A stretch of 64,000 nt of DNA, taken from positions 9,424,001 through 9,488,000 of the forward strand of contig CM102283.1 in assembly GCA_046563655.1 (NCBI GenBank), given 5' to 3'. The DNA comes from Yuukianura sp. NJ FZ-2021 (taxonomy: Eukaryota). The position numbers and the translations under genes are program-made. Shown one piece after another: positions 1-64,000 of this stretch (its first letter is position 1; the number at the start of each line of letters is the position of its first letter). The notes beneath the pieces are model-generated. The model worked only from the letters and a program-made list of their open reading frames with translations. It was not told where the DNA came from and made no database searches.

Positions 1-467
1 TTGTCTGCTCAAAAAAGATGTCAAAATTTAAAATTTCGAAAATGACAGATCAGCAATAAGTTATGGAAAGTTTAGAAGAAAAAAGTGTGGTGAAAATGTT
101 TTTGATTTTTTTTTGAAAAATGTTTTAAACATGACACTTCAAGTAATCTCTTGAGAATTTCATCTTCAAGAGCTTTCGTTACAACAAAAAGGCTTTTCCG
201 GAGGTGTAACAAAAGCTGACAACAAAAAGTTTAGTTGAAACAGAACACAAAAGGCGCAAAAATTATTGCCAAACTTTTTTTGAAATCTGAAAACCTCGTT
301 CGAAGGTCGATCTGGTTTCACTTTTTCAAAAAATCCAAAAACATTGCTACAAGAAACAAGAACCAGAGTACTTGTAGCAATTTGTACAAAGAATTGTGTA
401 GCACAAACAAAATTTTGAAGTGTTTTAGAAAATCTAAAAAAATCTTTTAAAAAAAATTGAAACTTGC

Positions 468-748
468 CGCTAAGTCGTCAATGTCCACACAAGTTGTGTA
501 ATTTGACCAAGTTGCGTTGGTTTCTGGATGTCTAAACCAAGTTCCATCTGGCAAACACGTCTTGTGAGCAAAACCTGCGTAAAAATGAAATTTTATTTTC
601 AGAAATTCCAAGTTTTCAAAAATTTTGAACTTACGATGACGATCAAACCCGATAATAAAATATGGACAAGGTTCCTCTGCTCTTTGTCCCGCTCTAGTTT
701 CGTTCCAGCATGACCATCCATCAAAAACGCGAGGACAAAAGAGTCCGA
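468..748 (-). CDS. Class B (secretin-family) GPCR, calcitonin/DH31-receptor-like; hormone-receptor-domain exons 635-748 and 468-574; gene continues left of the window
   Basis: Spliced translation GLFCPRVFDGWSCWNETRAGQRAEEPCPYFIIGFDRH|RFAHKTCLPDGTWFRHPETNATWSNYTTCVDIDDLA fits the calcitonin-receptor HRM pattern (C-x3-FDGWxCW, GTWFRHP, WSNYTxC). Splice phases agree. A candidate upstream exon ends at 1311 (DQECL...FVDE, phase-1 donor). Not in the ORF track. Confidence 0.9.
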
Positions 749-1426
749 CTGGAAAAAAAATTCAAAATAAATTACATTTTGGCATTTCTAGGTGTACTAT
801 GCCAAAAAGGCGTCAAAATATTTTGAAGCGAACCTTTTTGTTCAGTACAATTCATCAGGATTAGTGTTTTTGCAGGCACGCAACGGCCATGGTTTTGTTT
901 TTAAAAAAATGTGGCTAACTGTTTCCAAAATTTAACAAGTTATGAAAAAGTTGAAAAGTTAGACAAAATCTTGGTTGAAAGAAACCAAAAAACTGAAATT
1001 CTGAAAAAAATTCAGCCCAATTTTTTCTCCAATTTCAAAGTTTTTTTTTCTTAGTTAGTATTGTGGATTACCGCTCACTTTTTCGCCAAACTTTTCTGGT
1101 TTTTATAAATTCAAGGCACGATTTTTGATAGAAATCAGAGCATCAGATGGACTTTAATTGTGTGACCACCCGCCAGTATCCGCAGCATCACATCCATCAT
1201 GGCCAGCACATTTCTACTGCCAGCACATTTAAGACAGTTCTATTTTTAGGAAAGTAGGAATCTAGCATGTGGCTTTTCTAAGTTTCCTGAGATGGCCATT
1301 TCCTTAATACCTTCGTCCACGAATCTCACAAAAGTTTGAAGATTGTAGCCATGATCCATCGTCATCATAATTCCGTCTGACAAGCATTCCTGGTCGCTTT
1401 CACTCTCACTTTCACCAAAGCTTCTT

Positions 1427-1517
1427 ACAAAAACTTCCCCAGTATTTGGATTTTTCCAACAAAAACTTCCCCAGCATTTGGATTTTTCTGACAAAAACTT
1501 CCCCAGCATTTGGATTT
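1427..1517. repeat. 32-bp tandem repeat, about 2.8 copies
   Basis: Unit acaaaaacttccccag(c/t)atttggatttttc starts at 1427, 1459 and 1491. Confidence 0.9.
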
Positions 1518-2449
1518 ACTCTAATGGAACTTTCTCAAATCCCACCGCTTTTCCCGCGCTTAAATGCTTTCATGACGCAGTTCCGATTTTTTCATTTTTA
1601 CTTAGATTTTTTAACTGATTAAACTTTGGATCACGGCATGCCAGAAACAAAGAAATTTTCCACTTTTTGAAAGTAGTGAAAGCGACACTTTCTAAATTTA
1701 AGAAATTTCCAGAAACGAAGAGTGCTTGATACAAAAGTAGACAAAAACCTAATTTTTCTAAAGTGTTTCAACAGTTTCCTTATTTAAAAACTTTTGAAAT
1801 TTGTATTTACGAGGTTCGTAAAAGTCAAAGTAGAAATCAAAGTTTTCCGTTTGAGACGATTCGATTTTGAAACAAAAGTTTTTCGCTTTTGACAAAATTT
1901 TGGACTTTTTTTTTAAAAGAAACGTGAGAGTTGTTGCAAATTGGGGATAAGGACGACACTACTTTGCTCTTTGATGCTGCCAGAGTTTCAAAATTTTGAA
2001 CAGAAAGAAATCATAAAATGTGAAAAGTATGAAGATGATGGATGTCTTCTTCGATTTCAAAGAAAGTGAAGACGCAAAAAGTGAATCTCACTTGGTTCAA
2101 AAAGGAAGTTTTTTTTTTAAATTTTGATTTTTAGGTTCCAAATGCCGTTCGGAGGTCACATGACCTGTGTTCTGAACACCCTCAAGCGCCGTTCAATGAT
2201 TGAATTGTTGCGTAGTTTGTTTTTTTCCTTCTAAACAGAGTTCACGACCTAACGACGCAATTTCATTTTTTCTAAACAAAATTCCTCTGACGAAATCGTG
2301 TCATTTGGATTTCAGCTCGTGAAGAACACACAGGTAAAGTGGGGCTCCTCAAAATTTCCAAAATTTTGATTTCAAATTGACATTTCCAATGACCTTTTGA
2401 CCTTTTCAGCAATCAGTGACCAGTTAGTCTCTCTACCATTGACTTTTAA

Positions 2450-2626
2450 CCATCAGCCAGTCATTCGTAAGTCAGTTATCAGTCAGTCTGTTATCAGTCA
2501 ATCATCAGTGATCAGTAAGTGATCGGTCAGTTATCAGTAGGTGATCAGTCAGTTATCAGTAGGTGATCAGTCAGTGATCAGTAAGTGATCGGTCAGTTAT
2601 CAGTAGGTGATCAGTCAGTGATCAGT
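2450..2626. repeat. Degenerate (gatcagt/tatcagt/cagt) simple repeat
   Basis: Repeated atcagtcagtt / gtgatcagt units directly before the CHHC gene exon. Confidence 0.85.
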
Positions 2627-2640
2627 AAATACCGATCAAG

Positions 2641-3198
2641 ATGATGCAAAGACTGAACCATTTCCCGGGAGGTGCAGTGGAGCAGGCTAGACGCCGTCGT
2701 GACGTCAGTCTGGACGAAATGGTCTACTGCTGCTACGATCGCTCGCACCGAGTCAAGTAAGTCACAACATGGCCTCATTTTTTCAAAAAGCACTTTTTTA
2801 ATTTTGAAATTTTAAAAACTTAGGTTTCGAAATTTGGAGAAGCACATCGAGCTGTGTCGTTTTGATTGGATCACGCGCTGCTTGTGGAACGAAGTGGACC
2901 CACAGGAGGTGACATGTCGCTTCTGCCATGATTGGCACTGGGTCACTGAAACGGCATACCACAACCTCTTCTGCCTCAGTTTGGGACGAGTTCAGCCAAA
3001 ACCAAAGAAAACTAGTAAGCTAACTAACTTAATTATTTATTAATTAATTAGTTATTAATTAATCTCAATTAACTTTTTTAAGCCATGGGGTTGATCCGAG
3101 AGGCCAGGAAGATTGATCTGGCGGCATACGCAAAGGAACGCTTCTGGAATTTATTTGGACCGGAAGTTCTCGAGGTTCGATCTGAACAGCAACCATGA
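2641..3198 (+). CDS. Small CHHC (U11-48K/GTSF1-type) zinc-finger protein; exons 2641-2756, 2824-3014, 3083-3198; 5' end uncertain
   Basis: Spliced product contains CCYDRSHRVK|FRNLEKHIELC = C-x5-H-x9-H-x3-C and a second, variant finger CRFCHDWHWVTETAYHNLFC. GT-AG introns are in phase; stop TGA at 3196-3198. Confidence 0.7.
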
Positions 3199-3414
3199 TG
3201 CCAAGACTCCTCAAACTTCAACATTTTTCAAAATTTCAAAATTTTCTAAAATTTAAATTTCCAGTTCCTGTTATTTTTCTTGTTTAGCTTTATCCTCGTT
3301 TTACACTTTCTTTTTGTGTTATTTTTTCTTTACTGGAATTAAAAGTTACTTGGCAGTTTAAAGAAGAATGGAGTGACTAAAGGGCAACTTGTTGACCTTT
3401 GCAATTACTTGCAC

Positions 3415-3540
3415 CACTAAACCTGAACCGGATATAGCCTAACAATCGGTGGATTAGGACACTAACCTAATCCTAACATTTTGAGCCTAACCTAATCTTA
3501 GCCTAACATTATGATCCTAGCCTAACTTGAACCTAACGTA
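3415..3540. repeat. Degenerate CCTAA (TTAGG) telomere-like repeat patch
   Basis: Multiple cctaa/cctag units; a similar patch lies at about 19418-19454. Confidence 0.5.
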
Positions 3541-6500
3541 AGTACTTCCGTTCCCATTTCCTTAGTCTTTCATCATCATTAAAACGTCAACACCAGAAGA
3601 GGAGTGACAGACTCCAGAGATTTATTACGGAGAGATTTGAGCTAATTACTAATTGAAGGGATCCAAGGAAGTCCACTCCACTTCATAAATCATAAACAAC
3701 AACAACATAACAACAGTAGCCTAACTATAACCTAACATTTTAGCACTAGAAGCAACGGAGTCCAGCAGAGGTCAAAAGGTCATCGCTCAACTCTTTTATG
3801 TCCACTTTATCACACTTTTTTTTTAAATTTCGAGAATTCATTTTGAAATAAGGCTTAAAAGTAAGTGATGGGATTTGCATGGAGCTGAAATGTCAGTTTT
3901 TCTTTTAAATTGCTCCACTTTTTCTTGCGTTAACTCCAAATGCGACCTTTGAGTTGAGAATTCCCCCAAGAGTTTGACCAATCACTTTCTCCGAATGTGA
4001 AACTAAAAGCTCATGACTTTTTTCATTTGAACTTTCACTTTAAGCAGTTTCAGCCATGCTTGCTCACTTTCTAAAAAAAGAGTTGAAAAATGTAGGAATG
4101 TGACCAGAGGAAGGCAGGGTCCTTAGGGAGGGGGCCCTTAGAAGCGTGTGGTGCCTTGCCATAAAAATTCAAACCCTAATTCCAACCATCCTTCTATTTC
4201 CAGTCAATTCTTCTCCCAAGAGCAACACTTTCTATCAAGTCCACTCAAAGATGGAGGAAGCGGGACTTTTGAAAAAGCGGGCATTTTGAAGAAAGCGGGC
4301 ATTAGAGTGAGGAACTGGAGAAGAATGGACTTGAGGATTCCAGTGTGATAATGGAGATACGCTTGTCCAAAGTGGATCTTCTTCCTTTATGCTCCACTAA
4401 GGACTTGCCGCTTCAAGAGATTTGGCTTTTAAATTCTAGCGCCACTACAAGTGGCAACCTACCACCTAAAAGTGGCAACCTACCGCTTTAAAGTGGCAAC
4501 ATGTCACCAGGACAGTGATTGAAAACAGCAGTTAGGTTGGGCTTGACTAACTTCTAAATAAGAAAAGAATTAATTTCTAAAAGTGATTTTTAAAGGCGCT
4601 TTTTTAAGTTAAAGGTTTGAATTAACGTGTAAAACAAAATCCGGGATGTTTCGGGTTCAAAAAATCCGGAAAAACTTGAGTACCGTGAAACACTTTCTTT
4701 ACAGATGAATAAATTTAGTTTGAGTGTTGTAAAGAGAGCACGAAGTTTGAAAATGGAACAGTCAGTATGTCTGCTTTTCAGTTTTTTTTTCAGTTTTTTA
4801 AAAAGTAGTTTTTTTTTTAGATTACTGTGCTCACTGTCTTGATTTTGTGTGTTCTAAAACATAAAGTTGAGAAGGGAGGACCAGATTTTGGCAACTGAAA
4901 GCGTTGATTCTTAGAAATTTTGAAAATTCTGGCCAATTAAGTTTGACAGTCATGAAAAAAGAGTCAATGCTCTAGAAAAAAGTTATTTTTGTTTTGAAAT
5001 TTCACGACTAACGTTTTTATTTTGAAAAGAACATCAAATAATTTCGTTTCGACTAAAATTTATTTCGTACCTTTTGAATTTGCAGCAGAAGTTGTAGTGT
5101 TGGATAGATTTCGAAAACAGTTGAGTTGTCGTTCCAAAATGATCAAATCATTTTCATCCAAGTCGTCAATTTTAGGTACTTCTGAAACTTCTCCCATTTT
5201 TAGCACGTTTTCAAACTTTTGTGTTTTGTGATCCAGAAGTCATCAGAAATTCATTTTCAGAGTTTCAAATTTTTGACTCAAATATCTGAAATCAACACAA
5301 ACTTTTTTAATAAAATGATCCCAATGAGCTTCTGTTGTTTTGAGTTTTTCGAACCAAAAGCGACGTGACAAAATGTCTAATAAGAGGATTTGTGGATTTA
5401 AAATTTTGCAAAACTCAAACTTTTTATAATTTTTTTGAAAGAGAATTGAGGTTAAATTTAACTGAAAATCTGCATGCAAGTTATTTTTAAAGAAACAAAA
5501 AATTTTCCAAACGCTTCCAGACTTATGCAAAATCGGAAATCCATTTTAGCACAATTTCAAAACATTTTGTTTTTAGCAAAATTTGTGCAAAAATTAAACT
5601 GGAAAGGGGCGTGGTTCCACAGAAGTGCAAATTTTCACATGAATCAAAAATCATGTCATTTCAAGTGTCATTTTTTTTTAAAGTGTAGCCGTCTGTACTT
5701 GACACTTGAAAGTGATCAATCAACTTAAATAATTCATTGATTGCTTCGGAACTGCAAAAAGGTTTCGAGGTGAAACGGAAATTGGCTTTTTCAAATTTAA
5801 AACTTAAAACAAATGAAAACGCTTTTGTCCTGACAAGATTTTAAACAGTTCCTGCCCTTGTTCTGTCATTTTAAGCATGAATTTGAATATTTTTGCCACT
5901 TTTGAATTTTTATTCCAATTCCGTGTCAAATAGGGAAGAGAAAACCGAAGAATCCAAAATGTCTTTTTTCAAAAAATGAGAAGAGGACCAACTCCCGCGG
6001 GAGATCAATTTTTGGAAGCCAAAAAAAGTTTGAAGTGGAAACCTTTTATACTTTACATACCGATGGTGACAAGTTTTTTTTGTGAAATAAGAAAAAAAAA
6101 TGGGATCTGGAACGTGCACTGTCAAATTTTCGTTCCAATTTTTCCTGCCATTTCTTATTATGCTTGAACATTCCACTTTACCTTTACGTTGTACAATTTA
6201 CAACGTCTATCTCCATTATGTAAATAAGCTTTATAGTACTTTACGATTAGACATTTCATGTTCCCGCCAAAATCCAATTTCAAATTTCTACCTACCGATT
6301 GCATTTTTTCAAAAAAAGGAAATTTGAAAATTCAAATCCAATTCTATTTTGATCACAATTCGCATCCCAGCCAATTCCATCTTGGAAGTACTAACCACAA
6401 CTTTTTGAAATTTTAGCGGTCAGCATTACACATTTTTTTAAGACTAACAAAATTGTTGCGGTAATTTTTTTCAAAAACTTTTTTTTAGTTGTAGACTTAA

Positions 6501-9500
6501 TTAGCTTTGTTGAGGAAGTCAATTAGGCTTAAGTAAACAACCATTTACTACGCAATTGTTTAACATTGTAAGGTGCCTCAAATTCATTGATTTTCCTCTT
6601 CCTCGTGTACGAGTCTTAGTAATTACAAGTAATTGGACTTAACTTTCACGGTTAACGTTGTGTGTTTAAGAAGACTTTTGGAAGTTTAGCTTAAGCAGTT
6701 AGTGTAATGGCCCGACTACTACAAATGTACAAAGTGTTCCAAAAGTTGTTTTTGAAACACTTCTAAAACTGGAGGGCACCTGTTGCAACATAGCCAATAA
6801 CACTTTCCCTCCAGAAACACTTAATTTTATAAAACACTTTTGGAGAAAGCGTTTTAAGAAAACACTTTCTTCATAACAAGCTAAAGACTAACAGTTTTTA
6901 GTCACTAAAAGTTTAAACACTCTGAATACATGTTTTAAGCACTTGAAGTACGAAAAAAACGGACGAAATTTTGAACAAAAGTAATAGAACAGGGGGGCAC
7001 ACATATGGAGAAAGTCGTACCATTATGAAAATTTAGCATCGTGCGCCGCTGTGTTTCTGTTTTGAAAATGAAAATGACCCCGGGGCGGTTTTGTCATTTT
7101 CAAAATTTTGAGTGGAGAAAACGTTAAGTTAATTGTGAGATTAAAGAGAAAAGTATGTTTGAAATTATTGTGGTAGAAGATGAGGTCCCATCTGGAAGTG
7201 AACATCTTCCACCACATTCCTCAAGGAAAGTGGAAAGTTTTGGCGGGAAATTATGGAAATTTCAAATTGAGAACATGGGTCTTGGAATGCCATAATTTGA
7301 ATGAACCCGCCGAGCAACCTTTTCTCTACTCAAAAAGTTGCAAGCTTCGTGCTTTCTCCTTGGTTACTGCAATGAAACTGGACTTTCTCTTTTAGAAAAT
7401 TTAACTTTTCACAAACGGAAACGGTGAAGACAAGAGAAAACTTTGTCACCTTTCTGTTTTTAAAGTTGCCGCCACTTTAAAACTTCCTACTGTTAGTTAC
7501 TCTTTTGTCTCCAATTCAGAGGTTTAAATGGGAGAAAGTAACTTTAGTTTTTAAATTTCCCGCGCATTTCCAGAGCTCATTAAAAGACTTGTTGAGGAAA
7601 GTTGGGGAATAACCGCAGGCAGTTCCACTTTCACCTTCGCTTTCCCATTTCTACAAACTGTGCCATACATATTCATATACACAGAGCATATTGAAAAATT
7701 TTTTGGACTGAAGCTTAAAAAAAAAGAGCGGGAAAGTAGAAAACATTGGAAACAATAAAGACGTTTTGCATTCATTCTGTTGTGTTGACAGCTTTTGCCC
7801 GAGGGGTGTCAGTTTTCTTTGAAACAAAGTCATGTCAAGCTCAAATGCTTCCGTTCGCGCTCTTTTTCAACAACTTTTCTTCAGCTTAGCTCAGAAATGC
7901 GGAAAAAGTGCAAGATTTAGAATTAGAAGAAAATTGCAGGATTTGTGCAAAAATGGGAGAAAAGTTCGATTTATCCAGAAATGGGGCGGAAAGAACAAAA
8001 TTTGTACAAATTTAAATGTTTTCAAAATTTGTCCAAAAATATTCGAAACGGAAAGCGTGGGATTATTTGTTCGGTAATTAAGGAACACAAATTAGGTTGA
8101 AATGTTCGTGTACCAGAATAATTAGTTGCAAGTGCTAATTAAACTCACGTTGAAACTAATTGATTCTTACAAATTTAGTAATTTCTGTTGTTCTACATTG
8201 TGTTCTAAAACTTTTGTAGTCCACCTAGTTTCCAATATTTCATTGTTAATTACGCCAACCGATATAAAGGCTGCTTAGAAATTTCAAAAAATGCATTTTT
8301 TTTTCAAGTTCTGAAAGAAGAAACTTTTTCTTCTATGAATAATTGGAAAATTTGAAAAGTTTTTCAGACGAAACTTTCCACTTTGTCAACGATTTAACTA
8401 TTTTTTTACATTTCAAAGGGCAGGTGAAAGCGCAAAGTGAGTTAAGATTTAATTAAGTTTGAAATTGCCGTTGGGTTTGAATCAAAGAAGAGTAAAAGTG
8501 CAAAAGAAAGTCAATTTCATTTGCTTTAATTGAAAATTAAATATAATTTGGCCCCAGGGGAGGGAATATGCAAATGGAAAAATCAATTCTTTTTTTCATC
8601 TTTCTCCACTTTTACTTAAATTACAAAGTTTCCTCAAAACCAAAGAAAACTTTGTCTTTCAAAACTTTCCAATAAACGGTTTTTCAAAAACACTAAAAAT
8701 TTTTTAAAAAAAAATTAAAGCAATTTAGATAACAATGAAAACTTGCAAACTCTTTTCCTTTATTTTGCCAATTTCTCAAAAACCAAAATTTCCAAGTAAA
8801 ATTTCTTAAACTATCCCGTTCTTTGTTTTTCTTTAAATGTGAGTTCAAAATGCTTTTAAATTCTAAAATTTTGTGATGCGTACAAAAATTAAGTGCAAGG
8901 AAGTTGTTTATGTTTAGGTTTTGTTTACCTTTAATTAACTTTGAGTTCAGCAACAAACTTAACCTTTAGGGAGGTAAACTTCTTCCAAATGGAATCTATT
9001 ATTCAAAGGTCATTGCAAACTTGTAGTTACTCCCTCCAAGATCAACTTGTGGTTACTCCCTCCAGAATACTTTTAGCCCTGAGGGCAATGTCTACGCATC
9101 TTTACTCAATCTTTGTTCTAGGAAATGTTTAAGAGTGAAACTGAAAGTGGTAAGACGTTACTTCGTCTTTCTGGGAAGTGCGTAAAGAGCTTTCCGTTTC
9201 GATTGATGTTGGAGCGACGTGCTGGTTGAAATGAGATCAACTTTTGTAATAAACATAAAACTAAGAAATGACAATGACTAACATCTTCAACCTAACATTT
9301 TGTTGTATCTTGCACGGAGAAAGCAATAAGCGACAGAAGTTCCATGGCATACAAATGCCAATCGGAAATGAAAATTTACAATTTTCTGTTCTTTGTTTTG
9401 AATTGCTCAAATTCCTTTCAAAAGTAATCAAACGTTTTACGCATTTTGTGTCTGACGCACTTTGGTCAAATGGCACTTTTTTGGAAAGACAAGAAAAGCT

Positions 9501-12500
9501 TTTAGACCAAATCCACTTTCGGAGAAAGTGATAACAGTAAGCACTACTGCGAACAAATTGCAAAAACGTTCAAATTTCACAAAACAGTATTTGAAATCGA
9601 TTGTAAATAAAAGTTTTTTGAAGACGTTACAAACAAAACTGTTTTTTTTTTTGAAAATGACATCGATAGGATCACGTTGCTTGTTAAAAAAGTGACCGAA
9701 AAACATCCTGGTTCGTGGGTTTTAATCAAAGAAAAAAAACAGTTCAGAAAAAGTGGGTGGGTTTTATACACGCATGAAAAAATCTTCCCACGCGTTTGGA
9801 AAATTTCAAAGTTCATGCCAAAATCCGGCCAACTTGGATTGCAAAATTCACATTTCACAAAAAAATCTGAAGGTTTTGAACAACAGTGGTTGACTAAAAA
9901 ACGAAAAAAGTTAATGTGATGGAAATTTTGACAAAGTGATCAAAAAAAAAGTAAAAGATCAAATTTCCAATTTCCTTATGAGATTCATTTTGGCACAAGT
10001 CCACAACAGTTTCAATTTTTGCGAAAATCCGCATTTTCTTTGCTGTAAGGAAGAAAATACTTGAGGAATTTTTGTCTTTTTGTTCAAAATTTTGAGACAT
10101 ACTGTACTTTTTGTTCTAAAATTCTATTTCTGTACGGTTATTCTCCAGATTGGTTTGGACAAATGGAGAAAGTAAAACCCGGGAAATGTGTTTCGGGGCT
10201 TTTTGTGTGTTAATTAATAATGAAGTTTTCCGCTTCCAGTGCAAAACCAATTTTTGTCTTCTTTTGTTCTCATTGGTTGAAGTAATCAAGTAGCATCACT
10301 GTTGTACCCACAGAATTGCAACCACAAGCTTTATATCCATTGCATTTATTTTTTGTACCCAAAATTTAGTAACTCGTGCTATTTTTGTTTATCTATCAAG
10401 GAAACGTAACCACCAAAGTGTAACCACTACTCGGTTACACTCAACGTTTGGTTTATGGTGGGTAGTTACACTTCGTGGTTACAAGATGTTTCCGGATACA
10501 ACTGGATCGTTTTAGCTTTACTTCAACCACACTTCCTATTTGGTAAAAGCACAATTTCTGATTTTTCTGAAGCGAGAAAGTGGCATATCAGGCTCAAAAA
10601 ATCTCGACTTTTCCGTTTTTTCCTACATTCACGACATACTTTCGCTTACTTGAATTAATCTCTTTCCCAAATTGAATTACTTTTTTAGTGACCATTTTAT
10701 GACTTTTTTACACACCTTACTCTAACTTACTTTTACTTTTTTAGGTTCATCAGCAGCTTTTTGAGGCAGTTGAGGCTAGGATTTTACTTTTACTGTCACT
10801 TTGTCCCATTTTCTTTTACTTTTGTATTTTTGTCTTCTTGGTTTTTATTAATTGGCAGTTTGCCAATCATTGCAACTTTTTTTTGAGTAAGTTGTTGTGA
10901 AACTGTGTTTAAAAGTTGAGGAAGTGATCAAAGCCATTTGAGATTTGAAGTGAGATAGAAAGTCCGGGAGAATTGAAAAAAAAATAGAGAGGGAGGACAA
11001 ATGGAAGTGACAGGTTTAGGATGTGTTTTGAACGAAAGGCGGGAGATCCTGCTTAGAAATAGATTTAGCATGAAATTCAAAAGAAATCGCTTCTTGTTTT
11101 TCAAAATTCTGAAGATTTTGGAAATCAAATTGTTCCCGAGCAGTCTGGCATCATCAACAACTCTAATCTTGGAAATGCATCATTTTCAGTACCTCTATTT
11201 CATAAAGAAATTGTCCAATTTTGAATTCGGAAGGGATTTGGTAGGAAATAAGGCGTGCAAAATTGAAATTTGAAAACCAAAAACTGAAAAACCATTTTTT
11301 TTTAAAAAGTGGGTGGGATGCCTAAATAAATCTTGAATTTCTGAAGGTGAGCGGGAAATGGAGAAAAATTAAAATAAATTTGGAACAGACAAAACAACTA
11401 CTAATCCACCCGTCATTCGAACCTTCATGTCGTAAAATGATCTTGAGCCACCACGGCCCCACCGCAGCCCCACCACATTTTCAAAGCCCACCTTCAGCAT
11501 CAGGGCAAAACAACACAAAGCTCTTCAAAATTTAAAGACTACGAACCGCCAGATTCAAATTCGCCCGGATTTTGTCCTTTTCAAAAACGGAATTTGAAAC
11601 ATTATTTGTCAAGAAAGTCTCAAAAGGACAAACAGAAATGGAGGATTTTTGTTTAAAAAAGCCGGGCTTTGCGAAAAGCGTATTTTAAAACACAAAAGAG
11701 AAAGTCGAGGGATCAGAGAAAAGAATAACAGATTTTAGACCATTATGAATACAAAATATGATATGTATTTCACAAATTCAAAATTTCAAAAGCCTTTTTT
11801 ACGAAAAGTCACATGTTAGGATTGCCGCTTTTTACTGCTTTTCCTTTGTCATGACTTTTTGAGCCTCTCTTTTGAAACATTTTGTGAAAAAATGAAAAGC
11901 TGTTTGGTCAAACAAAATTATAGCAAGCGAAGACGCAATTTTCAAAAAAGTTCTTTTCAAGTTCAGCTTTCTTGATGTTGAAAAGACTAATTTGAAAGCT
12001 CCTGTCATAAAACAAGTCACTTTTAATATGAAAGTTTTATTAGGCATAGTCTAATAATAGACTTTTATAGACTATTTTAATAGACTAATTTTTTAATTAG
12101 AACAGGGCGGTATGGTAGTAGCGAGCACAAGAAAAATTTTAGAGAGTACTAAAACAAAAACCCAGAAAAAATAGGCGCGTCACGAACGTTTTTGCTAAAA
12201 ACGAAACTTTTTGTTCTGTAATTCATCTTTTGCTTAACTTTTTTAACTTTTCAGGATTAAAGTGTGTGTGGTTTTTTAAAGTGTTTTGCATGATTTTGAA
12301 AGTTTAGATTTGCCAATTAAAGCTGATTAATTGCGATGCGAAAATTATTCAAACAGGATTAAAATAAAATTAGTTTTTAAGCTTTTTTGGTTTTCAAAAA
12401 CACTAAAACGGAATTAACACAAATCTAATGAAAATGTTTTCCCGCGTAGTTTTAATTCCTCTAATCCAGGTAACTCTGAAATTTGAAAATATTTTTATCA

Positions 12501-15500
12501 AAGTTATTTTCAAAGTACAGTCATAAAGTTTTATATTTTTGCACACCGAGCTAATGTTTGTGGTAAACACAATTTTCACGTGATAAAATCAGTTGTTGGA
12601 TAATTTTTTTTTCTCATTTTTAGAAAATGTGCTGGTTCTATTTTGAAAATTGGAACGTAGCCATGCAACTGCTTCTATTATTCCATTTTCAAAATGAAGT
12701 TTGCACGATCAATAATAAACTAAAATCGCAGCCTATTTTCATTAGAACTTCCAATATTTTCAAAATTGCACCCAATTTTCAAATTAACACAAATTGTATT
12801 GACGTTTCCTGTTTTCTTTTTGTGCAAAATATTGATTTCACTACATCAAAGGAAAGAGTAGTAAAAAATTGTGCCTCCATTTCATCAGTTTGACTAAACG
12901 GAAAATTTTCAAAATTGACACCCTCCCATTAACTTTCATGAAGAAAAGTAATATTCAAAGTTTGCAAAAATCAAACTTTTTTAAAAACTGGAAGTTGTCA
13001 GCATTAAAGCAAGAGCGTGTATGACAATGGCACATTCCAAAGAAGTTACAAAATTTTCTTCTGAAATCAAAAAAATAAGTTCAGACTAGTTTCGCAATTC
13101 ACGCCAATTAATTTTTCCCACTCTGAGAAAGCCAATTACCAAAAAATATTTAAAAAAATGCAAAAAAAAAGTCTAGGAAAACCCGATTTTCGAAAAACTG
13201 GAACAACCGAGAATTCATCATTTTGAGAAAACCGATTCATCATTCTAGCACTTTTTGGCACCACTCAAAATAAATTTCATGTCGAAAAATGTTTCAGACC
13301 ATGATTAATTAATTAGCGGAACACGGGACGTGTTGATGAATTCAGAAATGCACACAAATCACCGCCATTTCCAAAATCATCTATTTTCGTATTTCCCTCT
13401 GCGTTTTACCATGCTTGTTTCAACTTATCATTAAAATCAACCAAACGACCGTGTTTCGACGGTCATTTTGTAAAGTTTAAAAGCAAACCAAATTACTCTA
13501 CACACCACTTCACTTTTTCGACAAACCACTAGACTCCACGTCCAGTTCATTTTCGCTAATTGGCACAATTTGCGAGTTGTTCAAAATTTGCAAAAATGTG
13601 GCTCCTGACGTTCTTCGTCTTTGCTGTGAATGTCAAGTTCAAGTTTTTGCAACACTTTGGTATTGAAAAACTTCCCATGATTTGCAAAAAAAAAGTTTTG
13701 ATATAAGTAATTACCTGTTTGGTTGCGATTTCAATATCTTCAATTTTTTTCCAAAGCACTTTTTAGTCATGGAAAGATTCAAAAGTAAAAAAAAGTGACC
13801 TGAAGAATTGTTTTTAACCAAGGTCACCCGGTTAGTTTTTCGAAATTTCCTCAAACTTGCTTCAACTATTGTTCAACTTTTACATTTCACAAAGTTTAGT
13901 TATTCACTCTAACACTAATTGTTAATGATCTCAAAACTTTATTAGTAAAATTCAATTACAATTTTGCGATACAATGTTTGTTGTTTTCATTGAACAAAAC
14001 CAACTTTTTAAATTGAAGACACACAAAATTCAGTTTTGATTTGGAAACTTTTTATGTTCAACAATTTCCTTGCACAGCACTTGGAATTCGTAAACTTTTA
14101 AAAATGCCACACTTTTTTTGTATTTTGGCTTAAAGTTTTACTTTTTTGAATCAAAATGGAAAAAGTTTGGACACTGGAGATTCAATTTAAAAAGTAACTT
14201 CGGATTCTTCTCACGAAAAAAAAGAGCAAACTTTCCAGATTTTTTGTCAGTTTGCAATTTATTCTGAAGAGAGCAAGAGTGACACTTTGACGTTGGACAA
14301 AAGTTGACCAGACGCTTGAAAATTTTAAAAATCACGCGCTCTCCGCGCGAGAATTTGAACTTCTCTGGAACAAGTCTCGAAGACAACTGGAGCTAGTGTG
14401 GCTTTCGCAACGGGTTCTTCTACTCTGCCCAACTTTTTGCAAATTCCGCCACTCTTGTGCTAAAAGTTCTCAGGCTAAAGTGGGGAAGCGTGTAAGCGAA
14501 TACAAGCTTTGGCAGAGATAGCACAGTATCTTCTTTCTTCTCTTTATGCCATGGACATTCTTCTCAAAATTTTGGCGCCAAAAATAAAAAATTTTGAATT
14601 TTGGACAGAAGCATACTAAAGGTTAAGCCCCATGGGGGAACCTTATCTGAAAAAAATATTTTTGAGGTTGCGGGAAATTGGAAAACGCCTGGGGCGTACC
14701 TGCTATCTCCATCTTGATGTGTACTTATTTATGAACAAAAAAATTTGGCGGGAAAGTTTAAACTTTTTTGAAAAACAAACTTTTTTGAAACTGATAATTT
14801 CCTGTACCGGACTTTACAGTAGAAAGTTTTTGCACTTTTGCCAACAATGAAACTTGCAGGGAGTCAAGAACCTTTTAAAAAGAACGTTTTTGTGAAAAAT
14901 ACAAAAGTAGAAAGCGTTTTCCGGAGGAAATAAATTTTGCCAAACGCCGGATCCTATTTCAAATTTTCCTTTTCAACTTTTTTTTTCAAAAAACAGTCTT
15001 TCAAGCAGAGTGGTGTCGGTTTCCATTTTCTGCAAGTGATTTCGAAACGTTAAAAAATAAGTATAAAAACCATTTCTGTGTCGAAGAAAATCACAAACGA
15101 AACTTCAATTGCAAAAGAAAAATTCTGGGAAGCTCTTAAATCCTATCCAAACAAACTCCAAATTTTAAACAAACAAAAACAAACCATTAAACACTACTTC
15201 AGATTTCAAATGTCAAATAAAAAAAATTGACAGAAAGGCGAAAAACCAAAATTCGATAGAATTCCACACACTTTTTTCTTGTGGAGCCAAAAACTTGCAA
15301 AAATTTGCACATGACGTACTACTAAAAATGTAATGGTGTGTAAACTTCTATGAACTTAAGGTCAAAATACTTAAATTTCAGGAACATAACCTTGAAAATT
15401 AAAATTAATTTAATGTTAGTTCGTGTAGTGTAAAGTTGAGTGTAGTAAATGGAGCATATCGCATGTAAAGTGATCTTGTTCATTAGGCTTTATTGGCAAC

Positions 15501-18196
15501 ATAACACCAAACCAGAACATACTCGAACGCATAACCTAATATAATCCAACATCAGACAATCGATATGCTAAATTATAGTTTATAAAAGTATAAATTATAA
15601 TTAAATAATATAATAAGTTCATGGCCAATGGACTCCTGTTCGTCAGTTAAAGTAGAAGAATACGCAATTTATATAAATTTTACGCACCATAATTTTCATT
15701 TCCTTGTCTGAAATGTAACTTTGTGCGTATTTTTGGCACACATTCCACAAAGTTTTCTTAACTTTTCTTTTCCTTCCTGAAATTTTTTTTTAGATTGATT
15801 CGAAAACTGATGAAATGACAAATTTCTCAAATTTTCTTCCTTTTTTTTTTTTGTTTTTCTAAGAATTAGTTCCATTTCAGTTCACTTTTTTTCTAAAGCC
15901 TAAAGCCCTAATTTCATGCCTTTTGATTTTATCAGTGAAAATCGCTGTTTGAAGATAATTTGGCTAAAAAAGAAAACAGTTTTTCAAATTTTGGAATTTT
16001 GAGGAAAAAGTGTTTGATTGTAGTGTATGGAAAAAGTTTTCGAAAAGTTTGAGGTTTGGGAGGCTTAGACAAAGCGCTTTGTCCTAATAATGTTGCTCAA
16101 GCACAGAGTTCTTAGGATTTTCATCAAGACGAAGATCATCCATCCAGAAAATGTGCTCTTAGCTTCCCAAATTTGGAAAAAGATAAGACGGAGAGAGACT
16201 TAAGTTGATGTCGCCAATGTCGCCAATGTCGCTCCTTCCAGACTCCCGTCTTAGACTCCAATTTAGTAAGAAGTCAGAGTTCAAAGAATGGACACTTAGG
16301 AAGGCAATTTAGAAAAACCACAGTCACCGCACACTCAAATAAACCTCTGACCTCACACTTCTTACAAACACAGTAGCATCCTCTGTACAAATACACCAAT
16401 GTACAGCATGGTCCACAATAAAAAGTCAAAAAAAAGTAATCTATTTCTGTCGGGTAAGCTTATTAGTTTCTGAAAGAATTATCGTGTCTAAGGAAAATTC
16501 GTCTGAATTCTAGTTTCCTGAAAAGTAAAAACTTTTATTCATGCTGTATTTTTGGAAATTTTTGTTCTTATGTCTTGTTTTTTTGAAAATTTGTAAACTT
16601 TTGGACCATAGTGTACAGACATGACGTTAGGAAAAGACGTATTGAATAAAATAGAAGTGGAGGCAGGCGGTTTGTAATTGAATTGTCTTTTGCTGTGACC
16701 TTAGCAGTTTCTTTGTCTCACCTTCACAATTGGCTGCTTTCTCCTTTGTCCAATCCACAAAATTTCCGATTTAAAAAAAAACAGTCAAAGAAAAGCTTTT
16801 TCTTATGTTTGAACCAAAACGCAAAGACTTTGATTAAACACAAGAAAGACTAACAAAGGACTAACGGAGATGCTAGCCACTTTCACTGTTTCACTTCAAA
16901 CAAAATTTGGCATTTTGAAAAGACTAGAGTTTTAGTATTATTTTTAATCCACTTTAGTACTTTAGTGTTAGTACTTTCAAAAGTAGTTTTTGTGTGTAAA
17001 ACAATAGAAGACAAATGGATCTTTGGAGAATTGGCTAAAATAGATATGTGGTTTAAAGTCTAAAGTTGCGGTGAATAAATTTTGAATTGCGAAGATAACT
17101 TTTAATGTAATTGCAATTCATGCTTTGAACATAACATGGGTATTTTCCATTTGCAGCTGCAAAGTTAAATAGTATAAGTTATATTGATCTAATAATAAGT
17201 AAAATTTATACAACTTCATCACATTTTTATTAGACAGCGTTCTTTGAAATCCTAACTTCGTTTTATGAAAATTTTATCCCATGAATTCAGCCCTTTTAAC
17301 AAATTTAATTTCTGAAATTTTTTTTTTCAATTTCGAACAGAAAATTCCATTTTTTTCAGAACTAGAGATACATTGCTATAAACATGTAACAAAATGTTGT
17401 AAATTTTCAAAGAAAGAGTAAGTCACAAATGGAATTTTCCTATTAAATTTTGAATTGAGTCTTTTTTTTTCTCATTTTTATGAAAACATGAGACAGTTCG
17501 TAAAGTCGCATATTATTGAAAGGAAGCTCATTTAGAATTTAGAAAAAGTTCTTTTCAAAAATCCATTTCCTTATTGAATCCTTATTAAGGAAAAGGTGAA
17601 TCTCTACTTTCAATTCGCTTTCCAGAATCTTAAAACCTTCTTCTAAAATTTTAGAAAAAGCGTTTTTTCTTTCAAAATTTCACCGGAGTCTAAAAATTGC
17701 AAAAGTTGAACCTAGTGCAAGAACTAAATGTTGTACGAAAGCCAGTTCCTAATCATTTTTGGCATAAGATGAACAGAGTATAAAAGCGTCTTTAAATTTT
17801 AATGGCACAAATGAACTCCTGCTTTTCAAAATTTTGGAACACCAGAGATTTAGAAAAGATTCCAACTCAAGTCTGTTGTGGTTAGGGCAGGCTTTTCAAA
17901 ATTTGAAAACATTTTATTGTTCTTTTTAAATCCGAGATGAGTTGAGCTTAAGGGGATTAATTAACAAAAAGTAGAAGTTTTTGTGTAGTCTAATGAAAAA
18001 TGTGGTTTGTAAATCCGTACTTTTTGAAAAGTATTTTTGGAGAGGCGTATTTGGATCATTGTAGCTTTGACCCAGAACTAATTTGGTGATGGAGGGAGTA
18101 TTTTTGTGGAAGTTGAGTAGGACTTTGGTAATGGATCTCCTATTATACACATCCAGAACTACAGCGGATGTGTTTGGAGGTAGCCATGTGGAAGGC

Positions 18197-18247
18197 ACCA
18201 GCATTTCCAGCATTTCCAGCATTTCCAGCATTTTGCAGCATTTCCAG
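18197..18247. repeat. 9-bp tandem repeat (ccagcattt)n
   Basis: About five copies; the source of the LEM/SSI repeats in two spurious ORFs. Confidence 0.85.
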
Positions 18248-20637
18248 TTTTTCAAAGTAGTACTGAATGCTCGCCAGCAAAATGACTCTAGCAGATCACC
18301 ACAAATTTTCATTCCGGGAGATCGTTAACTCCATCATTCATTTCACTCAGTGAAAAAAATACGCTTTTCACTTTTCCAACACAGACAAAAAAATAGCAAA
18401 AAAAAAGTTTAGCAGATCTTGGTCGAATTTGCCAGACGAAATTTTAAAATAAAACAGACGAACATGGCTCAAGTTCAACCAGGTTATTCGGTTTTTTAAA
18501 TTCCAGAATTTTAGATTCTACTAAAAACTAGAGTGAAAGTTTAAAAGTGAAAGTTAAAACCTGTTATTTTTGTTTTTAAACGAAAGTAATCAATTTGTTG
18601 GCGCGGAATGCTAACTTTTGTGTGGGAAACTTTGAAATCTAAACACTAAAAGTTTTGTGACCAAGATTTATATGTTCAGCTGAAGTTGAATGATGAGTGT
18701 TTTGTCAATTTAAAACTTAACTTAACAAAACCTGTTTTTACAACTTTAGTTATGTCTAAAAAGTGATGTTGTGGAATAAAAGTGCACTTTGGAGAGGATT
18801 TGACCTTTGACCTTATTCAATCATTCTAAATTCTAAAGTTGTGCCTGGAGGTTGAGGTCATAAACTGAAACCAAAATGTTTGATGGTTGTGCAGTGTATG
18901 TTGAATGAGGGAAAAGCAGAAGGTAGCGCAGTTTATGACTTTGTTACGAAAAACTTTCTCCCAGGAGAAACAGTGCTAACTTTCTCTGCTTTCACTTCAA
19001 CATAACCTCAAATCTTCCACTTTTTTAAAATTTTGTTGTTTGAACAACACATGGGCAGGTACTCAAGTGGTTTGGGAGTTAACACAAACCTCGTACACCG
19101 AAAAACTACAAATTAAATGAAGTTTTTTCACCAATTTTAAATTGGCTCGCTCAACTCACAACTGTAAAATTACGGGGAAAAAACTCGCCCCAAAATTTTA
19201 CTTTTTCTTACAAGTTTTCCAGCTTTTTTGCTTTCTTCGACTTGAAATTTTTGCGTTTCAACAAAATTAGATTTTCAAAAGCATTTGGAGAGTTTTTGAA
19301 GCTTTTTGTAGTTTTTTTTTCTTTGTAAAAGAATGTTGTAGGCGTCGCCATTTAAATAATGGAGAAATGTAATCAGGAGAAGAGTGAGATCAATGGAGTG
19401 TCATTAGGTTTTCTGTTCCTTAGCCTAACTTTTGCTAAACCTAATCTAAGCCTAACCTAAAAGACTAACCTAACATTGAATTCCTGAAGATAGAAGATGG
19501 GAGATGGGAACCTTAATCTTTCCTCTTTGTTTTCACTTCGATCAGGATGAGACAGAAGGAAGTTGGTCCATTAGAAGTGAAAGTGAAAGACAAGGTGAAT
19601 CGACTCCATTTCCTCGAGGAAATAGGAAACAGAGGAAATAGGAAATAGAGGAAATGGATATGCCAGGACTCTCGTGTAATTAATTAACTTTGGACTTAAT
19701 TTGGAAGTGATTAATGAAAGTCAGTTAGGGAAGATGTTGTTTTGACTATACGTGAACATAGAACCTTACCAGGTACAGAAAAACTTTAGACTAATTTAAG
19801 TTAACCGAAAAAAAAACCTAATGTAGGAAGACTATTTTTTTCTGGAAACTTTCCAAACTTTTTTTTTAAATGCTGCTGAAAACAATTCGTTGAGGTCGTT
19901 TGGAAGAGAAAGCATAGGGTATGTAATGTGCATCGCTTTTGTCGTGCAATTGCGTGTTTCAAAAGCGCGGGAATTTTCGGTTTTTGAAAAAAGAAAGTCA
20001 TTACAGCCTCTTGGGAGTGATTAGTCCGTCCAGGAATGGCAAAAAATTTCATAAAATTCTAAATGGCGTGTGTTTTCCAAAAATGTTTCAAAAAATATTT
20101 CAGGCGTGAAAACAAATTTGGAAAAACATACTTTGCGTTATTTCTGGCTGGAATGCTAAGCTTATAATTTTAACAACAGAATTCATCTTCCAGAACGAAG
20201 TCATCTCGTGTCTAATGACATTTGTAATGAAATCTTCCCTGTTTCAGTCTTCGGGGAGTTTGAATCTCCAGAAAACTGCGCATGGGCATTAGAAATACCA
20301 AATTCAATCAAAACAAAATTCAATTTCTCATCAAAAACGGAATTATATGAGTAAAACTAAAAAGAAAGATATGAGTAAAACTAAACTTTAGCACATTTTT
20401 CTTAAAATTTCAGAATTTCTGAATTTTCTCCCAGCAAAAAGTTTCAAATTCCAGCAAATTCACATTTGTTGTCCTTTTGTGGCCAAAATCCTACTTGTTG
20501 TCAAAGGTTACACAGTTTTCAAAGTACAGAGCACGATGCAAACTTTAGTTTTCAGTTTTTGAGCCAATCAAATCCTGCCAAAAATCTTGGCGCCAAATTC
20601 AAAAGCCAGCCGCCATCTACCCAGTACAAGAGAAAAG

Positions 20638-23600
20638 GTTAGGTTAGGGTTGAGAAAGGGTTGTTTTTGAAAACACGCAAATATTGGCTCCGATCGTTTC
20701 GTCTTTTTGGCGTTGGAGGTTCCGGTTTTGTCGACTTTTGCTTGTTTGACCTTGTTCCTCGTATTGTTGCGGATCTTTTGACGTGATTTTTGGACCTGTC
20801 ACTCTTCCGGTGCCTTTCAACTGGCCCGATTTGGTCATCGAAATCATCCACTAGAAGTCCCATCGATTCGTCACAACTTACACATCTAGAAAACAAACAT
20901 TGTCACCTTCAAGTTCCGTCTCCAAGTCAACCAATCAGAATATCTACGAAGATCTACGATGCCTCGCAAAAAAGGAGCGTGTCATAAAAATGTCAAATCT
21001 TGTTTTTGTCAAGACAACAACACTTTGGATGAAAACCAAGTATTGATCGGATGTGAAAACGGAGACTTTTGCGAAATCGAATGGTTTCATCTTAGTTGTG
21101 TTGGTTTATCTGCTGCCCCAACTGGTCCTTGGTTTTGCCCTTTCTGCTCTGGAACTCCAACAGCTACACTTGAAACCAGCCAGCCTGTAAGCACAGCCAC
21201 TGTGGAGTGTTCCGGAGCCGGTCCGAGCGACGGATGCGGGTTGGAACACGACAGTACCCATACTCCTCCTTCATCAAAGACAACTGTTTGGCTGACCTCA
21301 TCCATCGTCGCGTCTACTCCAGATTGTTTCATATCAAGAGCGGACTTACAAAATACGTACAAATCTTTTTGTCATGATAATGAACTTACTCCCGTATCCA
21401 CTCTGACACTCGGCAAACTGTTGAAAAGATGCTTCCCAGAAGTAACAACTAAGAAAGCTCCAGTTCGTCTAGGATCCGGATTTAATCATTATGGAATCAT
21501 TTGGTCTTCCAAGAAGCCTTCTCATGAAGATCTAGGACTGCGGTTGGCTACAATAAAACGCTCTACCCCCTGCCTCAGAAGATGCCCTAAGGGCGCAAGA
21601 GTACAACTGTCATCTTTGTTGTCCACCACTCTCCACAGAATCCAAACCGAAAACTCTGTTCAATCTTGGGAAGATCTGTTTACTCTGCCTTTCAAAGTAT
21701 TGAGCTTGCCGGCAAAAGATTACGTTGGAAACTTAACAAGCTGGACGAAATCCAGAATCTTAGACTGCATGCGGGGTCAAGCGGGTCATCTTCCTTTTAC
21801 CAAGCAAAACAACAAGTCTACTTCTACAAGTCCAGAGCTCTTTGGAAAGAAAGTTGAAGCAAAACTCGCTGATGGTGATATCCATGGTGCCCTCCGTCTA
21901 CTACTGTCAGATGACACAATCGCGGCTGATGACTCAGACACTTTGAATAGTCTGCAACAAAAACATCCTGCACATCCATCTCCTACGTGTTTCCCTGATG
22001 CACCTGATACGTCTTCTCTTTTCCTTGGCTTTATCTCTTCTTCAGCAGTCTCCAAAGCCATTTCATCGTTTCGCCCCGGCTCTGCAGGTGGCCTTGACGG
22101 TCTTCGTCCTCAAGTCCTTAAGGATTTAATTTCAAGTTCCACAGGAGATGCAGGTCAAGATTTGTTAAAGCAAATTACTTCATTCATTGCTTTTGTTGCC
22201 ACTACTCCTCTACCGGATTCGATACGACCTATTTTCTTCGGAGCGTCACTCATCGGTATCAAGAAGAAGGATGGAGGGATACGCCCGATTGCCATAGGAA
22301 ATATCTGGAGACGTCTAACTTCCAAAGTCATCTCAAATGGCATAATCGATGATTTACGTTCCCTCCTTAGCCCACATCAACTGGGTGTCGGGATCCCCGG
22401 AGGCGCCGAAGCCGCAGCCCACGCAGCCAGGATGTACTGTAACGCGATACATGATTCTTCCAGAATTCTACTAAAGTTGGACTTTAAAAACGCCTTCAAT
22501 GAACTTCGTCGTGACAAATTGCTTCAAGCGGTGAAGATTTACCTACCTTCAATCTTTTCCTACGTGTCACAATCATATCAGTTCGACTCGAATCTTTACC
22601 ATGGCGTGAATGTCATCAAATCAAGACGAGGTGTCCAACAAGGCGATAATTTGGGTCCAGCTCTTTTCGCTTTAACAATTCATGAGATTGTGACGCAAAT
22701 TAGAACCGAATTGAATCTTTGGTTTCTGGACGATGGAACAATCGGTGGAGATCCTAGTGATGTCATCTCAACTCTAGACTTTATCATCGCCGCCGCCGGA
22801 GATTTAGGACTCGAACTAAATTCTTCTAAGTGCGAGTTGTCAATTCTAGGGACGAATGGCCATACGTCTCACTTCGTCGACGATTTTAAACATCTTCTTC
22901 CCGGTCTTAAAATTATTTCTTCCAATGAAGTCACTCTTCTAGGAGCGGCTTTAGGAGAAGATTCAGCCAAGATGATTCTCAAGACAAAAACTGACGAGTT
23001 TAAGCACCTATCTCAGAAGCTAACGTTAATCTCTTCTCATTCCGCCTTCTTTTTACTACGCGCTTCGATCTCAACCCCTCGACTTGTCTACTTCCTTAGA
23101 AGCTCACCCATGTGGAAACATACTTCTCATCTCCTGGATTATGACATAGCCTTGAAACAATGTTTGGAAGTCACCTTAAACTGCAACTTAACCACCAATT
23201 CCTGGGCTCAATCCTCTCTGCCCGTCAACCTTGCCGGTCTTGGGATCAATCAAGCATGCGAAATTGCCCTACCCTGCTTTTGTGCGTCGTTCTGTTCCAG
23301 TAGCAATCTTATCCGTCAACTAGTTCCAAGCCATGTTGTCGACTCAGATACAGCTTTCAATGATGCTTGCCAAATGTGGTGCCTCCAGCAAAACTCAATA
23401 CCTATCTCTACCAACATCAATTCACAAAACGCCTGGGTGAAACCATTTTTCCAACAGAAACTCAAGAATCTTATACAAAATTCAACCTCGCTGGAGTCCT
23501 CTGCAAGATTGAAAGCATGCCAAGAACCACATACAGGCGCATGGCTACAAGCTCTTCCAGCCAGACAACTTGGGACTCACTTAGATGATGTGGCCTTCCA

Positions 23601-24294
23601 GATTTCTGTCGGATTACGTCTGGGTTGCAACATCTGTGAACCTCATCGTTGTCACTGTGGTCAGGAAGTTAATTCTCTAGGACTCCATGGTCTCCATTGT
23701 CCCAAGAGTGCCGGAAGATCTTGTAGACATTCAAGTTCCAATGACCTAATCCTTCGTGCTCTGCGGACAGCTGACACTCCTTGTATTCGCGAACCCCCTG
23801 GACTCTCAAGACACGATGGGCGCCATCCTGATGGACTAACTCTTGTGCCTTGGAAAAACGGAAAGTCGTTAATCTGGGATTTTACATGTGTCGACACCTA
23901 TGCACCTTCATATCTCCTACACTCCTCCTCCAACGCCGGTTACGCTGCACACCAAGCCGAAAATCGGAAGAAATCACACTATAGCAGTCTTTCAAATAAC
24001 TACATCTTCGCAGCAGTTGCAATCGAGACTACTGGTGTTTTCGGGAAAGACGCAGTTAAATTTATTCGCGAAATCGGTTCAAGGATCATGAAAATCACAG
24101 GCGAAAAGAAATCAACCTCTTATTTATTCCAACGCCTCAGCATCGCCACCCAACGTGGGAATGCAGCCTCCGTTCTTGGTACCCTTCCCACCGGACATCA
24201 TCTCACAGAAGTGTTTCTACTATAATCTCAGAATTTTCAATAACTTTTTCAACCCACATTTTGTGGGTGTAAGTGTTGTTAAATAAAAGTTTTT
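20638..24294 (+). mobile_element. Full-length RLE-type non-LTR retrotransposon, CRE-clade-like, 3657 bp
   Basis: Flanked by the identical 14-bp direct repeat GTACAAGAGAAAAG at 20624-20637 and 24295-24308 (TSD). Single intronless ORF, higher GC than the flanks, AATAAA near the 3' end. Confidence 0.92.
20959..24225 (+). CDS. Retrotransposon protein (1088 aa): PHD finger + RFX-like winged helix + reverse transcriptase + CCHC knuckle + restriction-like endonuclease
   Basis: PHD C4HC3 at aa 15-63 (CFC...[18 protein letters not shown]...PWFCPFC). wHTH at aa ~108-182. RT motifs [33 protein letters not shown]-terminal CHCG-x8-HGLHC, RH, RHPDG...WDFT...K..HY. Confidence 0.93.
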
Positions 24295-24645
24295 GTACAA
24301 GAGAAAAGTTGGAGATCAAATCAATAAAAGTTTTCCATCTGGACCAAAACAAAAATCTTCTCCTGCAAATCAAAATTCAAAATCCTCCACTTTGCAAATC
24401 ATTTCATTCAAGTTTTTTGTTAAAAGTCGAAACTTTAGCATTGTGCGTTATAAATTTGGAGTAGTATATACAAATGGGGGTTGAAAATTTAGTAAACTCC
24501 CTAACTTTAATCTTGTACTTGTGTTGGATAAGAATGTTTGCATAACCTAACCATAAGCATAGTACATTGAAGGTTTTCCTAAGCAAAACAATAGTTACTC
24601 TCCTCAGCCACTTCACATTTAACTTCTGAACGACGTTACGTGACA

Positions 24646-27550
24646 ATGGGAAGTGAAGCAAAGTTGTCTGTACCTGACTACCTTGTACTTTCTGGTAAGC
24701 AAAAAACTAACATTTTCAAAATTATGACTTTCACAAAATTTTGCTTTTTGAATTTTGTGCTTTAGTTACGATATTATTTTCGATACTCATTGGAATCTAC
24801 TATGCGTTTATCAAAAAACAAAAGACGAACAGTGATCTGTTGGTGGGAGGAAGGAACATGGGGGTCATCCCAGTGTCTCTCAGTCTACTTGCAACTTATG
24901 TCAGTGCAACTATCATTCTGGGTAAAATTTTCAAGAAAAAAAAATAAAATATTTTTTGAAAATATTTTTTCGAAATTTTGAAGTTTTTAAAGTTGGTTTG
25001 CAGGATGGACTGGAGAGATTTATGCCAATGGAGCAATAATTGCGGAAATCATTTTGGTGGCCTTGATTTTCATTCCCTTGGGCGGAGTTCTGTTTTTGCC
25101 GACGATTTTCAGTTTAAAGCTCACAAGTGCTTATGAGGCAAGTTCTAAAATTTGAAAGTTTTAAAATTTTGATTTCAGAAAAAGTTTTTTTTGTTGGAAA
25201 TTTTAGTACCTGGAGCTCCGTTTTCAAAGCCGACTTCTGCGGCTAATAGCCACGGTGACCTTCACTTGCCAAATAATTTTGTACATGGGTGTGGTCCTTT
25301 ACGCTCCGTGTCTCGGTCTGGAAGCCGTAACTGGATTTCCAGTTTATGCAACTGTACTAGTGGTCGGCATTTCTGCAGCAGTCTACACTTCCATTGTAAA
25401 AATTTAATTAACAATTAACTAATTAGTAATTTAAACTCAGTTTATTTCAAATTTAAATAGGATTTGTTGCATTTTAGGGTGGCTACAAGGCAGTGGTGTG
25501 GACAGGTACACTTGCGTCATTCCTCATTTCTCAGAACTGCTTGTCTTGAGAACTAAAACTTTAGTTTTTTTGTTAACTTTTTTTGGTGGAATTTAGATGT
25601 ATTTCAAATGGGAATCATGTTTGCTGGACTGCTGGCTGTCGTCATCAAAGGATGGACAAAGTTAGGAGGATTTGAAAACGTCCTTGAAATTGCTCAAAAA
25701 CATGGTCGGCTCGAATTCTTAAAGTGAGACACTAATTTTCAAAATTTTGAAAAAATTGTGCAAGCTACATCTAGTTAAGGTCATTTTTTGTTTCTTAGTT
25801 TTGAAATGGATCCATTCATACGTCACACCTCTCTGAATATCTTTTTCGGTCAAGGTGAATACACTTTCACTTTCAAAATTCAAAACTCATTTGAAAAAAT
25901 TTTCAAAGAGAAACTTTCTTTTGTACTCTTTATTAAAAATTTCAAAAGTTCATGAATTCTAACGACTTTTTTTTATACTGATCTAGGAGCAATGTGGTTG
26001 TCTGCATATGGATGCCATCAAACAACAATTCAGCGATACTGCAGTCTCAGTTCATACAAAAAAGCGTTCACGTATGAAAAATATTTTAAAATTTTCAAAA
26101 TTTTGGCTCTGTTTTTTTTTTTGAAAAAGTGGTTTTGATTTTTAGTGCTATGCTGTTAACTGCTCCTTTGGTTGCATTTGCTATGTTGTTGACCGTGATA
26201 TCAGGAATTGTCGTGTTTGCAAACTACGCTGGCTGTGACCCCATGACCTTGGGACTTGTAGCCAAAAAAGATCAAATACTGCCATACTTTGTGCTCCAAA
26301 ATTTATCGTCAACGCCTGGACTTGTTGGACTTTTTACTGCTTGTCTCTTGAGGTGACAAGTTCAGATTTTCAAAAATTTATTTCGAAATTTTGAAGTTTT
26401 TGAATTTTCAGTGGAGCCCTGTCCACCATTTCCTCTGGTTTGAATTCTTTAGCCGCCGTTTTGTGGGAAGACATTCTCAAAGACATTCCCCATTTTAGAA
26501 AAATGTCTGAAACTGAACAGGGTTTTACTGTCAAGGTCATTGGTAAATACTCAATTGGTAAACTTCAAAATTTCCAAAATTGGTATTTTAAAATTTTAAA
26601 ATTTTTTTTATTTGTGTAGGATTTTCATATGGACTACTCACAGTGGGCATGGCTTTTGTGGCGGGAAGTTTCAGCGGAATTTTGGCTGCGGCGTTGGTCA
26701 TTTTTGGTGGTGCTTCTGGACCAATTCTGGGAACTTTCATACTTGGCATGTTCATGCCATTTGTTAACAAATACGTCAGTCAAAATTTCAAAATTTCAAA
26801 AAACTAAATTTTGAACGTTTTTCCAGATGACGTTTCTATTTCCAATCAATTTTTTAGGGTGCAATCATAGGTATACTGGCAGGGGAAGTCATAATTTTCT
26901 GGATCAGTGTGGGTGGGTTGCTATGGGCACCAAAACCGGTCCCACTAAATCTCAGTGTAGACGAATGTCCAGCTACTACTTGGCTAACAGTGAACCAAAC
27001 TTGGGTTCAAACAAGGCAAAACTCAACAAGTCCCTCCGTGGAACTGTAAGTTCAAGGTCAAAAGGTCAGCGAGGTCAATGACCTTATGAACTTGAACTTA
27101 CAGTTCCAGTTTGTTTGCATTTCAGGAATGAATGGCCGGATAAAATTTACACCATTTCGTACCTGCTGTACACTTTAATAGGAGCTGTCACCACTGTTCT
27201 AGTTGGAACAGTTGTTAGTTTATGCACAGGTACCCAAAAAGTACAACTTTTTCAAAATTTTGAACAGCTTTTGATCAACATTTAAAATTTTGAAACTTTG
27301 TGTTCAAGGTTGTTCGCAAAGATCGATGAGTGAGGTGGAGCCATTCATCCACCCGTGTTTCCGATTTATCCGAGGATTAGTCAACTCACGGCGGGAAAAT
27401 CGTGCTTTTGAACTTCAAATGACGGATGTGAACAACTGCGACATTCCTGCAACAAAGTTCATTCCAAAAGAAGCTCAATTTCAAAATTCTAAACAGCGTT
27501 TAAAAAGCTGTTGTACAAATCCACATGGATGTGAATGTAAACAGGGCTAG
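24646..27550 (+). CDS. SLC5 sodium:solute symporter (SMCT/SMVT-like), multi-exon
   Basis: MGSEAKLSVPDYLVLS; LLVGGRNMGVIPVSLSLLATYVSATIILG; AYE|YLELRF; GGYKAVVWT|DVFQ; QTTIQRYCSL; YAGCDPM...DQILPYFV; GALSTISSGLNSLAAV; GPILGTFILGMF. Confidence 0.93.
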
Positions 27551-28214
27551 TTTAATTTTTGAAAAACGTGACAGAATTTTAACAGGGCTGTTTTATTTTT
27601 GAAGAAGTGAAAGAATTTTATTAAAAACGAAAAGTTCGTCGGAAAAAAGTAAAAGAATTTCATTAAAAGCAAAAAAGTTTGCCGAAAAAAAAGCTACGAA
27701 ACATGAAATATTGAGACTTTAAGTTTATTTTTATCCAACTTTTGGTTATTCCGCGAATTGCATAAGAAACAAAGGAGTACCTTGAGAGAATTGACGTCAT
27801 CAAAAACACACTTTTAAGTGCATGTCCACACTTTCACTTTCAACCTTTGTTTTTATTTTGAGTATAATGTTAAGTAGAGTGAATTTGAAGAGTGGAAATT
27901 CCTGTTAGTTGATTACTGTGAATCAGGATGGGCAGAAGGAACTGTAAAGTTGCACTACGCAGAGTCCACGCATTGCGTCTGCGTAGAATGAGAGTGTTAA
28001 TGGGGTATTGAGGACGTGGTTCATTCATTCCTCTCCTCAATTGTTTATTTTCAGTTTGGAATTACGTCTTTCATCACTCCAAACTCCAATGAGATCCGTA
28101 AAGTTTCACTACGGATACACCAAGAGAAGTAAAGCCTACTTGCACATGCGCATTCTGCCCTAACACAACATCTTGGTCACTGAGCATGCGCAGAGTACTA
28201 AAAAGTATAAACCG

Positions 28215-28252
28215 TATAAAAGAACCGGCAAACTTTTGTAACAGCATCAGTT
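28215..28252 (+). promoter_or_regulatory. TATA box plus Inr core promoter of the secreted-protein gene
   Basis: TATAAAAG at 28215 and TCAGTT at 28247, about 90 bp before ATG 28338. Confidence 0.55.
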
Positions 28253-28337
28253 GAAACACAACAACCGAAGGAAAAGTTAACAAAAGTTTAAAATATATTT
28301 AAAAACTTTGTTTTCAGAGAGTTACAAAAAATTAACA

Positions 28338-29333
28338 ATGCAATTCATCAATTTTTTGGTGGCATTCTGCCTCATCGGAACCTCAATTGCAGCACCACCC
28401 AGTTTAATTTTTGACCAGAGTGAAACTGTAAGTGACTTTCACATTTCAAAATCAAAATTTCAGTTTTGAAACATAAAAATTGATTTTTTTTTTCAGTAAA
28501 TTCTAAAATGCATTTTTTATGACTTTCAGAATCCCACTGACACAGAAGGACTAAAGTTTGAAACAGAAGCAGAAACTACTGTGCCAACTTTTGACCAATC
28601 AGCCCCATCTCCCGCTTTTTTCCCATCCAGTGAAGCCGAAACCGATTCGGAGTCGGTAGGTGAACTCAAGGCGCCTGCCGGTATCGTTCCGGCTCCAGTT
28701 GCCGGTACAGAACAAACGGACGGCAGAACTTTTCATCATTTGGCAAAACTGCACTACAAAGTGGACCAAACCCTGCAACACTTTTGGCACAAATTGGTTT
28801 CACCTTGGTTCTACCACGGAGAACCCCATCACTTTCCACAGGGTCCATACTTTGAATATGACTCTCATGGAAACTACCGTAAAGACTCCGATATTTACCG
28901 TAAAGATTCTCTTACAAGCCCCACTTCAACCATGTCCAGAATTCTAACTCCATTGGTCAAAGCTCCGCAGTACTTTGTCAATCATCCAATCAACTTCAAG
29001 CAAGGACTGGCCAATCTCCAGCATGCCATTGGCAAACGAAGTGTCGAATCTTCGCGCCAAGGAAGCGAAAGTTTTGAAACTTCGCGCCAAGGAAAAACAC
29101 TGGACAAAATTATTCCAGGTTTTGAAGAGCGAATGGGCATTTTGATGCGAAGAGTTTTTGGAGATTTGTACGGAAGTAATCAAAATAATTTCAAATCCGA
29201 TTTTCCCGCCACTTCAAAAAATCCGACTCTCCAACTACCGCAACTCAAATTTACACAAATGGCATCCAGAATTGCAAATTACGTTGGACACCAACTTAAC
29301 AAACTCAGAAATCCAGAATACCACCAAGGCTAA
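28338..29333 (+). CDS. Secreted protein, possible peptide precursor; exons 28338-28427 and 28530-29333
   Basis: Signal peptide MQFINFLVAFCLIGTSIA; phase-0 GT-AG intron joins to ORF 28581..29333; acidic pro-region, GKR site, C-terminal Gly. Confidence 0.8.
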
Positions 29334-30129
29334 ATTTAAAAAAGTTAACAAAAAACGCTTTTTAGTGTTTTTAACAAAAATGACACCCAGTTATGTCTTG
29401 ATTCAGTGAAGACGTTTTGTTAAAACTTGTTCTAAAGTTTGTCTTTTCCTAAAAAATAAACCAAAACAACATTTTTACTCACTTATAAACTTTTTTTTTA
29501 ACGTTCAGAATGGTACAATGTCTCGAATTCGTTTTATTTTAGGAATGTCGTTTACAAAGAAAAACTTTCTACAAAATCCAATTTGTTCAATACTTTCCTA
29601 AACCAAGATTTTCTAGAATTTCTAAAAACTGAATTCTCTAAAACTCTAATTTTAATTTTTCAAAATTGGTTAAAATTTTGGAATCTTTAAGATATATACA
29701 GGTACTTAACTTGTCTCAAAGGTCTTAAAATCTAACTACAATTAAAATCAACTTTGAAGTTGGAAGAATTACTGAAAAAAAAACAAGTAATGGAAAAACC
29801 AATTCAGAATCTCTAGTTTCGAAGTCCGCTTGCTATTTTTGGCATAAAATTGACTAAAAGTGATCAAATTACCAAAAATTCTGTTTTCCAAAATTTTCTG
29901 AAAGCTAAGATGATCAATTTGTGTAGAAACCAGAAAAACAGATCGATCATAAACATTCGACAGGTTAATGCGTTTTAGGGAAAATTATTTCCAAAGAAAT
30001 TTCTTAGAGAAAGTTGTCCAACTTTTTGGAAAATGTTCCATTTTTGATGCGTATAGCTCATTAATTCTGACACAAAACTTTTAGTACTTTTAGATCTTTA
30101 GTACTTTTAGTCCCCTTGATAGAACGTGT

Positions 30130-32874
30130 TCACTCATATGTCAAATTATCCAGAGTCCTACTTTGTTGTGGCGTGAGGACGAACTTCGTGAGTCGATTTG
30201 GCCCAATTTCTGAAATGAAGATAGACGATCCATCTTGTGAAACTGCGATGTCGTGGGGCGAAATGAAACCTCTGGAAGATGTAAAAGTGTCCACAACTTG
30301 AGAAGTTTTCCAATCAATTGTTAACCCTTGGGTCAACGCAGGAGCTGACCCGGCTCCGTTGACCCCATATAGACGTCCACCTAACACAACAAAAAGTTTT
30401 TAAAAAATTAAGTTAAAAAAATTGCATTGTTTTTGAAAAGTTCTTGGAGGGAAAGAGTTTTTGGTATTTTGGGGAACTTTTTGAAACTTTACGGTATTTT
30501 TTTCTTTTTGAGTTTAAATATTTAGTTAAATTGGTAGCTATTTGTTGCTTACGTGCGAATGAGATGCCGAAGATTCTGCCGATGTAGACGCCGTTCGTTA
30601 CGGAAACAATTTGGCCAAACTGCTCTTCCTTCCGGAGTCCTGCGTTGATGCAGAGAACGCGGCGGTGCTCGCGATCAGCGACGCAGAGCACGTCCTCCTC
30701 CTCAATCAGAGCCAAACTGTGCGGAATAGCCAACGAAGAGCCCTTGCCCTCCTTCCATAGCCAGCCTTCCAACAAAAACAGCGAAATTTCAAATTTTTGC
30801 AAATTTTGAAACTAATATAACCTAAATTTTATAAGCTTTACCTTCTTCTCCAAATTTGGCCAGAAACTTGCCGTCCTTGTCGAATTTCATGATGCGACTG
30901 TTGCAGTATCCGTCTGCGACAAAGAAAGCTCCGCCCCTGGCTACTGCGACATCCGTCGGTTTGCAAAAACAGTCATTGGATGCACCAGGCATGAAGCGAT
31001 GACCTAGCGTCAACGTTGGTTGGTCCGATCCTGGTATAAACTAAAGGAAAAAATGGCGGTGGTCAAAAGTGGCCAAAAGCCAGTGGTCAAAAGTGGAAAA
31101 AAGTCATTGGTCAAAAGTAAATGATCAAATGTTAGTAGCCAAAAGTCATTTGGTAAAAGTCAATGGCTACAAGTGATCGGTCAAAAGTCTGTGGTCAAAA
31201 GTCATCGGTCAAAAGTCTGTGGTCAAAAGTCATCGGTCAAAAGTCAGTGGTCCAAATGGCTTTTTTTACAGTTGCTTACTTTGTAGACTTGGTGAGTGGC
31301 TACATCGGTGAGCCAGAGACTATTGTTGTGGTCAATTGTGATGCCGTGGGGCATGTAAAAGAAATTCCCACCCCATGAAGCCAGCATTTGACCAGTTTGA
31401 CTGTCCAGCACCACAATCGTGTCTTCTTCAATCGGCCCCTCATCTTCCCTCTGGTAGTGGTTCGAATCGTTGAATGACCTTTTCAAATTCCAAAATTTCA
31501 AAAGTTCAAAATTTCGAAAAACTTAAATTTCTACTGTGAGTGATACCCTGAATCCCAAACGACGGTTGCCCGGTGGAAAATGACTGGATTTCCTGACTTG
31601 TCTACATCCACTCCAGAGATTTGACCTAAATCGTATTCTTCCAGTGGCCAACCAACAACTTCCTCCGGATGTAAAACTTCTTCTTCAATCTTTCATAAAA
31701 TAAAAAGTTTACTTTTTAAAACTAAATTTTCAAAACACAATTTCCTTCCTGACACAAAATTTGGAAACTGGAATTAATCATTCATAAACCTTGTCTCTTG
31801 CACGTCTTAAGGTCAAAGGCGGATGTCGCAAAAGCCAGGAGTTTATGAATTATTCATTTTTCAAAAAATGGGTTTTCGTTTTTCATAAAAGTTGAATTTC
31901 GCTTGTCCTAAATCCAGCAGAAGATTAAGAACTTACAAAAGGATTTCAAAACTTTGAGAAAATCGTAACTCAAATCCAAATCTCTGAACTCTCTCCTTTT
32001 CAAAATTTCAAAAGTTTCAAAATTTTGGACATTCTCTCTAAAATAAATTATAAGGCCACAGTAAGTTCATTTTCCCACGCAGTTCTTAGAAGCTTCTGCG
32101 TCTAATGCCAAATCAATATTCGCTGAAACCGCACCGAGAAAAGCACAAAGAGACAAAGTGCGGATCAATCCGCTCGAATTAGGCTCGAGTGCTTTTCAAT
32201 TTTGTTCAAACAGTTTTAAAAAGTGGGTTTTTTGAAAAGGTCAATGACCCATGACACTTTCACTTGAAAAGGTCACGACCAAAGTGCGCAATTTGAAAAT
32301 TTTAAGAGCAATTTGAAATTGGCGGGTGGCAGTTTGTTTTAGATGCCTTCCAGTGAAAGTGGAGATAAATTGGTAAACTGCCAAAGTTTGGACTGATCAT
32401 AAAAAGTAAAAGGAGGAACGTGGTTCGAAATTCGAATTTTGGCGCGTTTATTTTTGTTAGTGGAGGAAAAGCAGTAAGCTTAAAGGCTATGGCTGCCAAC
32501 AGGGATTGAAACACACCTCGTTTCTCTAACTCTCAAACGACAGTTACAAATTGGTCGTAAAATACATCTTTCTTTTACTACTTTTAAAAAAACGCAACGA
32601 AAAACTAAACTTTTCTCAATTTCAGCTTGAAACTAAATCAATGCGGTAAACGATTTCTTTTTAACTTTTCAAACAAAAAGTGTTACAAAATGGAGGAAAT
32701 TTTTTTTCTGAGGGGTTTCAACTTCGAAATTTCAAATTTAAATTTTACCCGCTCATTAAACTGACGTTTGAGTAAAGCTCTCACGTGATCTTCCGCTTCC
32801 TGGTAGTCACTAGATCTGGACAGCACTGGAGACAGGAAATAGCACAAAGTCAAACTTATCAAAAAATTCTTCAT
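30130..32874 (-). CDS. Pal: Peptidyl-alpha-hydroxyglycine alpha-amidating lyase (monofunctional PAL), about 6 exons
   Basis: Signal peptide; WGGNFFYMPHGITID; LWLTDVATHQVYK; FCKPTDVAV...FFVADGYCNSRIMKF; IPHSLAL...LCVADRE; PHDIAVS...EIGPN (NHL repeats). Confidence 0.93.
31058..31255. repeat. Intronic (ggtcaaaagt)-type minisatellite in PAL
   Basis: About 12 degenerate ggtcaaaag units. Confidence 0.85.
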
Positions 32875-34437
32875 TCTGTCCTAATTCAAAAAATCTTGAA
32901 AATCGTGATTTTTCAAAACTCTTCTAAAATTCGCGAGTTTCTATTTGCTGAGGTTTGTTTCCGTGACTCCGTTTGATTGCTTTCACTTTCCTGTCCAGTT
33001 TGGTGTGAAAACTGTCTTAGATTAAAGTTTGTTGTGGAGTGATAGAAATGGATCCAGATGGAATGATCCAGTGGAATGGAATGATCCAGATGGAACGAAA
33101 ATTGTTTCTGGTCTGACCAACCACCACCAGTGGAATGAGATCAAGTTGAGCCTACTTTCACTTCCAGCGCAGTTTTGAGTTTGAGCGCAGCGAAATCGCT
33201 GCCAGCGAGTGTTGCGTGGGTCGTTTGTGTCCAGCTGGAGCTCGTCAGCCTCTGAGCGCTGGAACTACTTTTGTCCAGGCCTTTTAGCTGTGATGATACT
33301 GCTGGAAAGTGAGCTGGAGCGAGAGTGCACCAGTTATCTCCTAAAAACTAATACACCGTAAACCCTATATTTTTTGAAGGAGAAAGTTGGGGGGATTCGA
33401 ACGCGCGACTACTAAAGGATTCATAGGTCCCCTGTTGGGTTTTGCATATGCGCTTTCTCTCTTTCTAAATTATGCATACTACTCCTCTGAGAGAAAAGAG
33501 AAAAGTAGTGGAGGCAGAAACTAACATGGACTCAAATTGGAAAATGAATGGACGAGATACCCAAATTCAATTTATTCCTATTGTTACTCCCTCCATTTCC
33601 TTAGTTTTTAGTTTTTTTAGTGCAAGAATTTAATTTAAGAAATTTAAATTAAAAAAAACTAACAAAAACAACTTTAAGAAGTCTGATGAAAGCTAATGAA
33701 AATGAGAAATTTTAATTTTCTAAAGAATTCTAAAGAAAACCAATTTTTTTCTCTTTTTTTCCTCTTTTCTCTCCTTTTCACTCTGTCGTTTTTGTAAAAC
33801 TTTTTTTTTAGTTTTCCGTTGTTGGATTTTGCAATTCAAAAATTAAGTGAAAGTTGTTTTGTGTTTTGCAAAAGTTAATAACTTTTTGGCGAGATGTTTA
33901 TTTTGTAAGTTCTTTTTTGCCCTTTTGAATAGAATCGATGTTATTTTTGGCTGTAAAAAGAAATCAGGACGATGATAAATTGTTCTTTGAGAGAAAGTTG
34001 AGTTTGAGTGAAGAAGGAAATTGGAGTGAAAGCGAGAGAATAAGAAAGTGAAAGTTGCTTTTCAAAATAAGTCATTTCTGTGTGTGTGCCTTCGGGAGGC
34101 TTTTCTCCACCGCACGGAATGACGTAAATCGTGCCAAAAATCAATACGATGAGGACACGCTTCGCTGCTCTGCTCACTTTTTTTAGAAAACCAAAAACTC
34201 TGCTTTCTCCATTTCCAAAAAGTTGCTTTTTGCTTCTCTCTATTCCTCTACTTTTACTTTTCAAAAAAATAGAGAAAGTAAATGCTAAAATTAGAAATTC
34301 TCTTTAACTTTTTAGATCAAAAGTTACTCAAAACTCTAAAAAATGAGTTGTCAAATGTTGAAAAAAACGAACTTTGAAGTAAAAGTTGCAAATTGGTAAA
34401 ATTTTATGTCGAAAATGAAAATAAATTGATCATTAGA

Positions 34438-36554
34438 CTAACTATGTTTTTGGAGACTGCGTGAGTGACTGGAGTCTGCAGTGACTTGACCTTTGTGACC
34501 TTTGGCATTTGGACAGAACATTAACTTTAGTGCTAGTCTAAACTTTTCTCCAAGGACGCAATAAATGATAAAGTTAACAGAAGAATTTAAAGTTGCCAAA
34601 AGTTTAACAAAACTGTAGATGACGCTTGACCTGATGGAGCGATACATCAAGTCATAGCTGTTTCCAAATGGCTCGTAATTTGGAATTCGAAAAAATATTT
34701 CATGAATGAAAAGTGGAAGATAGCATAAACCAAAAACTGCGACGACGCAGAGCATCATGCGTGTCGTGGACGTCGAGGACGCAGGCGCGGACGGTTTGCG
34801 TGGACGGCCGTCCTCGTACTGACGGTATTCCCGATTTGTCATACTTTGACGAATTCTATCACTCCTCTTCAACTGCAATTTCAAAAAAATTATTAAAAAT
34901 CTCAAAATTTTGAGTTTTTTTTTTGAAAACTCACTTCCAAAATGATCCAGAAGTTGAAAAAGATGAGCCAGTAGTAGGGAATGAAGTACTTGAAAATGAT
35001 TTTGCCCCACTGCAAGTACAGATTGTACTGCTTGGAGTATCCAAACGGAGTCGTCATGATATAAAACTGTTCTACCGTAAAGTTCCGAGTAATTTCCGGA
35101 ATCCGAATGGTCATGTTCGGTAAACTTCGGTCCAGCGGACTATTCCTATGCCTTCCACTGGAAGTTGAATTTTGACTAAACTCACTTGAAATTTCGGTTG
35201 CAAAAATTTTCGGAAAATTGAAAAATAAAGTGAAGCAGCAAACTGCTAAAGACGCCAAAAGTGCGTTTTTTCTTGTGCAAATTCTTCTTGCTTGCAAAGA
35301 ATGACAAACAACGATATAGCGTTCCAGTGACACCAGAATCGTAAAGTAAATTGAACCAACATTTCCTGAAACATGAAAACACTTTTTCAAAAAAAAATTT
35401 TTTTTAATGTTGAAATTTTGGTTTTACCGAGTTCATACATAAAGTATGACCACTTTCTCATGAGCGAATAGCCGTAGGAGGCTCCGTCGTCATCCGGCAT
35501 GTACACAAACTTGTCTCTGGTGACAGTAAAGTATGAAATTGAGTTGTCAATGCCCGTGTCCAGGAATTGACCAAGGAGGTACACTATGTCCGACACTGTC
35601 ATGCCCAATAACACATGACTCATGGATGACCTCAGGCGGGGTCTCGTCAATACTAAGACACTGATGAAGTTTCCGACAATCCCGAACAAACTTACGGCCG
35701 AAACGACCACTCCTTGCATCAAATACTCAAATTGTTTGTACGGCCATTTTTGGCGCCGAAGTTCAAAGTAAATGTCGTCCCGACCACCGCAGTAGCCCAA
35801 AACTCTGTTGGTCGGATCAGCTTCCGAGAAACCTAAAAAAAAAACAACAGGAAATCAAAAATTTTCAAACATTTTTTCAAAATTTTTACTAACTGCAATT
35901 GTTTTCAGAATTTGGCCAACAGTTTTGGTATATGCACTCCAGTCCAGCATGACAACCAATCCCCAGTCCGCAATTGGAGTGTAACTTGCCCAAGCAGCTG
36001 TGATTGGTCTGGACGTATCTGACGTCATCGCATGCGCACAAACCACTTTGAGTACAAACAGTAAACGGTCCACCAGTGAAGCACATTGTACTTGAAGCTA
36101 AAATGAGTTTGTCCACGGAGATTTTGTCCGAGGACGATTTCTCCGCGGAAGTTTTTTCCGTGGAAGATCTATTTTTGTCCACGCTTGAGTCAGTTGTGGT
36201 TTCTGAAGTATTTGGATTGATAGTTGAATAAATCAAAGCTGCCCAATCTAAATTGGTTTCAAGCGGATATTGATTTGTGGTTGAGGAAACGAAAGTTTTT
36301 AGCCTCTCTTCCCATAAAGTCCGATTACACGATTGACCTACAACTCCACCGTCAACATTCCGTTGACCAATCGGAGTCAAAAGCAACTTGAAATCAACTT
36401 GTGTCCAATTTGACATCAAATTTTTTAAATTTCTGTCAAAATCTGTCAAATTATTTTGAAAATCTGTCAAATTCTTTTGATTTGTCAAATCACTTGCACT
36501 GCTAGCCAAACTAACTATTGTCAAAAACCAAGTCAAAACTAAAACTTGGTCCAT
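34438..36554 (-). CDS. Rhodopsin-class peptide GPCR, FMRFamide-receptor-like, with a long Cys-rich N-terminal ectodomain; 4 exons
   Basis: GIVGNFISVLVLTRP, LGMTVSD, VSLERYIVVCHSL, FNFPKIF, FGLCYLP, NSSVNFIIYC. Exon 1 (36554-35894) joins in frame (phase 1) to exon 2 at 35832. Confidence 0.88.
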
Positions 36555-37861
36555 TTTGTACTAAATTCACACCAGTTTTTAAAAAAAGTCAAAGGTCAAG
36601 TGATTATATAAGGATTCACTTGTTCCATTTTCTTGAGGTCAACACTTAACACAATCTTTGCCAAAATGGAAGTTTTGTGTCACATCTCAAAAGTTGCACA
36701 AAAGATAAGTGTTGAGGATGTAAATTTTTAGCACTCTCTCAAACTGGTCTTCACTGCAACTAAAAACTGAAACTGAAGATGAAGCAAAAAGTTTAAAAGT
36801 TTCAGAGAATTGCAAACGTAGGTCATTTGGAGGCGTCAAAAATTGCAATTTGAGGAGCAGACTGAAGGAATGCACAACCTAAGTTAAATTTGAGAGCAGT
36901 TAAGTTAGGTTATGTTTTAACTTTAACTTTGTAACTTTTAAGTTTTGTGTGATAAGAGATAGTAGTGATGGAGTGAACAATGAGAGACTGACAAAAGTGT
37001 AAATGAAAATGGGCCATGAGGTTTTTCCTGTTGAGGTTTACTCCAATGTTTGACTTTTCAAACAAAACTAAAACATTTTCTGTTTTTGAACACAGGGGTT
37101 AGTTCAAAATTTAAAAAATAGACATATACCTTGTGCTTCCAAAACTAAACAGAAATTCTCACCCTCCCTTCAGGACTAAAAGTGAAGTCGGACTTTGACG
37201 AAGCCGAAAAACAAGAAAACTGGCAGTTTTCGTAATAAACAAAAAAGGAAATGCAAAAATAAACATTTCGTTCTGCACGGAAAATTTTTGGGAGTGTAAC
37301 AAAAGAGACGCCTGTTTGCAAAAAAATGAATGTACGTAATGGCACCGTAAAAAAATTGAACTTGACATTGACTTTTATGGACATGGATGGCCTGTAGCAG
37401 TAAAATTTTGCATTTGCAAAAAAAAAAAAGTTACACAAAAAAAATTGCAAAAAAAAAATTTGAGTTTCATTAAATTTTCGTGCAAGTAAAACTGGAACAC
37501 GCAGACATTATGAAATGAAATATCACGAAACGAAGATATTTTTTGTTCATCTACTCTATTTATTCTCTTCTTTCAAAAAAATACAATGTACTACTAATCA
37601 AAAAAGTGCAAAACGAAAAGTTTAGCTGAAAAGTTGAAATGAAAATGAAGTATAATTAGTTTTCGAAATTTCAAAGTTGTATGCAGATGACTTCCTCTAC
37701 ACTGTTACGTTTAGTACGCAACACAAGTTACATTTTACCATTCAAAGTCTACATTATTCTAAAATTATGAAAAATCGCAGTAAAAAAATACTAACAAAAC
37801 GAAAAAAATACAAATTCTTACAATCTAACATTAACCAAAACAGTCACAGAAAAAAAAACTA

Positions 37862-37974
37862 AGAATCAGCAGAATTCAAACTAAAAAAATTCTGAAACGC
37901 TGCAGAATTGAAACTAAAAAAAATCTAAAACGCTGCAGATTTCAAACTAAAAAATTCTAAAAACGCTGCAGATT
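37862..37974. repeat. About 33-bp tandem repeat, about 3.5 copies
   Basis: Unit aaacgctgcaga(a/t)tt(c/g)aaactaaaaaaa(a/t)tct. Confidence 0.8.
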
Positions 37975-38001
37975 GGTTCTTTGTTGTTCACTTTTGAAAA
38001 A

Positions 38002-39584
38002 TTAGACTTCAAGGTCACTTGGTTGAGGATCTTCCCTTTTGAGATCAGGCGTGAGACTTCTAGCAGGCACAAGGAATTCTTCAAATTCCTTCTGCGCAAC
38101 AGCAACAAAATTGTGGGCAGATTGCATGAGCTTTGGACTCAATTTTGCCGATCGCTGCAAAGCGTCTGCAGCGATTTCGTTTATTTCAAGGAAAGGCTCA
38201 AAGTTAGTCAGTTGCTGGTAATCCAAAGAATTCGTCAGCCAAAAATCAACATATTGAGCTATGAAAAGATAAAAACAATAGAAAAGCATTAATTAATAAT
38301 AACATAATTAATAACTTATTAATAAACAAATTGGAATTGGAACGGAACGTACGAAATGGAAAAGCAAATGGAGGCAGAGTCGGGACGAGATGCTCCCAGC
38401 TATTATCGGCAGTATGAAATGTTGGAGTGGTCGTGTCTGGCAACTGTCCGGCAGTATCGTCAGAAATGCTGGCAGCATCAGCATCGTAGTCCTCAGTTGC
38501 CATGGCTTCACCCATGTTTGGATCGTTGATCGTAGGGCCACTCATGGGACTGGAAAATGGAGTTCCAGAGCAAGACGGACCAGCAGCGTACATTGGAGAC
38601 TGTTGAATGGTAATCTCCGCACCGACTTCTGGACACGGCTGTACTTCGTTCTGATTGGTCGCTTCGAGGGACCAATCAGGAATGTTCTCTGGCGGGGTTA
38701 TGGGAGTAGACAAAACTGTTTTCAAATCGACAATTCTAATGTCATCCCGAGCTGTAGTAGGGTGCTGTGCAGCATTTGTGTGGCTGTGGCTGACGCTGCT
38801 ATCGCTGATCGCTTCTGCAGCGCTGCACGCTGGAGCTGGACTTTCAGCTTGACGTGGAAAGGCTGGACTCGTCGCTGCGTCAATCGAATCTCTGCGCTTC
38901 CTTGGTGACGTTTTTGGTGTAGAAGGCTTTGGCACGGAGTGAAATTGCTAAAAGTCAAAGAAATCAAAATTTTGAAATTTTGAAATGTTTAAAAATTGAA
39001 ATTTTAATAGAAATTGAACAAACCATTTCATCTGTGATCCATTTGTGTAGTTTGGCCCAATGACGAACGTCTTCAATCGTGACGTCCGGAAGTTTCGTCT
39101 GGACATGCTCAGTGAGGAGCGTTAAAAAGCGCGATTGTTTGAACGATTTGATTCCAAACGTGGCTGGAGCAAAGGCCACTTTAGTTTTGAATTCTGCCAC
39201 CCAGTCTTGGCGCTTTTTAGTAAAAAGCTTATAACGTGGAGTCCACGGTGACTTGCTCTTGGTAACTTTTCCGGAGTTCTGGAGCCTAAAAATTTAAGCA
39301 CAAATTTTGAAGTTTCAAAAAGTACTAAAATTTTTTCTCAAAAAATGAACTTACGGAAACATGATGGTCAACTTGGGCATTGCCGGTGACATAACCACTG
39401 GAGCTAGAGATGGCATTCGTTGGTGAGAGTATTTGACGTCGTGAGAGTTTTTGACGGGTTGAGAATTCTTGACGTTACGAGAGTTTTTGACGGTTGACGG
39501 TTTCGTCCGTTTCCTGTTTTCCTCAAACCCATAAAATTTGGTGGGTTTTCGCTGGCGTTTGCTTCGTCGTAGTCCGTTGTCCAT
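38002..39584 (-). CDS. Orphan protein A, 4 exons; basic N-terminus, shared helical domain, long Pro/Ser/acidic region
   Basis: Four ORF segments join in frame through GT-AG introns; exon 2 is paralogous to exon 2 of gene B. Confidence 0.7.
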
Positions 39585-39954
39585 GTTGGTGTCCAGGAAT
39601 CAAAAAATTACGACTTTGCGTCCTGCTCCACCGACGCTAAAACTCCAACTGACAAAAAATAGCAAAGATGCAACTTTTCTGGAATGCCAGTCTCCCTACG
39701 TTGTCCGTCTTCACTTGTTGACTTCTCCAAATGAAAAAAAAAACTGAAATGCAAACTTTTTTTGCATTTTGCATTTATTGGGGACGGCAAAATTTGAAAA
39801 TTCTACATAAACCAATTGACCTAACTAACCCTAATCACTAAAATTGCATAATAGAAAATGTAAATAGAAATGTGCAAATGGAAAAACGAGATATGCGACA
39901 AGAAAGAAGCTAATTTAGTACTACAAAAAAAATACAAAAAATACAGTGTGAATT

Positions 39955-40480
39955 CTACATTTCGTTTCTTCCGTTTCCGGTCGTTTCCCTCTCACCAATT
40001 TCAGTGTCCATTTCTTCGACCTGGAGCGGAAACGGAGCGACATTATTTGACAGAGCGACATTCGTTTCAACTTCTTCGGTAATCCAGGGATGCAGTTCAG
40101 TCCAACGACGAATGTCGCCAATCGTGAGGCTCGGAAGTTTAGTCTGGACATGCTCAGTGAGGAGAGTTAAAAAGCGGGATTGTTTGAACGATTTGATTCC
40201 AAATGTGGCTGGTGCATGGGAAACTTTAGTTTTGAATTCTGCCACCCACTCTTGACGCTTCTTGGTAAGCATTTTGGATCGTGGGGCAGTCCGCGGTGAC
40301 TTGATCTTGGTCACTCTGCCGGAGTTACGCAGTCTAAAACCACCAAAAAATTCAGTTTTCAAAAATCAGTGCAAAAATTAAAGGATTAGACTAAACTTAC
40401 TTGAGATTCGTCGGAACAACTGAAGCTGTAGGTAAACGATGAGGTCGATACAAGAGGTGCGTTTGCCGTACTTTGCCCAT
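39955..40480 (-). CDS. Orphan protein B, paralog of A; exons 40480-40401 and 40333-39955
   Basis: MGKVRQTHLL...NL|KLRNSGRVTK...EFKTKVSHAPATFGIKSFKQSRFLTLLTEHVQTKLP, with a phase-2 intron at the same position as in gene A. Confidence 0.7.
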
Positions 40481-40868
40481 GGCGCTGTGAGGAATCAAAA
40501 AATGACGACTTTCCGTCCTTTTCCACCGACGCTAAAACTCCAACTGACAAACAAAATGAAGTTGAAGAGGCTTTTGTGGAAGGTCAAAGTGGTCGGGTCA
40601 ATGTACTGTCCATGTTGACTTGTTGGTTGCTCAAAATAGAGAAAAAAAAAATGTTGCAAATTTTGCGTTTATTGGCAAAAATCACATTTTTTGCAAGTAT
40701 TACATAGCCAATATTTGACTAATTTCAACCTTAGGAATGATTAACATTGCATAGTCTAAAAAGTGTAAGGTCGCTGAGCTAAATGGTTTTTAGGTAAACC
40801 ACAATCCAAGTCCAAGGTCAAACGAGGTCACCACCCTCCAAGCCCAAGGTCAAAGGTCACCGGTGTGT

Positions 40869-41346
40869 CTATGTCACTCGAGTGGGGTACGGTGGTCTGT
40901 CCCTGAAGTATGGCCCACCGACAGGTCCCACTTGGTCTTGTGACCAGAGGTAGCCAGTAGTGGACATTGAGCAGTAGGCATTGTAGTAGCGTCCAGGACT
41001 GCTGCAGAAAGACCAAAGTGGACAGCGACATCGGAACTTTGTAGTAAACTCCTCTTTGCAAATTTCATTGAAGAAACACGTCCGCTAAAAACAAGCACAA
41101 ATTAGCAAAGTAATTAAAAAATTTGCAAAGTGCCAATCACAAAGAGAAAAATTACTTTTTTTTGGAACTTACCTCGGTCATGTACTCGTTGACAGAGTTG
41201 TCATAACGCTCCCTTTGAGCCTTGACACTTTTGGTTGTCTTGGTGACGGAGCGTCGTTGTAGTCTCGACGACCGTCCGGCAGTGACGACGAGTATGAGCG
41301 ACATTAATGTCACCAGCAGCACCAAAGGACCAACTCTACACTTCAT
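40869..41346 (-). CDS. Small secreted six-cysteine protein; exons 41346-41173 and 41084-40869
   Basis: Signal peptide MKCRVGPLVLLVTLMSLILVVTAG; RLQRR furin-like site; exon 2 RTCFFNEICKEEFTTKFRCRCPLWSFCSSPGRYYNAYCSMSTTGYLW. Both exon lengths are multiples of 3. Confidence 0.8.
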
Positions 41347-41730
41347 TCCAAATACTTTAAACTTAGAATCGGTATTTAAAAGTTCTGAATTTGTAGATTC
41401 TGATTTGGAAAAAGTAATCTGAAGTTGACGTTGCAACTTACAGTTTCACTTTTCTTTCAAAAAAGTTTTGCATCGCAATTGCCAAAAGTGGTCGGCGCAT
41501 AAGAGAAAGTATTTTGATATAAAAGTGGGCGAATAGAATGAACTTTCTCCTTGGCATAATCACCCCTAAAGACATTCACTTTCTCTTCGGCTTTTCTCGG
41601 ACAGAAAAAAAAAACAAGACTTTTTTTTTCTAAAGAAAGCAAAAAAGGTGGGCAAAAAGTTGAAAATGTTGACTTTTCAATATTATTCAAACTGTTTTTA
41701 AAAAATAATTTGATGGTTGGATTAGGATTT

Positions 41731-43663
41731 CTAAACAGGACGATACAGAAATTCTCCACTTTCGTCATAATAAGAATCTCCGACTTTGTAGACCGAACCT
41801 TCCCGTTCAGCATTTGAAGGAAGTCGAACGCGTTGTCTTCTCTGTGCAAATGGTTTCTAAAAAAAAAGTTTTAGGATTAGTTTTCAAAATTACACAAAAA
41901 AATGTGCGAATATTTTTTTGTCGTTACCTGTAACCCAGTGTCTGATTTGTAAATGTAGGCTTCACCTTTTTCAACATTTAGTTCTACTTTGTCTTTAGAA
42001 ATGTTTGCATATTTCTGAATACGAGCTCTTCTTCCAACTAAATCTTTTGCATCTGGAACATATTCTTCTGTTCCAGGCAGAATTGGAGCTGGAGTGGCTT
42101 GACCTTGACTTTGAACGCTCAGAAGATAAGCAAATTTCTGCTGCTCAGTTTCAGGCAAATGACCAGTTTTGCCAGATTTCTGGGCATTTTGAATTTCAGT
42201 TTCAAATTCTGCCAAAGTCATTCTTCTTCGATTCAGACTTTCAAGAAACTTGGATTCTTGTTCGGTAGGCGGAGCTTTATGAGATTCCGAAACGTCGAGT
42301 CTCTGTGTTTGAGTGGATTTCAACTGCATGGACGCTGACATTTTGGATTTTGTTGTGCTGTTCCGTTTGTTAAAGCGTTTGGCGCCATTTTGTTTTTGAA
42401 TTATTTCTTGATCGTCGTCATCTTCCTCTTCAACTGGCGGTGCATTTGGAGTTACCAGACGAGCAAATGGCCCCAGTTTCTTTGGTTTCTCAATAGCAAG
42501 TAACCCCAATTCAGGAGTCGAAATAGCACCGAATTGGACTGGAATTGACCTCCGAATTTCCATCTTCTGTTCCAATTCTGGACTTAACTCAATTTCACCT
42601 GCCTTGATCTTTTCTAGTTGCTCGGCAACTCTTGCATCGTGGTTCCTAATTGCCTCGGCGTTCAAACATCGAAATGGAGATTTGAGCAGTTTTTGGACAC
42701 TTTCGAGTGAAATTGGAAACGAAGCGGCGAGGTTCTCTTCACTCCATTCTTCTGGATCAGTTTCATGGAGATATCGCAGTTGCTCTTTTTCGGCATAAGT
42801 CAGCAGGCAAATGTCCGGTTTCATGTAGTCCTTGAAATGTTTGTTTATCGTTCTCCATTTTCTAGCTTGATACTTCTCGTCAAGCTTCTCTCTAGAATCA
42901 AATTTCATCAAATTAGGACATTTTTACTATTCTGGTAAAAAAGTATGGATGGATGGCCACTTACTGTTCATAATACTCATACATCTGAGGAAGTTTAGTC
43001 AAATCTAAACGTGGTTTGGAGAAACTGTCAAAAACGTCTTGGACATCGGGCTCTACGTTCTCAAATACGTTCCGACTGTTGGCAATTCTCTCTTCCCGGG
43101 TTGGATATCTCCGACCGCTGCGACTGACGTTGGCGTTCGTCACCGCTGAAACGTAAAATAAACGTAAACATTCTTTAGTGTTTAGTAATTAAAACTATGC
43201 AGAGCATCATTTGCTAAAAACCCGGATTTCTGCATGAGTAAATATGCGTACATGGGTGCACGTGCAAATTTCCTTCCCACAACAGCTTATCAATTCGGAT
43301 GACTAATCGTCGTACTCATGTATACATGAGAAAGTGGAGACAGGATGTCAAACCATGTTGATTTTTACAACGTGATACAGGAACAAGTGGTATAAGGAGG
43401 ATATAGCGTGGGTGGTGACGACGGTGGTGAATTGAGGAGGAAGGATGAGTGTTACTTATAAGTTCATTCGATAATTAGTAACGGTACATTACGAGAAACG
43501 CGGAAGATAAGGAGACAAAGTGAAAATTGTTAAGTTTTGGCAATAAATTGATACGGTATTGGTTACCCTTTGGATTGACGACACGGCGACCATAGTTCCG
43601 GACGGAAGTTGAGCCAGAGACGAAAGTATTGAGCAGTAGTTTCCCAGCGTTTTGCGAAATCAT
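41731..43663 (-). CDS. NGRN: Neugrin-like mitochondrial protein, 4 exons
   Basis: LTYAEKEQLRYLHETDPEEWSEENLAASFPIS...KLLKS core and C-terminal YYDESGEFLYR; presequence-like N-terminus. Confidence 0.82.
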
Positions 43664-44580
43664 GTCAACTGAAAAACCAATTCCTCCGAAAATTGCTCCT
43701 AAACCAGGTGAGAAATTTCACACCAAAACATTCGCGAGAACCGGATGGAGTGCGATGTTGCCAACTGTTGCAAAAATAATTTTATTATTGTTTTCAATTT
43801 TTATATTTTTTATTAGGGTTTGTTAAAGTTGTCCGTGCTCTGTACAATTATGTGGCACAACACGACGATGAATTATCGTTTAGCGAAGGAGATATTTTGT
43901 ACATTCAGCAAGAAAATGGAGGTGATCCGGACTGGTGGAAGGCACGGTGCGGGCCAAACTCGGGCTTAATTCCAGCTAATTATGGTTAGTTCCACCACTT
44001 TTTCGAATTTTAACTGCATAATTTTTAGAAATTCTTGTTTTTCAGTGGAGTTAAAAGCAGACATAATGGATAATCCAATTCATGATGCTGCACGGCGTGG
44101 AAATTTAGAATTTTTGCAAGAATGCTTGGGAAATGGAGTAACAGTATCCGGGCTTGATGCTTCTGGAAGTACTCCTCTACATTGGGCTGCAAGAGCAGGT
44201 CACCTCGATTGTACTTTGGCCCTTATTGAAGCTGGAATTAAACAATTCCGAAATCCAAAGAAGTTTATTAACACACAGGTAATAAAATGCAAATATTATA
44301 GCTATATTTTGAGACAATATTATCAGAATTTGTTGTTGTTTAGAATCGTATGGGTGAAACTCCATTGCATTTGGCTGCTGCCAAAGATCACCTAGAAATA
44401 ATCGAGGCATTATTAGAAAATCAGGCAGATCCAACAATTGTGAACAAAGAAAATCAAACGGCTTTGGATTTGTGTCATGAACCTTCTGCAAAGTCCGCTC
44501 TTCAACATAGTTTGATGCATCCGAATGAAAATGATCCAAATCAGGATGATGAGTACTTAGAAGAGTCGGAAGAAGATTGA
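43662..44580 (+). CDS. OSTF1: Osteoclast-stimulating factor 1 (Pro-rich N-terminus, SH3, ankyrin repeats, acidic tail), 4 exons
   Basis: MSTEKPIPPKIAPKPG|VCKVVRALYNY...DELSFSEGD...GLIPANY|V...NPIHDAARRGN...TPLHWAARAGH...DEYLEESEED. Confidence 0.95.
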
Positions 44581-44849
44581 GGAAATCTAATATTATTTAA
44601 AACTTATAAAATTTTGTGTTTATACTTAAAACTTTTCATGAAAAATTAAAGCTTGCTAGACAAGGTGGCAACATCGACCCATGAAAAACCCCGCGAAAGT
44701 CATAATTCAATTTCGGTATCGCTCTATCGCTAAAAATTCAAAACAAAACTTCATTCATTTTCCGCTTCTAAACAATTGAATTAACTTACTCGTTTCTAAT
44801 TTGTCAAGCGAAGTTTAATCGTTTCTCAGAACCTTATGCGATAAGCAAA

Positions 44850-47308
44850 ATGCCGGAGATCAAGATTACGCCTTTAGGTAAGTTTTAACAGTAATTAGGC
44901 CAAGCACTTTTCATATAAAGTACTTTACCATGTTTTATGTTCAGGTGCCGGACAAGATGTTGGGAGAAGCTGTATTCTATTGCATATCGGTGGGAAAAAC
45001 ATCATGCTGGACTGTGGAATGCATATGGGTTTCAAGGACGAGCGAAAGTTTCCAGACTTCACAGCGATTACTCAAGGAACTGGAAAGACATTGACAGAAT
45101 ACTTGGACTGTGTCATCATCTCTCATTTTCATTTGGATCATTGTGGTGCTCTTCCTTATATGACAGAACAGGTCAAGTATGAAGGTCCAATTTACATGAC
45201 ACATCCCACTAAAGCCATTTGTCCAATGCTGTTGGTATGCGACACGGTTTTTTTCGATTTCAAACTGTACCTGATTCATATTTTTCGTTCTAGGAAGACA
45301 TGGTCAGAATCAACGAGATACAAAAGAAAGAGAGGATTGAGCGTTTGAATACACCGAAAGATCAAGCGAAGCTGAAGGCCGAAGAAGCTGAAAACTCTGA
45401 TTTCTTCACCAGTGCCCAAATCGCTGCTTGTATGAAACGTGTAACAGCAGTAAACCTTCATCAAACGACAATGGTAGACAAGGAACTGGAAATCAAGGCC
45501 TACTACGCTGGACATGTACTTGGAGCAGCAATGTTTCGAGTTCGAGTGGGGCAGCAATCTGTTGTTTACACCGTAAAACCATAATTTACTCAATCAATTA
45601 CTTTCCAACTCTGAACTCAACTTATTATTTTAGGGTGACTACAACATGACTCCAGATAGGCACTTGGGAGCAGCTTGGATTGACCGTTGTCGTCCAGATC
45701 TCTTGATCACCGAGTCCACTTATGCCACGACCATTCGAGACTCCAAGAGATGCCGAGAACGAGACTTTCTCAAAAAGATTCACGAATGTGTGGACCGTGG
45801 TGGCAAAGTATTGATTCCAGTATTTGCGTTGGGCCGTGCTCAGGAATTGTGTATTCTTCTGGAAACGTACTGGGAAAGAATGAATTTGAAAGTTCCCATT
45901 TACTTTGCCAGTGGGATGACTGAAAAGGCTAATCACTACTACAAAATGTTCATTACTTGGACTAATCAGAAGATCAAGAGAACTTTTGTCAAGAGGAACA
46001 TGTTTGACTTTCATCATATCAAGCCATTTGACAAGTCTTACCTCAGCAATCCAGGAGCAATGTAATTGATAAATCCAAATTACCAATTACTTTGTAAATT
46101 GATAAATTCTTACCAATTACTTTTTTAATTGATTGATAAGCCAATCTTAATCTTACTTTCCAGGGTTGTCTTTGCTACTCCTGGCATGCTCCACGCTGGT
46201 CTGTCACTACACATTTTTAAAAAATGGGCGCCAAATGAGAACAACATGGTAAGCGACCATTTGAGAATGAGTTGTCATGTGACGAACTAACTTCGTTTGT
46301 GGTTTTCAGATCATCATGCCCGGATTCTGCGTCAGTGGTACCGTTGGAAGCAAAGTTGTTGCTGGAAACAAGAGGGTGGAGATTGATGGTCAGATGATTG
46401 ATGTCAAGATGTCTGTCCAGTACATGTCTTTTTCAGCACACGCAGACGCCAAAGGCATCATGCAGCTTATCAGCTACTGCCAACCCAAAAACGTTCTACT
46501 CGTCCATGGAGAAGCAACAAAGATGGAATTTTTAAAACAAAAAATTAACCAGGTTCGACGTTTAGCTAATTTTAGCAAAGATAAAGATGCTGCAAGTATT
46601 TCAAAATTCTTGAAATGGATGTCTGAAACGATGTGTTGATTTTAGGAATTTGACATCCAGTGTTACATGCCAGCCAATGGAGAGACTTGTACAATCACAA
46701 CTGATCCGGACATTCCAGTAGACGTATCTTTGAACCTCATGAAAAAGGAAGAAGCTGAGTACGACATGCTGCCTCCAGATCCAAAACGACAGAGGCTCAT
46801 CCATGGTGTTTTGATTATGAAAGAAGACGTGAGACATTTTACAAAGTTAACACAATTTGTATTTGACTTAACATTGACTTTGGGTTTCAGAAACTGAAAA
46901 TTGTTGACGTGGATACTGCAGCCAAGGAACTCAACCTCCCTCGTCACAGTCTCAAGTTTACTGAAGCCATAATTTTCAGAGAATTCGGAGCTCTGTCTCG
47001 CACAACTGACAAGATTGCAGAACACTTGAAACTGAAACTGAAGGATAACGATGCCACAGTGGAAGTTTTGTCTGAAAATGAAATCAGGATTGACCAAGGT
47101 CGAGTTCTCATTTCCATTACCCCTGTTCCAAAAAGTGATACTGAAAAGGAAGTTTCAACGACATGGAACTTGCAGGTATTATGCAACTAGTTGCTACAAA
47201 ATTAATTAACAAAACATTCAAGATTCAACTAATCATGAGTTTACATTTTGCTAGGATGATGACCTTGGATCTTACATTTTTGCACTACTCACGAGTCTCA
47301 GTAGATAA
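44850..47308 (+). CDS. IntS11: Integrator complex subunit 11 (CPSF3L), metallo-beta-lactamase/beta-CASP nuclease
   Basis: [81 protein letters not shown]. Confidence 0.97.
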
Positions 47309-47718
47309 ACGAACATGGTTCACTCGTCATTTGAATTTCGCAGACGAAGTTATCAACTACGGAGACCTGGGAATGCGGAATGCATATTTTCATACATTCT
47401 GTGACTTTGTTCAGTCTAATTTGCAGATTATTTTCGCCAAATAAAAAAAAACGTGTGTTTCGACTTGCGAATGACATTCCAACGCAAGGGGCAATCAGAG
47501 AGTAGCTATCGTACAACTGATTGAACAACTTGAATGGAATTAAACTCAGGCTTGGCCTTTACCCGCCTGGAATTACGTCTTATCTTTACAATTTTCTTTC
47601 AATTATGGTTCGTCAGTTCTTGAAAGTCAAGATTCCAAAGTCATTTTGTCGTTGGACATTGACAAGGTAGGTCACTAACTAACGTTCGTGAAAGTCACTA
47701 CTGACAGTATCCAGCGTC

Positions 47719-48645
47719 ATGATGCTGTCCAGAATGATGGTAAGTTTGAACAAGTTCTTTTCATGGACATTTTACACGCGGATATCTTAAGTTTCTGTTG
47801 TGTTTGTTGTTTACATGATTAAAGGTAACTCTGGTTCTGAAATTTTAGGGCGCACAACAGTCCAAGGTCACGTTCAAGTCAATTCCACACTATCCAGATC
47901 TTGTCATTAAAGAAGCACCGTGTAACGTCAATGCTACGTGGGAAGACTTTTTGAGGAGTTTCGGGGTAAGCTAATTGATACGAAAGAATCTCAATTTGAA
48001 TTGACTGGAATCCGCGGCGCCGATTATTGTGTTTTGGCGCGAGATTCCATTAATCATTATACCAATTAAGCGAATAATGACGGTATTTTTTCTATTACTA
48101 GGTGGATTTAAAGAAAGTCGCTCCCGGATATAACTTCATGGTGCGATCCAGGAAAGGGCTCTGCTACTTGTCTGACACCATAGAACACATCTCATCGAAG
48201 TACGTCCAGAAATACCGGATGCTGGTGACGATCGAACAGGAGTTGGTACAAGCGAAACCCCGTCAACGTCGCCGCCGGAAACGTTTACAGCCCATTGTCC
48301 TACCTAACATTGTCCCACCGACTCCAATGGCTGAGTGTGAGTCCGTCCCAGAAGAGTCCGAGTTGAGGGCGACGTTTCCGCCATTTTCGAGCTTCCGATA
48401 TCAAGGAAATATGGTAGGACTCTTGTTTTCTTGACTTTTCTAATAGATTCTTTGCTGCTTTTGTAAATGTGATTTACTGTTTCCAGAATTTCCAGACACG
48501 GATTGAAAAAATTGAAGATTACAATGTGATCCAGAAATCGAGTGTGATTTGGCCAGAGTTTGCAGTACCTGAGAGTCCATATACACAGTGTCCGCAATGT
48601 CCGATGCTTTGCTTCTCAATGACCGATCCAGAATTTATTCTCTAA
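47719..48645 (+). CDS. Orphan protein of about 200 aa with an MGxxxSK motif; exons 47719-47739, 47849-47965, 48102-48413, 48487-48645
   Basis: Phase-0 GT-AG joins give MMLSRMM|GAQQSKVTF...SFG|VDLKK...QGNM|NFQTR...FIL*. Confidence 0.6.
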
Positions 48646-48666
48646 ACGCACCGGTTGAATTCCAAG

Positions 48667-48725
48667 TACCGTGAAACTTCTAATAACTAATAAGCGCCCG
48701 GGCGTCTTATAGAAGTTTCACGGTA
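48667..48725. mobile_element. Tiny MITE, Tc1/mariner/pogo-like, with TA TSD
   Basis: TA-CCGTGAAACTTCTA ... TAGAAGTTTCACGG-TA, with an internal palindrome cgcccgggcg. Confidence 0.7.
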
Positions 48726-49156
48726 CTTAGTTTGATTAGCGTTTAGCTAAAATAGTTTCTTATTTTTGAAGGAATTGTTATTTTTATCGTCAAACAGTGG
48801 ATAACTGTTTAGCTGTTTACCTCTCATGACCTTTGACCTCAACTATCCATGTGATAGAGTAGTTGTTTAGCTCAAATAGAATTAGATTAATTTATTGTAA
48901 TACTAATGAGAAGTTGTAATTCCGGAATTTCAACTTCTCATCATTATACTTAAGAGTTTTCGGTGGAGATTTTTATATTTTGTTTTAAAAAAAATATGAC
49001 AATAAATTACCGAAATCCTGTGTCTCTATATAAAGATTGTTACATCAATACTTTCGATCCAACAAACAAGAAGCATCTAGTAACTAAATTTTCGTTCAAC
49101 CTTGGTACATCCGCAGTATTCCATTGTTGCTGAAAATTTGTTTTCGAAATTTTGAA

Positions 49157-52100
49157 ATGGGCAATTGTTTGAGAAAGAATATTCAGTTAAATCCTGGGTC
49201 GGTTCTGGACCGCGTCATTTCTCAAGTAAACTCACACATTAGTTTGAATTTCATAAAAATAAATTCTAAATTCTGTAATTTTTGAACTTTTGAAATTTTC
49301 TAGGCGTCGAATGATGATGATTGCCTGTTGTACAAATTGGCCAATTACAAGAAAGGAGGTGAACTGATCGAAGCTTATGGAATCGGTGGAATGGGGGAAG
49401 TTGATAAGTTGATGCGAGAGCAGTTTGGGATTCTGATGTACCGCGAAGGTCAAGGTCAAGTGATCAGTCGAACGGAATACTTGCGCTGGAAGTTTAGAAA
49501 TGTTCGTCACGTCGTGATTCCAGTGGAGCCTTCCAGCTCCGCAGACCCCTTGGGCAAGTGGGAGGATCACGAAGCTTGTTGGCAAATGCAGTACCGTGGA
49601 TCGCTGGGTGAAACGCTCCTGCATCTCTTGATCATCTGCGACACCAAACTGCATACAAGACTTGCTAGAGCGCTCCTCAGAAGTTTTCCGAAATTGGCCT
49701 TGGACGTTTTCGAAGGAGAAGAATACTTAGGTCAAATATATTTTTGAAACAGTTTCTTTTCGAAAATTGGTCTAGAAGGTTTTGATTTTTTGAATTTCAG
49801 GAGCCTCGGCTCTTCATCTCGCGATTGCGTATACGAACAACGAAATTGTTCATCTCCTGATGGAAAGTGGCGCCAAAGTGGATCAGCGGGCGATTGGTAA
49901 AGCATGGAATATATTCATCGTTTCATGGCTTACTGGGCATGCGTGTTGGGGCTTCGCCCGTTCAGTTATCCTAGTAGTTGCTGTTCGGGAGTGGAGAAAA
50001 ATCCGAAATTTCAAACCAATTGCAATTTTTCCAACAATTTCCAATTTTTCAAAATTTTATTGGAAATTATGTATTTAGGCAGTTTCTTCTTGCCGAGAGA
50101 TCAACAAAGGATTCCACCATCGAAGCAAACTGACTACGAGGGATTGGCATACTTCGGAGAGTATCCGTTGGCATGGGCAGCATGTGTTGGAAACGAAAGT
50201 GTGTATAATCTACTACTGGACAAAGGAGCTCATCCTGATTGGCAGGATTCTTTTGGAAACATGATTCTACATATGGTCGTAGTCACTGATCAATTGGTAC
50301 ATTTCAAAATCTTGAAGTTTTGAAAAAAAATTGAGAAAAATTTTGAACTTCACTTTTTGAACAGGGAATGTATGGCTACGCTCTGCGACATCCGAAGATC
50401 GTTGCTAGCAACGGTGTCATAAATGATCAAGGACTGACACCTTTGACCCTAGCATGTCGATTGGGACGAGCAAGTGTTTTCAGGTTCTAAAATTTTTCTA
50501 AATGTTTAAGAAATCATATTTTTTAAAATTTTAAATCAATTTTGGTTTGTAACTTTTTTGTAGAGAAATGTTGGAGCTGAGCAGTCGGGAGTTTTGGCGG
50601 TACAGCAACCATACTTGCTCCGCCTACCCGCTCAATGCTTTGGACACAATTTCTCCAGACGGGAAAACAAGTACATGCAGAATTTCAAACATTTTTGCAA
50701 AAGTTTGCGAAAATTTTGAATTTTTTAATAGATTGGAACTCAGCACTGTTCATGATTTTGGCTGGAAGCAAGGAGGAGCATTTGGACATGCTAGACGGCG
50801 GGATAATTCAGAGACTTTTGGAAGAAAAATGGAAAACTTTTGCTCAGCGCCAATTTGTGAAAAGGATTACGATTGCTTTTGTGCATTTACTTGCGATGAG
50901 TTTTGCTACATACTTGAGACCCAGTGACAGGTTGGTTCCATGTAATATGGTCAACAACCAGGGTTCGAAGGCTGTAACTTACGTCCTGTAACTTACGTAA
51001 CTTACGTACGTAAGTTACGTAATTTTCAGAGGGGTTGTAATTTTCGAAATTTTCATTCTTTTGAATTTTACGCGGGAGGGAGACAGCGTAGGAGTCAGGG
51101 GAGCGGGAGAAGTCCAAAATAACAAAAGAGCAGTGATTTAGATGATTATTTTTTCGTTTCTTTCTCGAGCAGACTGCTCGAGAAATACCAGGATATTCTT
51201 CGAGCAGTCTGCTCGAGAAATACCAGGATAATTCTCGAGCAGTCTGCTCGAGAAATACCAGGATATTCTTCGAGCAGTCTGCTCGAGAAATACCAGGATA
51301 ATTCTCGAGCAGTCTGCTCGAGAAATACCAGGATATTCTTCGAGCAGTCTGCTCGAGAAATACCAGGATAATTCTCGAGCAGTCTGCTCGAGAAATACCA
51401 GGATATTTTTCGAGCAGTGTGCTCGAAAAATACCAGGATAATTCTCGAGCAGTCTGCTCGAGAAATACCAGGATATTCTTCGTAGCTTTTCTTTCTGTTG
51501 TTTTAACTGGCTGTTATTGAAATGCCACGAGTCAGAGATCCGATTTGGAACGATTTTGACCTTGAACCAAACCCGGGCAGTAAGATCCCCTGGGCAAATT
51601 GTAAGTTGTGTGATTGGAGACATGCAGGAATCCCGGACAGGATGAAATCACACTTACAGAAACATCAAAACGTTGGCAAAGACTCCGAATCAATTGGGCC
51701 AAGTACGTCATGTTCACTTTAATATTTTCAGAGTCTAATTGTTGAGAGCGAGCCTGCGAGCCTGAGGAAGAGTTAGATGTGATGGCAGTGGAATAATTAG
51801 TGTTATGTTTCTCGAACTATTTGTGTTAATTGCGTTAAGTGTGTTAGTTTAGTCTTAAAAATAAAATAGTAGTAAATATTGTCTACCGCAGTATATTTCT
51901 ATCAGGCCTTGGTTTGATTTTTAACGCAATTAGATAGTAGATATTAATAGTTTATGGTTTGGGGATGGGAGTGGGGTGCAGGCGGCTTGTTTTGAAAATT
52001 ACAATCTTACGTAGATTACGTAAGTTACGATAATTACGTAAGTTACGTAGTTTTCGGCAAAAATACCGTAATTTTCGAACCCAGTGACAGGTTGGTTCCA

Positions 52101-54910
52101 TGTAATATGGTCAACAACTATGTGGTCAAAAAGTAAAAACATCTAAAAATGGGAAGATGAAACCTAAGAAAAGCTATTTCTAACCGTTGCCATTTTCACT
52201 TTTTGCCCAATTCACTTTTTGATCAAATTACTCTGAACATTTCACATGCTAAAAACAGGTCAAGGTCACTCAAAGTGTACGAAGAGCCAGTGGACTACTT
52301 TCGACTGGGATTTGAAATTGCCACGATTCTCTCCTGCCTCTCTTATGTCATCTTTCAACAGGGAGAGGAAATCAAAAACCAAGGATTCGCAAGTTTCATT
52401 AAACAATTGGCAAGTCACTTCTCAAATTCTGAAAATTTTGAAAATTTTTGAAAAATTTTAGAAATTTTTTTGGTTTCAGCCGCAATCGCCACCGAAGATG
52501 TTATTTCTGTTGGCCAACTTCAGCATACTCGCCACCATTCCGTTCCGAATTACCGGAGATTTGGAAACAGAAGAAGTTTTGTTGTCGTTCTCCATGGTCG
52601 GAAGCTGGTTTTTCATGATGTTCTTTGCCGGGTGAAAATTTTGAAATTTTTTGAAAATTTTGAAGCTTCTAGTTTTTGAAGTTATCATATGTGTTGTACG
52701 TTTTTTACAATTTAGAGCTGTGAAGCTTACCGGACCGTTTATTACAATGATCTTCAGGTTAACGCTGAACTGGATTTTGAATTTTGTAAATGAACAAATT
52801 TTTTAAAATTTTTGTTGTTTTTTTAGTATGATCACCGGTGACATGTTGACTTTTGGCATAATTTACTTGATCTTTCTGTTGGCCTTTTCCCAAGCTTTTT
52901 ACTACTTGTACAAAAGTCATCCTACCGTGAACGACTTGCTGTTTGAATCCTACGGCCAAACTTGGATGGCCATGTACCAAATGACACTCGGGTCATACAG
53001 TGTAATTCAAATTCCAAAACTAAAAACTTTTCGAAAATTCAAAATTTTGAAAATTTTTCTTTTGATTTGCAGTACAATGACCTATCGCTCACGGCGTATC
53101 CGAATCTGTCCAAAGGCGTTTTCATCACTTTCATGATTCTCGTTCCAATTCTGCTGCTGAACATGTTGATCGCCATGATGGGCAACACTTACTCCCAGGT
53201 TTGTAAAAAAAAAATATGTTACATAATTACTTTCTTAATTGACTAATTACTAAAATTAATCCATAATTTCAAATTTTCAAGGTCATTGAACGAAGTGAAA
53301 AGGAATGGGTGAAGCAAGTATGAACATTACACCCATTTTTTGGAAAATGGTATTTTTTCAAATTTTGAAAAGTGAAAATTTTGTGAAATTTTCTTTAGTG
53401 GGCTAAACTAGTTGTGTCGTTGGAACGAGCGGTGAGCCAAGAGCTGTCTAAACAGTACATCCAGGAATACAGTATCAAGTTGCCGAGTGGATCGGCCGAA
53501 GAGCTCCGAGGGGTCATGGTCATCAAAACCAAGAACAAAACGAGAGCAAAACAAAGAAAAGGAGCAGTGTCCAACTGGAAAGTAAGTCCATTTCCAAAAT
53601 TTTCACAAATTTTATATTTCTTCAACTCTTGCTTTTCATAATTTTGAATTTTAGCGCGTTGGAAAAGTGACAATTCATGCCCTGAAGAAGCGTGGAATGA
53701 CTGGAGAGGAAATGCGGCTACTGATGTGGGGACACAGAGCATCCGTGTCCACTCCACAAGGAAATACGTAAACTCAAAAATTATTTTCTCAAAATAGTAA
53801 CTTTTTTCAAAATTTTGAAATATTTTTTTTTGAATCAGTCCGCGCCAGATGTCAATGGAGGTGGGAGAAGCCCTGTCACACATGACCCTGGGCATGACCA
53901 CTGGCAAGGATTCTTCAACTTCTGCAACTGTAAATGCTGGAAATGCTGATGCTGGAATTCGACTTAGTACTGGCAGTATCGGCTCCTCTACGACTCCCTT
54001 TGGACACTTTGAAGATGAACCTCCAGCAACAGTACACCCAACAACTTCAAGTACTCCGCCAGTTTTGCCTAGCAACGAAGCATCTATGTCACAGGCTCTC
54101 GTGACGTCGAGTTCACTGGATCCAACTGCAGCAGCATCGCCAGCATTTCCAGCATCCTCAATCTTGGCAGCCAATCAGTTTGGACTTCACTCAAGAAAGA
54201 AACGGCGCCATCTTACTTTTGGATTGCAACCGAAGATCATAATTTTCGCTGATCCAAGGAACCCAATGCACTTTAACTTCGACTCGGACGAAAGTGACAA
54301 CGACATTCTTTGTAACCCGCGTTACGCAACAGGTCGAAGGTCATTCCTTGGCGAAAATTTGTCATCTTCACGTGAGAGTCTTGCTCCGCCTCCAGAAACT
54401 CAGGATGCTGGAATCGTCAATCCAGCATTTGTACCAGATGAAGTGTCGCCACCAAGCTACACTCCCGTACCAGAACCAGAAATGTCACCAAAACCAGAAT
54501 TGGCACCAGAACCAGATCCGAAAGTTCCGCCTCTGGATGTCATGACACCGACAATTTCAGTAACACCGGAAACCGGACCGGTTGAAGAAATCGCTGGAGC
54601 GTATGGCGGGAAATCCTCAACTTCAAAATCGGGAAGGCACTCGGCAAAATCAAAACGCAAGTCATCCGAAGAAAATGACGCTTCCAGTGCCGGAGACGCT
54701 GAAACTGAAGCTCCTGCTCCGCTAAACGCAAGTCACTCCAGTGCTAAAGAGAAAAAACACAGAGGAAAAAGACCAAAGACGGCAAAGGACGCTGAAAAAT
54801 CGGAATCACGCAGTCGCAGACCCAAAACGGCGTTTAACGTGAACGACTCTGGAGAAGTTTCGAGCATGAACGATTTGGTAGCATGGGATCGTCCAGAAGA
54901 TGACGTTTAA
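49157..54910 (+). CDS. iav: TRPV channel Inactive (OSM-9-like), about 15 exons
   Basis: [52 protein letters not shown]; ankyrin repeats; [36 protein letters not shown]. Confidence 0.95.
51166..51480. repeat. Nine 35-bp palindrome-containing tandem units (70-bp dimer periodicity)
   Basis: Unit cgagcagtctgctcgagaaataccaggata(ttctt/attct) every 35 bp from 51166 to 51446. Confidence 0.97.
51522..51722 (+). pseudogene. BED zinc-finger N-terminus of a deleted hAT transposase
   Basis: [12 protein letters not shown]...ANCKLC...RMKSHLQKH (W..F, Cx2C, Hx3H). Confidence 0.8.
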
Positions 54911-55067
54911 AATTTCAAAAAAAAAATCGAAAAACTGTTTTTGAAAACCTAGAATTTGAAAAAACTGTTTTTGTTCAAAGTCGTCGATGACCAGTGTTTA
55001 AGCTCATAGATTTGGTTTCTCAACAATAACATAACAGAAAAAATTTAACAAAAGTATTTGGGTTGAA

Positions 55068-57985
55068 TTATTTGTAATTGTGGTTGAAGTAAGGCTGCTT
55101 TTGCTTGATGTACCCACGCCAACTGTCCAGAACAAAGTCAGCTCCTCTTTCGCCAATCAGAATCGTCGGTCCATTTGTATTAACAGTAACAACAAACGGC
55201 ATAATTCCAGCGTCAATTACACGCAGCCTCTGTTCAACCATTTCAAAATCAATAAAATCAAAATCCATTTTTTCGAAATTCAATTTTTTCAAAATTTGGA
55301 AACAGTTTAACTTACCTTTGTACCAATGACTCTCAGTTCGGAGTCGACAACAGACTTTGGAGAATCTACTGGTCCCATGGCAGTGGTTCCAGAATAGTGA
55401 AAAATGGACACAGAGTAATGCCGGGTAAAGCATTCCCAGTACAAATCGCTGCGAAACGGCAAAGCAGCGCATGGCGGGAAAGGAACCGGCGACAACCGAC
55501 TTCCCAGTCGTTTGAAACTTGGAGCATTTTCAGAAATGTACACAGCACGCTTTACACCTACCACAACAAAAGTACAGTTAAAACATTTTAACCTGTTGAA
55601 ACATTTTAACTTGTTGAAACATTTTAGCTGTGTGAAACTTGCCTTCGACCATGACCTTGATGTCATCGCCGTCCAGGTCTTCGAAATACCGCGGATCCAG
55701 TATCGGATCGTCTCGGAAATCGGCGGACCGCAGAAGCAAAACTCCGCGAACTTTGGGCCGACTGAGCATCACGGTAATTTGAAAAGCGTCCATTCCTTTC
55801 ACCGGTTCAAAAAACTCGTTCAGCACGTCGTATCTCACATTAAATGCAAATGAAATGTCGCGATCAACTTTTTGGTGATTTCCGAGCCCCAGAAACATGA
55901 ATTGCGTATCCGGCCAATCAGGTTCTCCATCACGAATGGCCCGAAATGACGGAAAAAACGCAATACCGTTGATCAGCGTTGTACTTAAAGTGCCGTTTCC
56001 ATTTAACGCGAAATCTGCAACTTGTTTAGCGTCAACGTCACGCTCGGCTATGAAAGACTTTGGTTCATTGATCAGAAACGGACCAGGAAAAGTTCCAATG
56101 TGATCCTGCAGATTTCGACCCACTGGAGCATCCACAAGCACTGGAATCTGCATTTTAAAGCAAAGTTAAAATTTTTTTCAAAATTCTGCTTTTTCAAAAA
56201 AATTTACCCCCAAACTTTGAAGATGATCTTTCGGCCCAACTCCGCTGAGCATCAAAAGTTTTGCAGAATCGATTGAACCGGCGGACAAAATGACTTCTTT
56301 CGACGCAAACGCAACACGACGCTTTCCATGTCTTATGTACTCCACTCCATAGGCCTCATTCGTCGGTCCACGAAACAGGATCTACGCATGTGTAAAAAAA
56401 ACACTAATTAGTTAAAATTTAAAAGTTAATTACTAATTAATAATTAATACATTTGGAATTACCTTAAATACACGCGAATAGCGATGAATAGTAAGCGTCT
56501 TTCTGTGCAAAATTGGTTTGAGGTAGGCCTTGTAAGTGCTCCAGCGTTTCCCTTTCCGCTGAGTATACGTCACTCCTGCAGCACCTACCATTTAAAAAAA
56601 TTTTTTTTTTTGAAATTTGAAATTTTCAAAAATTTTGAATTTGAAAAGTATATTTGTAACCTTGAACATAGGGAGCATTGAGATCAACACGCGGAATGCC
56701 GTTCCACTCGGAAGCTTGCAAAAATTCTTCCACTAGGGGATTGTATCCTGGCTTTCCTACCGTTAGCGGTCCACCACTGCGGTGGAACTGAGCTAATTGA
56801 AAAAATATGAGACAGATTTCAAAAAATCTCGAAATTTTGATACTTTTTCTTTGGAATTTGAAACTTACGCATAAAATTGTCGTATGGATTTCGTTCACAG
56901 TGGAAACAGTAGTCTTCTGACTTGAGAAAGTACGGTAATAGGTTGGAGTAACTCCATCGGGGGTCTCCGGTGACCTTGGCCCAATGATCGTAGTCTCTCG
57001 GGTGACCTCGGAGGTACACCATAAGGTTAAGGTTACTGGACCCCCCTAATCCCATCCCTCTCGACCATGAACTCTCCTGTTTCAAAATTCCAAATTTCCA
57101 AATTTCGAAAATTTTCAAAATTTGAGTCCATTGAGGCATGGATAATTTCCTGGAATATTACCCTGTTGTTTAGTGAAAGACAGGACGCCCTTTGTGGAAC
57201 TGTTCTGTACATGTAGTCAGTCTGTGGATAGTTTAGCAAAATAGTTGCCAATTCTGGAACGGAAGACAAAGGATTCGGATTCCCGCCTCTTTCAAGCAGC
57301 AGTACGTTAAAATGTTCTGAAAGACGATTGGCTACTACTGCACCAGCAGAACCTGCACCTACTGCAATTTTCAAAAAAAAAAAGTTTAGAAAAGTAAAAC
57401 AAAAAATTTGAAACACTGTTCTTCAACATAACCTACCTTCATTCTTTGATAAATACTTTTGAAACCAAAAATTAAAAGTGTCAACTGTGTTTCAGTTTCA
57501 GCAGAAAATAATTTGGTAATAATGGTAGCTTATGCGTTTGTAACAAACGTTAGGAAATGTCAGTTTTATAGTTTAAAGCGTTAATCATAACATTTGGAAC
57601 TTAATTTCTAATTAAGACAATCGTAGTGCATATCCTCTAATTTCATTGGTTGACCAATTTAACAACCAAAAGTTTCAAAAAAGAAGAGACTTTGCAATTC
57701 CTGATCGAGATCTTTTACTTTTGAACTAAAGTGGGCGTGTCTGCTACAAACTACTGCAAAAGTAAAAGTTTCAACTCATTTCCTTAAAAATTTTGTCAAA
57801 AATTTCATGGTTTTAAATTTTGAGAACTTACCAACTATGAAATCATAAATTGGTTTGTCCTTGTATTTTGTAAAAGGTGTTTTTACTTTGTCTCCAGATT
57901 TGTCCCAGTCAGCGAACAGAATCAGCAGCGATGGAAGCGCACCCAGCGCTGCGTAGGTGAACGGAATGAACCAATTGGGAAACAT
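55068..57985 (-). CDS. GMC oxidoreductase (glucose dehydrogenase [FAD, quinone]-like), multi-exon
   Basis: [72 protein letters not shown]...[11 protein letters not shown]. Confidence 0.95.
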
Positions 57986-60900
57986 TTCACAAATCACGCA
58001 AATTTACTCCACATTTTCACTTTTCAGTATTTTTGAAACCATGGTGCACTAAAAACTTTTGAAAAAACTTAAAAAGGTCGATTTGAGTCTGATTTTGCGA
58101 AAACGAGTTAAAAATGTTCCAATCATTTTTTGTGAAGCTTTGTTTTTTCAGCGTTGAACTCAAACTGGTGTGAAATTTTAATGAAAATCTTCTTCTTCAC
58201 AGAAAATTTGTCACAAGGCGGAGACTGCAATTTGTGTTGAACGAAACGTGACAAAGGTCATGTCAAGTCACCCTGCTTTAAGAAATTGAATGACACAGTT
58301 AATAGTTTGTTAATTGTTCAGTTCTAAATGAATTTTAACAATAATGTGTTAAGTTCCAATGTGAAAGTGAATCGACTTTTAATGAAAAGCATCAACTACT
58401 AAAAATTTATGCTTCATAGCACAAAAGTACAATAAAAAGTGAAGTTTAAGTGCAAAGGAAGCTTCGTTAAGCTTTTCTATGAAAAATAGAATGTGGGAGT
58501 TTTACCGCTCACTTTTATTCTAAAAATGACAAAATTCGACTAACTTTAAGCAGATTTTGTTTTCGAAATTCGGTTCCCACGTAAGGTTTCAGCCAAAATT
58601 GATTTTAGCATGACTGTGAACTTTTTTGAAACTTTTGAAAATTTGAAATTTTGAAAGTTAAGTCTAACAGCACGACTGATACCTTTATGAGTAACTTTAA
58701 ATTCCTGTGACTTTGAGAGAGTGGGAATAGTTTTTGCCCTACTTAGGACCATTACTCATCTCAACATTTTTGCGAAACTTATGCATTTGCTAATTCATGT
58801 TTTGCCAAATCCTAATTTGCAGAAAGTAAAACTTTTACTTTTCAAGACCGACAGAAAAATTTGCAAACAAAAAACGCTCTCTGTATAGCGCTCAATCACT
58901 TTCCATTTCAAAAGACGGCCGCCAAAATTAAGCCATTAGTACCGTTTTCGATTCAAAACCTTCGAAAATTTAACAAGACACGAAACTTTTTGCAAAGCGG
59001 AAGTTTGGACACAATTTGTAAAAGGAAGCAACTTTTTGCACGCCAAAGCTTAATTGGTTATGACGTTACTTTGTTTTTAATAAGTAAAGGAGTCACTTAC
59101 GAGTAATTTAAAACTCTACTTAAAGAGTTAAATGTGTAACAGAGTTGCGTGTTGCATCCATGCTTACGCATGGGCATGTCTTCCTGTCAACTTTCTCTAA
59201 CTGACAAACTGACACTAAAATTTTGATAAAGCCACTAATCACAAAAATCAAAAACTTCTAAATTCTGAAAAATACAAAAACTTTATACAAAAACAAAACA
59301 AGTATCACTTTCCAACCGATTAAAAAAATGAAAAATTTAAAACTTCACTGCTTTTGCCAATTTGCACAGCTAGTTGGGATCCTATAGTTGTATTATTTCG
59401 AACGAATTGTTTCTAAGCACTTTGTTTCTCATCAATTGTTTAAAATCTTATTGCTTCTAAAGTAAATTGTTTCTCATAGTGAATTGTTTCAAACAAAATT
59501 GCTTCTAAAAGAATTGGTAGGTTAGTCACAATACAGCAATTAATCACTAAAGAAATGTTTGTCCAGGGTTTTATACTGACATTTCCTGGAGTGTCCAGGT
59601 TAATTAGCAACAATTTAAAATTAAATATGCTATTGTTCCAAACTTTTATGCGTTTTTTTGTAAGTTGTCACTCGGACGAAGGAATGTGAAGGAGTGGTAG
59701 AATTTTGCACAGATTTTACGACACTTATTCTTTTTGTGCCAAAAGACAGAATGGCAAAAACAAACAAGAATATCCTTCCGCAGGATCCCTTTGCAAAACG
59801 GATCTGCGTCCCTCTGAGGAAATGGAGAACCAAATCTAAACTAAAAAGTTAAGTTCTTAAAGAGAGATTTCAAATGGGGACTTGCTAATTTCCAACGCAA
59901 TCTGCGTCACTTTTCCCAAACTGAAAATATTTTCGTGAAGTGGCAGGAGTGAACGCATCACTGCACAACTCCCAATGACTCTAAACAGGAACAACTGCTC
60001 AGGATTCACCCACACACTTAACTACTAGTGGACACAAGGAACGGCAGGAATTTAACAACTACTTGGGTGCTAAGGTGCTCAAATTTGGCATCGCATTCCA
60101 CATGCGCACGTATAACTTTACGTCACGCTCAAATTTTGACCACTTCATAACAAAATATGACTCAAGAATGTCAACTTTCAATTTTGGAATTCCGAAAACA
60201 AAAATATTTAGTTCAGGTTTTGCAGAAAATGAAGATATCATTCAAATTTTCTTGAAATTTAAAATTTCAGTGTCAGTTAAAAAGTGTTTTGGAAATTCAA
60301 GTGTAAATTAGTAAACAGAAATTCAAAAATTGTGAGAAAAGCTTGGTCATTGTAAGCTCGAGTGAACGTGAGTAACGCCCAGTTGAAGAAATTGTTGAAA
60401 GGAGGATTCGCCGTCAAAGAAAGTAAAAAATTAGCATTTTTGAGCAAAAGGAGAAAACAGTGTCAGGCTTTTCAAAAAATTTGTGAACAAAGGCATGTAA
60501 ACAGGAACCCCAAAAATTTAAGTCTTTGAATATTTTTACTTTCCACTCAAATAAATCAAAATTAGTCTACTTTCTTCTGTCTCATTTTTAGTGACACTTT
60601 TGAATTCGTTCTGTTTACTAAAAATGGAAACTTGACTAAATTTTATGTCCTTTTATTGTGCCTTACTCATGTAAAACGTGTCGAATTACAGTAGGAGAAT
60701 GAAGTAGTTACAAAAATTATGATTTGAAAAATGACACCTTGTCAATTGTGTTTTAAAATTCTGCACGCTTCCTACAAATTAACGTCTAACTTATGTTTAC
60801 TCGTGATTGGCAATTGTGTGTTTAATGCTCCGATTAGCACAGTAAACCAACACACCCTCAAATTCATTTTATATAAAAACTTATTCAAATAAAAATTTCA

Positions 60901-61370
60901 AAAATTAACTTTTTTTAAGTAAATGTTTAACTTAAATCCCTACTTAACTCAAAAATTTGCATTTGCTCAATGAATAAGTAAGCAGAAAAACTTTTCTTTT
61001 GTTGTCACTTTCTCTTATTGTGCTTTGGATTAACATAATCGTTTGGCCCGAAGCTCTTTGTCTTCAAAAATGAAAATTCATTCAAAAATTTCCTTTTTCC
61101 CTCATATTTCCACCAGCATTTTTCATGTGTTTAATAATTTACTGAACACTTATATTGTAAAGTCTAGAAACAAATTATAAATAACATTTAACACTTAGCT
61201 TTAGGCTGGAGTTTCTAGCAGAAATTTTTGGCTAAAAAGTGGGAATTTTTAAATGTTTCAGATTAGAATTCATTTTTGGTGTAACATTTGAATGTTGGTC
61301 GAAGAATGACAAGTTATAAATTACGAATTTTTGGAAAAAATAGACTTGCTATTTAGCATTTTGTTTTAGA

Positions 61371-64000
61371 TTACTTGAGACGTAGTCGTCCTTCACCGAA
61401 GAACCACATACAAATACGATCCAGGACGAACGAACCAACTACATCCATCGCCAGTAGTAAAAACATTGCTTTTTGGAGCTAACAAAGATCACAAAATTTA
61501 ACACAAAACTGTTTTGTTTTTAAAAAAGTTAAAAAAAAAACGACTTACCTCGAATGGAATTGGAACAATTTCAAATTGTTGATTGAAATCAGGGATGATT
61601 CCACTGATTAAACAGACAACTGCTCCCGTAGCCATTAGAATACTGTAGAAAAATGGTTTGTTCTCTGTCACACTTTCCATAAAAGGATGACCCTGTACAA
61701 AATTAAGTTTTTAGAGAAGGATTTAAAAAATGTCGTTTTTTGAAATTCATACATACCCGGTAGTTGACCAGAAAAGTTGTAACTTGGAGTGACAATGAGA
61801 TGATGTAGACCACCGAGTTGAGAAGATTTGGTGAAAATTTCTTTTCCAGATCAACTTTTGCCGGACTAAAAAATTAAGAAAAAGTTATGACAAACTCATC
61901 ACTTTTGAAAGTTTTTTGAAGGTTATGAAATACAAAGTTTTACCGATCTTCTGGGGCAAACTGAACTGAGAGTTGTACAATGTATATCAGTACAACAAAA
62001 TGAAGGAAGAATTGCATAAAAACGGTGAGAAGCGTGTAGATATTGAAGATATTCGGAAGTGGTCGCTTTTTTGATAATGATTTCAGTGGCTAAAACCAAA
62101 CAGAAATGATCAAAATTGAAGCTTAGCTATTAAAAATCATCCAAAACTGGACAAATACTCACCTTCGAGTGAGAAATGAAGAAGAAACAGGCAGCCAATA
62201 GGAGTCCATGGAACGTCGCTTGAGAATCGCTCAGTTTGACTCCATCCAGATATAGCACTGATTGGGAGTACGCCAAGATGAGTGCATTCAGCGCCAGTAT
62301 TTTGAACATTTGCAGCGTCGTAACCAATGTACAGCGTCCTTGCTTTATCACATGACAAACTACAACAACAACAAAAAATTGAACAGTTTTTAAAAATCTT
62401 CCTACCACCGCCAAATTTGAAAGCGTAGCTTACTGCATTCAATGGAAGCCATTTTGGACGAGAAAGGCGCAGCGATTGAAGCGTCTCCCAGTTTCACAAT
62501 TTGTCCTTTCTCTTGCTCCTCCAATTCCTTTAGCATTTGCTTCAGTTGCTTATCCATTGAAGATTCCTTTGGCGCTGCAGAGTTGGCTGGAATAGCTCGT
62601 CTTGCTCCTCCTCTAACTGGATTCCGCTGCACTGGAATCGGTTTAGCTTCTTTCTCTTTTCCAGTCGCTGGAGAACTTCCAGTTTCGTTTCCCTGTTTAG
62701 CTAATTGTGCCAAAATCGTTTGTTTCTTCTCTACCCATTCAGGACAATGTGAAAGTATAGCTACTCCCACGTGAGCATGTTTCAAAGCACCAACCTGGAT
62801 TTCAAAATTCAAAATCAGCATTTCAAAAAATTACACTTTTTTGAAAAACTTACATCGTTCGTTCCATCTCCACACATGAGTGTAAAGTGTCCACAGTTTT
62901 TGATTCCATTGATGATCCACTCTTTTTGCTTAGGAGCCATTCTTGCAAAAACGATAATGTGTGGGAGGAGTCTAGACAGTTGGCCAATCAAGTTCTTCTC
63001 CTGGTATGACATTATTCTTAGCAATCCGTCTCCGGTAAGGCAGAGGTTATACTTTGAAACAAGCTCTCTAAAGTTCAAAAACAAGTTAAAAAAAATTCAA
63101 AATGGAAAAGTTCAAAATTATCAAAGTTTGACAAAACAACATGTGCTTATCGGTTACCGTTGGTCAGTGGATTCAAATGGCAAGATAATTTCTCCATCAA
63201 TCGATTCCCACTTCATACTTTCCGGAACAAAGATCAGAATTTCCGAGCGCGAAGTCATTTTCAGTTGCTTGGCAACGTGACAAGCAGTCAGCGGATTGTC
63301 ACCGGTTATCATCACGACCTGCAAGATAAAAGTTAAGTTGAATATCACTAATGGTGGAAGGATAGCCCTCGATAAAACTCGATACTATCGACTGGATAGT
63401 CTCGATAATCGATATCTCACCTTATGTGATGAATGCATAATTTCGTGAATGACTTTCTTGGAATCTGGTTTGAGTGGACAAGAAATGATAATGAATCCAA
63501 GGAATTTCAACTCCGACTCAACGTCTTCTCTCGTCAGCTGTCGAACGTCTTGGTGACTCAAATTGCCAAGTTGCTTGCAACCAAGTGCCAGGACACGAGA
63601 ACCTTCTCGAGTATGTGACAAATAAGCTGCTTCGTAGTGTTTCGGTAGTTTCGAAAACTGGAAAACAACAAGTTTTTGCACTTTTGTGAAAAAAAAACTT
63701 AAAAAGTGAAGACTTTGACTTACCATAGACTGCATAACCTCCGGAGCACCTTTGACTGCCGCAAAGTAGTTCGTTTGGAGTCCATCCGCCACTCCAGCGA
63801 CTACTGACATTCTCTTCAACGATGCATTGAAGTGAAATCGATGAAAAATCTTTACTCCACGAAGATTGCTGTGAGAGCTCGTCTTCTTCGGAACTGCCAC
63901 GTCCTTGTTCAAATCCCATCCAATCCACTTGAGTGCTTCTTTCTCCAGGGGATCTCCAACTATCGTTCCATCTTCCATGGTAACCAGGGCGTGACAACTT
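61371..64000 (-). CDS. ATP13A1: P5A-type ATPase, 3' part; gene continues right of the window
   Basis: [82 protein letters not shown]; stop at 61371-61373. Confidence 0.97.

Follow-up and report, generated by a model that had tools for sequence, protein, structure and literature searches.

OSTF1 and neugrin start head-to-head in one CATG of a hexapod genome, with each promoter predicted inside the partner gene

Analysis of a 64,000-nt stretch of Yuukianura sp. DNA (the window, or W in comparisons) identified two adjacent protein-coding genes on opposite strands, OSTF1 and neugrin, whose 5' ends face each other and whose start codons are both contained in a single palindromic CATG. The earlier note on this DNA had claimed that one CATG opens both genes, and this is confirmed: both gene models close in frame from these ATGs (Table 1), and the coding sequences, as read from the sequence, overlap by 2 nt. 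The same head-to-head layout is present on two related metagenome contigs, L001 and L003. We consider it probable that these two housekeeping-type genes of a compact hexapod genome form a conserved pair whose overlap is obligatory, with the promoter of each gene inside its partner and with transcripts that cross.

Gene models and the shared CATG

The OSTF1 model comprises four exons on the + strand, which total 684 nt (228 codons by arithmetic) and encode 227 aa. The product has the features of its family: a short proline-rich N-terminus is followed by one SH3 domain and then by ankyrin repeats, and the length agrees with the expected ~215-240 aa. The N-terminal pattern M-x(2-6)-PPKIAPKPG (the PPK-x-APKPG motif) is common to the window, L001, L003 and Orchesella dallaii, and a related PPK..WKPG stands 8-13 residues from Met1 in three bee proteins. 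Since the SH3 match in PDB 3ehq begins at chain residue 14, only a short N-terminus is expected in OSTF1. The frame has a stop 23 codons upstream of the start, with no ATG between.

The neugrin model, on the - strand, also has four exons (1368 nt in total, 456 codons by arithmetic; 455 aa) and contains the Neugrin domain PF06413 (E=4.1e-07, 30.3 bits, gathering cut-off 24). A word-indexed search returned three exon-level matches only and was useless for N-termini; the profile search used instead found 464 relatives, the nearest named one being 'Neurite outgrowth-associated protein' of Orchesella dallaii.

The earlier note had also stated that neugrin exon 1 has no second Met, that its frame reaches an upstream stop without an earlier ATG and that it joins exon 2 in phase. 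All of this holds, the stop being 19 codons upstream and the join being in phase 1; the next in-frame Met is at the end of exon 2. Among 36 candidate first exons running from an ATG to a phase-1 GT in 43146-45000, only the one starting at ATG 43663 is homologous to L001 exon 1 (48% identity); L003 exon 1 aligns weakly. The length of the N-terminus is also as expected, exons 1 and 2 of the window contributing 93 residues ahead of the exon-3 homology and the full-length relatives P0125 and P0126 having 93-113. With five K+R and no D+E, the peptide encoded by exon 1 is basic and acid-free and resembles a mitochondrial presequence. The donor of this exon, GTAACC, is weaker than the strongest donor form.

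Table 1. Positions of the OSTF1 and neugrin gene parts and of candidate regulatory elements in the window.
Feature	Positions	Strand	Remarks
Neugrin exon 4	41731-41856	-	Stop TAG at 41733-41731; C-terminal ...YKVGDSYYDESGEFLYRPV common to springtail relatives
Neugrin exon 3	41928-42891	-	Contains the Neugrin domain (Pfam PF06413)
Neugrin exon 2	42965-43145	-	Enters in phase 1, leaves in phase 2; 53% identity to L001 exon 2
Neugrin intron 1	43146-43566	-	421 nt, GT..AG; longest intron of either gene
GATGACTAA, exact 9-mer	43298-43306	+	Present in each of the three first introns of neugrin, at 134-152 nt from the exon 2 acceptor
ATG-free stretch, candidate OSTF1 leader	43448-43661	+	Antisense to the complete neugrin exon 1 and to 119 nt of its intron
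TCATTCG, candidate OSTF1 TSS	43464-43470	+	Exact Drosophila INR1/DMp3 consensus; 19 nt after the last upstream ATG
TGGCAATA, weak candidate	43538-43545	+	7/8 DMv2 match in OSTF1 sense; 124 nt upstream of the OSTF1 ATG
Neugrin exon 1	43567-43663	-	MISQNAGKLLLNTFVSGSTSVRNYGRRVVNPK plus 1 nt (MISQNAGK...NPK); donor GT at 43566-43565
Palindromic CATG	43661-43664	.	+ ATG 43662-43664, OSTF1 start; - ATG 43663-43661, neugrin start
OSTF1 exon 1	43662-43707	+	Encodes MSTEKPIPPKIAPKP plus 1 nt; donor GT at 43708
TCAGTT	43667-43672	-	Matches Inr consensus TCAGTY; 91 nt after the DMv2 start; 9 nt before the neugrin ATG
OSTF1 intron 1	43708-43816	+	109 nt, GT..AG; proposed neugrin promoter site
Nearest upstream ATG, neugrin strand	43729-43731	-	68 nt before the start codon; opens a short uORF
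11-mer TGGCAACATCG, copy 1	43753-43763	-	In OSTF1 intron 1, neugrin sense; starts 100 nt upstream of the neugrin ATG
DMv2-type 8-mer TGGCAACA	43756-43763	-	First 8 nt of the 11-mer; equals consensus TGGYAACR
OSTF1 exon 2 (SH3 domain)	43817-43984	+	Pfam SH3_1, E=1.5e-15; PDB OSTF1 chains 1zlm, 1x2k, 3ehq
OSTF1 exon 3 (ankyrin repeats)	44046-44278	+	Pfam; 64% identity to Orchesella dallaii OSTF1
OSTF1 exon 4 (ankyrin repeat, acidic tail)	44344-44580	+	Stop TGA at 44578-44580
11-mer TGGCAACATCG, copy 2	44666-44676	+	86 nt past the OSTF1 stop, 184 nt before the IntS11 ATG (44850); DMv2 at 44666-44673

Conservation of the junction in related loci

The junction was compared in three sequences, the window, L001 and L003; a further contig, L002, ends short of it. 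In all three loci the ATG of neugrin exon 1 lies 0-10 nt from the ATG of OSTF1, the phase-1 donors are conserved, the intron phases 1 and 2 are the same, and a frame scan found no earlier in-frame ATG before the stop for either gene. Conservation of the CATG and synteny in related genomes had been named in the earlier note as a check. The synteny and, in L003, the CATG itself are retained (L003:446-449, identical arrangement), but in L001 the two ATGs are 10 nt apart, and therefore sharing of the CATG itself is not required. In the springtail Orchesella dallaii, OSTF1 (CAL8143801.1) and neugrin (CAL8143802.1) are on one 5,166,756-nt contig, their adjacency being read from the consecutive accession numbers. 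Neugrin intron 1 is long in each of the three loci (421/329/226 nt in W/L001/L003), as against 61-109 nt for the remaining introns of the two genes in the window. In L001 and L003 the neugrin donor is adjoined by CAACGCAG, which we leave unexplained.

As both ATGs are the best-supported start codons, each leader must run antisense to the first coding exon of the partner, and the structural reading given in the earlier note, in which each 5' UTR is antisense to a coding exon of the other gene, holds. If both ATGs are used, the overlap of the transcript 5' ends follows by geometry; OSTF1 exon 1 is antisense to any neugrin leader. A scanning ribosome needs a leader, and therefore the transcription start site (TSS) of each gene must lie inside the partner gene. 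If the transcripts cross, up to 141 nt of the mature mRNAs (43567-43707), both AUGs included, would be complementary, and facing polymerases would converge over ~100-250 bp. The transcriptional interference and sense-antisense pairing suggested in the earlier note may follow from this.

Candidate promoter elements and alternative readings

The neugrin promoter is most likely located in OSTF1 intron 1 and marked by a DMv2 element. The 11-mer that the earlier note had placed upstream of IntS11 and, facing neugrin, in this intron is indeed at both positions; it is of promoter type, and its first 8 nt are the DMv2/Ohler-8 motif. The window contains no other exact copies. A repeated 11-mer within ~1.1 kb is not rare by itself (~0.3 pairs expected by arithmetic); with up to one mismatch, three matches were found and 0.62 expected, and 3/100 shuffles reached three. 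In the orthologous loci, exact TGGYAACR in neugrin sense occurs in OSTF1 intron 1 of all three, at -100, -129 and -173 from the ATG (L001:104 and L003:274 in the two contigs), with per-locus chances of 0.0076, 0.0094 and 0.0098 (joint 7e-7), and outside the motif these introns are unalignable across the loci. An unbiased search for shared k-mers finds the same DMv2 block (17 observed, 1.5 expected; 0/300 shuffles reach 17). Since the arrangement and the motif recur in orthologous loci, they are beyond chance. Over the whole window TGGYAACR is not in excess (seven sites, 6.4 expected); a longer local form, TGGCAACAT-NN-CAC, is present at three of the seven sites. A triple tandem GTGGCAAC cluster occurs at 4440-4510.

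In Drosophila, PMC1779564 describes DMv2 as a directional, TSS-proximal motif with the consensus TGGYAACR (its Table 1) and gives for the significant 8-mers, in a statement that is not specific to DMv2, a peak between -100 and +40 of the TSS. Ohler motif 8 is given as MKSYGGCARCGSYSS (PMC3160885), and the protein that binds DMv2/Ohler motif 8 is reported as unknown (PMC5768762). The element found here is like the Drosophila motif in its exact consensus on the sense strand, upstream of two genes of the window and in all three neugrin loci; it differs in belonging to a non-dipteran hexapod, in lying inside an intron of the opposite gene and in its longer local form.

The ATG at 43729-43731 limits the neugrin leader, as a leader free of upstream ATGs must begin downstream of 43729; it would then be at most ~66 nt long and antisense to OSTF1 exon 1. 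In all three loci an upstream ATG separates DMv2 from the neugrin start codon, and therefore a TSS near DMv2 would give a leader bearing a uORF. The ATG-free run on the neugrin side is not significant in shuffles (P = 0.32/0.17/0.11 for the three loci). Just before the neugrin ATG is the TCAGTT reported in the earlier note, correctly positioned there, which could be an initiator (Inr) or a splice acceptor, or could simply result from OSTF1 codons 3-4.

The OSTF1 promoter would lie within intron 1 of neugrin, which is unusually long. The first ATG met on going upstream from the OSTF1 start is at 43445-43447, 217 nt back, and the ATG-free runs before the OSTF1 ATG are 217 nt in the window (P=0.005), 168 nt in L001 (P=0.018) and 175 nt in L003 (P=0.065; all from shuffles). 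This fits an OSTF1 leader that starts within the long first intron of neugrin and crosses neugrin exon 1 on the opposite strand; such a leader would be ~100-215 nt long and antisense to the whole of that exon. None of the known Drosophila core-promoter motifs is common to the three loci on this side: there is no exact DMv2 in any of them, and the TCATTCG-type element is present in the window only, being absent from L001 and L003. The exact 9-mer GATGACTAA, shared by the three first introns of neugrin, is probably a factor-binding site.

Three other readings would reduce or remove the overlap. If neugrin transcription began at the A of TCAGTT (43670), the leader would be 7 nt long, the neugrin mRNA would share only 9 nt with the OSTF1 coding sequence, and on the neugrin side there would be negligible interference or pairing, with the OSTF1 leader still antisense to neugrin exon 1. 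TCAGTT fits the Inr consensus TCAGTY, whose background is 103 per 128,000 positions (~0.0008 per position); its 91-nt offset from the DMv2 start is the same as that of TCAGTC in L003, and the 11-mer on the IntS11 side is likewise followed by Inr-like TCATTC and TCATTT, at 85 and 89 nt. However, TCAGTT is not conserved in L001, where no Inr-like site follows the motif; the same offset in L003 gives an 80-nt leader, so the leader length is not conserved; the string is also antisense to OSTF1 codons 3-4, which are not conserved; the 91-nt spacing was noticed post hoc; and a leader of 7 nt suits scanning ribosomes poorly. We regard this short leader as quite unlikely. TCAGTT is also the end of the acceptor-like string TTTTTCAG, to which a non-coding upstream exon of neugrin could be joined (at 43669/43668), DMv2 marking that exon or its promoter; in that case only 5 nt of OSTF1 exon 1 would have an antisense counterpart in the mature neugrin leader. 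Splicing of this kind would drop the upstream ATG (43729-43731) from the leader, and GGTTTTTCAG|TTGACATG is a good acceptor-like string right before the neugrin ATG, but L001 and L003 do not retain it, the OSTF1 codons to which it is antisense are themselves non-conserved, and no donor or upstream exon was found. A search of the entire window against Rfam at gathering thresholds gave no match to a spliced-leader or other RNA family, although SL genes may be present outside it, and hexapods are not known to use SL trans-splicing. We regard the spliced leader exon as highly improbable. A trans-splicing or nematode origin, considered because of TTTTCAG-like strings, is rejected by the taxon of the homologues and by the non-conservation of the strings in L001 and L003; the best named matches of the IntS11 exon are all insects, at ~90%, which does not discriminate, and it is neugrin and OSTF1 that point to springtails.

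The remaining reading concerns the start codons themselves: neugrin might use an alternative first exon or a later Met, or OSTF1 an upstream exon joined through the tttcccag acceptor-like site at 43640-43647. The gene models and starts are predicted here from genomic sequence, the neugrin N-terminus is poorly conserved (as is seen from the weakly aligning exon 1 of L003), both ATGs have acceptor-like strings ahead of them in the window, and neugrin has its next in-frame Met where exon 2 ends. Against this, neither gene has an earlier in-frame ATG in any of the three loci, the close spacing of the ATGs and the phase-1 donors are conserved, neugrin exon 1 is recognizably homologous between the window and L001, and the N-terminal length agrees with that of the full-length relatives. 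Moreover, all OSTF1 orthologues begin just ahead of PPK..KPG, neither L001 nor L003 retains the acceptor-like strings, and a later Met would deprive neugrin of its presequence-like N-terminus. That either gene starts elsewhere than at the CATG is very improbable, and crossing leaders with promoters inside the partner genes are the reading we prefer.

Relation to known overlapping genes

Head-to-head overlap of coding genes is known in animals, and the obligatory, conserved interlock of start codons is an unusual variant of it. Animal 5' overlap between coding genes is usually optional, depending on the TSS used, and its regulatory meaning is debated. In humans, 473-582 head-to-head 5'-overlapping coding pairs are counted in PMC9917990, which also describes the DLG4 leader as spanning the entire VLCAD leader plus 62 bp of VLCAD coding sequence. 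OSTF1/neugrin is like DLG4/VLCAD and similar pairs in the opposite-strand 5' overlap, in a leader antisense to partner coding sequence and in the effects proposed (promoter competition, polymerase collision and RNA duplexes). It is unlike them in that no choice of TSS avoids the overlap, the start codons interlock, both leaders rather than one are antisense to a partner coding exon, and the layout is conserved in divergent relatives. In the literature searched we found no description of this neugrin/OSTF1 pair or of overlapping CATG initiation codons, and papers on TSSs and promoters in Collembola included nothing relevant by title or abstract.

Classical bidirectional promoters, reportedly characterized by Trinklein et al. 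2004, serve divergent genes <1 kb apart with back-to-back TSSs. Likewise, the present genes are neighbouring, divergent and of housekeeping type, their 5' ends are very near each other, and they probably share open chromatin. In the classical case, however, both TSSs point outwards from one nucleosome-free region and there is no crossing of transcripts, whereas here each TSS must lie beyond the other and transcription over the overlap would be face-to-face; with start codons overlapping by 2 nt any leader enters partner coding sequence, which excludes a classical bidirectional promoter with non-overlapping transcripts. Divergent start-start overlaps sharing a CATG are found in bacteria and phages, for example E. 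coli nnr/queG and 'excludon'-type pairs. There, too, one CATG provides both starts and expression signals lie inside the partner gene, but those genes use ribosome-binding sites and have no scanning, introns or Pol II, whereas here the promoters would be intronic and the mRNAs are spliced. The OSTF1/neugrin pair, consisting of spliced eukaryotic genes, is not a bacterial excludon, and the likeness is one of layout only.

It is unlikely, in our opinion, that the interlock, instead of being tolerated compaction, is a selected regulatory device giving reciprocal neugrin and OSTF1 output and kept since before the sampled springtail lineages diverged. Under such selection, reciprocal output would follow from mRNAs with perfect complementarity along up to 141 nt, both AUGs among them, and from promoters firing through each other, and could be exerted by polymerase collision, by duplex masking of both initiation sites or by endogenous siRNAs. 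It would couple neugrin, which acts in mitochondrial ribosome biogenesis, with OSTF1, a cytoskeletal/signalling adaptor.

In summary, an overlap that is compulsory for both genes and kept in divergent relatives would provide a clean natural test case, in which one can ask whether facing Pol II promoters and mRNAs complementary at their start codons interfere or are tolerated at low expression. The analysis would also widen the range of DMv2/Ohler 8, a core-promoter motif of Drosophila, to a basal hexapod lineage, and it suggests that an intron of one gene may hold a conserved promoter element of its opposite-strand neighbour.

The OSTF1 and neugrin gene models

The window is eukaryotic and compact (GC about 0.31-0.46, introns mostly 61-109 nt), and OSTF1 and neugrin are two real genes with interlocked start codons in a conserved layout. 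Positions 43661-43664 read CATG: the OSTF1 ATG (43662-43664, +) opens MSTEKPIPPKIAPKP, followed by the donor G/GTGAGA at 43708, and the neugrin ATG (43663-43661, -) opens MISQNAGKLLLNTFVSGSTSVRNYGRRVVNPK, followed by the donor G/GTAACC at 43566. The coordinates given in the earlier note are all correct.

The four exons of OSTF1 total 684 nt and those of neugrin 1368 nt (228 and 456 codons, respectively, including stops). In exon 3, OSTF1 shares 64% identity with Orchesella dallaii 'Osteoclast-stimulating factor 1' and 45-53% with the OSTF1 proteins of three bees. Neugrin exon 3 scores 30.3 bits with Pfam Neugrin (cut-off 24), and its identity with the database relatives P0001, P0002 and P0003 is 52%, 48% and 37%, respectively; a profile search found 464 neugrin relatives at E <= 0.001, the closest named one being Orchesella dallaii 'Neurite outgrowth-associated protein'. 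For both of these fast-evolving genes the best named relatives come from Orchesella, which points to a hexapod, probably a springtail or something close to one. The downstream gene, IntS11, has ~90% identity to numerous insect proteins.

The last neugrin exon (41731-41856, -) encodes the C-terminal ...YKVGDSYYDESGEFLYRPV, which is strongly conserved in the springtail-like relatives P0124, P0125 and P0126, and also in P0136, and lies outside the part covered by the Pfam Neugrin model. Packing is tight 3' of OSTF1: the stop (44578-44580), a poly(A)-signal-like ATTAAA (44645-44650) and a promoter-type motif of IntS11 (44666) follow each other, the 3' end adjoining the promoter region of that gene (44578-44676).

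Exons and conserved motifs of the OSTF1-neugrin pair in the window (W) and the related loci L001 and L003
Feature	Position	Strand	Evidence or sequence	Shuffle chance
OSTF1 exon 1	43662-43707	+	sequence reading	
OSTF1 exon 2	43817-43984	+	sequence reading; Pfam SH3; PDB OSTF1 chains match	
OSTF1 exon 3	44046-44278	+	sequence reading; Pfam ankyrin repeats	
OSTF1 exon 4	44344-44580	+	sequence reading; Pfam ankyrin repeats	
Neugrin exon 1	43663-43567	-	sequence reading	
Neugrin exon 2	43145-42965	-	sequence reading	
Neugrin exon 3	42891-41928	-	Pfam Neugrin	
Neugrin exon 4	41856-41731	-	sequence reading	
DMv2 in W	-100 from neugrin ATG	neugrin sense	TGGCAACA	0.0076
DMv2 in L001	-129 from neugrin ATG	neugrin sense	TGGTAACG, plus TGGCAGCA at -154	0.0094
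DMv2 in L003	-173 from neugrin ATG	neugrin sense	TGGCAACA	0.0098
9-mer in W	43298-43306	+	GATGACTAA	
9-mer in L001	501-509	-	GATGACTAA	
9-mer in L003	648-656	-	GATGACTAA	

Conservation of the junction and choice of start codons

A single scan of metagenome contigs with the neugrin alignment gave three loci; L002, whose contig ends 193 nt before its match, falls short of the junction, and the window was compared with L001 and L003. Synteny, proposed in the earlier note as a check together with CATG conservation, is borne out, both contigs carrying the same head-to-head pair. The CATG is shared identically in L003 (446-449; neugrin MIRSALSW..., OSTF1 METESVKPAPPKIAPKP on the opposite strand) and is not shared in L001, where 10 nt lie between the OSTF1 CAT (220-222) and the neugrin ATGATG (233). 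The first introns of both genes have GT..AG ends in six of six cases, and in neugrin the three loci retain intron phases 1 and then 2. Their intron sequences cannot be aligned, so these are well-diverged species. In Orchesella dallaii, OSTF1 (CAL8143801.1) and neugrin (CAL8143802.1) lie on one contig of 5,166,756 nt, their consecutive accessions implying adjacency.

Since the closer pair, the window and L001, differs and the window agrees with the more distant L003, parsimony suggests that the shared CATG is probably ancestral and that L001 gained an insertion of 10-12 nt. Once the starts are interlocked, one or both of them require each base of the CATG; no special function need be assumed for it to persist. 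The OSTF1 gene of L003 has an additional intron of ~80 nt (~69-149) in the SH3 exon after ...YGYTAQQ, where exon 2 of the window is uninterrupted.

No in-frame ATG was found between the preceding stop and the OSTF1 start codon in the three loci; all orthologues seen (window, L001, L003, Orchesella, three bees) start 2-13 residues ahead of the PPK..KPG motif, and in PDB 3ehq the SH3 match begins at chain residue 14. That neugrin has no earlier in-frame ATG before an upstream stop, as already noticed in the window, holds in 3/3 loci. Thirty six ATG-to-phase-1-GT first-exon candidates were enumerated for neugrin in 43146-45000, and only ATG 43663 showed homology to a relative's first exon. Identity between the window and L001 is 48% in exon 1 (common pattern M-I/M-S-Q ... 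STS..YG.R.V.P) and 53% in exon 2. Exons 1 and 2 give 93 residues, compared with 93-113 residues ahead of the exon-3-homologous region in full-length P0125 (452 aa) and P0126 (422 aa). Neugrin is a mitochondrial protein, and the basic composition of exon 1 (5 K+R, 0 D+E) fits a putative mitochondrial presequence, as expected.

Promoter motifs and leaders

The 11-mer reported upstream of IntS11 and in OSTF1 intron 1 was found as exact copies at both places (44666-44676, +; 43753-43763, -) and nowhere else in the window. Alone, this repeat ~900 nt apart is weak evidence, ~0.3 pairs being expected per 1.1 kb by arithmetic. Its letters 1-8, TGGCAACA, are an exact DMv2 motif (TGGYAACR), which PMC1779564 equates with Ohler motif 8 (Table 1) and describes among five Drosophila motifs that are directional, variably placed and TSS-proximal; its binding protein was unknown as of 2018 (PMC5768762). 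Exact TGGYAACR occurs in neugrin sense within OSTF1 intron 1 in 3/3 loci, with a joint chance of 7e-7, uncorrected for the 17 motifs, two strands and two genes scanned. When 10-mers shared with <=2 mismatches were sought without reference to any motif, 17 were found against 1.5 expected (0/300 shuffles as high), the core being a block around TTGGCAACA. OSTF1 intron 1 contains a conserved, sense-oriented promoter-type motif for neugrin. In the whole window there are 7 TGGYAACR sites versus 6.4 expected, which counts against a general role of DMv2.

Three of these seven sites have a longer form, TGGCAACAT-NN-CAC (sites considered: 4494, 15494, 43763(-) and 44666), and TGGCAACAT-NN-CACCA is common to 4494 and 15494. 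At 4440-4510 (+), AGTGGCAAC(C) is repeated three times in tandem with 21-nt spacing, the last copy continuing into TGGCAACATGTCACCA; this is a homotypic cluster of the DMv2-like core, which may be a further promoter. L001 (~53-64) and L003 (~243-254) share GAT(G/T)GCATCA ~25 nt upstream of a DMv2-like TTTGGCA(G/A)CA; the L003 form, ATTGCATCA, looks similar to a C/EBP-ATF composite site.

Going upstream from the neugrin start codon on its own strand, the first ATG is 68, 76 and 134 nt away (window, L001 and L003, respectively), and these ATG-free runs are not significant (P = 0.32, 0.17 and 0.11). This ATG is downstream of the DMv2 element in 3/3 loci, so a leader free of upstream ATGs would begin in OSTF1 exon 1 or the neighbouring portion of intron 1. 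The consensus initiator (Inr) TCAGTY occurs exactly 91 nt after the DMv2 start in the window and L003. Given a TCAGTY density of ~0.0008 per position across the window, the recurrence of this offset is suggestive; it was noticed after the fact, and L001 lacks it. A start at the window's TCAGTT (43672-43667, -) would mean a 7-nt leader. At IntS11, the distances from the start of the motif to TCATTC and TCATTT are 85 and 89 nt.

Upstream of OSTF1 the ATG-free run is 217, 168 and 175 nt in the same order (P = 0.005, 0.018 and 0.065; ~5e-4 by Fisher combination, arithmetic), spanning all of neugrin exon 1 plus 119, 73 and 56 nt of neugrin intron 1. This intron is long in 3/3 loci (421, 329 and 226 nt) and in the window exceeds every other intron of both genes. 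On its OSTF1 strand the window has TCATTCG, an exact match to the INR1 consensus, at 43464-43470, 19 nt past the last upstream ATG; a counterpart is absent from L001 and L003.

The exact 9-mer GATGACTAA (OSTF1 sense) is found in neugrin intron 1 of 3/3 loci (0.02 shared 8-mers expected), 134-152 nt from the exon 2 acceptor and with non-conserved flanks; its sequence resembles a site for a bZIP-type factor. Directly 3' of the neugrin exon 1 donor, L001 (315-331) and L003 (565-581) have CTGCGTTG in common (GTAAGGCTGCGTTGATT and GTAAGTCTGCGTTGTTG), and the window reads TTATTGCCAAAAC at the corresponding place.

Comparison with known overlaps and possible consequences

In bacteria and phages, genes that start on a shared CATG are known. 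In the literature searched, no paper described the OSTF1/neugrin pair or a comparable interlock in an animal. Coding genes that overlap head to head are well documented: PMC9917990 gives 473-582 pairs in human and the example of the DLG4 leader, which covers 62 bp of VLCAD coding sequence. The OSTF1/neugrin pair differs from these in that neither gene can avoid the overlap, each leader is necessarily antisense to coding sequence, the promoters would lie in each other's introns, and the layout is kept across divergent relatives.

Each promoter probably lies within the partner's first intron, transcription would run face to face across about 100-250 bp, and the mature mRNAs would be complementary for up to 141 nt (43567-43707), both AUGs included. 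For 5'-overlapping pairs, PMC9917990 discusses promoter competition, polymerase collision, occlusion and RNA duplexes, and reports on average no negative correlation in human pairs. By analogy, competition, collision, occlusion or RNA duplexes are possible at the OSTF1/neugrin pair.
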